DNA from: the human T2T-CHM13v2.0 reference genome, Homo sapiens
Assembly (NCBI RefSeq): GCF_009914755.1
Contig: NC_060934.1
DNA: 64,000 bases
Reading direction: 5' to 3' (one strand)
In this document: piece after piece, positions 1 to 64,000 of the stretch
Layout of the letters: each line of letters starts with the position of its first letter
Position numbering within the stretch: the first letter of the stretch is position 1
Notes under the pieces: model-generated
Told to the model about the DNA's origin: nothing
The model's database searches: none
The model's input: the letters and a program-made list of their open reading frames with translations, nothing else
Made by a program: the position numbers and the translations under genes

Positions 1-1327
1 AAATGCTCAAAGGCAACTATTGTAAAACAGGACCATTTGCCCAACATTCTAATACACAAGTAGAACCCATATTGCTAAATAAAAACATACCTTAAAGGAA
101 ATTGAAAACAAACTATCAGGGCCATCTATCAGCAAACATGTTGGTAATATTTCATTTTCAATAGGCTGGTAAGTCTCCTGGTAAGTCTTCTAGTCTTGAT
201 AAAGTGTACACAGTCTTAAACCAGGAACATATTACATATCAACACCCCACCCGATTATCCATTCATGGCTTACTACACCTGCCCAGAATTGTCTAGTCTC
301 AGGTTAATGTGCTCCTGAATCAAGGACTTATCCCTCCTTCATCATCCTTCGTCACTTTTTCCCCAATCTGAACCCTTATTAAACAAAGTATGAGTTATGC
401 CATCTGCTAAAATATAACCTAGCCAGAGAAAATTAAAAATGTTTTTCAAGTTTAGTCCTCTTCAAAAAGTAGCAAGCTAAGATGATTAAATGTGTAGTCT
501 CATTTTTAAAAAAGCTGTTAAGACTTACACATTAGCTTTATTTTTGTGAGCAAAAGCAATCGTACAAACCCAATATGGAACAACTCAATTCTTAACTTGT
601 AACCAGTAAAGTGAACTGAATGTGAAAACCTGAAATTTATACAATAATTCTCAGAACATGCACAGTTGCATATGGCTACGTATTTCATGCTTTATTTTGT
701 CTAGATGGTTTCAGACTTCTCTTTGCTGGTATACCAAAACGTAAGGAAGAAAGATAAAGGACCAGGAAAAAAAATTACACTTGGGCAAGTTATGGTATCT
801 GCTGATTTTATACAGCAAAATCTGGTTTACCTTAACAATGCTGTAATTCTATAGCACCATGACAACCAGGCTTTTTGCAAAACTCTTGTCAGTTCCCAAG
901 AAGGAAGGAAAGTGAAAAGAGGAGACCCACGGGCAAGCTAAGCCTCGCTGGAAGATCAACAACTGGACAGCTCACTCCTGAGATTCCTTTCCAGCATACA
1001 GTCGCCCTGGCTTTCCTCAAACGCTATCCAAAAGCACTTCAGTTTGATTCATGTTTGCAAACTTTCCAAGCTGACTCCAAGACGTTATTAGATGTGGATC
1101 ACTCCCAGAGGAACATCTCAGAGAAACAATGGTTAGTGAATTCTTTAAAGTGCAATAAATTGGAACAGACAAAATTCGGCATATGTATTTTGAGTTGGAA
1201 AGTTAAGGAAATAATTTATTGAACATACTTCTTTTGTCCGCTGTTACTCTGATATTCTTGTTTAAAAACCAAGCCATCAAAGTTATGTAGATCATGTCTC
1301 TCTCTTCCCCCAAACAAAAGCTTAATT

Positions 1328-2791
<1,464 letters not shown>

Positions 2792-3398
2792 AATTACGAG
2801 AATATTTAATTACTAAACATAGTAGAATACACATTTAAGCAAAACCCTCATTTGGACCACTTAAGAGTGAAGGCTTACAAAAACTAGTAAAAGTCTAAAG
2901 GAAATAGGTTTTGCATCTTTCCAATACGTAATAAAATTGCAAAGTCAATGTTTATAATGTATTAAGTAGAAGCTCAAATGCTTTTAATAGGGAAAATTTA
3001 ATTTGGACATACTAGTAAAGTATCTAAAACATTTATTAAATTATTTTTGTCAAGTATCATCTTTACTCATAGATACTACCAAAGAGCAACCTAGACAGTA
3101 AAATTAGTTCCCGTATCTGAGGACTCCAAATTAATAAATTTTAATATATTAATATTAAACAGAGCATGCATTTTTAGAAGGATGCAAATTTCTACTCCTT
3201 CATATCCAGAGATTAAATTCAGCAAAGCTAATGGACTTGTTAACACTTACACAGAACATGGAAATAGGTCCTGACTACATACATACTCCACATAACTACT
3301 GAAAACTTAAAACCCAGTTGCTTATTTCATGGCAACCTGGTAGAATAATTATGTAATAAACGACAATAAGAAAAAGCCACTTATCATATAGTCTAGTC

Positions 3399-3404
3399 TT
3401 TATT
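3399..3404 (-). terminator. TIAL1: Candidate far-distal poly(A) signal
   Basis: AATAAA followed ~20 nt later by GU/U-rich gtggctttttcttattgtcgttt on the minus strand. Confidence 0.55.
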
Positions 3405-3763
3405 GAAAGACTTACTTCAACTGTTGTTTACAGCTTTGGCTTAAGTTGGCCATTTTAGCCTCTCACTGCCAGCAGACATAAAAATCAAGTGGGAATGGCA
3501 CGGGGGTTGGGAGTGAAAATACTAGTAGAGAAATTATGAGAACAAAGAATATGGCAGTCAGTCAGAAACACATCACCAAAATAAATCTCAAAATAATTAT
3601 GAAATAAAAAACATTTCCTTGCATGCCCAAAAAGTCTCTGCTGATGTTTTTGATGAACGGGGTGGGGAGCAACGATTCTTAGGCTTAAGTTGGATCAAGA
3701 TAGCATTGGGTCATGTTATAAAATCATCTGTTAGCTCAACAGCCATACTTTTAATTAATTCAT

Positions 3764-4959
<1,196 letters not shown>

Positions 4960-5075
4960 CACTTAATATGAAATAACTTCCATTAACTGATCATGAAATT
5001 TTGCCCTCTTTCAGATTAAGATGAAGGACACTTCAGTCACATGTTTACTGTGGCAATATAACTAGTCTGGATAAT

Positions 5076-5081
5076 TTTATT
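5076..5081 (-). terminator. TIAL1: Distal poly(A) signal AATAAA (another at 5277-5272)
   Basis: TTTATT on +, at the end of the repeat-free UTR block. Confidence 0.7.
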
Positions 5082-6996
5082 AAATCATAGAATATACAGT
5101 CAGGAAACACTACAGCTATATTTAGCTGTTAGTTATCTCAATAAGCTACTTAATTTACTGGCAGACCAAAACAGGCATACTAAGCATTTTTATCAATTAA
5201 AAAAAGTCTTCAGTTGTTCAAGTTTCACATATACTCATAAAATTTTTAACTCGGGGGCACAGTTAACATAATTTATTGAGTGTTCTCCCTATAAAATATA
5301 AATTAACTTTTCCAAAAACATTCCTCAAAGATACTATAAACAAAAGAAATAAGGGTATATTTTATAACAGAAGAGTGTAATAGATGACCATTATGGTAAA
5401 ACTAAGGTGCCATAAAAAATTTGGCCCAGCTATGAATTTCAGACCCTATGAATTTTTATGTTGAATACATTTGGCTATATTGCTAAGTGGGAAAAGGAGG
5501 AAAGTAATACCAAAATTATTGTGACCACCAATTTATAAAATCATTATTTTAAAGCTAATCGTAAAACTTCAAATGTTTAGAAAACAGTAATTTGTGGGTA
5601 CTAATCGCATCTTACTATGTAACTGTAAAAGGCTATTTTCTCTTTGGTGCCCAGGCCAGCATTTTGAATACATTGCCAAAACATTTGCACTCCCTAGCTC
5701 TGACAATTCAAATACATAGGATTTTATCTATTTTACATTCCTGTTTGATAGAAATTTGAGGCAAATTTTACCCACACAGCCTGAAAAATACCTTGAAAGC
5801 AAACCTCGGTCTTCTGCATCTTCCAATTGATTCCTTTACAAACTCTGCACACATACAACTTAAGCCTCTGCTCAGGCTTATTATACCATGCACACTGCCC
5901 ACAAGGAAAAAAATTAATTGAAAATAAAAGCCACAACTCTGTGTACTATTTAAACTGAATATCCAATTATAAATTGGTACATTGAAGTGTCTAAATAAGA
6001 TGTTTTTAGCAATCTTGTTAAAAAAATTCTTGGGCAAAATATATCTTAATTTTTAAAAACACCCCAAGATTTTTAAAAAACACTTGTACTATACAACTTA
6101 TAGTAACCTTGAAATTGGTTTACAAGGTTTTAATCAAGGTATTTACATACCAAGTAATGTAAAGCAAAAAAAAAAAAAAAAAAAAAACAAAAACAAAAAA
6201 CTAATTCCCAATGACATTTTAGAACATACTAATGCATCAAAGATTGTATGAAATTAAAATTAAGGCTTTTTCTGCACAATTTGTGTAATTTTAATTTTAC
6301 ATAGTAGCCAACCTTGGAAATGTCAGTCTTAACATTCTGATCAATCCACTGCATTCAATGCAGCGGAGTGTGTTAAGTGTTACTTCAAATAATTACATTG
6401 CTGCTACTTCTATGTTGAAGCATGCTTTTTAAACACTGTAGTTATTGAATATTTACAATATGTATCATTTAAACTTCATGTAAAAGCACAAGTATGACTG
6501 TCTGACTTCAATACAAACACCATACTTGGATTTCCCCCCAAAATGAAATGTAAAATACTACAATTTTAATAATCGACACTTTTGGAAGTTTTAAAAATAT
6601 GTCTTAACGTGGACCACCAACATTTGCTCAAGTAACTCAAACAATGCTGTTCCTTTTTTAGGGTGCAAAACTTCAGTCTGGCTTCAGTTTCTTTAGGCAT
6701 AGAGAAAGAAAATATTTCCTCCAAAGCGACTCCAAAATCACGCATTTCTTCTGAATATCACACTTTTTCTCTGCTGACTTCAAATGTGGTCCACCTCAGG
6801 GAAGGGGAGGGGAGTATCAGGATTCAGGATGAACTTATATGTGATTCCCAGGTTTTCACGATCCTCCCTTTTTTGCTCTTTTAAAAACACAGTGAGTTAA
6901 AATACTGAACAGCAAGATAAAAATGGAATAGTATCTAAGAATCAAAATGTATTAGCCATTTTTCCTATTATATCAAAATTTGTAGTCAGAATTGTC

Positions 6997-7011
6997 TTTA
7001 TTGACTTTATT
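6997..7011 (-). terminator. TIAL1: Proximal poly(A) signals (two AATAAA)
   Basis: TTTATT on + at 6997-7002 and 7006-7011, ~240 nt after the stop. Confidence 0.75.
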
Positions 7012-7244
7012 TTAGTTTTTGTACATAAAGAAAAATCATGTTCATATCCATCATGAACAAAAACTTAAAAAGGCAGAACTAGAAGACACGTGTCCTTCAC
7101 CAAAGCAAATCTGTGCTAAAGGTTCCAAACATTTCAATTTTTAAAATAAATATTTTCATTTTCCGATGTCTACTTTCATGTCTTCAGAGTGTCACAGGAA
7201 ATCGAAGCCTATCATGAATTACAATTTTTTTTTAGAGTCCCGGC

Positions 7245-7371
7245 TCACTGTGTTTGGTAACTTGCCATACCATATCCGGCTTGGTTAGGAGGAGGTATTA
7301 CAGGGGGAGGAGCTTGTCCTTGGGGAGGCTGAGCACCAAATCCACCCATCCAAGCAGCAGAAGGTGATTGA
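7245..7371 (-). CDS. TIAL1: TIAL1 exon 12 coding part (DQSPSAAWMGGFGAQPPQGQAPPPVIPPPNQAGYGMASYQTQ*)
   Basis: cttccaag|T acceptor, TGA at 7247-7245; all 12 exons sum to 1128 nt = 375 aa + stop. Confidence 0.98.
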
Positions 7372-8190
7372 CTTGGAAGAAAAAGAAAAAATCTTCAGCA
7401 AACACAAGAAAAAAAAAATCACATATGTATTTACACAAAAATCAAGCAGAGCCTAATCACAGAATAGAAAACCAGAAATCAACACACCTACAACAAATAG
7501 AAAGATCAAAGAAATAAATGATATATGTGTAGAATACATATTCCAGTATTAGTCTTTGATATTTTTAAGATAACCACAACTTAACACACTGATGTCTGAG
7601 GAGTATCTGCAAACTAATTTTTTAAAAATTGTGAATGATTCAACACATCATCTATTACATAAGAAATTTTAAAAACAAGTTCATGTTGGAAACAGTCTCA
7701 AAGGAAGAAATCTGAAAATAAAGCTATGGGCTGGCCCTGGGCAGGGGAATTACAAAGGAGGAAACCACTCTATCAACAAAAGAAAAAAAAAAAAAAAAAA
7801 GGCCAGTTACTTTGTATCACACAAACCTCAGATTTCTCACACATACCACATAGGCATAAAACCATCAAACTTTTGAATATATCTGGACAAAGATCTTTTA
7901 CATGCAAAAATAAATAAAAGTGTATCAGAAATGTAAATCAAATTCTACCAACTGCTTACAGGGATCATAGGACACACTAAATGTTACCCCAATCCCCCCT
8001 TTCCACCTAGGTAATGAGAAGTAATTTCTTAGCCTCATAAATCATATTTTGTTAGATTAGTTTCTATAATGCTCATAATGCCAAATAGCTCAATGTATAT
8101 AATTAAAATAGATTCTCCCTAGGAAAACACACTTTTATTTATTTTGTCAGAACCATACGTTTCTATACTGGAAAAACCCAAACAACTTAC

Positions 8191-8330
8191 TCTACTCCAA
8201 ATCCTTGTTGATTCCATGGTTGCCCGTATACTCCATAAGGCGGTACTTGCCACCCATTTGCCATATACTGTCCATACTGTTGTGGGTTTCCATACACTTG
8301 GCTCCATTGGCCCCATTGACTATAGTCAAC
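8191..8330 (-). CDS. TIAL1: TIAL1 exon 11 (VDYSQWGQW...WNQQGFGV), Q/Y/W-rich prion-like domain
   Basis: ttttcctag|GTT acceptor, GA|gtaagt donor, 140 nt. Confidence 0.98.
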
Positions 8331-8426
8331 CTAGGAAAAAGCAAAGTATTGTTTTAGGGAACACATAAGAAACACCGTATATGAAGAAAGAGTGGGAGAC
8401 AAGGAAGAGAAAAACTAAGTAAGCAC

Positions 8427-8485
8427 CCTTATGTGAATAGGACTCTGTTATTTATCATTGTCTAAGTTTATTGGGGTGGTGACAC
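8427..8485 (-). other. TIAL1: TIAL1 alternative exon in intron 10 (59 nt; VSPPQ*), poison cassette or terminal exon
   Basis: ctttcttttcacag|GTG acceptor, TAA overlapping AATAAA, weak AGG|gtgctt donor plus pyrimidine/U tract. Confidence 0.7.
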
Positions 8486-8659
8486 CTGTGAAAAGAAAGT
8501 ATTAAGATTCAGTTAATACCGCAAATAATCAATTTTGAAATACAATCAACTGAAAGTAGCTATATGCTTTATTTTATTGTTCATTTTACAGAGTTTCCAA
8601 AGCTTTTATGTGACATGTAAGATGGAAACCTTAAAGAATGCTATGAAAAATCGAATTAC

Positions 8660-8783
8660 CTGTTGGAAGTTTTTAGTCATATCAGGAGATTCTTTACCCC
8701 AATAGCATTTAACCACATGTCCTTCAATCGTAGTACCGTTCACCGAAACAATGGCATGGGCTGCACTTTCATGGGTTGAAAAT
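8660..8783 (-). CDS. TIAL1: TIAL1 exon 10 ([41 protein letters not shown])
   Basis: ttcttag|AT acceptor, CAG|gtaatt donor, 124 nt. Confidence 0.98.
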
Positions 8784-9030
8784 CTAAGAAAGAAAAATGA
8801 TATGGTTTTGTCTTTTATTTTTTAAGAACCTAACACAATAAATAACATGGAAACTCATCAGTTTACACCTGCAAGTTGGTATTTTTTTTCTAAAGTACAT
8901 TAGGTAGGTAGCTTAAACTTCTATACTGCAAAGAAGCACTAAAATAACAAACACTGATACCCTGGAGAACATAAGTGAAAGGAATGAATCAAATATAAGA
9001 GTAATAATGATATTTCAAGTAGAGTGTTAC

Positions 9031-9115
9031 CTGACAAATGAATAGCCCTTTTCTGGGAAAACTCTTATTTCCATAATTTGTCCAAATGGTGAGAATGTCT
9101 GTCTCATAAGCTGAT
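9031..9115 (-). CDS. TIAL1: TIAL1 exon 9 ([29 protein letters not shown])
   Basis: tttatag|AT acceptor, AG|gtaaca donor, 85 nt. Confidence 0.98.
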
Positions 9116-9220
9116 CTATAAAACAAAACATACAAATAAAACATGGCTGATGTGTATCATGAAATTCATATGAACAGTGATGAAGCTCCTCAGAGGTGAT
9201 TAGAAAACCAAACATTGTAC

Positions 9221-9316
9221 CTGTTAACCCAGACGCAATTCCTCCACAGTACACAGTACAATTTTTTGGACTTGACTGGTTTACTACATCTTCAAATCTC
9301 AACTGCTTAGTGTTGT
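9221..9316 (-). CDS. TIAL1: TIAL1 exon 8 ([32 protein letters not shown]), RRM3 start
   Basis: tacag|AC acceptor, G|gtacaa donor, 96 nt. Confidence 0.98.
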
Positions 9317-9407
9317 CTGTATGCAGAAACAAAACAAAAACGTTGACTGTTATATTGTACTATGAAACTCTTCTGTTAATTACTATATACTATTAAGATA
9401 TGCCTCA

Positions 9408-10945
<1,538 letters not shown>

Positions 10946-11483
10946 TTGATTTAAGTTATTGAAACTGCTTTAAAATCAAAGCCCACTTTATTATTTAATG
11001 TTACAGTTAATGCAAATGCTTACTTTGGTACCCCTTTTACAAAGAATATATGCAAAAATCAAGATGAATTGCTTAAATTTTTATTTACATAATTTGTTGT
11101 AGTCATTCACATCCCAGTTATATAAGAGTATGAATAATAATTTAAAAGGTAGAGTTAAAACTGAGATTTTCATGGTTAAAACTGAATATAATTTACCTAA
11201 CCTCTAAATTCTCAGATTAGCTCATCTGTCCTAGACTTGGGCTTTACTTCTAAATCCATCTGACCTTTACCAATGTACAAACACAATTTTAATAATCTTC
11301 CTTATAGTATAATCATTCTTTTTCTAGCTATTTATTTTCGAGTTTATGAAAGAGGAATGAAATTATACTCTATTATTAAAACATACATAACATTACATAA
11401 AAGTTGTGTTTGTAGTTAACATTCAAGTATATTCAAGTTTCAGATTCAATACATTAAGTAACTAATGACTAAATTTAGTATTA

Positions 11484-11633
<150 letters not shown>

Positions 11634-12049
11634 TCAAAATAAAAACTAAAAGGAACCACACACACTGTATTGTGAGCATTTTTAAAATAAAATTCCAGTT
11701 AGCCCTAATTAACTACAACCATTCCTGAACTCTCCCTAATGCTTCTTTACCTGTTAGAAAAAAGCAGTAGGACAAAAACATGTAATAAACATGCAACCTA
11801 ATCAAATAGCCTGTGCTTTCTAAACTAAATGCTCAAATTTGAAGATTAATAGGAACAACAGTTTCCCTTTCTAATATTCTATTTACTAGTGTCCTCTAAG
11901 GTTTACTGATTCTATAAATTACTGTAACAATACTAACTACTTTACCATGCAATCTCTAAATAGTTAAATGTCTTCTGCCTAGTGATACAAAATATATGAA
12001 ATATTAAAAAATTGAAAAAGAGGAAAAAATAGGAATTAAAAAGGCATAC

Positions 12050-12117
12050 ATGGCCTGTTAACAGATTTCTTTATTTTTCTTGGTCAATTCTCTACCATCA
12101 TTTTGGAGTTTGGGCAG
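12050..12117 (-). other. TIAL1: TIAL1 poison cassette exon B in intron 5 (68 nt, in-frame TGA)
   Basis: aatttacag|CTG acceptor, CAT|gtatgc donor followed by a long U-rich tract; reads (S)CPNSKMMVEN*. Confidence 0.75.
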
Positions 12118-12356
12118 CTGTAAATTTTGAAAAATTGACATTTTCAGAAATTTAAGAAAGGAGAATAAAAAACTAACAACAATGCTAAGCACACCAGTAC
12201 GAAAACAACAAATTTACACAGAAATTTTAGTGAGTAAGTTAAATGATTGGAAATATAGAACTCCACTGAATATAGAATGTTAAAATGTAAATACTAAAAT
12301 ATGTATATATAAATAATGTATAATAAGAATAAATAGAAATGAGAAAAAAAATCTAC

Positions 12357-12425
12357 AACTGAGTTCCAGTGTGCACAGTTCCTTGCAGTTAGCCTTCAAG
12401 ATCCTGTCCATTCTTATGAGCAATT
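12357..12425 (-). other. TIAL1: TIAL1 poison cassette exon A in intron 5 (69 nt, in-frame TAA)
   Basis: ttattttgcag|AATTG acceptor, weak GTT|gtagat donor followed by a U-tract; reads (S)IAHKNGQDLEG*. Confidence 0.8.
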
Positions 12426-13499
12426 CTGCAAAATAACCAGAATGCTATTACTTTTAATTGTGACTTGGACTTAAGAAAAACTGCAGGTCTCAGGTATAAA
12501 TAAAGATTGAAAAACAGCAACCTGTATTATTTTTATATTGATTTTTAAAATAGTACTACTTACCACATTTAGATTAAAAAGCAAAGCAAATATCAAAACA
12601 GAAAGTTAAGAATTACATCTTTTAAAGAAATTAAATCTATAGAACAACAAATTGTATAGAGAAAATATTGTTGTTCTTAGTTGAAACACTTTCCTGTAAA
12701 GTAGTACTAAGATGTTTAATTTAAATCTACAGGAAATATACAAAATAAACTGATTTTAATCAGAAAGATAAATTATGATAAACATTTTCTACAATTCATA
12801 ACCATTTTTAGTTTTCCAATATATTTTTTACCAAGTAACAACAGTAAAATCTGAGCATAAATTTGTTAAAAATCAAACCACATTTGCCTCTTAACTAGTA
12901 GAATCAAATATCACTAACAAAAACATCTAATTAATCCCACATTTATGACTCATACATTGAAACATTTTAATAGTATAATAGTACTTTTCACTTATAGCTA
13001 AAATATCAAAAACACATTTATCATAATAAAACATGAACATTTCCAATTTAATCACAATATATCCAAGGATTTACCTACTCTCCCCCATTTATAAATTCCT
13101 CCTATAAAAGTTATTGAACTCTTACACAGTATAGATCACATTTACTTTTGATTAACTCATTATCCTAAACCATCAAATTTTGAAAACATATGACAAAAAG
13201 CTAGACTTTATAAGTTTTACCATTCAAACATCTGCTTCAAAGATAACAAACAGAATCACTTAAATTTTTTTTAACATATTATACACAGGATTAGATGAAA
13301 ACGAGACCCCAAGACACTGAAATGACATTAACATTTTCAACAACATCCACTACTCAAAACAAACCAAAATAAATAAATGAAAAATAAGAAACAAAACAAA
13401 ACCATACTAACTAGAGAAAGAAAATCTTAATTCAATTACAAGTTAATCATATACAATTCTGCCTATCATGACTGAGTGTAGTACTGATTATGATACTTA

Positions 13500-13610
<111 letters not shown>

Positions 13611-13747
13611 TCAAATACTTAAGAAGTCAGCCACTAAAACCTTTTTAAGGCAACTCTAGAGGAGGAAAAAAAAACCTATTTAAGCTGGTAATGCCTCCTG
13701 GATAATTTCAGAACTCTTCCACAGTAAAATGCAGCAGGAGTACTTAC

Positions 13748-13802
13748 TGGAAGTATCTTTTTTCTGGCTACTTGGTGTGGTTGCCCAGTTTACTTTGACC
13801 TC
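13748..13802 (-). CDS. TIAL1: TIAL1 exon 4 (EVKVNWATTPSSQKKDTS)
   Basis: ttttag|GAG acceptor, A|gtaagt donor, 55 nt. Confidence 0.98.
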
Positions 13803-14037
13803 CTAAAAATAAAGATTATATTTAATAAAATTATTAGGCATGTCATGAGTTACAACACTTACCACTTATTAAATCATTTATCAAGCAGGGTTATTTTTGT
13901 AAAAGCACTAAGCTGAATAAAGCAAAACCATCACTCAGCAGCCGAATATCTGCTCAAAAATTTGCCTAGAAAGAATACAAACTAGTTTGACATGCAAATA
14001 TATGTACTCATAAGGTGCCATCATCCTATTATCTTAC

Positions 14038-14136
14038 CTTTCCCAAAATTTTTCTCCCATTCATAGCAGCTAATGCAGCAGCTGCATCTCTGTGTTCATA
14101 AAATTCCACAAAGCAATATGGGTCATTGCTTGTATG
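14038..14136 (-). CDS. TIAL1: TIAL1 exon 3, short form ([33 protein letters not shown])
   Basis: ttttgcag|CAT acceptor, AAG|gtaaga donor, 99 nt; contained in ORF 14029..14271. Confidence 0.98.
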
Positions 14137-14187
14137 CTGCAAAACAGAAAATCCAACAGAAGAGTTGACCCTTCTGCTATCGGGTTG
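14137..14187 (-). CDS. TIAL1: TIAL1 exon 3 alternative 3' splice-site extension, +17 aa ([17 protein letters not shown]), long 392-aa isoform
   Basis: upstream acceptor ttcttctcag|CAA 51 nt before the short acceptor, in frame; known TIAR long/short isoform difference. Confidence 0.93.
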
Positions 14188-15193
14188 CTGAGAAGAAAAT
14201 CCAGGAAAAAACATTACTGATAGCTGGGAATATACAAGGTGAGACTGCATAAGCTTATGAAAGCCTAACACTTTTTAAATAAGATTTAAAGCTAAACCTG
14301 ACTTTGCACCTCAGAATACTGCTGAACTCAAACGGAACTATAAAAGCAGTTGTAGAATCATGAGCATCAGTATTAAATGAAAATAAAGAATTCTGGTGAA
14401 GTGTGTTAAATATAAAATAGAAGATTATATTAAACCAAACAAAACCTCAAACTCAGATCTGATGAGGACCACTCCTTACCACTACTTTCCTTCTCCAATA
14501 TTATTTTTAAATTACGTTCTACTTATGCATCATAATCCTCTATAAGTGGTATCCCAGGATACAGAAATACAGCAAGAACCAACTTCATAAACTACTGATC
14601 AAAATTAGGATCAATACTACAAATGATGGAATTCTATGCTGCTACAAAGACTGAATTTTATTGATTTCTTTTCTGGATATGGAAAGAATGAAAATAAAAA
14701 CAAGAAAACTTAAGCTTTATAACCAGCTACTGAAATGAATTCCCTACCTTCCAAAATAGTCTAATGTACTGAAGATTCTATATACTTTGAATTTGGTCTT
14801 CCAAAGATCAGAGAAATAACAGTGGTGATCAAGAAAAGAGGTTCTGAAAATGTATCTGAATAAAATATTCCAAGACAAAGCTATAAGTTTACATCATAAG
14901 AACACCATATAAAAAATCTATATTAAATATATTCTGCAACCCTGTGCTTGACAGTAGTTACCTAAAACACATTTATAAAGATGTGAAGAAAGTAGTACTA
15001 CCTAAGCTATAGCAACATTCTCACCTGACAACCAAACTAGAAATGAATTTCTATGAAACTGCAACCTGTACTGAATAGCTGCACAACTGTACAAATACAT
15101 ATTTTTATGTAAGGCTAAAAACATTCATCATTATTCAATGTAAAATGCCCTATAAGAATAATATTTAAAATGTGGAATTCTAGTTGGACTTAC

Positions 15194-15324
15194 AAGGGAT
15201 AAATATACCAGATAAAATAAAGATCTTTTCAACCACAACAGTTTTTCATTCCAGGAAAGTTTTAGAAGAAAAATCCAAAATAAGACGTCTAAACAATAGT
15301 GGCAAAGGAACCAGAAGGCATTTC
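15194..15324 (-). other. TIAL1: Candidate TIAL1 poison exon in intron 2 (131 nt; EMPSGSFATIV*)
   Basis: tttttttccctcaag|GAA acceptor, CTT|gtaagt donor, in-frame TAG. Confidence 0.6.
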
Positions 15325-16110
15325 CTTGAGGGAAAAAAAGTGGGATCGTTAATACTGACAACAAAACTATGGGCTCTCATACAAAATCCTACTGTTGTAG
15401 CCACGTGAATGCTGTTCTTAAGAGGTAAAGAAAGGAAATGGGGGAAGACTTCAAATGAAAACACACATTTAAATTCTTGTAAAAGAGTTATTACATTTAC
15501 CATAAATATTCATTGAAGAAAGGACATCAAAATAAATAAGAGGCTAAAATTGTGCTAGTTGAGTTTTCCTTTCACTCCTATCTCTTTTGCCCCAATGGTC
15601 TCTAAGGAAAACACTGATAATCACAGCAAAACATACAGGGGTCCAACAGCAGATCTATGATAATCCCATACACTTTAGGAAACTAGTCTACTCGTGAATA
15701 CCAATTTCAAATCTATCTAATAGTAGGCCAGCTCCCAATCAATGTATGCACGTGCATGTATATATACACATATATTCACTGACATCACATATTTTATATA
15801 TTCACATCACACTGCATATCATCTAATTTAAGACACCACTTATTTCTAAGTCACATCCCAACTGTCAGATATTAAAATTCTAAAAAAATTTGACTTAGAA
15901 TCAATAATATATATTTGTATTATATAAGGAAAGCTAGAATCTATGATAACAACATCTAAAGTAAAAAAAAAATCATAAAACTATGGGGGAAAAAGGATTT
16001 TTCACATACTGAAATGAAATTTATGAAAGAAAAATAAATAGCTGCTAGATACTCTGCTAGAGTTTATACCCTCTGGAAGCTTCTTATTTACACCACCAAG
16101 TGACATCCTA

Positions 16111-17059
<949 letters not shown>

Positions 17060-17299
17060 CTACCTTATTTAGCGTTGTCACCAATTTTTGTTGGATGACA
17101 TAAATGTCAAGACAGAGAAATATGAGACTTTACAAGCTCAAATCTAGGAGTTCTAGAATATGGATGTTATGAAAATTCATTTCGAGTCCCTCTACCCTTC
17201 AAATAGCTGTATGTATACATGGGGTTTTAAAAAATAGTTAAAATAAATCTTTACAAATGTTTCTCAAAAATTTTCTAGTGAGTCTTTCCCCACTTTCTC

Positions 17300-18615
17300 A
17301 CAACCCGTTCTCTCCTAAACCTACTTCTGTCAGCTTCCAAGCTAACCATGCCACTGAAACTGCATGTTGAGCTCAACAATGACCTCTCTGCTGCTTCTGT
17401 GATTCCTTTTCCATCCTAATCTTTACTTCCAAGCAGAATTCACTACAGTTGACCACCATCCTCCTTTAAACATTCTCTTCTGTCTCCTACCACACTCTGG
17501 TTTTCCTGTTTCCTCACTGTAGGATCTTTCTTCCCTTACTCAAACTCTAAATGTTGAGCTTGTCCAGGGCTCAGACCTCACGGCCTCTGTGCTCTTCTTT
17601 ACCATCATTCTCTCTCTGTGAACTCATCTAGTCCCATGGCTTCATGGATTCAAATACCACTGCAAGCTTCAGCACCGGTCTCTCTAGAGTTGCAAACTAC
17701 TTTATCCAACTGCCTAATCTAACGTCCACTTTGATGTCTAATTCATGTCTTAAATCTAACATCCAAAACACAATTTCTGATTCCCACCACTCCCCATGGT
17801 GACATCCATCAGGTCACCCCCACTTTAGCAAATAAATAGCATTACCAACTATACAACTGCATTAACATGAATCTTAGGGTATTTCCTGATTTCTTCCTTT
17901 CCCTATGTCCCACAGCCAACCCAGTCCTATCAATTCTACCTCCAAAATATATTCCAAATCTATCAACCTCTGTCCTTATCTTGACTTCGGCTAGCACTTT
18001 CGAGAATAAGCCTCCATCATCTCTTACCTAGACTAGTGAAGTAAATCCAGATGGTTTTTCTCCTTCTGCTCTTGCCCGCTACAATCTATTCTCCATAAAA
18101 CAGTCATTCTCTACATAGAGTAGTAAGCTTAAATATGCAAATCTTGGCACCTCATCCCCCTGCTTAAGCCCCTCCACTGGTCTGCCACAGCAATCAGAGT
18201 AAAACCTAAACTATGTCATGGACCATAATGTCCTGTGATTCTGAATCCTGCTGTTAGACTCATTTCCCTTAACTCCCCTCCATCCCTCACCAGACTCTAG
18301 CCATCGGTCTTTGATTCCACAAACACAAGTTCATTACCAACTCAAGACTTGTATTTGCTGTTTCCTCTGCCTCCAGCTCTTACCATAGATAGCACCATCT
18401 TGTTATTCATCTCAGCTCAAAGAGGTGACATCTCTCATCACCTAGCCTATATAGCACCAACCCTCCAATCATCACAGAACTCTGTTTTATTCTCTTCATG
18501 GCTTACATCCCTATTTGCTTGGGAAACTCATTTGGCTGTCTCTCCATTATATCTCCAGTACCTTGTATAGTGCCTAGTGCAAAGGAAATTTTTGATCGAT
18601 GAAAGCACAAATAAA
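17300..18615 (+). mobile_element. L2 LINE 3' fragment in TIAL1 intron 2
   Basis: ccactgaaactgc, ctcatctagtcccatggctt, caattctacctccaaaatatatt, tagtgcctagtg L2 motifs. Confidence 0.75.
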
Positions 18616-19681
18616 TAATTAAAGGCAGGAAGGAAAAATATAATACACCAGAACAAAATGATGATTGTCATTACTTGGGAAAGACAATCAAAAGGCCAAT
18701 GCACTTTAAAGGTTTTTAACAGTTCTCCGTTTCAGGATAAAACAAACTCTTTAGCACAGTTTCTAGCCCTTTCCATAAACTCCTGCCATCTCTTACGACT
18801 AATTCCATTTTAACTACAACCATGCTACGGGTTCTATTTTTCCCTCTCTGTCTCAAGCACTCCTGCTCTCCCTACCAACCTGGATCAAAGTTCCCTTTAT
18901 TTGGAATCCCTTCTTCCCTCAATTCCTTTCTAGCCAGTATGTACTACTATCCTTTCAAGGTTTCCGCCTAGGCAGTGAGTCCTCCAAGAAGCCGCTCACT
19001 GACCTAAGGCTGCACTGGATACACATTTGCTCCCACAGCACTTTAAGTTGTCTGCTTCTAGAGCATTTATTATCCTACTTCCTAAGTGCCTGCTAACTCC
19101 TTTGTCTCCCTACTAAACTGTAAAATTCTCTGGGCCAAGGAACTATCTTTATTCACCAGTGTATCTCTAGCACTTACTGCAGTATCTAGTACATAGGAAA
19201 TAGTCCAAAAAAAAAAAAGAAAGCTGATCAATGAACAAAAACACAAGGAAGAAAAGCCTAAAACATGACTAATTGGGTGCTGCTACAGTCTTAGCAGGAA
19301 AGTATAAAAAGGTAAGTATTTGCTACAGACACACGAGACGAACGGTGCTGCACACTACACACATAATAACTTCGTGTTCTCGCACATGAACACATGCTGT
19401 CTAAATCGTTAACATTCTTATTGGAATTGTATGAAATACTTTCCAATTTTTCACCATTCTGAAATGAGCTCTAATAATGTTCTGAAAGCAGAATCACTTC
19501 AAGATAACCACACCATGAAGAATGACCGTTTGAGCTTAACAGCACGGAAACTTTGCCCTCTTAAATAAAACTCCATTCTAAGCCTAGTTTGTCAGCCAAA
19601 TCAAAGTAATAAGTCAACACAACACAAATCTCTCCACCAGAATAACTTGAGGCTTACAATGAAATTTTAAAATCATGCTAA

Positions 19682-20233
<552 letters not shown>

Positions 20234-20737
20234 TAACTTCCTCTGTTTTCAACAAAATTTCTCCAATTAAACCTGATCCTATGAAAGTAAGATTAACCCT
20301 TATTTAGGAAAGCAACAATTGTTCTTAGGCCACTAAAATACCACTCTGAAAGACATTTAAAGAACAAATCAATGTGATCTTGTATACCCCAATGGCATTA
20401 TTATTCTGTACCCTGGATATCATTTTCTCATCTTATTCTAATTGTTAAAATTTTAAACTGGTCTCAAGATAACTACAATTTCTAATTAAAAATAATTTAT
20501 AACACACACACACATACAACAAATACTAATTCATTAAAACATCTGATTGTAATAGGATATTAAACATAAAGTGAGTTTATCTTAGATTCCCAACCAAAGC
20601 AATTACATGAACAAAGAACAGAATTAAAGTTATAGTAAAACATACAGAGGGTGGAGGGTTTTTGTTGTTTTGTTTTTGGCTGAGTAAGGTTGTTTGCAAT
20701 GATGTCTTCACTGTTTCATTTTAGGAGAGCAGGGTAA

Positions 20738-21029
<292 letters not shown>

Positions 21030-22066
21030 TGAGTCTCCCAAAGTGCTGGGATTACAGGAGTGAGCCACCATGCCCAGCCAACAAAATATATCTTAATGTA
21101 GATAAAAAAGCTAATACAAAGATTTCTTAAGAAATTCAGAGAAAAACTAAGACAAATCCAGGCATACTTTTGACTATGGACACTTAAAAATTTGGGTTTT
21201 TTTTCCTAATTACAATTGAATGTGTTTTGTGTAAAAGATTTTAAATACAGGAAAGTTTAAAAAAGAAAAGAAAAAAATGCTACTTCATCACACAGAGAGG
21301 ACCACCTTGGTTTATGTCTTGTACTATGGATTTATCTTAATTTATCTAAATAAATTGCCAAACACTAAAGTCTTTCTGGTATTCTACACATAATTCCTCA
21401 AATTTGCATCTGTTATGAACAACCTCATAAACCAAACAATATCTGTAAAATTTAACAAAGTTCATTCTGGAAAGTAGATTTCTTTTTCTACTTGTAATAT
21501 ATTACATCTGGAAACTGAGTATTAAGACCAAAATAAGACTTGCAACATAGCTGCCACATTAAATACACAACATGCTTTAAGATGGAATACTCAAAGGGAA
21601 AAATAGACTGAGAAAGCTTAGGTTAAGTAAAAAACTTAAAAGATCCAATTAAGAATTAGTAGCGATTTTCCAGTTAAGAATTTTATTGCAATGAGTACTA
21701 ATAATCTTAGTGTACCTGCTCTAAAATTGAAACACACATCCAATATTACCTAACTAGAGGACTAAACAAGTGACAAACTGTTTTACGTCCACTATGCCAC
21801 CTTTTCCACGTAATTAAGGAGCTGATCCATCAGCAGGCCAATGTAGTGACATACTTTTTCCAGCAGGACTAAAAGGTTATTGGGTTATGAGCCAGCGATA
21901 GGCTGCTTGCCCCTTCTTAACTCATAGGGGTTTGTGAGCCTGTATCTCTGAAATGATTTCTTTTTGTACAGAGTAGACCTATCTGTAAGAAAAATGAACA
22001 AGTGACCAGGCATGGTGGCTCACGCCTGTAATCCCAGCACTTTGGGAGGCTATGGCAGGCGGATCA

Positions 22067-22429
<363 letters not shown>

Positions 22430-22677
22430 TTATGCTCCTTGCCTAAAGGGCTAGTTAGCTCACTTCTAAGAGAAAAGAAGGATGGATAAAACTGGTTTTC
22501 ACATATTGAAGCTAGCTAATAACAAAATTAAAATAGAATTATCATTTTAATATAACACATTTTAAATGATTTAAATAGTTTTAAATTTCCATTACTGTTT
22601 AAACATCAATTTCTTCAGGAAAAACTGTATTGGAATTAGTTACCTTCTATATCTAATAGTCACAAAAAAAGCCGTCA

Positions 22678-23013
<336 letters not shown>

Positions 23014-24341
23014 TCAACCTATTTCCCGCCAGTTACAGATCTTGAAGAATTTCTAGAGGCATATTTAGATATATTAATTTACATTTCTAGCACTGAAAGC
23101 AAAGATGAAAACGTTAATATCTAAGTTTAGAATGTCATGAAATATTTATTTAAAAATCCAGTATTAAGGTTTCCTATTTTTCAAATTATCTCCACTAAAA
23201 GTTAAATGTTAAGCAGCAAACTAAATTTCAAAAACTAACATGAAAGGCCTTCCATAACAACACATACAATATCTTAATTTACCAGGATTAAAAGGCCATG
23301 ATTCACTATATAATTTCACCTAAACTTTACCCAAATTTCAGACTGCCTTTTCTTTTACTGAGTTCTTGTACCCAAATTTCAGATTGCCTCTTCATTTACA
23401 TTTGCCTTCGTGCATCATAACACTTGAGAGACGTATTGTATAGCTTTTAAAATACTGTACTATTCTATTTTAAGTACTTTTACAGTATCATAAAATAATC
23501 TGTCCCAAAGTAAATACTAACAAAAATATTTAAGACAAAGTTCAATGCCTGACCTAGTAAGATCATCTCTTGGTAGTTCATTGAAATGACATCTTTATTC
23601 GTTCCAAATTATAGCTTCTACACTTCACTTTCTTTCTGCTCTGGTTATGAAATAGTCAAGCTAAAGATCCAAGTCTTTAAATATATAATTGCTACCTAAA
23701 GAACATACACAAAATAACAGAAAAAAGATAAATGGCTCTAATTTTTGTATTGAGAGGTCAATTCAAAGAGTAAACACTTAGGAAATTCCAAAATGATTTT
23801 TAACTCAACGAAAAAATTCAGAAGAGGCATACCTTAGAGTCTATTTTGTCTTCTAAGAACAGGAACTGTAGGAACTGAAGCATTAAAAACTGAAAATGAC
23901 ACCTTTATCTCTAATATCAGGGTTAAAATCCAATTTGGGGCTAAAAACTTAGCAGTTTCACAGTAGGCAGAAATTCACATTGCCAAACTACTTCCTGTGT
24001 CCGACTGGGCAGAATTTTAAGTTAAGAATATCATGCCTTTCAGAAGACTAATGACACTTTTTCAACACTGAATGTGCTCTCACTCTGAAAAGAGTAGCCC
24101 TACCAAGGCTGAAATTATCAGCACTTTCACACAAAAAACTATAGCTAAATTTCCATAATAGTTTTGCTTTTGTTCTTGACAAGTCCTATACAAGAAGAGA
24201 TTTTGCAATAATATCCTTCAATAGATCTCTAATTAATTGTTCAATTTGTCGGTACAGTATTTCATTTTAGGAAGGAGGCATGATGGAAGATAGCTGCAGG
24301 AGGTACAACTAAATTGACCAACTATATATATGAGATATTCT

Positions 24342-24378
24342 CACACACACACACACACACACACTCACTCTCTCTCTC
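24342..24378 (+). repeat. (CA)n(CT)n microsatellite
   Basis: direct inspection. Confidence 0.95.
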
Positions 24379-26222
24379 TTACTTTAAAGAAACAAAGAAT
24401 ATGATTAAGTTGAATTTGAATGAGGGGCTTGATTATAGCCACAGTATAGCCAAATCCATGGTATAGCCAGTCAATTTTGTAATAGTTTATAGAATTTTCT
24501 TCTGCTTTGTTCTTAGATGTTCAGATTATACTCTAAATCATTAGCTTATTTCCAGGAAGAAAGAATAGCCTTAAAGGAAGGGATTGTGTAACATGGTATT
24601 ACACGAATTCCTAGCAATTTTGGTGCATCCGATAGATGAAGAAAATAAAATAAGCTACAATAAAACACTATTACAATTTAGTGTCATATTGTAGATTCAG
24701 ATATACCATGGATCAAATCACTGCACTACAAAGATACACACAACCCAAGCCTGAAATGTGTGTCCCACAAGGCAGGTGTCAGACAGTCCAGTTCCAACAC
24801 CAGTATTACACAGCATGATCTTGTTTGTTTTTTTAGATCACAAGTTACTCAATGCATAATACCCCAAAATAAATGTCAAATGAGAATGAAGAACATCAGA
24901 AAACAGACCTTTAAAGCAACTATATGACAAATAGAAATTTAGGCTCAACATCAAAGCAATTCTTGCCACTTTAAATACCATCAAATAAATTAGTAATACT
25001 GTAGGTAATGAATATTTAAAGACCTACCTAGGCTCTAAACACCATATTGTTTTCTGAAGATAGAACCATATGTCTTAGCTTGTGTGTGTCTGCAGGAAAA
25101 AAACCTCACTAGTAACACACAGGCATCTTAAGGAAACAATTTAAGATAAGCTTTGTTAAGAACACATTCTTTTAAAACATACTGGCCACTTGAAAAACCT
25201 AATCCATAGCTCACAATGTAAAATATAAGATCTCCATAAACAAAAAACCCTACTAGATATCAACGTCTAAAATCATGTTCAGTTTTCATCATGTTACTTA
25301 TATCTAATAGAACCCTTTGAGAATATGTAAAACGTACACTTAGAAAAACTATGCATTATTTGTATTAAACTCTAATAAAAATCCCAATTGTTAAACATTT
25401 GCTTTTATCTCAAGATTTTACATTTGAAGGTTTTAAAAAATATATAAAAGTCAACAGACTGCACCACATGTGACAGTAATGTCTGCCTACAATCTTAGTT
25501 CAACCAGGACTTTTAAAAAAGAACTTAATACTAATTTAATGAAAGAAGTATAATCACTGTAGAAATTCTGAGTACCTCTTATGTTCCAGGCAGTGAACTA
25601 AGTGCTGTGGGGGTAAGACCTAGGAAGATGTAGTAGTCCTTCTCTTAAAAAAAAAAAAAGGCCCTATGGAAAAGGGTGGGAGAAGGAAAAAGGAAGACAG
25701 AATAGTAAACACGTACTGACATACAAAACAACAGAGTTAAGATGTTTATTTATTCATATGAACATGTCACAGTTTTAGAGAACTGTAAACATAGACAACT
25801 TAACTGTTTCAAAGAAAGAACAAGAGATTAGAGAAGGTAGAGGAAGGAAATAAGTGACAAAGAAGTTAGCTTATTATTCCCCTGGAGAAACTCTGATAGG
25901 GATGAAGGCAAGGCAGATGCAAAGATAAATAAAAGACATCAAAAAAGCACATTCTTTAGCACTACAAAACCAGAGATTCCTCTTGGTAAGGAACAGATAC
26001 AGTAAATGAGACCCCTGCCATGAGTATTTATCAATCATTCAGTGTGTGATGATACTTCAGATTTTTAGATACAATGTAACTTTTATCTTTGTTAAATACA
26101 TGTTAGCTAGTCTTTAAGCCTAGCTTTCCCAGATGCTTATATCAAAGTACACATTGTAACTCAACACCAAGTCTTGGCTTCAACAGATGTTGAAGGATAA
26201 AATTTTTTTTTTAATTGTTTAG

Positions 26223-26435
<213 letters not shown>

Positions 26436-28009
26436 TGATCCGCCCACCTCGGCCTCCCAAAGTGCTGGGATTACAGGCGTGAGCCACTGCGCCCGGCCTG
26501 AAGGACAAATTTCAAGTGTGTCCCAATTCTTTCTTCTAGGGAGAGAAGGCAGAAATGGAAGACAACACAAAACACAAAGACGTTCTATTAAGCAGGCGTT
26601 TCATTGAAGCATTGGATGTGCTTCAGTAGGCCTCAGATTCTCAAAACGGGACGGATACTTCAGTGAGACGTTAGAGAACACATTTATTCCTGTACAAGGC
26701 CACACCAAAAAAATCTCTATCAATACTGAACATCTATCTTCTTTACTGAGCATCCTTTCTTTGGTAGGAGTGAAGAGATGTGAAGCTAGTCAAACTTCTC
26801 GAGTGCCCCTCCACCTTCATCTATTCCCTAAAAAGCAATTTCCCCATCAGAGAGCAGAGCCAAGTGGACTATGATCCTATCAATACCAGGAGAGGCAAGA
26901 GAAACAAAGCAGCGATCTGACTCCTTGGTACTCAAGGTAGGAGTGCTAGACCTGGAGAGGCCGGGAAATTAGGGTGCCCAATTTAAACATTTAATTAAAA
27001 AGTATTCAGACTTAAAAAAAAAAAAAAAGATGCAGAGAAAAGGAGTGCCACACTATTCAGAAAGGAATGCAAATGCTGAGTCATCACTCTTCATTGGAAA
27101 GGAAGGAAACCAGAATTAAGTGGTTGGAAGATGGAATTCATTCATTAGATTGAGCTTCAGGTAAAAAGCAACAGCAAGACAGGAGAAAAAGCGTTCAGAA
27201 GACACACATCAAATAGCGGATGAAGACATAATTTTAGCCAACTCTGAAGCTTTCGACGCACAAACAGATTAGGAAGAGGCAACACCTAGAGAGCAAAAGG
27301 AGTTTAACAACTGGTTGTCAGTTTAGCGTAGGGAGCGCTCAAAGTAAACTTCTTTATCCAAGAAGGGAAAGATGCTCGGGCAGCAAAAGGTATCCCTTAT
27401 GTACTTCAAAAGTAGCGGGCGCTAGGCGGGTGTTTCTGACAGCGTGGGCGGGGGCACGTGGGGCATAAAGAGAGAAGGGGCTTGAGTGGTGAAAGAGTGT
27501 CCTGCTTCCTCCGAGAGCTTAGCTGGGGAGAAGAGCTGGGAGCGACTCGAGCTGAGGACGTGGAAGGGGTGAGTGCTAATTCCTCAGGGCCCGCGGGGCC
27601 CACCCCCGGGCCCACCCCCAATCCTACCCCCGCCAGGCCCTTCCCCCGTGGGCGCCGGCAGCTCCAGGCCCAGCCCAGGGCGTCCAACGCGGAGGGGGTG
27701 CAGGAGTTCTCCTGGGCCTGACAGCCTCAGCCGTGCAGAAACCCGGCCTAGGGAGGGCATGCAAAGAAGGACGCCAGAGAAAAAGGTCGAGACAAGCCCC
27801 AGACCCCAGGAAGTGACTGTTTGGGGGAAGGGAGGATTTCCTTCCCAAGGAAAAGGGGACAGATGAGGAATGCACTTCGCGTCCACGCCGCCCTGGTCAG
27901 GGAGCCGCCTAGAGTCCCGGCTTCGGCCCAGTCTCTCCTGCTCCCTCCCTTAGCGTCCCGCGGTGCCCGGGCCTCTTGGCGCCTGGCACCCCTCGTCTCG
28001 GGTACTCAC

Positions 28010-28041
28010 AGAGTCCGGGGCTGCCCGTCGTCTTCCATCAT
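28010..28041 (-). CDS. TIAL1: TIAL1 coding exon 1 (MMEDDGQPRTL)
   Basis: ATG at 28041-28039 in context CACCATGA; 32 nt then donor CT|gtgagt; matches TIAR N-terminus. Confidence 0.98.
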
Positions 28042-28244
28042 GGTGGGTGCGACGGAGCGATCCCGGGACAAGGGGGAGGGCAGGGTTGGGGAGGGGAGGG
28101 GGTGGGGAGGAAGGGGAGGGGGGCTCTGGGCACCGGCTGGGGACAGAGGAAAAGGCACCGAACCCTGCTCTCGGGCTCTCTCCCCCCAGCCCGCTCCGGA
28201 CACTGCGCTCCAACCAGGAGGAGCAGGAGGAGGAGGAGGATGAA

Positions 28245-28257
28245 CAAAATGGCCGCC
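28245..28257 (+). promoter_or_regulatory. YY1 motif in TIAL1 5'UTR
   Basis: CAAAATGGCCGCC matches the YY1 AANATGGC core. Confidence 0.65.
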
Positions 28258-28497
28258 GCCACCAGCCAGGCAGGAAACAGGGCAGAGCGCAGGCGCGACC
28301 CGCCAGGTCACCGCTCAGGCCAGCCGCGACAGCCTGCAAGGGGGACGACCGAGGGGAGAGAAAAAAGGGCCGCCGAGGAAACCCTGGGACCCGCTCACGA
28401 CGGATCACGTCGTCGCTGTGGGCCTCTGGCCGGCCGAAGCCCAGCCAGCTCCGGGAGAGATCGGGCAAAAAGAGAAACGTCGTGAAGCCGAAGTCTC

Positions 28498-28758
28498 TGG
28501 GAATTGTGGTCCTGGAAATGAGAGAGGGAAGCACTTCTGCAGAGGACTTCTGGAACCTGTGGTTAAGAGGAGCCGCCGGCGCCCACCCGCGCTGGGACGT
28601 GAAGAGGAGACTTCTGGGTAGTGTAGTCATACGTGAGGACGTGCGACGACCAGGAAGTCGGCGGGCTGGGAGGTAAAGGGAAGAATAAAAGCGACATTGA
28701 AAGGCGGGGAGACCAAGTGGGGAAAAGCGCTGTCTGGGAAAGCGAACTACAAGTCCCA
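28498..28758. promoter_or_regulatory. Three ZNF143/THAP11-type (ACTACAnnnCCCA) motifs plus an ETS site
   Basis: minus ACCACAATTCCCA 28510-28498, minus ACTACACTACCCA 28627-28615, plus ACTACAAGTCCCA 28746-28758; CAGGAAGT at 28651-28658. Confidence 0.75.
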
Positions 28759-29991
28759 GAGTTCCTCGCGCCGGGGGCTGTCCTCGGACTGCTCCAGGCA
28801 TTGTAAGGCTCTTCTGTTGGCCCAGTCTGAGCTGCTGCTCCGCCTTCGTCCAGCCCGAGAGCGGTTTCTTCAACTGTGGCTCAGGCAGCACTCTCCCTCC
28901 GCGTGGTGTCCGAGCCAGCAGGGCCGTCCGGCCCTCCTGTGTTCATCAGAACGGCTGGCTCGCGTTAGTCAACCGCCGCTTCGCGCGACAGTCAGAAGAG
29001 AGGCTGTGCTGGCGGGGACCCGGAGGGGTTGGGGTGTTTTGGGGACTCGATTTCCCACAAATAGGTATTTCTAGCCTATTTGTTAAATACAAGTAGGTGG
29101 CCTGCTTGTAAATTGCTTTACAAGTTTCAGAGGTTTCCCTATCAAATGTCTCATCGGATAGTGGGGTAAGAAGAGGAGCCCTATTATAATGACTTGCCCA
29201 ACTCCCCCCGTATTCTTGGAGTTAAAAGAAAAAAAAATCCTTGGGCAGAGACGTGCACAAACATAAAGTTGCGTTTACAGACATCAGTCATGTGGGCTAG
29301 AAACGCAGTTTTGCATGAAGATAGGGGAAGCCATGTTCACACTAGCTCTGCATCCCTGTAGAATTTGTCTTCTCACCCCCCACAACAGTTCCTGGTGTGC
29401 TTTTTTCCTCCTCTAAGTACCTTCAGGAGAAAGTACTTGGTCTTGTAGCTTAGTGAAGAGTGGCGATGAAGAAAGATCTTTCAGCCCATTGCCAGAACTT
29501 AACTGCCCCGGTTAGTAATGGCTTAAGAGTTGCTTCTGCCGACATGTACTAAGTGCATGTCGACCTCTGCAAGTGGCGGTGCGTATGCGTGCCACTGAAC
29601 ATTAATCTTGAAAGCAGAATCAACCATGCAGCAAGCCCTTATGTTGTCCATTTTCAGGGGAGGAAATTTCAACCTGAAAGACTTCATAGAGACACGGCAA
29701 AGGAGTTGAGCCCCATAAGAGTCCGTAGGAACAACAAAAGGCTCAGACGCCAGGACCCATGGCTAAAATGTATGGGCTGGGGATGCGGGCGGGAGCGGGG
29801 GGAAGGGAACTAAAGCTAGAGAGGACCTTGTAGAACCGTGTTGTCAAGAATCTATTTCATGCTGAGGAATTTGAGCTTTCTCTTCCAGGCAGTGAGGAGC
29901 CACTCAAAGGTTTTGTCTATGTTTTTAATTGGACCTAGGTGTAGAACTGGATTTAATTATAATCCAATTCATTAACCCATGCCTGGCCCGC

Positions 29992-30425
29992 TGTGATAGT
30001 TTCCTGTTGATGCTGTAACAAATTACTGCAAATTTAGATACTTAAAACAACACGAATTTATTTTCTTACAATTCTGGAAGTCAGAAGTCCAAAATCAGTT
30101 ACACTGGGCTAAAATCAAGGTGTCGGCAGGGCTGGTTCCTTGCCTTTTCCAGCTTCTAGAGGCTGCCTGCATTCCTTGGCTCTTGGCCCCATCCTCCATC
30201 TTCAAGAAAAGAAGCATAGTATCTTCTTTCTTCTCTGCCTCTGTACGTACATCGTGATTCTCCTGCCACCCCTTTTCATTTACGAGAACCTTTTGTGATT
30301 ACTTTGGGCGAAGATTATCTCAAGATTCTTAATCACATCTGCAAAGTCCCTTTTAGCATAACATTCCCAAATTCTGGGAATTAGGACATAGAAATCTTTG
30401 GTGGACCATTATTCAGTTTACCGCA
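29992..30425 (-). mobile_element. MLT1-family MaLR LTR
   Basis: gctgtaacaaattac...cttaaaacaac...ttctggaagtcagaagtccaaaatc hallmark motifs. Confidence 0.75.
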
Positions 30426-30729
30426 CCCACCTTTATTACTTTAGTTTTGATTATAGCCACAAACCCACCACACTAAAAAGTTATAATGACACGAGTTTAT
30501 ATCTGTATCTATGCTATACCTCCTACACACAATAACACACACCCCTGCCTTCGCTTGGGGTAACCATCTTTCTGAATCCTGTCTTTACTATTTATTGCTT
30601 TCCTTCTACAAGGTTTTATTCCACATGTACATAGTCCTAAAAATCATATGTATATACATGTATATTTGAGTTTTTTTTTAACTTAGTAAAAAGAATATGC
30701 CCACTACAAACTAGAATGGTTAAAATGGG

Positions 30730-31985
30730 CATGTTTACTGGCAGTGAAATTATTAAGGTTAAAATCCAAAACACTAACACCACCAAGTGCTGGTGAGTAT
30801 GAAAAGCAACAGGAACTATCATTCTTTGCTGGTAGGACTGCAAAATGTTATAGCCCCTTTGGAGGACAGCTTGTCAGTTCCTTACAAAACTAAACATAAT
30901 GCCTAGGTACTTACCCAAATGAGCTGAAAACATGTTTACATAAAAACCTGCACACAAATGTTTACAGCAGCTTTGTTCATAATCATCCCAAATTGGAAGC
31001 AACTAAGATGTCCTTGATATAAGTGAATGGATAAACTGTCGTACAAGGTGGTACATCCATGCAAAGAAATATTGTTCAGTGATTTTTTTAAAAAGAGCTA
31101 TTGATATGGTTTGGCTCTGTATCCCCACCCAATCTGATCTTGAATTGTACTCCCATAATTCCCACGTGTTGTGGGAGGGACCTGGTGGGAGATAATTTGA
31201 ATCCTGGGGGCAGTTTCCCCCAGACTGTTCTTGTGGTAGTGAATAAGTCTCACGAGATCTGATGGTTTTATCAGGGGTTTCCGCTTTTGCATCATCCTCA
31301 TTTTCTCTTGCTGCCACCATGATTCTGAGGCCTTCCCAGCCATGTGGAACTCTAAGTCCAATTAAACCTCTTTTTCTTCCCAGTCTGGGGTATGTCTTTA
31401 TCAGCAGTGTGAAAACAGACTAATACAGCTCTCAAGCTACAAAAAGACATGGAGGAATGTTAAATGTACAGCACCAAGAGAAGCCCAGTGGAAAAGGCTG
31501 TAAACGCTACAACTTTAACTATATGACACTCTGGAAAGGGCAAAACTCAGTGGTTCCCTGGGCATCAGGGAAGGAGAGAGGGATGAATAGGTGGAACACA
31601 GGTCATTTTTACTGGTAGTGAAATTATTCAGTATGATACTCTCATAGTGGATACATGACCTTATGCATTTGTCAAAACCCATAGAACTGTGCCACACAAA
31701 GTGAGTCCTAATGTAAACTATGGACTTCAGTTAATCATAATGTATCAATAGTTGTTCCTCAGTTGTACATTTGTTGGAATTGATGAACCAATATTGATAC
31801 ATTGTGATTAACTGAAGTTTATATATCAATTATGAATTGATATACTTGTTAACACTAATATAAAACAGTAATAACAGGGGAAACTATGTTTGTAATGGGA
31901 GAGAGGGCACATGGGAACTCTGTACTTCATGCACAATTTTTCTATAAACCTAATACTGCTCTCAAAAGTCTATTACAAAGGAAAA
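30730..31985 (+). mobile_element. Old L1 (L1M) 3' region, interrupted by the THE1 LTR
   Basis: tgctggtaggactgcaaaatg, acagcagctttgttcataat, gaatggataaactgt, gggaactctgtactt L1 3' motifs. Confidence 0.8.
31102..31427 (+). mobile_element. THE1-family MaLR solo LTR inserted in L1
   Basis: TGATATGGTTTGGCT...ACTAATACA termini, 5-bp TSD gctat/gctct. Confidence 0.9.
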
Positions 31986-32204
31986 AATTATGTCCTTGTA
32001 ATCTTTTGAGACTGCTTTTCACTTAATTAACACACATAAGATTCAGCCATATTTTATGGCTATCATTCATTCAGACTATTATATGATATTCCAGTGTATA
32101 AATATACTACATTTGTCTGATTTCTCATTAATGGATATTTGGGTTGCTTCCAGGTTTTTATACTGTGAATAATGCTGCTATGAACATTCTTTTTTTTTTT
32201 TTAA

Positions 32205-32342
<138 letters not shown>

Positions 32343-32989
32343 TGAGTAGCTGAGACTACAGGTGCCCGCCACCACTCCCGGCTAATTTTTGTATTTTTAG
32401 TAAAGACGAGGTTTCACCATGTTGCCCAGGGTGGTCTTGAACTCCTGACCTCAGGTGATCCACCCGCCTTGGCCTCCCAAAGTGCTGGGATTACAGGTGT
32501 GAGCCACCACGCCCAGCCAGCTATGAACATTCTTGTGTCTCCTGTGATAGATGTGGAAGAGCCTTTCACCCCTCAGCCATTAGACCACCAGGGAGTGCAA
32601 GAGCTTTTCTTTGATCTATTTGGATCTATACCTAAAAGTGAAATTGTCAGGTAACAGGGTATATGAACACTCCATTTTGGTGGGTAACATCAAACCTTTT
32701 TCCCAAAGTGAATACACAAATTTGTACTCCCATCAGCATCGTTTAAGAGACTCTGTGAGCGGATCCACATTTTCTTCAGTACTTAGTTTTGTAGTCTGAC
32801 AATCAAAGTATTAGCTCAATGTGGTCTTAATTTTTACTTAATCAATAAAGTTGAACATCTCCTCATATTCTGTTAACCATAAGTTTCCTCTTCTGAAGCA
32901 TGCCCATTGATATCTTTTGCCTATTTTTCTATTATGTTATATGTGCTTTTCTCAATTTTTTAGGAATTTTTGATGCTAATTCTTTGTTA

Positions 32990-33473
<484 letters not shown>

Positions 33474-33706
33474 TCATCCATAGAAACTAAGAGTTTTAAA
33501 ATTTGATATTTTCAGGGATCCCAGGAGGATAAAAAATATATAAATAAAAAATGCAACTTTGAGCCGGGTGTGGTGGCCCACACCTGTAATCTCAGTACTT
33601 CGGGAGGCTGAGGCGGGTGGATCACTTGAGATCAGGAGTTCAAGACCAGCCTGGCCAGCACCCCTTCTCTACTGAAAATATAAAAATTATAAAAATATAA
33701 AAATTA

Positions 33707-33961
<255 letters not shown>

Positions 33962-34004
33962 CTATTGAACACCCTCCACCAAGTTGATCTAACATGTTCC
34001 CTGT

Positions 34005-34470
34005 GTTATTGTGCAATTTGAGTCCTTTAAGAAGAAGATCACAAGAAACTAAATGTGCAAGAGATGGACTGAAGGAAAATCTTGTAAAAAAATGAAAGGA
34101 GGAGGGAAATGGAATAGTCAAGGATGCCCACAGTTCAGGTTGGACACCTGTGAAAATAGAGAAGGAAGGAGGGCTGAATGGGAATTGTCTCAGACTTGGT
34201 GCAGCTTTGAGAAAGCCCTGGCTAGCCCTGTGGGGAGCCCCAGAGCAAAGACTGCCCCCTAGAGGAGTCCCATGGATTCTAGCTCCAGTACCTCCACAAT
34301 CTCAGTCACTGGCTGAAAGCAGTTCTGGGAGAGCCTGCTCTGGGAGAGTAGTCACCTGAATACTGCCATGGACATGAAGACGCAGCACTTGGAGGTTGTC
34401 CACTAACTACACTCCTTGCAGCAGGTTCTCTTGGAGGGAGGTCTGAGCAGCACAGCTTCATGGCCACCAG
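34005..34470 (+). mobile_element. Old ERVL-type solo LTR, LTR41-like
   Basis: recalled resemblance to the LTR41 family plus internal CTCF motif; boundaries approximate. Confidence 0.45.
34252..34265 (-). promoter_or_regulatory. CTCF motif inside an old LTR
   Basis: CCTCTAGGGGGCAG on the minus strand. Confidence 0.6.
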
Positions 34471-34917
34471 GGATACCAGAGTTTCATATAGACTGAGTTT
34501 ATTATTATTATGGACTCCAATGGAGTAGTCCATTGGCCAACTTGTCTATGCCTGTGCCAATACCAAACTACAGCTTCATTATAAGTTTTCATCCTGGTAG
34601 GGTATGTCTCCTTCTTGCTCTTCTTTAGAAGGGTGCTGGCTATTCTTGGTCCCTCACTCTTCCATATATATTCAGGGGTTTTAAGCAGAGGACTAACATC
34701 AGATCTGTATAGTAGCAGGATAGCTCAAGCATTAGTGTGGGGTATTATAGGAATGAAAGATAGCAGGCTGAGAGAACTTCTGGGAGATTATTTCAACAGT
34801 CCAAGTAAGAGAAAAGGAGGTATATGTTGAGTGGATTTAGGCAGTATCAGTGAGAAGAGTCTGAAGATTATGGATACAAGAGAACAGGGCAGAAGGATGA
34901 GAGAAAGGGGAAACTGA

Positions 34918-35550
<633 letters not shown>

Positions 35551-35958
35551 TGAGCCACCATGCCTGGCCTAGACTGGGGCCTCTTATTGAGTCAGGGAAT
35601 ATGGGAGAAGAAACAGGTTGTAGGGAAAGTTCATTTGGTTTTGTACTTGCTTGTGGGGCATGTATTTTAAGCTGTCCATTGTATAAATGGACATAGCAGT
35701 CTGGAGCTCACTCAGACTGGCTTTGGGAGTAATAAATCTGCAGGTGTAGTTTAATTTTAGTATTAGAGAAAATATTCCCTGGGGAAGGCATGGACGAGGA
35801 GTGGACTAAGAATCCTGGAGGTTGCCGACATATGAGAAGTCAGAAGAGGAACTACTTAAAAACTTGATAAGAAACAACCAAAGGGGCTGGGCATGGTGGC
35901 TCACACCTGTAATCCCAGCACTTTGGGAGGCAGGTGGATCACTTGAGGTCAGGAGTTA

Positions 35959-38349
<2,391 letters not shown>

Positions 38350-39045
38350 TAGTGGAGACAGGGTTTCACTGTGTTAGCCAGGATGGTCTCGATTTTCTGA
38401 CCTCGTGATCCGCCCGCCTCGGCCTCCCAAAGTGCTGGGATTACAGGCGTGAGCCACCGCGCCCAGCACCACTACTTTTTAAAAGGCTGTGATGGAGATT
38501 TCTTTAAGAAGATTAAATTTAAAGAATACCTAATTTATTTGATCTTACTGAAAGGAAAGCAAACAACTGAGGGATAATTTGGGGATATCTTAATAATAAG
38601 TACCTAGAAAACCAAGTGAACAGAAAATAAGGAATTTACTAACTCTCCTTTTTTTTTTTTTTGAGATGGAGTCTCGCTCTGTCACCCAGGCTGGAGTGCA
38701 GTGGTGTGATCTCGCTCACTGCAAGCTGGGCCTCCTGGGTTCACGCCATTATCCTGCCTCAGCCTCCGGAGTAGCTGGGACTACAGGAGCCTGCCACCAG
38801 GCCCAGCTAATTTTTGTATTTTTTTTTTTAGTAGAGACGGGGGTTTCATCGTGTTGGCCAGGATGGTCTTGATCTCCTGACCTCGTGATCCGCCCACCTC
38901 GGCCTCCCAAAGTGCTGGGATTACAGGCGTAAGCTACCATGCCCGGCCGAAATTTACTAACTCTTTAAGATGAAAGTTATATAGGAAAGGAAAAGTGATT
39001 ATGTTGCATTATTTGGCTCAGCTGTAGATAGCAGTTACAGGGTCA

Positions 39046-39565
<520 letters not shown>

Positions 39566-39569
39566 CTAC

Positions 39570-39779
39570 ACACAGCGCCCCACTTATGATTCTTCAACTT
39601 TGCGATGGTGCAAAAGCAATAGCATTCAGGACACGCCTCAACTTACAATGAGGTTATATGGGGATAACCCAGTTGAAAATACTGAAAGTTGAATTCCTAC
39701 ATAGGATATTTTCAATGTTCAATGGGTTTATCGGGAGGTGGAGCATCCCGATAAACCCATAAGCAGGGGAGCATCTGTA
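39570..39779. mobile_element. MER47/Tigger5-derived DNA transposon (MITE)
   Basis: actt(a/t)(c/g)gatgg repeats, gggtttatcggga, terminal gagcatctg|ta. Confidence 0.7.
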
Positions 39780-40930
39780 CCATAATTTCTGTTTTCCTCA
39801 CTGGACCCTGACTGATACGCGGATCCATTATATCCACTTTAAAGACAAGAGAAGTGAGGCTCAAGGAAATTAAGAAGCACACCAAAGGTCACTGCTGCAC
39901 AGGGCCCTGGCTGATTCTCCAGCCTTTGCCATACTCCATATTACCACTATTAAGCTACATATCAACAGACAATTGTCCTCTATGAAAAGCAGATTGTCAC
40001 AGGTTATTATGACAATTATTTGAAGCTGATGTCGCCGTGGGATGGGCTCTGTTCTGCATCCTGAAGGCTGCGGCTGGTGAGACAGCAGAGGGAGCTCTGT
40101 CCCTAAGGAGACAGCCTCCAACCTGCTGGCCCCGCCGGGAATAAGGGCACCTCGATACCTGTCGTGATTAAAAGATTTGGGTAAGTTCTTCATCCTAGAG
40201 AAGGTAGGCTCCTTGAAGGGAAGGGAAAGGAAGCAAGGGAACACGTATTAGGCTCCAGGAACTGTGTTAATTTGATTTTTAAAATGTTAAACGGGAACTG
40301 CGTTGTTTGAAGCAGGCTGTCCTCCAGGAGCAGGAATACAGGGCCCCTTCCCGTCCTCCTCCCACCCCACGCCTGATTTCACCCCCAAGTTAAGGGGAGC
40401 TTCTCTGAAGTGGGCTACACTGGCCACTGGACAGTTACTGAGTAAAAGGGACCTCGGATAAGGGTGTGGTTCTCCTCCCTGGATCCCCTGATGCCACCTC
40501 ACAGGAGCACTGAAGGGCAGCTGGCACCCTCACTGGAGAGCGAGCATTCTCATTCTCCCTTCTCCTCCCGAGACCTGCACCAGCTTTGCCTTGGCTCCAG
40601 GGGCTGTCTTGTTCTTGCTCTTGCTCTCTGCATCCATTCTTCCAGATGATGATGGATCCCTGTGAAACTGACTTGTCCCATATCACAGACCAGCATCTGA
40701 GACTCAAATCTGAGCATCAGGGAAGTAAACCTTCAACCTTGGAACCTGTACACAGACCTCACAGCTTGATCAACTCAGACACAGAGGGCAGCTGTGGGTC
40801 CAGCCCAGCCTATCCACTCTCTCTAGTGGGATTTGGAGGAACACTCCACAATCCCTTGGCTGGCCTTCCATTTACCCTCCATTGCCTGCTTTGGAACTAG
40901 GTCTAGGTAGACGTGACTGGCCGGAGGTAG

Positions 40931-41162
<232 letters not shown>

Positions 41163-41737
41163 TGATGGCCAGGCTGGTCTCGAACTTCTGACCTCAAGTG
41201 ATCTGCCCACCTCAGCTTCCCAAAGTGCGGGGATTACAGGCATGAGTCACTGTGTCTGACTGAATATGGGCCTTTCTGATTCCCCTAAACAAAATGCTAT
41301 TTCAAAACAAGAGGTAATATGTTACTCATATATATATATAAATATATAAAATGATATATGATGTATATATATCATATGACATTGTCAAGAATAAATTGAA
41401 TTCTTAGGAATTCACCACCCAACCTAAGAATGAATAAGTCACCCACACTTGATATCTGTATGTTCCATCTCTCTCATCTGTTTCGCCTCCAGAGGTTCTG
41501 AGTTTGTGCTTCTAATATTTTCTTATTTAAAATACTAATTTATCACAATTATATTTATTTATTTTGAGACAGGGTCTTGCTCTGATGCCCAAGCTGGAGT
41601 GCAGTGGTGCAATCATGGCTCTCTGCAACCTCTACCTCCTGGGCTCAAGTGATCCTCCCATCTCAGCCCTCCAGTAGCTGAGATTACAGGTGCGTGCCAC
41701 CACGCCCAGCTAATTTTTGTATTTTTTTCAGAGATAG

Positions 41738-42180
<443 letters not shown>

Positions 42181-42698
42181 TAATTTTCTGTAGCCACAGG
42201 GAATCTCACTGTATTGGCCAGGGTGGTCTCAAATTTCTGGCCTCAAGTAATCCTCCCATCTCAGCCTCCCAAAGTGCTGGAATTAGGCGTGAGCCACTGC
42301 ACTTGGCCAAAGGCAAGATTTGAAAAAGAAATGAAACTTTAAAAATGTAAAACAATTGTTTAAACAAACATAATGGTTAAACACCAAATTTGATGCAGAT
42401 ATTGAGAAGATGAGTGAACTGGAGGAGAGATCTGAAGAAATCACCCTGCCTGCAATGGGGACAGGAAGGAGGTGGGAAACACAGAAGAGTTCATGGAGCA
42501 GGGAGGAGAGAATAAATTTAATATTCATTAGATTGCAGTCTAGGAGAGGGCAGAGAAAAAGAACAAGAGCCAAACAGCTGAAGAGGAAATATAGCCAAAG
42601 AGAAACAACTGAGAATTTTCCAGAATGTAAAAGACACGCATCCTTAGATGCATCCTTACATTACAGAATGTAGAAGACATGCATCCTTAGATGTCAGG

Positions 42699-43096
42699 GT
42701 ATCCATTTGCCAGCGCTGAACTAACAAAGCACCACAGACTAGGTGGCTTGAACAACAGAAATTAATTTTCTTACCACTCGGGAGTCTAGAAGTCTCATGT
42801 CATGGTGTCAGCAGGGTTGGTTTCTTCTGAATCTCTCTCCTTGGCTTGCACGTGGCTGTCTTCTCCCTGTGTCTTCACGTGGTCTCCCCTCTGTGTATGT
42901 TTGTGTCTTAATCTCTTTCTATAAGGACTCCATCATATTGGATTAGGACTCAGCCTACTGACCTCATTTAATCTAATTACCTCTTTAAAGACCCTATCTC
43001 CAAATACAGCCACATTCTGAGGCCATGGGGGTTAGGACTTCAATAGGTGAATTTGGTGGTGGGAGGGGAACACAATTCACAATTCAGCCCATAACA
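42699..43096 (-). mobile_element. MLT1-family MaLR LTR
   Basis: taacaaagcaccacagactaggtggcttgaacaacagaaatt ... aattcagcccataaca. Confidence 0.8.
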
Positions 43097-43277
43097 ATAG
43101 GAATCACAATACATACTAGGTGAAATAGATGAAAAGAAATCCACACCCGACACAATATAGTAAAGCTGCAGAACACCAAAGACAAAGAGAAGGTCTTCAA
43201 AACAATCCGAGAGAAAAGCCACACCCTGCTTAACAGTGGAGTGGCTCCCCACCCACCATCTATATTTCTTTTTTCTT

Positions 43278-43310
<33 letters not shown>

Positions 43311-43606
43311 TTTTTTGAGGTGGAGTCTCACTCTGTTGCCCAGGATGGCATGCAATGGTGCAATATGGGCTTACTGCAACCTCCGCCTCCCTGGTTCGAG
43401 CAATTTTCCTACCTCAGCCTCCTGAGTAGCTGGGATTACAGGTGCCCGCTACGATGCCCAGCTAATTTTTCTTGTATTTTTAGTAGAGACGGGGTTTCAG
43501 CATGTTGGCCAGGCTGGTCTCAAACTCCTGACCTCAAATGATCCACCTGCCTCAGCCTCCCAAAGTGCTGGGATGCTGGGATTACAGGTGTGAGTCACCA
43601 CACCTA

Positions 43607-43643
<37 letters not shown>

Positions 43644-43956
43644 AGACAGGGTCCTACTCTGTTCCCCAGGCTGGAGTGCAGTGACATAATCATAGCTCAC
43701 TTCAGTCTCAGTCAATCCTCCTACCTCAGCCCCCCAAGTACCTGGGATTACAGGTACACGCCACCATACCTGGCTAATTTAAAAAAATTCTTTGTAGAGA
43801 CAGGGTCTTGCTATGTTGCTGAGGCTGGTCTTGAACTTCTGGGCTCAAGTGATTCTCCCATCTCAGCGTCCCGAAGTACTGAGATTGTAGGTGCAAGCCA
43901 TTGTGCCTGCTGCCCCCAACCACCTATATTTCAAATACTCCCACTGGCATTTATGA

Positions 43957-44190
<234 letters not shown>

Positions 44191-45515
44191 TAGCCAGGAT
44201 GGTCTTGATCTCCTGACCTCATGATCCACCCTCCTCAGCCTCCCGAAGTGCTGGGATTACAGGCGTGAGCCACCGTGCCCGGGCGATTTTTGATTTTTTT
44301 GGTACCACAGCCCTACCCCTTTTCCCCTTGTGAAAGACATAAGCTTCTGACTCCATCTAGGTTGATCCAGTACTGTTTCCTGAACAGGTGGCGGGCGCCT
44401 GTAATCCCAGCTACTCAGGAGGCTGAGGCAGGAGGATTGCTTGAACCTGGGAAGTAGAGGTTGCAGTGAGCCGAGATTGCGGCACTGCACTCCAGCCTGG
44501 GCCACAGAGCCAGGCTCCGTCTCAAAACAAACAAACAAAAACAGATGTTGTGTTGCAGGTAGCTAAAGCTGCCAAAGGGGTCTGGGTATATTCAGTGTGG
44601 GAGATGGGCGTTGGTCCGTATTCCTGGCTGGGGAAAAGAAAGGTGGTATAGACCTTTCCTATACCAGGTGATATACAGAGTTCATAGTTTTGCCAAGGGT
44701 TCCAAAGACAGGTGTCGGTGGTGATGACAAGTCATCTCTGCTTCCTCTAACTCTAGTGCTCTTGGTCACCAATGCCTGAGGCCTGGAATTTTATAATTTA
44801 ATTCGTCATGTGGGGGTGTTTGGTCTCCCCAGTGAGACAGGTGTCTGTCTTAATGTGTCCCATAACCCCTATTGCACCAGATGTTTGTCTCTGCACTAGG
44901 CCGTTGCCCGAGAGCTCACCGGGGAATGAGTTAGTTGGGGACCCCTGGAGAACCTTTGTGTTCTGGAGCCTACAGAGGGCTCTGGCCTGCCGGAGGGGAC
45001 TGATAACAGCTGTACATCTGCTGCTGCAGCCTCTGCCTCCACCAGCATCATCTTTTGCAAGGGAAACTGCAGTCTTCTCCATTGGCCTCCCTCCTTTCAA
45101 TGCATTCTCCACACAGCAGTCAAGTGATCTTTTTGAAAAGATAGGAATCAGGCTATGCCACTGTTTTCTTAATGTCTTCTGTGGCCTCCCATAGCATTCA
45201 GAATGAAATCCAAACTCCTTGCTGTGGTCTATACAAACCTGCAGGAGATGGCCTATTGCCTTAGTTTCTTCTCCTCTTGCCCACTCTGATTCAGCCTCCT
45301 GGGTTTTTTTCCCAGTTCATCAAATATGCCAAGCTCTTTCCCACCCCAGGGCCTTTGCCCTTGTTCTTTCTGCTTTCTTTTTCCCAGAGCTGGGCTGTTG
45401 TCATCTATCAAGTCACCGCTCAGGGGTCACCTTCCTCATCTCCTATAGAAAGTGGATTCCCCTTGTTACTCTCTATTTCATCACTGTTTCTTTCTTTCAC
45501 GTGCTAATCATAAGC

Positions 45516-46081
<566 letters not shown>

Positions 46082-46819
46082 TAAGCTCTATCTATTTGGT
46101 TTGCTTGCTTGTTTGTGTCAGTCTCCCCAACTAAAATCTAAGCTCCACCAGTCTCCTGTTGTCCATTGTACCTCTAGGTCCCAGCAGAGTATCTGGTGCA
46201 TCCAGTAGGCATCACAGTAACTGGTGGAAAGCATGCCAGGTGCTATCTGGCCTAGGCCCCGGACCCTGTAGCACACCTCTTTGTGGAAACTCAAAACCCG
46301 GCAGAGTTACCAGAGCTGTACCTGTGACCCAGTGCACCTCAGCTCCCAACCATCCAGTATACAGTCAGAATTTCAACTGGTCCCAGCAGCCGAAAGGAGT
46401 GGAAATGCAGAGCTAGCAACAGTTTACCTCCATAAATTCGACTCCCTGTTGCTCCTGGTATTAACTCTGGTTTCATGCACTTCCACTCCAATGAAGACTT
46501 GGCACATTTCAAAATACCTCTGCACAGCAGGACACTGATTGAATTCGAGGTGCTGGGAAGCCAGTTGAAGAATATAATGGTAAAATCACTGGTCGCTTTA
46601 TATTGTAGTAAAGAACTTGAACAAACAACTATTACACCTCCTTTAATGTTCCATTCTGTTTCAAGTGAATCTGGAATAAGTATAGTAACTTATACTGCTT
46701 TTAACCTGCCCCATTAGACTTGTCCACTTTGGCCCACGGTGCTTTTGATTTGAGGTTCCAGTCTGTCTCTCAGCAGCACTGTTTGTACATAACGTGGGTC
46801 CAGTTTGTAACATTTGTAA

Positions 46820-47155
<336 letters not shown>

Positions 47156-48662
47156 TGATTCGCCTGCCTCAGCCTCCCAAAGTGCTGGGATTACAGGGGT
47201 GAGCCACTGTGCCCGGCCGGTAATTATGTATTTTAAATGTTCCCATTTGGTCGTATAAATTACGGTACATCCATTCAACAAAATACTGCCCAGTCATTTT
47301 AAGAGTGTGGGGGAATTAATAGGCATTAACATGCTCAAGATTATTGTTAAGTGAAAACAGCAAGTTGCAGAGCATTAAGTATAACATCTCTCTGTGTATA
47401 AGTGTGTGTAAATGTGTTTTCTTATAAACAAGGCTTATTTTTGGAAAAAGACTCTAAGTCATCTCTGGATGTACAATGGCTATCATGGTAATCGCTAACA
47501 TATATCACATGCTTGTTCTCTGCCAGGCATTGCACCAAGTGCCTTTCCTATCCTTCATTTAATCTACATAATAACCCTAAGAGGAAGGTATTACTATTAT
47601 CTTCCATTTATAGATTAGGAAACTGAGGCCAGGAGAAGTCAAGTGCTCAACTTCAGCATTCTATACTATTCGTTGTGGGTTTTTCTTTTTTAAATGTATC
47701 TGCATTACTTTTAAAATAAAAATAATACTATTAAATATTTTAAAATCTTCCCCTCTTCTGGGATTTTGAAACTGAGAGTGGCAATAGAACTGTTCAGTGC
47801 CAAGTTCTGTTGTGGCAGTGAATGAAAACCCAGGTTGTGCTAGGTGCAGTGGGCCAGTGGCTCACGCCTGTAACCCCAGCACTTTGGGAGGCTGAAGCAG
47901 GAACTTTACTTGAGCTCAGGAGTTTGAGACAAGCCTGGGCAACATGGTGAGACTCTGTTTTTACAAAAAAATTAAAAATTAGTTGGGTGTGGTGGTACAT
48001 ACCTGTTGTCTTAGCTACTGAGGTGAATGAGATGGGAGGATCACTTGAGCCCGGGAGATGGAAGCTGTGGCAAGCTGTGATCATGCCATGGCATTCTAGC
48101 CTGGGCAACAGAGCAAGATCCTGTCTTATAAAAAAAAAAAAAGAAGAAGAAGAAACTCAAGTTGTGTCACTTCTAGGCAGGCGCCCTTTTTCTCACAGTC
48201 TGGTGTGGAGAGGTGGTTGAGAAGCCTCTAGGCTCATAGGCAGAGCTCAGTAGAAGCAGGAGGAGGAAAGGTCAAGTTGGAGGCCCTCAGGTACTGCTGC
48301 CTCTGGTTTTCTGAGTGTAATTATGGATGGGCTGACCCCACTGCCTACCGTGGTGACACTAAGGGGAGTCTCCAAACTGAAGGGCAGCACTGCCCCCCAA
48401 GTAGCCAGAAAAATTCAAGGTCAGTTGTTAGCTGCAACCTTTTATCCAATAGCATCTGGAGGCATCTGGATAAGATCCATTAAAATACTCATTGTGATGC
48501 CAGACCTCATACGAACATTCATTTGACACCCACAACTACTCATAAGCCTGATTGTCCCCATTTGAACAGTGAGGTTTGTGAAATTAAGTGATGTAAGTCT
48601 CACAAACAACTGCAAGTTTAGGACTGACTTGACCTTAGGACTGTCTGGCGCTCCACTAATTC

Positions 48663-48676
48663 CCACGCGGGGGCGC
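48663..48676 (+). promoter_or_regulatory. Candidate CTCF motif
   Basis: CCACGCGGGGGCGC with retained CpGs in CpG-poor surroundings. Confidence 0.5.
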
Positions 48677-48760
48677 TGGTGGAGGAGCTGATGGCAGCCA
48701 GATGTTGCAGTTTTTGTATGTTGCGCCCTCCCTTATTAAGTATCCTTCACCCAAACTGTG

Positions 48761-49113
48761 TGATATGGCTTGGCTGTGTCCCCATTCAAATCTCAACTTC
48801 AACTGTATCTCCTGGAATTCCCATGTGTTGTGGGAGAGACCTGGGGGAGGTAATTGAATCATGGGGGCTTGTCTTTTCCGTGCTGTTCTCATGATAGTGA
48901 ATAAGTCTCACGAGATCTGATGGTTTGATCAGGGGTTTCCTCGTTTGCTTCTTCCTCATTTTCTCTTGCTGCTGCCATGTGAGAAGTGCCCTTTGCCCTC
49001 CGCCATGATTATGAGACCTACCCAGCCATGTGAAACCGTAAGTCAAATTAAACCTCTTTATCTTCCCAGTCTTGGGTATGTTTTTATCAGTAGCATAAAA
49101 ACGGACTAATACA
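48761..49113 (+). mobile_element. THE1-family MaLR solo LTR
   Basis: TGATATGG...ACTAATACA termini, perfect TSD CTGTG. Confidence 0.92.
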
Positions 49114-49979
49114 CTGTGAAACATATAAAAAATGAACAACGTTGGGCGTGGTGGCTTGCATTTGTAATCCCAGCTACTCAGGAAGCTGAGGTGGGAGAAT
49201 CGCTTGAGGGTGAGAGTTCAAGAGCAGCCTGGGCAAGAGAGCAAGACTTGTCTCTAAAAAATTTTTCTTAAATAAGAAATCAGCTGAGTGTGGTGGTGCA
49301 TGTCTGTAGTCCCAGCTACTCAGGAGGCTGAGGCAGAAAGATCGTGTGAGCTGTGGAGTTCAAGGCTTCACTGAGCTGCGATCACACCACTGCACTCCAG
49401 CCTGGGTGACAGAGCAAGAACCTGTCTCTGAAAAAGAAAAAAGAACAAATAGAGGCATCTGCTTCATGGACCAGCCTTCAAAAGGAGCCTCTGTTGTGCT
49501 CCCAAGTCATTTTCACACTGGAAGAAGAGTCAGCAAGGTGGCACCTGTTATCAAATCAGCCCGCTGCTACCTCCCTAATGACCTCCAAAACTGCCCTGAA
49601 ACTCAGAGACGTTCCAGGATTGATTGCTGTGTGTCCTGAAGTTTCCCTCTGGGCTCAGGTTCCTCAGCTTCCATGAACTGGCTGTTTGGACACCTACTGA
49701 ACCCTAATTCTATTAGTAATACCGAGGCCCCACTGTAAACTAAAGATTAGAAATGTAAAGGCTTGGCCTCTGCAAACCTCGGGGAGACTCACTGGGCCTG
49801 AATCCCACACCCTAGAAGTCTGGTGTCTTGAACCCAAGATTTTGGGGCAGTTTCTGAAGGACTTTCTGATGCTAAAAATGATGGTGAAGGGCAAACGTAC
49901 ACCCAGTTACTCCCAGGGCACTCCCTTTCCTGTACTTGAATACTGGGCTGGCTAGACTCAGATACACATGCACGGACAA

Positions 49980-49980
<1 letters not shown>

Positions 49981-50015
<35 letters not shown>
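49981..50015 (+). repeat. (CA)n microsatellite
   Basis: direct inspection. Confidence 0.95.
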
Positions 50016-50017
<2 letters not shown>

Positions 50018-51416
50018 CTGTTCCATATCTTTGGGTCTCTGCTTGCTCTTACCCTTGCTTCGAATATCCTTTCCACCTTACTTCACACAGCTGACTGTTG
50101 CTTAATTATGGAGATTCAGCTCGGGGATCACTTCCTCAATCCCAAGCTGGGCTAATGTTTTCACAGCACCAGGGTTGAGCACCATCTCAGCCTATTACAT
50201 AAAATGGCCTGGTAATACATCTCCTCCACTGAACCAAAAGTCTCTGAGGATGGGGCCCACGTTCAGCTCCCTGTGGTTCTCAGAGTCTCACCGGATGTCT
50301 GCCGCGCTGCAGGTGCTCAGCACAGGTTTGTGGCTCTGTCCAGCGATTATATTCTCAGCCTACAGGCAGCCTCTTCCTTGTAGCATGGCCAGGTTCCCAT
50401 CGTGCAGACTCATTACATCCGTGCCAGGGCTTGTAAGTTTGCCGCTTATCTGAGGTTCATCTGCAAGAAGCTGTAATTGAAACAGCTTCCAGGATGGAAA
50501 TATCGTTTCCAGAATTTCATTTTCAAGCTTACAGCCTGGATCGTTCAAGCCGATTACAGGAAACGGTTGCAGTGCTGGTGCTCCCCGGGTTGAATCCAGA
50601 TGGGTGTGTTTACTAGGCTGAGAAATGTTAATCCTGTCTTTGGCCTAGAAATGTCTGGCATTCACTTTGGAGGGAAATAGAAAAATAAGGTAGTACAGCC
50701 AGCCAGGCTCAGTTATATTTCCCTTAAATAATGCTTTTTTCAAAACAAGGTGGGGAGAGGGTCTGCTGGAGGGACCTTTGCCTGAAAGGAGATAGTGTGC
50801 AACTGTCATTGATTTTGAAAGTTCAGAAGAAACATTCTGAATAGTCAGTCTTTAGTATCATTACAAGGCTGGCCAAATAACCATGGGCCTGAATGCTGAC
50901 AGGTGCATGCTTGGGGCTAAGGAACAGAGATCTGAATCTGTTCTCTTCTGAAGGCCATATGTAAGCGTGCATGAAGCCAAATGACAATGAGAGGAAGGGC
51001 CTGCACATTTACTGAGCCCTGGCTTCTTTGCCAAGCATTGTACTAAGCACTTCACATTTTTTATATCGTTTGATCCAATAACTCTTTGAGGTGGATACCA
51101 CTACTACTAATCCCATTTACAGTTGAAGAAACCAAGATTCAAAGAGAGGCTTGCCCAAAGTAGCAGGGCTCCCATATGCTTTGCAAACACTTTTATAACT
51201 TTAAACGATTTTTTAACCCTACCACGTGCCGGCACTACAACCAGCCCAGCTGGCGGGTGGTCACTCCTGTCCTGTGTAGTGAAGACCCAAGATCCTCTGG
51301 CAAGTGCTCCCAGGCAGCAGGGCAGTGGGGCCCATTTGTCCCTAATAAACCTTTCTTCCATGCAGTGCTCAAACTCCTCAAGAAAGCAAAACACAACAGC
51401 TTCAGTAACTAAATAG

Positions 51417-51952
<536 letters not shown>

Positions 51953-52441
51953 TGAACATCACTCTGGCCCCTGAGCTCAGCCCTGTGATTCATCCCCACA
52001 GCCCCTCCCTGGCAGTAGGCTCTGTTTGTGGTGCTCTGTAATTAGTTAATGAACTATCTGAATGATATTCCTGTAGTCATTCAACCAGCCCCATCCTCAG
52101 GGTGTAATTGTATTTGAGGTTATTTAAAAACATTATTGTATCCAAATAGAGTTTACATCAGCAGACAGCATGATTCGTAATTCTGCTATCCCTGGTGTTT
52201 CTAAATTGTGCTATAAACTGCCTGATGAGTCGTGCAAAAATGGCTGCACCAACAGAGAACAGTGGGGCTTCTCTGGCAAAAACCACCAACTATCTAAGGG
52301 GAAGAGTAGTAAAAGCAACTTGTGGCTAGAACCCAGTTGACTTCAGTATAGAACAGATTGTTTTCAAGAGGCCCTCCACTAATTTGATCATCATCTTTGG
52401 ATGAACTAACTCTTCATTACCTTTACAAGAAAATGCTTGGA

Positions 52442-55081
<2,640 letters not shown>

Positions 55082-56279
55082 AGAAAATACATGGACACCA
55101 ATCTTGGTCTGCCTTTCTTTACTATCTGTTTTGCAGATAATAGAGTAATACAGTTAAAAGCATGGGAATGGCTTAATGAATATCTCCCAGCCGCCATTTC
55201 TTTGTCTGTAAAATGGGGATTACGGGCTGGGCGCGGTGGCTCACGCCTGTAATCCCAGCACTTTGGGAGGCCGAGGTGGGTGGATCATGAGGTCAGGAGT
55301 TCAAGACCAGCCTGGCCAACATAGTGAAAACCCATCTCTACTAAAAAGATATAAAAAATTAGCCAGGCGTGATGGCGGATACCTGTAATCCCAGCTACTC
55401 AGGAGGCTGAGGCAGGAGAATCACTTGGAGGCAGGAGAATCACTTGATCCCAGGAGACGGAGGTTGCAGTGAGCCGAGATTGCACCACTGGACTCCAGCC
55501 TGGGCGACAAGAGTGAAACTCCATCTCCAAAAAAAAAAAAAAAACCAAAGCTTTTAGTACAACACCCAGGACAAGGCCACTGCCCAGTCCCGGGTGTTAG
55601 GGCTTTAGAAGTTTCTGCATAGTTTTAGTTATTTCTGTATATCTTGTTTTTTTTCTATAGCCTCACAACAGAGGTGATATTTATGTACGTTTTAATGCTC
55701 CTACTACTAGATTATAAATTCCCTGAAAGCAAGATTAATGTTTGCTTCCTTTCTATGTCTTCACACTTCTTATACACGGTAGGAACTCAGTAAATATTTG
55801 TCGAATAAATGAACATATTGATCCTATATTTAAGTGAAAAAAACTGCAAAATGTGCTTTATCTGGGCATTAATGCAAAAGTTCTCAAGATAAAGTTAATC
55901 TGTAGCTGTAAGTATATCTGAAATCTAGAATAATATATCTATGTCAGTTGCTAAGAGGGTCAAATGAGATGTGTATGAAAACCTCTTCAAAAATAGTAAC
56001 ATAGGGCCAGGCGCTGTGGTTCATGCCTGTAATCCCAGCACTTTGGGAGGCTGAGGCAGGTAGATCACAAGGTCAGGAGTTCAAGACCAGCCTGGCCAAG
56101 ATGGTGAAACCCTGTCTCTACTAAAAATATAAAAATTAGCTGGGTGTGGTGGCAGGTGCCTGTAATCACAGCTACTTGGGAGGCTGAGGCAGAGAACTGC
56201 TTGAACCTGGGAGGTGGAGGTTGCAGTGAGCCAAGATCGTGCCACTGCACTCCAGCCTGGGTGACAGAGTGAGACTTCA

Positions 56280-56668
<389 letters not shown>

Positions 56669-56702
56669 TTATATAATATACATATATAATACATAGAAGA
56701 AA

Positions 56703-57250
56703 TCTATATATTATATATATAATATAATATATATATATTATATATATAAATATAAATATATTATATATTATATATATAAATATAAATATATTATATATAT
56801 ATATAATATAAATATATTATATATTATATATATAAATATAAATATATTATATATTATATATAAATATAAATATATTATATATTATATATTATATATAAAT
56901 ATAAATATATTATATATTATATATATAAATATAAATATATTATATATTATATATAAATATAAATATATTATATATTATATATATAAATATAAATATATTA
57001 TATATTACATATATAAATATAAATATATTATATATTATATATATAAATATAAATATATTATATATTATATATATAAATATAAATATATTATATATTATAT
57101 ATATAAATATATTATATATTATATATTATATATATAAATATATTATATATTATATATAAATATAAATATATTATATATTATATATATAAATATATTATAT
57201 ATTATATATATAAATATAAATATATTATATATTATATATATGTATATTAT
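56703..57250. repeat. AT-only minisatellite, ~28-30-bp unit ATATAAATATAAATATATTATATATTAT(AT), followed by (AG)n to ~57280
   Basis: direct inspection; ~550 bp with almost no G/C. Confidence 0.97.
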
Positions 57251-57444
57251 AGAGAGAGAGAGAGAGAGGGAGAGAGAGAGGGATTTCTTCTTCTATGCTT
57301 CTAGTGGAGCAGCTGCTAATTGCAGGGCATAAACTGCCCCTAGTGTGTAGTTGGGCCACCAACCACACATGTCAGCAGTAAGCAACTAGCAAGTGCTTAT
57401 ACACAAGTGAATACAAAGACTTTTTGTTGTAAAGAAACAAAAAA

Positions 57445-57897
57445 GTATATTAGTAATCTACTGCTGCCTAATGCTTTACTCCAAAACTTAGCCGCAGAAA
57501 ACAACAGCAAACACTTATCATCTCACAGAGTTTCTGTGGGTCAGGAATTTGGGAGCAGTGAGTGGTTTTAGGTTGACTGGGGCAGGAGGATCCATTTCCA
57601 TGGTGGTTCACGCACATGCATAGTGAGTTGGTGCTGATTCTCGGTGAAGGCCTCAGCTCCTCCCGGGTGTGGCCTGTCCACAAGGCTGCTTGAGTGTCTT
57701 CACAACATGGTGACTGGCCTTCCTCAGAGGCAGTGATTCAAGAGACCACAGCAGAATCTGCAGTGTCTTTTATGATTTGTCTTCGAAGTCACAACCATCT
57801 CGTCTGGAATATCTTATTGGTCTACCTTATTCAGTGTGGGAAGATACAATACCAGAAGGCGATGGTCATGGAGCCATCTTGGAGGCTGGCTACCACA
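57445..57897 (-). mobile_element. MLT1-family MaLR LTR
   Basis: tctcacagagtttctgtgggtcaggaatttgggagcag ... ggaggctggctaccaca. Confidence 0.7.
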
Positions 57898-58529
57898 AAA
57901 GGGAACTGATCTCAGAAATCAAGAATGGTAGCTACAGCCCAGCCAGGCTTCCCAGAGACAAGAGCTGGAGGGCATCCCAGGAGCCAGGGCAGCTCAAGGC
58001 ACTTCAGTGGCGGCCATCCCCCTGTCTTCACTCCTCCTGTTCCTTCCTCTTCATGTGACTCAGCCACACCCCTTCTCTCTTCTCCTGCCAGTTCTTCCCA
58101 TGTTTCTTAGTTCACATGCCTAAAAGCAGAGCCTGATGGTTCATCTTTTTTCTCAGGTCATCACAGGTCACATGCCAGCCTATGGGTTGGTTCCAAGGAT
58201 CCACTCTAAGACCAGGCATAGGGGAGGCAAGGTTCACATGGTCCAAAACATGGGCATCTTACCCCAGGGCTGTGGTCAGGACAGTCTTGCTAAGATGAAA
58301 TAATAGGTGGGATGCAGCTTGGGAAGTGTGGCCTGCCCCATATGGCTACTGCTCACCAGGCATCGTGCTGGATGGAGGGGCCACAGATGGGGCAAAGAAA
58401 GAAAAATGGGCAGGGCGCAGTGACTCACACCTGTAATCCTAGCACTTTGGGAGGCCAAGGCAGGTGGATCACCTGAGGTCGGGAGTTCGAGGTCAGCCTG
58501 GCCAACTTGGTGAAACTCTCTCTCTACTA

Positions 58530-58796
<267 letters not shown>

Positions 58797-61587
58797 CTAG
58801 ATCTCTCATGGCACTATGAGTGTTGATTCCCTCTACCTGGGGCCCATGGAGAAGTCTCCCCAAGAAACTGCTGCCAGGGCCTTGAAGGATGAGCTGGAGT
58901 TTACCAGATGAAGAGAAGGGAGAATGGCATTTCTGGCAGGAAGGAACCTGCACAGGGTATTTTGGCGGAAGGTGAGACGCTGTAGGTGGGACTGGGGAGC
59001 AGGGCAGCTGGGAGGAAAGCTGGCAGGGCCAGTAGGGTGATGCTGTGATGAACTTGGTGGGACCAGCAAAGAGCTTGGGCTCTACCCGAGAGCAGTGGGA
59101 AGACCTCTAAGTATCTGAAACAGGAACGACCACCGTGGGTGGCTCCAGGGGTGATAGCAACTCAGAAGGGAAGCCGGGTCCAAGGAGGCACCTGAGCGTC
59201 CTCCCCTCTTCAGAGTCCAGTTCACAAGGAGCTGCCTGTGATTTTTTTGGAAAGCTGTATTCTCTGTTACAAAAAGACATCCGAGCTTGTGAGGAACTAA
59301 CGACTGCCCCTCCACTGGTTCCCTTGAATAGCAATCCCTCCAAATATAATTCCACAGCCATCCAAATTAAGCAAAGCTTTATTAAGCACCAAGCCGGCCA
59401 CATCTGCATAATGAAAATATTTCACTGGAAGCCTGAGAAAACTCCCTGTGGACTCCTTATCGAATAACCCCTCATCCTCCTACAAATACCTACCCAGCCA
59501 ATTCAGAAAATAACATCTGGAAAAGAAACCCCTTTTTTCAGTTCAGGTCATTCCAATGAGCAGCTTACAGCAGACTTGGAATTTCTACCTCAGGGAATGA
59601 AGGCTGAGTATGCCAGTCTGAAAGGCTTATTATTTAAATGTCCTCAGGCGGGGCTGGACATGGGCACTCACAGCTGTAATCCCAGCACTTTGGGAAGCCA
59701 AGGCAGGAGGATTGCTTGAGCCCAGGAGTTTGAGACCAGACTGGGAAACATAGTGAAATCTTGTCTCTACAAAAAAATAAAAATATTAGCCCGGCACGGT
59801 GGTGTACATTTGTGGTCCCAGCTACTTGAGAGGCTGAGGTGGGAGGATGGCTTGAACCCGTCAGCTGTGATCTCATCACTGCAGTCCAGCCTGGGTGACT
59901 GAGCGAGACCCTTCTCAAAAAAAAAAAAAAAAATCCTAAGGCCAATTTTATATCTTACTGACCATGTTTATAGAGTGACTTCAGAGGAAAAAGCAAGCTC
60001 CTGGGCTTTTTTTTTTTTTTTTTTTTTTGAGATAGAGTCTCACTGTCTCCCAGGGTGGAGTGCAGTGGCACAATCTTGGCTCACTGCAACCTCTGCTGCC
60101 CGGGTTCAAGCGATTCTCATGCACCAGCCACCTGAATAGCTGGGATTACAGGCACACACCATCACGCCAGGCTAACTTTTATATTTTAGTAGAGACAGAG
60201 TTTCACCATATTGGCCAGGCTGGTCTCGAGCTCCTGGCCTCAAGTGATCTGCCCAACTCGGCCTCCCAAAGTGCTGGGATTCCAGGCGTGAGCCACCACA
60301 CACAGCCACTCCTGGCCTCTTTTACTCAGAGAAATGAGTTGCTCTGGTGAGGTCTGGCCTCAGGTAAGGGGACCATTACATTGCAGGAACCCCTGGAAGC
60401 TGCATGGCCTGTGGTTAAGAGGCCAGCCTCTGCAGCCAGCCTGCCTGGGCTTATATACCCCTGTGAGACTTGCTACCGTGTGACCTTGGGTAAGTTCCTT
60501 GAGCTCTATGTACCTCGGTTTCCTTGTCTGTGTAATGGGAATGATACCAATAACACCTCTCTCTCAGGGCTCTTAAGAGGATTAAGTGAATCCTCTAAGG
60601 ATTAACCTCTTAGAAGAACTTTACACAGCGCAGAGAAAGTACCATACAAATGTTTGCTATTATTATTATTACTTTAGTGTAAATTTACTGATCTGCAACT
60701 TTCCTCTCGTTAAGGTATACCTACAACAAATTTGCACTTTGAAATAGCTGTCCTGATGTTACTAAGTGGAGCTAATCATTTATCACCAAGTTCTGTTGCT
60801 TTTATTTATTTATTTTTTTTTATTTTTTGAGACAGGGTCTTGCTTTGTCACCCAGGCTGGAATCCAGCACTCACTGCAGCCTCAACCTCCTAGGCTCAAG
60901 TGATCCTCCCACCTCAGCATCCTGAGAAGCTGGGACTACAGGTGCGTGCCATCATGCCTGGCTAATGTTTGTGTTTTTTGTAGAGATGGGGGTCTTGCTA
61001 TGTTACCTAGGCTGGTCTCGAACTCCTAGGATCAAGCGATCTGCCGACTCAGCCTTCCAAAGTGCTAGGATTACAAGCATGAGCTATGGCACCCAGCCTG
61101 TTGCTTCTTACTCTGAAGAATAGTTTGAGTTGATCTGATTCTCTCCAGTATAGGTGATAATTGAGCCCATGGGGCATGGGCTGTTATGGGTGGCAGTTAA
61201 CCCCAGGAGTTCAAATCCTGGCTCTCCATTCACCAGCTGTGTGATCTTGGGTAAGTTTCTTAACATCTCTGAGCCTCAGTGGTCCCTATAAAATGACAAC
61301 CACAATAGTACCTATTTCATAGGTGTTTGTGAGGATTGAATGAGATCATGCAGGTAAATTGCTGAGCACAGTGCCTGGCACTAATATATATTCAATCAAA
61401 CCCATTCTTGCCCCAGCCACATCATCTCTCCCTGAAACGTTCATGTTGGCTTTTCTTTTTCCCCCTCTGCCTTGCCCTCTGGCCTTTGAACTTATATGGA
61501 AACCTGGAGTCTGCTTCCAATCTTACCCTCCTGCAAGGCATTCTCCACATGGCAGCGAAATGATTTTTTAAAACACAAACCTGATCA

Positions 61588-61958
<371 letters not shown>

Positions 61959-62797
61959 TTACCCTTGGGATAAATTCTCACATCCCTGTAGAGGCTCCCC
62001 GGGCCTCGCCAGAGGTCTATTCAGCATGCGCCTCCCTCAGTGGCCTTGTCTCATTCCCTGAAGGTTCCTTAGCACAGACCTTCACACCTGCAGTGGCCAT
62101 CGTTTCTTCCCACACTCTTCCTGCCAAGCTAAGTCCCACTCATCCAACAAGCCTCAGCTTACATGTGACTTCCTCAAGATGCCTTCCTGACCTCCCAACT
62201 TGGAGGGTTCCCTCCATATTTAATTTCTCAAGGCATCTTATTCTATTCCTTCTTAGTGTTAACAATTGCACCAAAATTATTATCTGTATAATTTGAGTGT
62301 CAGAGTTTGTGTTGTTCACAGAACATCCCCAGAGTTTGGTGTGGTGTCCAGCCCATAGTAGGCACTCCATAAATACTTAAAGATTGGGTGGATGAATGAG
62401 TGAATCAATGAACAAATAGTGGCATTACCAGCCTGAGGCCTATAACCGACTCTGCAAGCACCATTCTGCAGAGCCTTGCTTCACTCGGCCCTTTCTTGGT
62501 TTGTGGGGGCAAAAGGACACGCTGTTTAGAACCCAGCAGGCTGAGGACAGGCACCCCCATCACAAAAATCAGAGTCCCAAGTCCTTTTAGAAGCTGAGAC
62601 AATCCAGTCTTCTGCTCTGTTAATAAGGCCAGTGACCAGGAGCTCACTCCTACTTGCTAGCAAGTTCTTCCCAATATCAGCCTTAATCGTGTCTCCTTAA
62701 GAGTCCCCACCCATTTGTGAGATTTTTATTTGTTTGTGACTTCTGTATTTTCTAATTTTTATTTATTTATTTGAGACAGGGTCTTGCTCTGTTATGA

Positions 62798-63047
<250 letters not shown>

Positions 63048-63876
63048 TGAGTAGCTGGGACTACAGGCATGCGCCACCACGCCTGGCTAATTTTTTTGTA
63101 TTTTTAGTAGAGACGGGGTTTCACTACATTGGCCAGGCTGGTCTCGAACTCCTGACCTCAGGTGATGGCCCACCTCGGCCTCCCAAAGTGTTGGAATTAT
63201 AGGTGTGAGCCACTGTGCCCTGCCAGCTGGCTAATTTTTAAAAATTTTAATTTTATGTAAGTACAGGGTCTCCCCCTATGTTGTCCAGGCTGGTCTCAAA
63301 CTCCTGGACTCAAACAATCCTCCTGCCTTGGCCTCCCACAGTGTTGGGGTTACAGGTGTGAGCCTCCACATCCAGCCATTCAACTTTCATAGAGTATATA
63401 TAAATTGCTTTTGTAATTAGAGAGAAAGCAATACATTTTCTAAAGTTCTAACTGCAGAATCTAGTTCTGCCCTTTATGTTAACAATAAAGGCAAAAAAAG
63501 AGAAAGAACCATATTACTGGCCTCCTCTCCCACATCATGTTGGCAACTGAGTCCAGCACAAGCACACCTTGGTCTTTGTGTTTGGACTTGCCTGCCATTT
63601 GCACATACAGTGAGCTGCCACTAACTAGCAAATGCTTTCCCCAGTTTTCAAAATGTGCCTTTACCAGCCTAGTGTTGAGGCCTGAAATAGTCTTGGGGCT
63701 ACCAGTCCTAACCCTGAGGGCACAGGCTGCCTCGCCAGGTATAGAGCCCTTGAGGGCAAAGATTGCCTGCTCCAGTTCAAGAGTAGGTCTTGGCATCCTG
63801 TGGCCAATCAACAGTACAGAATAGCTGGATGAGTAACCCACAGGTTTTTGTTTTGTTTTGTTTTTTGTTTTTGTGA

Positions 63877-63999
<123 letters not shown>

Positions 64000-64000
64000 A

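What the first reader, a model, noticed from the sequence alone, without database searches (positions are those of the whole stretch)
8427..8485. Dual-fate exon in intron 10: stop codon embedded in a poly(A) signal
Seen: strong acceptor, GTG TCA CCA CCC CAA TAA A where CAATAAA supplies both stop and AATAAA, then a weak donor AGG|gtgctt followed by a U/C-rich tract. Inference: donor use gives an NMD substrate, while cleavage gives a stable 292-aa protein lacking the prion-like domain; TIA proteins bound to the U-tract would decide between them.
Basis: partly seen in the sequence, partly recalled or inferred. Interest (0 to 1): 0.7.

Follow-up and report, generated by a model that had tools for sequence, protein, structure and literature searches.

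The report
Annotated TIAL1 poison exon with hexamer
This is an already annotated 59-base optional exon of the human RNA-binding-protein gene TIAL1 that carries an early stop codon and likely sends the message to decay when TIA proteins are plentiful; its stop overlaps a poly(A)-signal hexamer, but no evidence was found here that the RNA is actually cut there.

Summary
Exon 8485-8427 (59 nt, minus strand, RefSeq-annotated) lies in TIAL1 intron 10. It adds VSPPQ then TAA (292 aa, losing the 88-aa Q/G/Y/P-rich tail), the TAA sits inside AATAAA, and the donor AGG|GTGCTT is followed by an 85% pyrimidine tract (35-68% at the 11 constitutive donors). Best reading: a poison cassette exon, likely activated by TIA1/TIAL1, as published for TIA pre-mRNAs; I could not confirm that this exact exon is one of the published ones. 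NMD would rely on the exon 11/12 junction (181 nt downstream), not the exon's own (41 nt). The poly(A) fate is unshown: AATAAA occurs 24 times in 19.7 kb of TIAL1 introns and 3 times in this one, lies 13 nt from the acceptor, and annotated models read through it. It is not excluded: the stop/hexamer overlap arose in 80 of 3646 shuffles, and the paralog TIA1 has a poison exon plus a poly(A)-read-supported site in the equivalent intron, though with almost no coverage drop. Poison exon plus intronic poly(A) escape is a described class (451 candidates). Ordinary; low interest.

The parts
8427..8485 (-). 59-nt cassette exon in TIAL1 intron 10 with in-frame stop (poison exon)
   Evidence: RefSeq table given with the finding; sequence and frame
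8468..8470 (-). in-frame TAA; 41 nt from the exon's own donor, 181 nt from the exon 11/12 junction
8467..8472 (-). AATAAA overlapping the stop, 13 nt after the acceptor and 40 nt before the donor; use as poly(A) signal not shown
8451..8456 (-). GATAAA variant hexamer inside the exon; use not shown
8486..8520 (-). acceptor: pyrimidine tract (15 of 20) and candidate branch motifs at 8516 and 8505
8421..8429 (-). weak donor AGG|GTGCTT (6 of 9 consensus, no +4A, no +5G)
8381..8420 (-). U/C-rich tract (85% pyrimidine) in the 96-nt downstream intron; predicted TIA1/TIAL1 site, could also serve as a downstream cleavage element
   Evidence: function inferred
8568..8578 (-). tandem AATAAAATAAA upstream of the exon; rival poly(A) signal for a composite terminal exon (304 aa)
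8660..8783 (-). exon 10, last RRM3 exon, upstream constitutive exon (phase 0)
   Evidence: RefSeq table
8191..8330 (-). exon 11, start of the prion-like tail; its junction to exon 12 is the one that satisfies the 50-nt NMD rule
   Evidence: RefSeq table

Best explanation
The stretch is an annotated 59-nt cassette exon with an in-frame stop in TIAL1 intron 10 that likely works as an autoregulatory poison exon: TIA1/TIAL1 would bind the pyrimidine tract after its weak donor, recruit U1 snRNP and raise inclusion, and the included message is predicted to go to NMD through the exon 11/12 junction. When TIA is low the exon would be skipped and full-length 375-aa protein made. The AATAAA over the stop is most likely incidental or at most a weakly used signal. 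Shown: exon, frame, stop, hexamer, donor, tract, distances. Inferred: TIA binding at this tract, NMD of this isoform, little or no cleavage.
For: Sequence anatomy. The tract is more pyrimidine-rich than all 11 constitutive donors; the other annotated TIAL1 poison exon (donor 12050) has the same build, 82%, and is catalogued as an annotated poison exon. [quoted passage not shown] PMC11062102 lists TIAL1 among autoregulatory unproductive-splicing genes. The paralog TIA1 has a 109-nt poison exon with donor AGG|GTATTA and a U-tract in the equivalent intron. Against cleavage: 24 AATAAA in 19,669 nt of TIAL1 introns, 3 in this intron; RefSeq exons 8219-8485, 8427-8783 and 8191-8783 all extend past the hexamer; TIAL1 is absent from the differential intronic poly(A) tables of PMC5928244 where TIA1 is present.
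Against: I could not confirm that this exon is a published TIA-induced exon: both Le Guiner papers are not held, the legend names 5a, 6a, 8a and 11a without assigning genes and has no 10a, and 11a may be the TIA1 exon. The unproductive-splicing catalogue of PMC10123112 has no row at these hg19 coordinates, and PMC6547761's main text does not name TIAL1. No cross-species DNA for the exon was available, so conservation is untested (one search found nothing). The negative 3'-end evidence is weak: the PMC5928244 file holds only differential sites, and the PMC13187750 screen would exclude this exon by design.
Confidence: 0.68

Rival explanations
1. Dual fate: the exon is sometimes a tiny terminal exon, cleaved 19-33 nt after the hexamer with the U/C tract as downstream element, giving an NMD-immune mRNA for a 292-aa three-RRM protein without the prion-like tail; TIA-recruited U1 at the donor would suppress this.
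For: Canonical hexamer, one TGTA within 100 nt upstream, CA dinucleotides 19, 31 and 33 nt after it with 46-49% U downstream. Stop-in-hexamer in 80 of 3646 shuffles. Intron 10 has 3 AATAAA, reached by 6 of 1000 shuffles, although two of them are one overlapping tandem. TIA1 has a poison exon followed by the intron's only AATAAA and a site with 294 poly(A) reads in the equivalent intron. Poison exons are followed by annotated poly(A) sites more often than other cassettes, 64 of 814 against 261 of 11,827. The intron-5 poison exon also has AATAAA 20 nt before its weak donor. TIAR on a U-tract after a pseudo 5' splice site promotes a calcitonin terminal exon (review passage).
Against: No 3'-end record found. 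The terminal exon would be about 40-55 nt with the hexamer 13 nt from the acceptor, which leaves little room for both machineries (inference). Annotated models read through. At the TIA1 site coverage barely drops (tau 0.985-1.0, PolyASite 0), the TIA1 hexamer is 86 nt after the donor rather than over the stop, and the two introns show no significant similarity (23 of 200 shuffles score as well). None of 120 listed protein cluster representatives ends in the predicted tail (weak, as such isoforms would hide inside 90% clusters).
Confidence: 0.13
2. The exon is a low-level by-product of a short, often retained intron; the regulated event is retention of all or part of intron 10 (which also brings an in-frame stop, 304 aa), and the cassette has little role in setting TIAL1 level.
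For: RefSeq lists 8191-8783, 8427-8783 and 8219-8485, i.e. three retention-type forms against one clean cassette. The flanking introns are 174 and 96 nt. The exon is missing from the PMC10123112 catalogue. 14 of 120 listed protein hits read from exon 10 into intron 10, though these may be gene-calling products on genomic or unspliced contigs.
Against: The donor/tract build matches the TIA-responsive design and the catalogued intron-5 poison exon; TIA1 has a poison exon in the same intron.
Confidence: 0.13
3. If intron 10 has a used poly(A) site, it is the tandem AATAAAATAAA at 8578-8568, giving a composite terminal exon 10 and a 304-aa protein, not the hexamer over the stop.
For: Two overlapping hexamers with slightly richer downstream U/GU content (42-45% U, 6-7 GT/TG) than 8472 (40%, 4); the read-through stop lies upstream of them; TIA1's mapped immune-cell intronic site is also a composite type over a tandem hexamer, in another intron.
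Against: No 3'-end data here either; many intronic hexamers in this gene have similar or better context.
Confidence: 0.06

Closest known systems
TIA1/TIAR autoregulatory stop-containing alternative exons (Le Guiner 2001 and 2003, seen only as citations; PMC4385921 passages and supplement legend)
   Same: Same gene family, weak 5' splice site followed by a U-rich stretch, in-frame stop, predicted NMD.
   Different: Identity of this exon with a named published exon not established; the tract here is U/C-rich (50% U) rather than nearly pure U; the papers seen do not mention a poly(A) signal.
Poison exon with NMD escape by intronic polyadenylation (PMC13187750: VRK3, NFX1, TM2D3, DDX31; earlier HFE, CSF3R, Tau; 451 candidates including TIA1)
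   Same: Stop-containing cassette that could become a terminal exon, turning a premature stop into a normal one.
   Different: There the site lies in the downstream intron and has read support; here the hexamer is inside the exon over the stop, and no read support was found.
TIA1 intron-11 poison exon (hg38 chr2:70215125-70215233) with downstream poly(A) site
   Same: Paralog, equivalent intron after RRM3, phase 0, donor starting AGG|GT, U-tract, product would lack the Q-rich tail.
   Different: 109 nt, stop 13 codons in, hexamer 86 nt after the donor; no significant sequence similarity to the TIAL1 exon.
Calcitonin/CGRP intron enhancer (review passage in PMC9318959)
   Same: TIAR on a U-tract after a 5'-splice-site-like sequence affects a terminal exon.

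Membership tests
Poison cassette exon (AS-NMD) | Alternative exon with usable acceptor and donor | tested here: met
   AG/GT sites present; exon 8427-8485 in the RefSeq table; junction reads not seen directly
Poison cassette exon (AS-NMD) | In-frame premature stop more than 50 nt upstream of a downstream junction | tested here: met
   181 nt to the exon 11/12 junction; only 41 nt to its own junction
Poison cassette exon (AS-NMD) | Isoform rises when NMD is blocked | not testable with these tools
   No RNA-seq access; not in the PMC10123112 catalogue
Poison cassette exon (AS-NMD) | Nucleotide conservation across vertebrates | tested here: inconclusive
   No vertebrate genomes offered; single copy in human; translated-frame search found nothing; only the first 17 codons' worth of intron 10 seen conserved in 14 hits
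TIA-activated exon | Weak 5' splice site | tested here: met
   6 of 9 consensus, no +4A/+5G; U1 duplex -4.7 kcal/mol, weaker than 10 of 11 constitutive donors (a crude measure)
TIA-activated exon | U-rich stretch right after the donor | tested here: met
   85% pyrimidine at +7..+46; U alone is 50% at +7..+36, within the range of constitutive donors (up to 53%)
TIA-activated exon | TIA binding and TIA-dependent inclusion of this exon | tested here: inconclusive
   Published for TIAR pre-mRNA with primers spanning this intron, but the exon names in the legend cannot be assigned; figures not held
NMD escape by intronic polyadenylation | Poly(A) hexamer downstream of or at the stop | tested here: met
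   AATAAA 8472-8467
NMD escape by intronic polyadenylation | Mapped cleavage site with poly(A) reads | tested here: inconclusive
   TIAL1 absent from two supplementary lists, but one holds differential sites only and the other excludes this exon by its filters; the GTEx poly(A) catalogue could not be opened
NMD escape by intronic polyadenylation | Excess of upstream over downstream junction reads and coverage drop | not testable with these tools
   No read data

The most novel reading that the evidence does not exclude
TIAL1 poison exons are built so that one U-rich tract is both the TIA site for U1 recruitment and the downstream element of a poly(A) site whose hexamer sits just before the weak donor (40 nt here, 20 nt in the intron-5 exon). 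TIA level would then choose among skipping, NMD and an NMD-immune message for a three-RRM TIAR lacking its prion-like tail, with a parallel arrangement in the same intron of TIA1: a family-wide source of a tail-less, possibly dominant-negative protein.
Probability: 0.12. Interest if true: 0.5.

Novelty: already known. Interest (0 to 1): 0.17.

Why it matters
As a poison exon it is one more piece of the known feedback that keeps TIA protein levels steady, and it is already annotated. If cleavage at the overlapping hexamer were real and regulated, cells could make an endogenous TIAR with all three RNA-binding domains but no prion-like tail. Delta-Q forms fail to activate the TIA-dependent exons, so such a protein could compete with full-length TIA in splicing and stress-granule assembly (inference). 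That would be a useful new example, within a class already described.

Tried and rejected
Homology of the exon or intron 10 to TIA1: no blastn hit, local alignment not above shuffles (23 of 200 and 118 of 200). Other human copies: 1 match, itself. Protein evidence for the 292-aa tail: 0 of the 120 listed hits, of 298 found; uninformative because of clustering. Search with a 41-aa non-coding frame over the exon end and tract, to see conservation: no candidate. RNA structure hiding the branch point or donor: z = 0.88 and 0.09, rejected; PMC11162794 main text does not name TIAL1. Pfam scan added nothing for the tail. Absence of TIAL1 from the 451-event list was rejected as evidence, because the stop is 41 nt from the exon end, the junctions are shared with other exons, and the hexamer is inside the exon. 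Literature searches gave no paper on a poly(A) site at this exon; subscription papers and author manuscripts are not searched. Not held: both Le Guiner papers, Ni 2007, Meyer 2018, Aznarez 2008. Earlier scan findings were not available.

Full report
Observation. On the minus strand, intron 10 of TIAL1 is 329 nt (8659-8331). It holds an acceptor at 8486, a 59-nt exon 8485-8427 and a donor AGG|GTGCTT. Exon 10 ends in phase 0, so the exon reads VSPPQ then TAA, giving 292 aa against 375. The lost 88 aa are rich in Q, G, P and Y with 2 charged residues; a review assigns exons 8-10 to RRM3 and exons 11-12 to the prion-like domain (PMC9318959, passages). TAA (8470-8468) lies inside AATAAA (8472-8467). 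The exon is in the RefSeq table supplied with the finding, and the intron is single-copy in the genome.

Splice-site anatomy. The donor matches 6 of 9 consensus positions and lacks +4A and +5G; the 40 nt after it are 85% pyrimidine, against 35-68% for the 11 constitutive donors and 82% for the annotated intron-5 alternative donor at 12050. By U content alone it is not exceptional (50%, constitutive up to 53%). The acceptor is ordinary for this gene (15 of 20 pyrimidines; range 12-17). Flanking introns are 174 and 96 nt. The stop is 41 nt from the exon's own junction, under the 50-nt rule, but 181 nt from the exon 11/12 junction, so NMD is predicted. No significant RNA structure was found.

Is the hexamer more than chance? 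TIAL1 introns hold 24 AATAAA in 19,669 nt; 24 of 479 intronic TAA sit in one; 1118 of 19,031 59-nt windows contain one; intron 10 has three. In dinucleotide shuffles of the exon, 429 of 5000 contain AATAAA, and in 80 of the 3646 with an in-frame stop the first stop lies in it. So the overlap is about a 2% event per exon, noticed after the fact. The hexamer starts 13 nt after the acceptor; CA dinucleotides lie 6, 19, 31 and 33 nt after it, the last three with 46-49% U downstream. The layout permits cleavage but would make a terminal exon of about 40-55 nt. RefSeq exons 8219-8485, 8427-8783 and 8191-8783 all run past the hexamer, and the end at 8219 is neither a donor nor preceded by a hexamer in 50 nt.

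What is in print. PMC4385921 (passages) reports that TIA1 or TIAR, but not delta-Q versions, activate rarely used exons with premature stops on both pre-mRNAs, citing Le Guiner 2001; PMC6289441 repeats this (passages), and PMC11062102 lists TIAL1 as autoregulated by unproductive splicing, citing Le Guiner 2003 (passages). One TIAR primer pair spans this intron. The supplement legend names exons 5a, 6a, 8a and 11a without assigning them to a gene and has no 10a. The Le Guiner papers are not held, so I cannot say that this exon is one of theirs. PMC10123112's supplement lists the TIAL1 intron-5 poison exon (12425-12050, 29 of 77 places seen) and has no row at the intron-10 coordinates. PMC6547761's main text does not name TIAL1.

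3'-end evidence. PMC5928244's readable supplement (12 sheets, about 2,790 rows of differential sites, not the 4,927-site atlas) has TIA1 4 times and TIAL1 0 times. That TIA1 site maps to another intron, over a tandem hexamer after the exon equivalent to TIAL1 exon 6. TIAL1 is not in the list, but its filters would drop this exon, so that absence says nothing. TIA1 is in the list: a 109-nt poison exon in the 876-nt intron equivalent to TIAL1 intron 10, donor AGG|GTATTA with a U-tract, the intron's only AATAAA 86 nt after the donor and a site with 294 poly(A) reads; PolyASite support is 0 and coverage barely drops (tau 0.985-1.0). The two introns are not significantly alike. This raises the prior for some cleavage in TIAL1 and also suggests that it would be minor. 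The GTEx poly(A) catalogue (PMC10227441 supplement) could not be opened.

Other points for the novel reading. The intron-5 poison exon has AATAAA at 12075, 20 nt before its weak donor and U-tract, and alternative exon 23695-23554 has one at 23599; of 6 annotated alternative exon forms tested (5 loci), 4 contain AATAAA, with shuffle rates of 79, 202, 351 and 163 per 1000, and 2 do not. These exons are A-rich, so this is suggestive at most. Protein databases gave no representative ending in the predicted tail (0 of 120 listed, of 298 found) and 14 that read into intron 10; clustering makes the first uninformative. Conservation of the exon could not be tested.

Mechanism. Most likely (0.68) high TIA1/TIAL1 binds the tract, recruits U1 through U1-C (PMC2964331, passage), the exon is included and the message is degraded; low TIA gives skipping. 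Rivals: regulated dual fate (0.13), by-product of intron retention (0.13), cleavage at the upstream tandem hexamer (0.06).

Verdict. Real, annotated feature; poison-exon reading supported by anatomy and family precedent; poly(A) fate unshown and, if real, a new example of a described class. Novelty: already known. Interest 0.17.

Noticed in passing
window 12050-12117 and 12050-12425 (-): The intron-5 poison exon also carries AATAAA (12075), 20 nt before its weak donor CAT|GTATGC and 27 nt before a U-tract: better textbook poly(A) spacing than the intron-10 exon. Both forms have in-frame stops (134 and 135 aa).
   Followed up: partly
window 12425-12375 and 12155-12121 (-); L004-L005 (TIA1, C2:70237161-70236876): Two intron-5 segments are similar to the TIA1 poison-exon region (75% over 89 nt; 92% over 36 nt), so that poison exon predates the TIA1/TIAL1 split, unlike the intron-10 exon, which shows no similarity.
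   Followed up: partly
L003, TIA1 intron after the RRM3 exon (C2:70227113-70226238): 109-nt poison exon with weak donor and U-tract, then the intron's only AATAAA and a site with 294 poly(A) reads listed in PMC13187750; would give a TIA1 without its Q-rich tail.
   Followed up: yes
window 8578-8568 and 8143-8134 (-): Tandem overlapping AATAAA pairs in intron 10 and at the start of intron 11; either could be an intronic poly(A) signal. No data seen.
   Followed up: partly
window 8219-8485 (-): An annotated exon ends at 8219 inside exon 11, with no donor and no hexamer upstream; probably an incomplete model end.
   Followed up: partly
window 23554-23695 (-): Alternative intron-1 exon with AATAAA at 23599, 40 nt before its donor, followed by a 53% U stretch.
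   Followed up: no
window 8659-8606 (-): The first 17 codons' worth of intron 10 are conserved in 14 database proteins that read through (9-15 of 17 residues identical to human), including horse and narwhal entries, which suggests a conserved intron start.
   Followed up: partly
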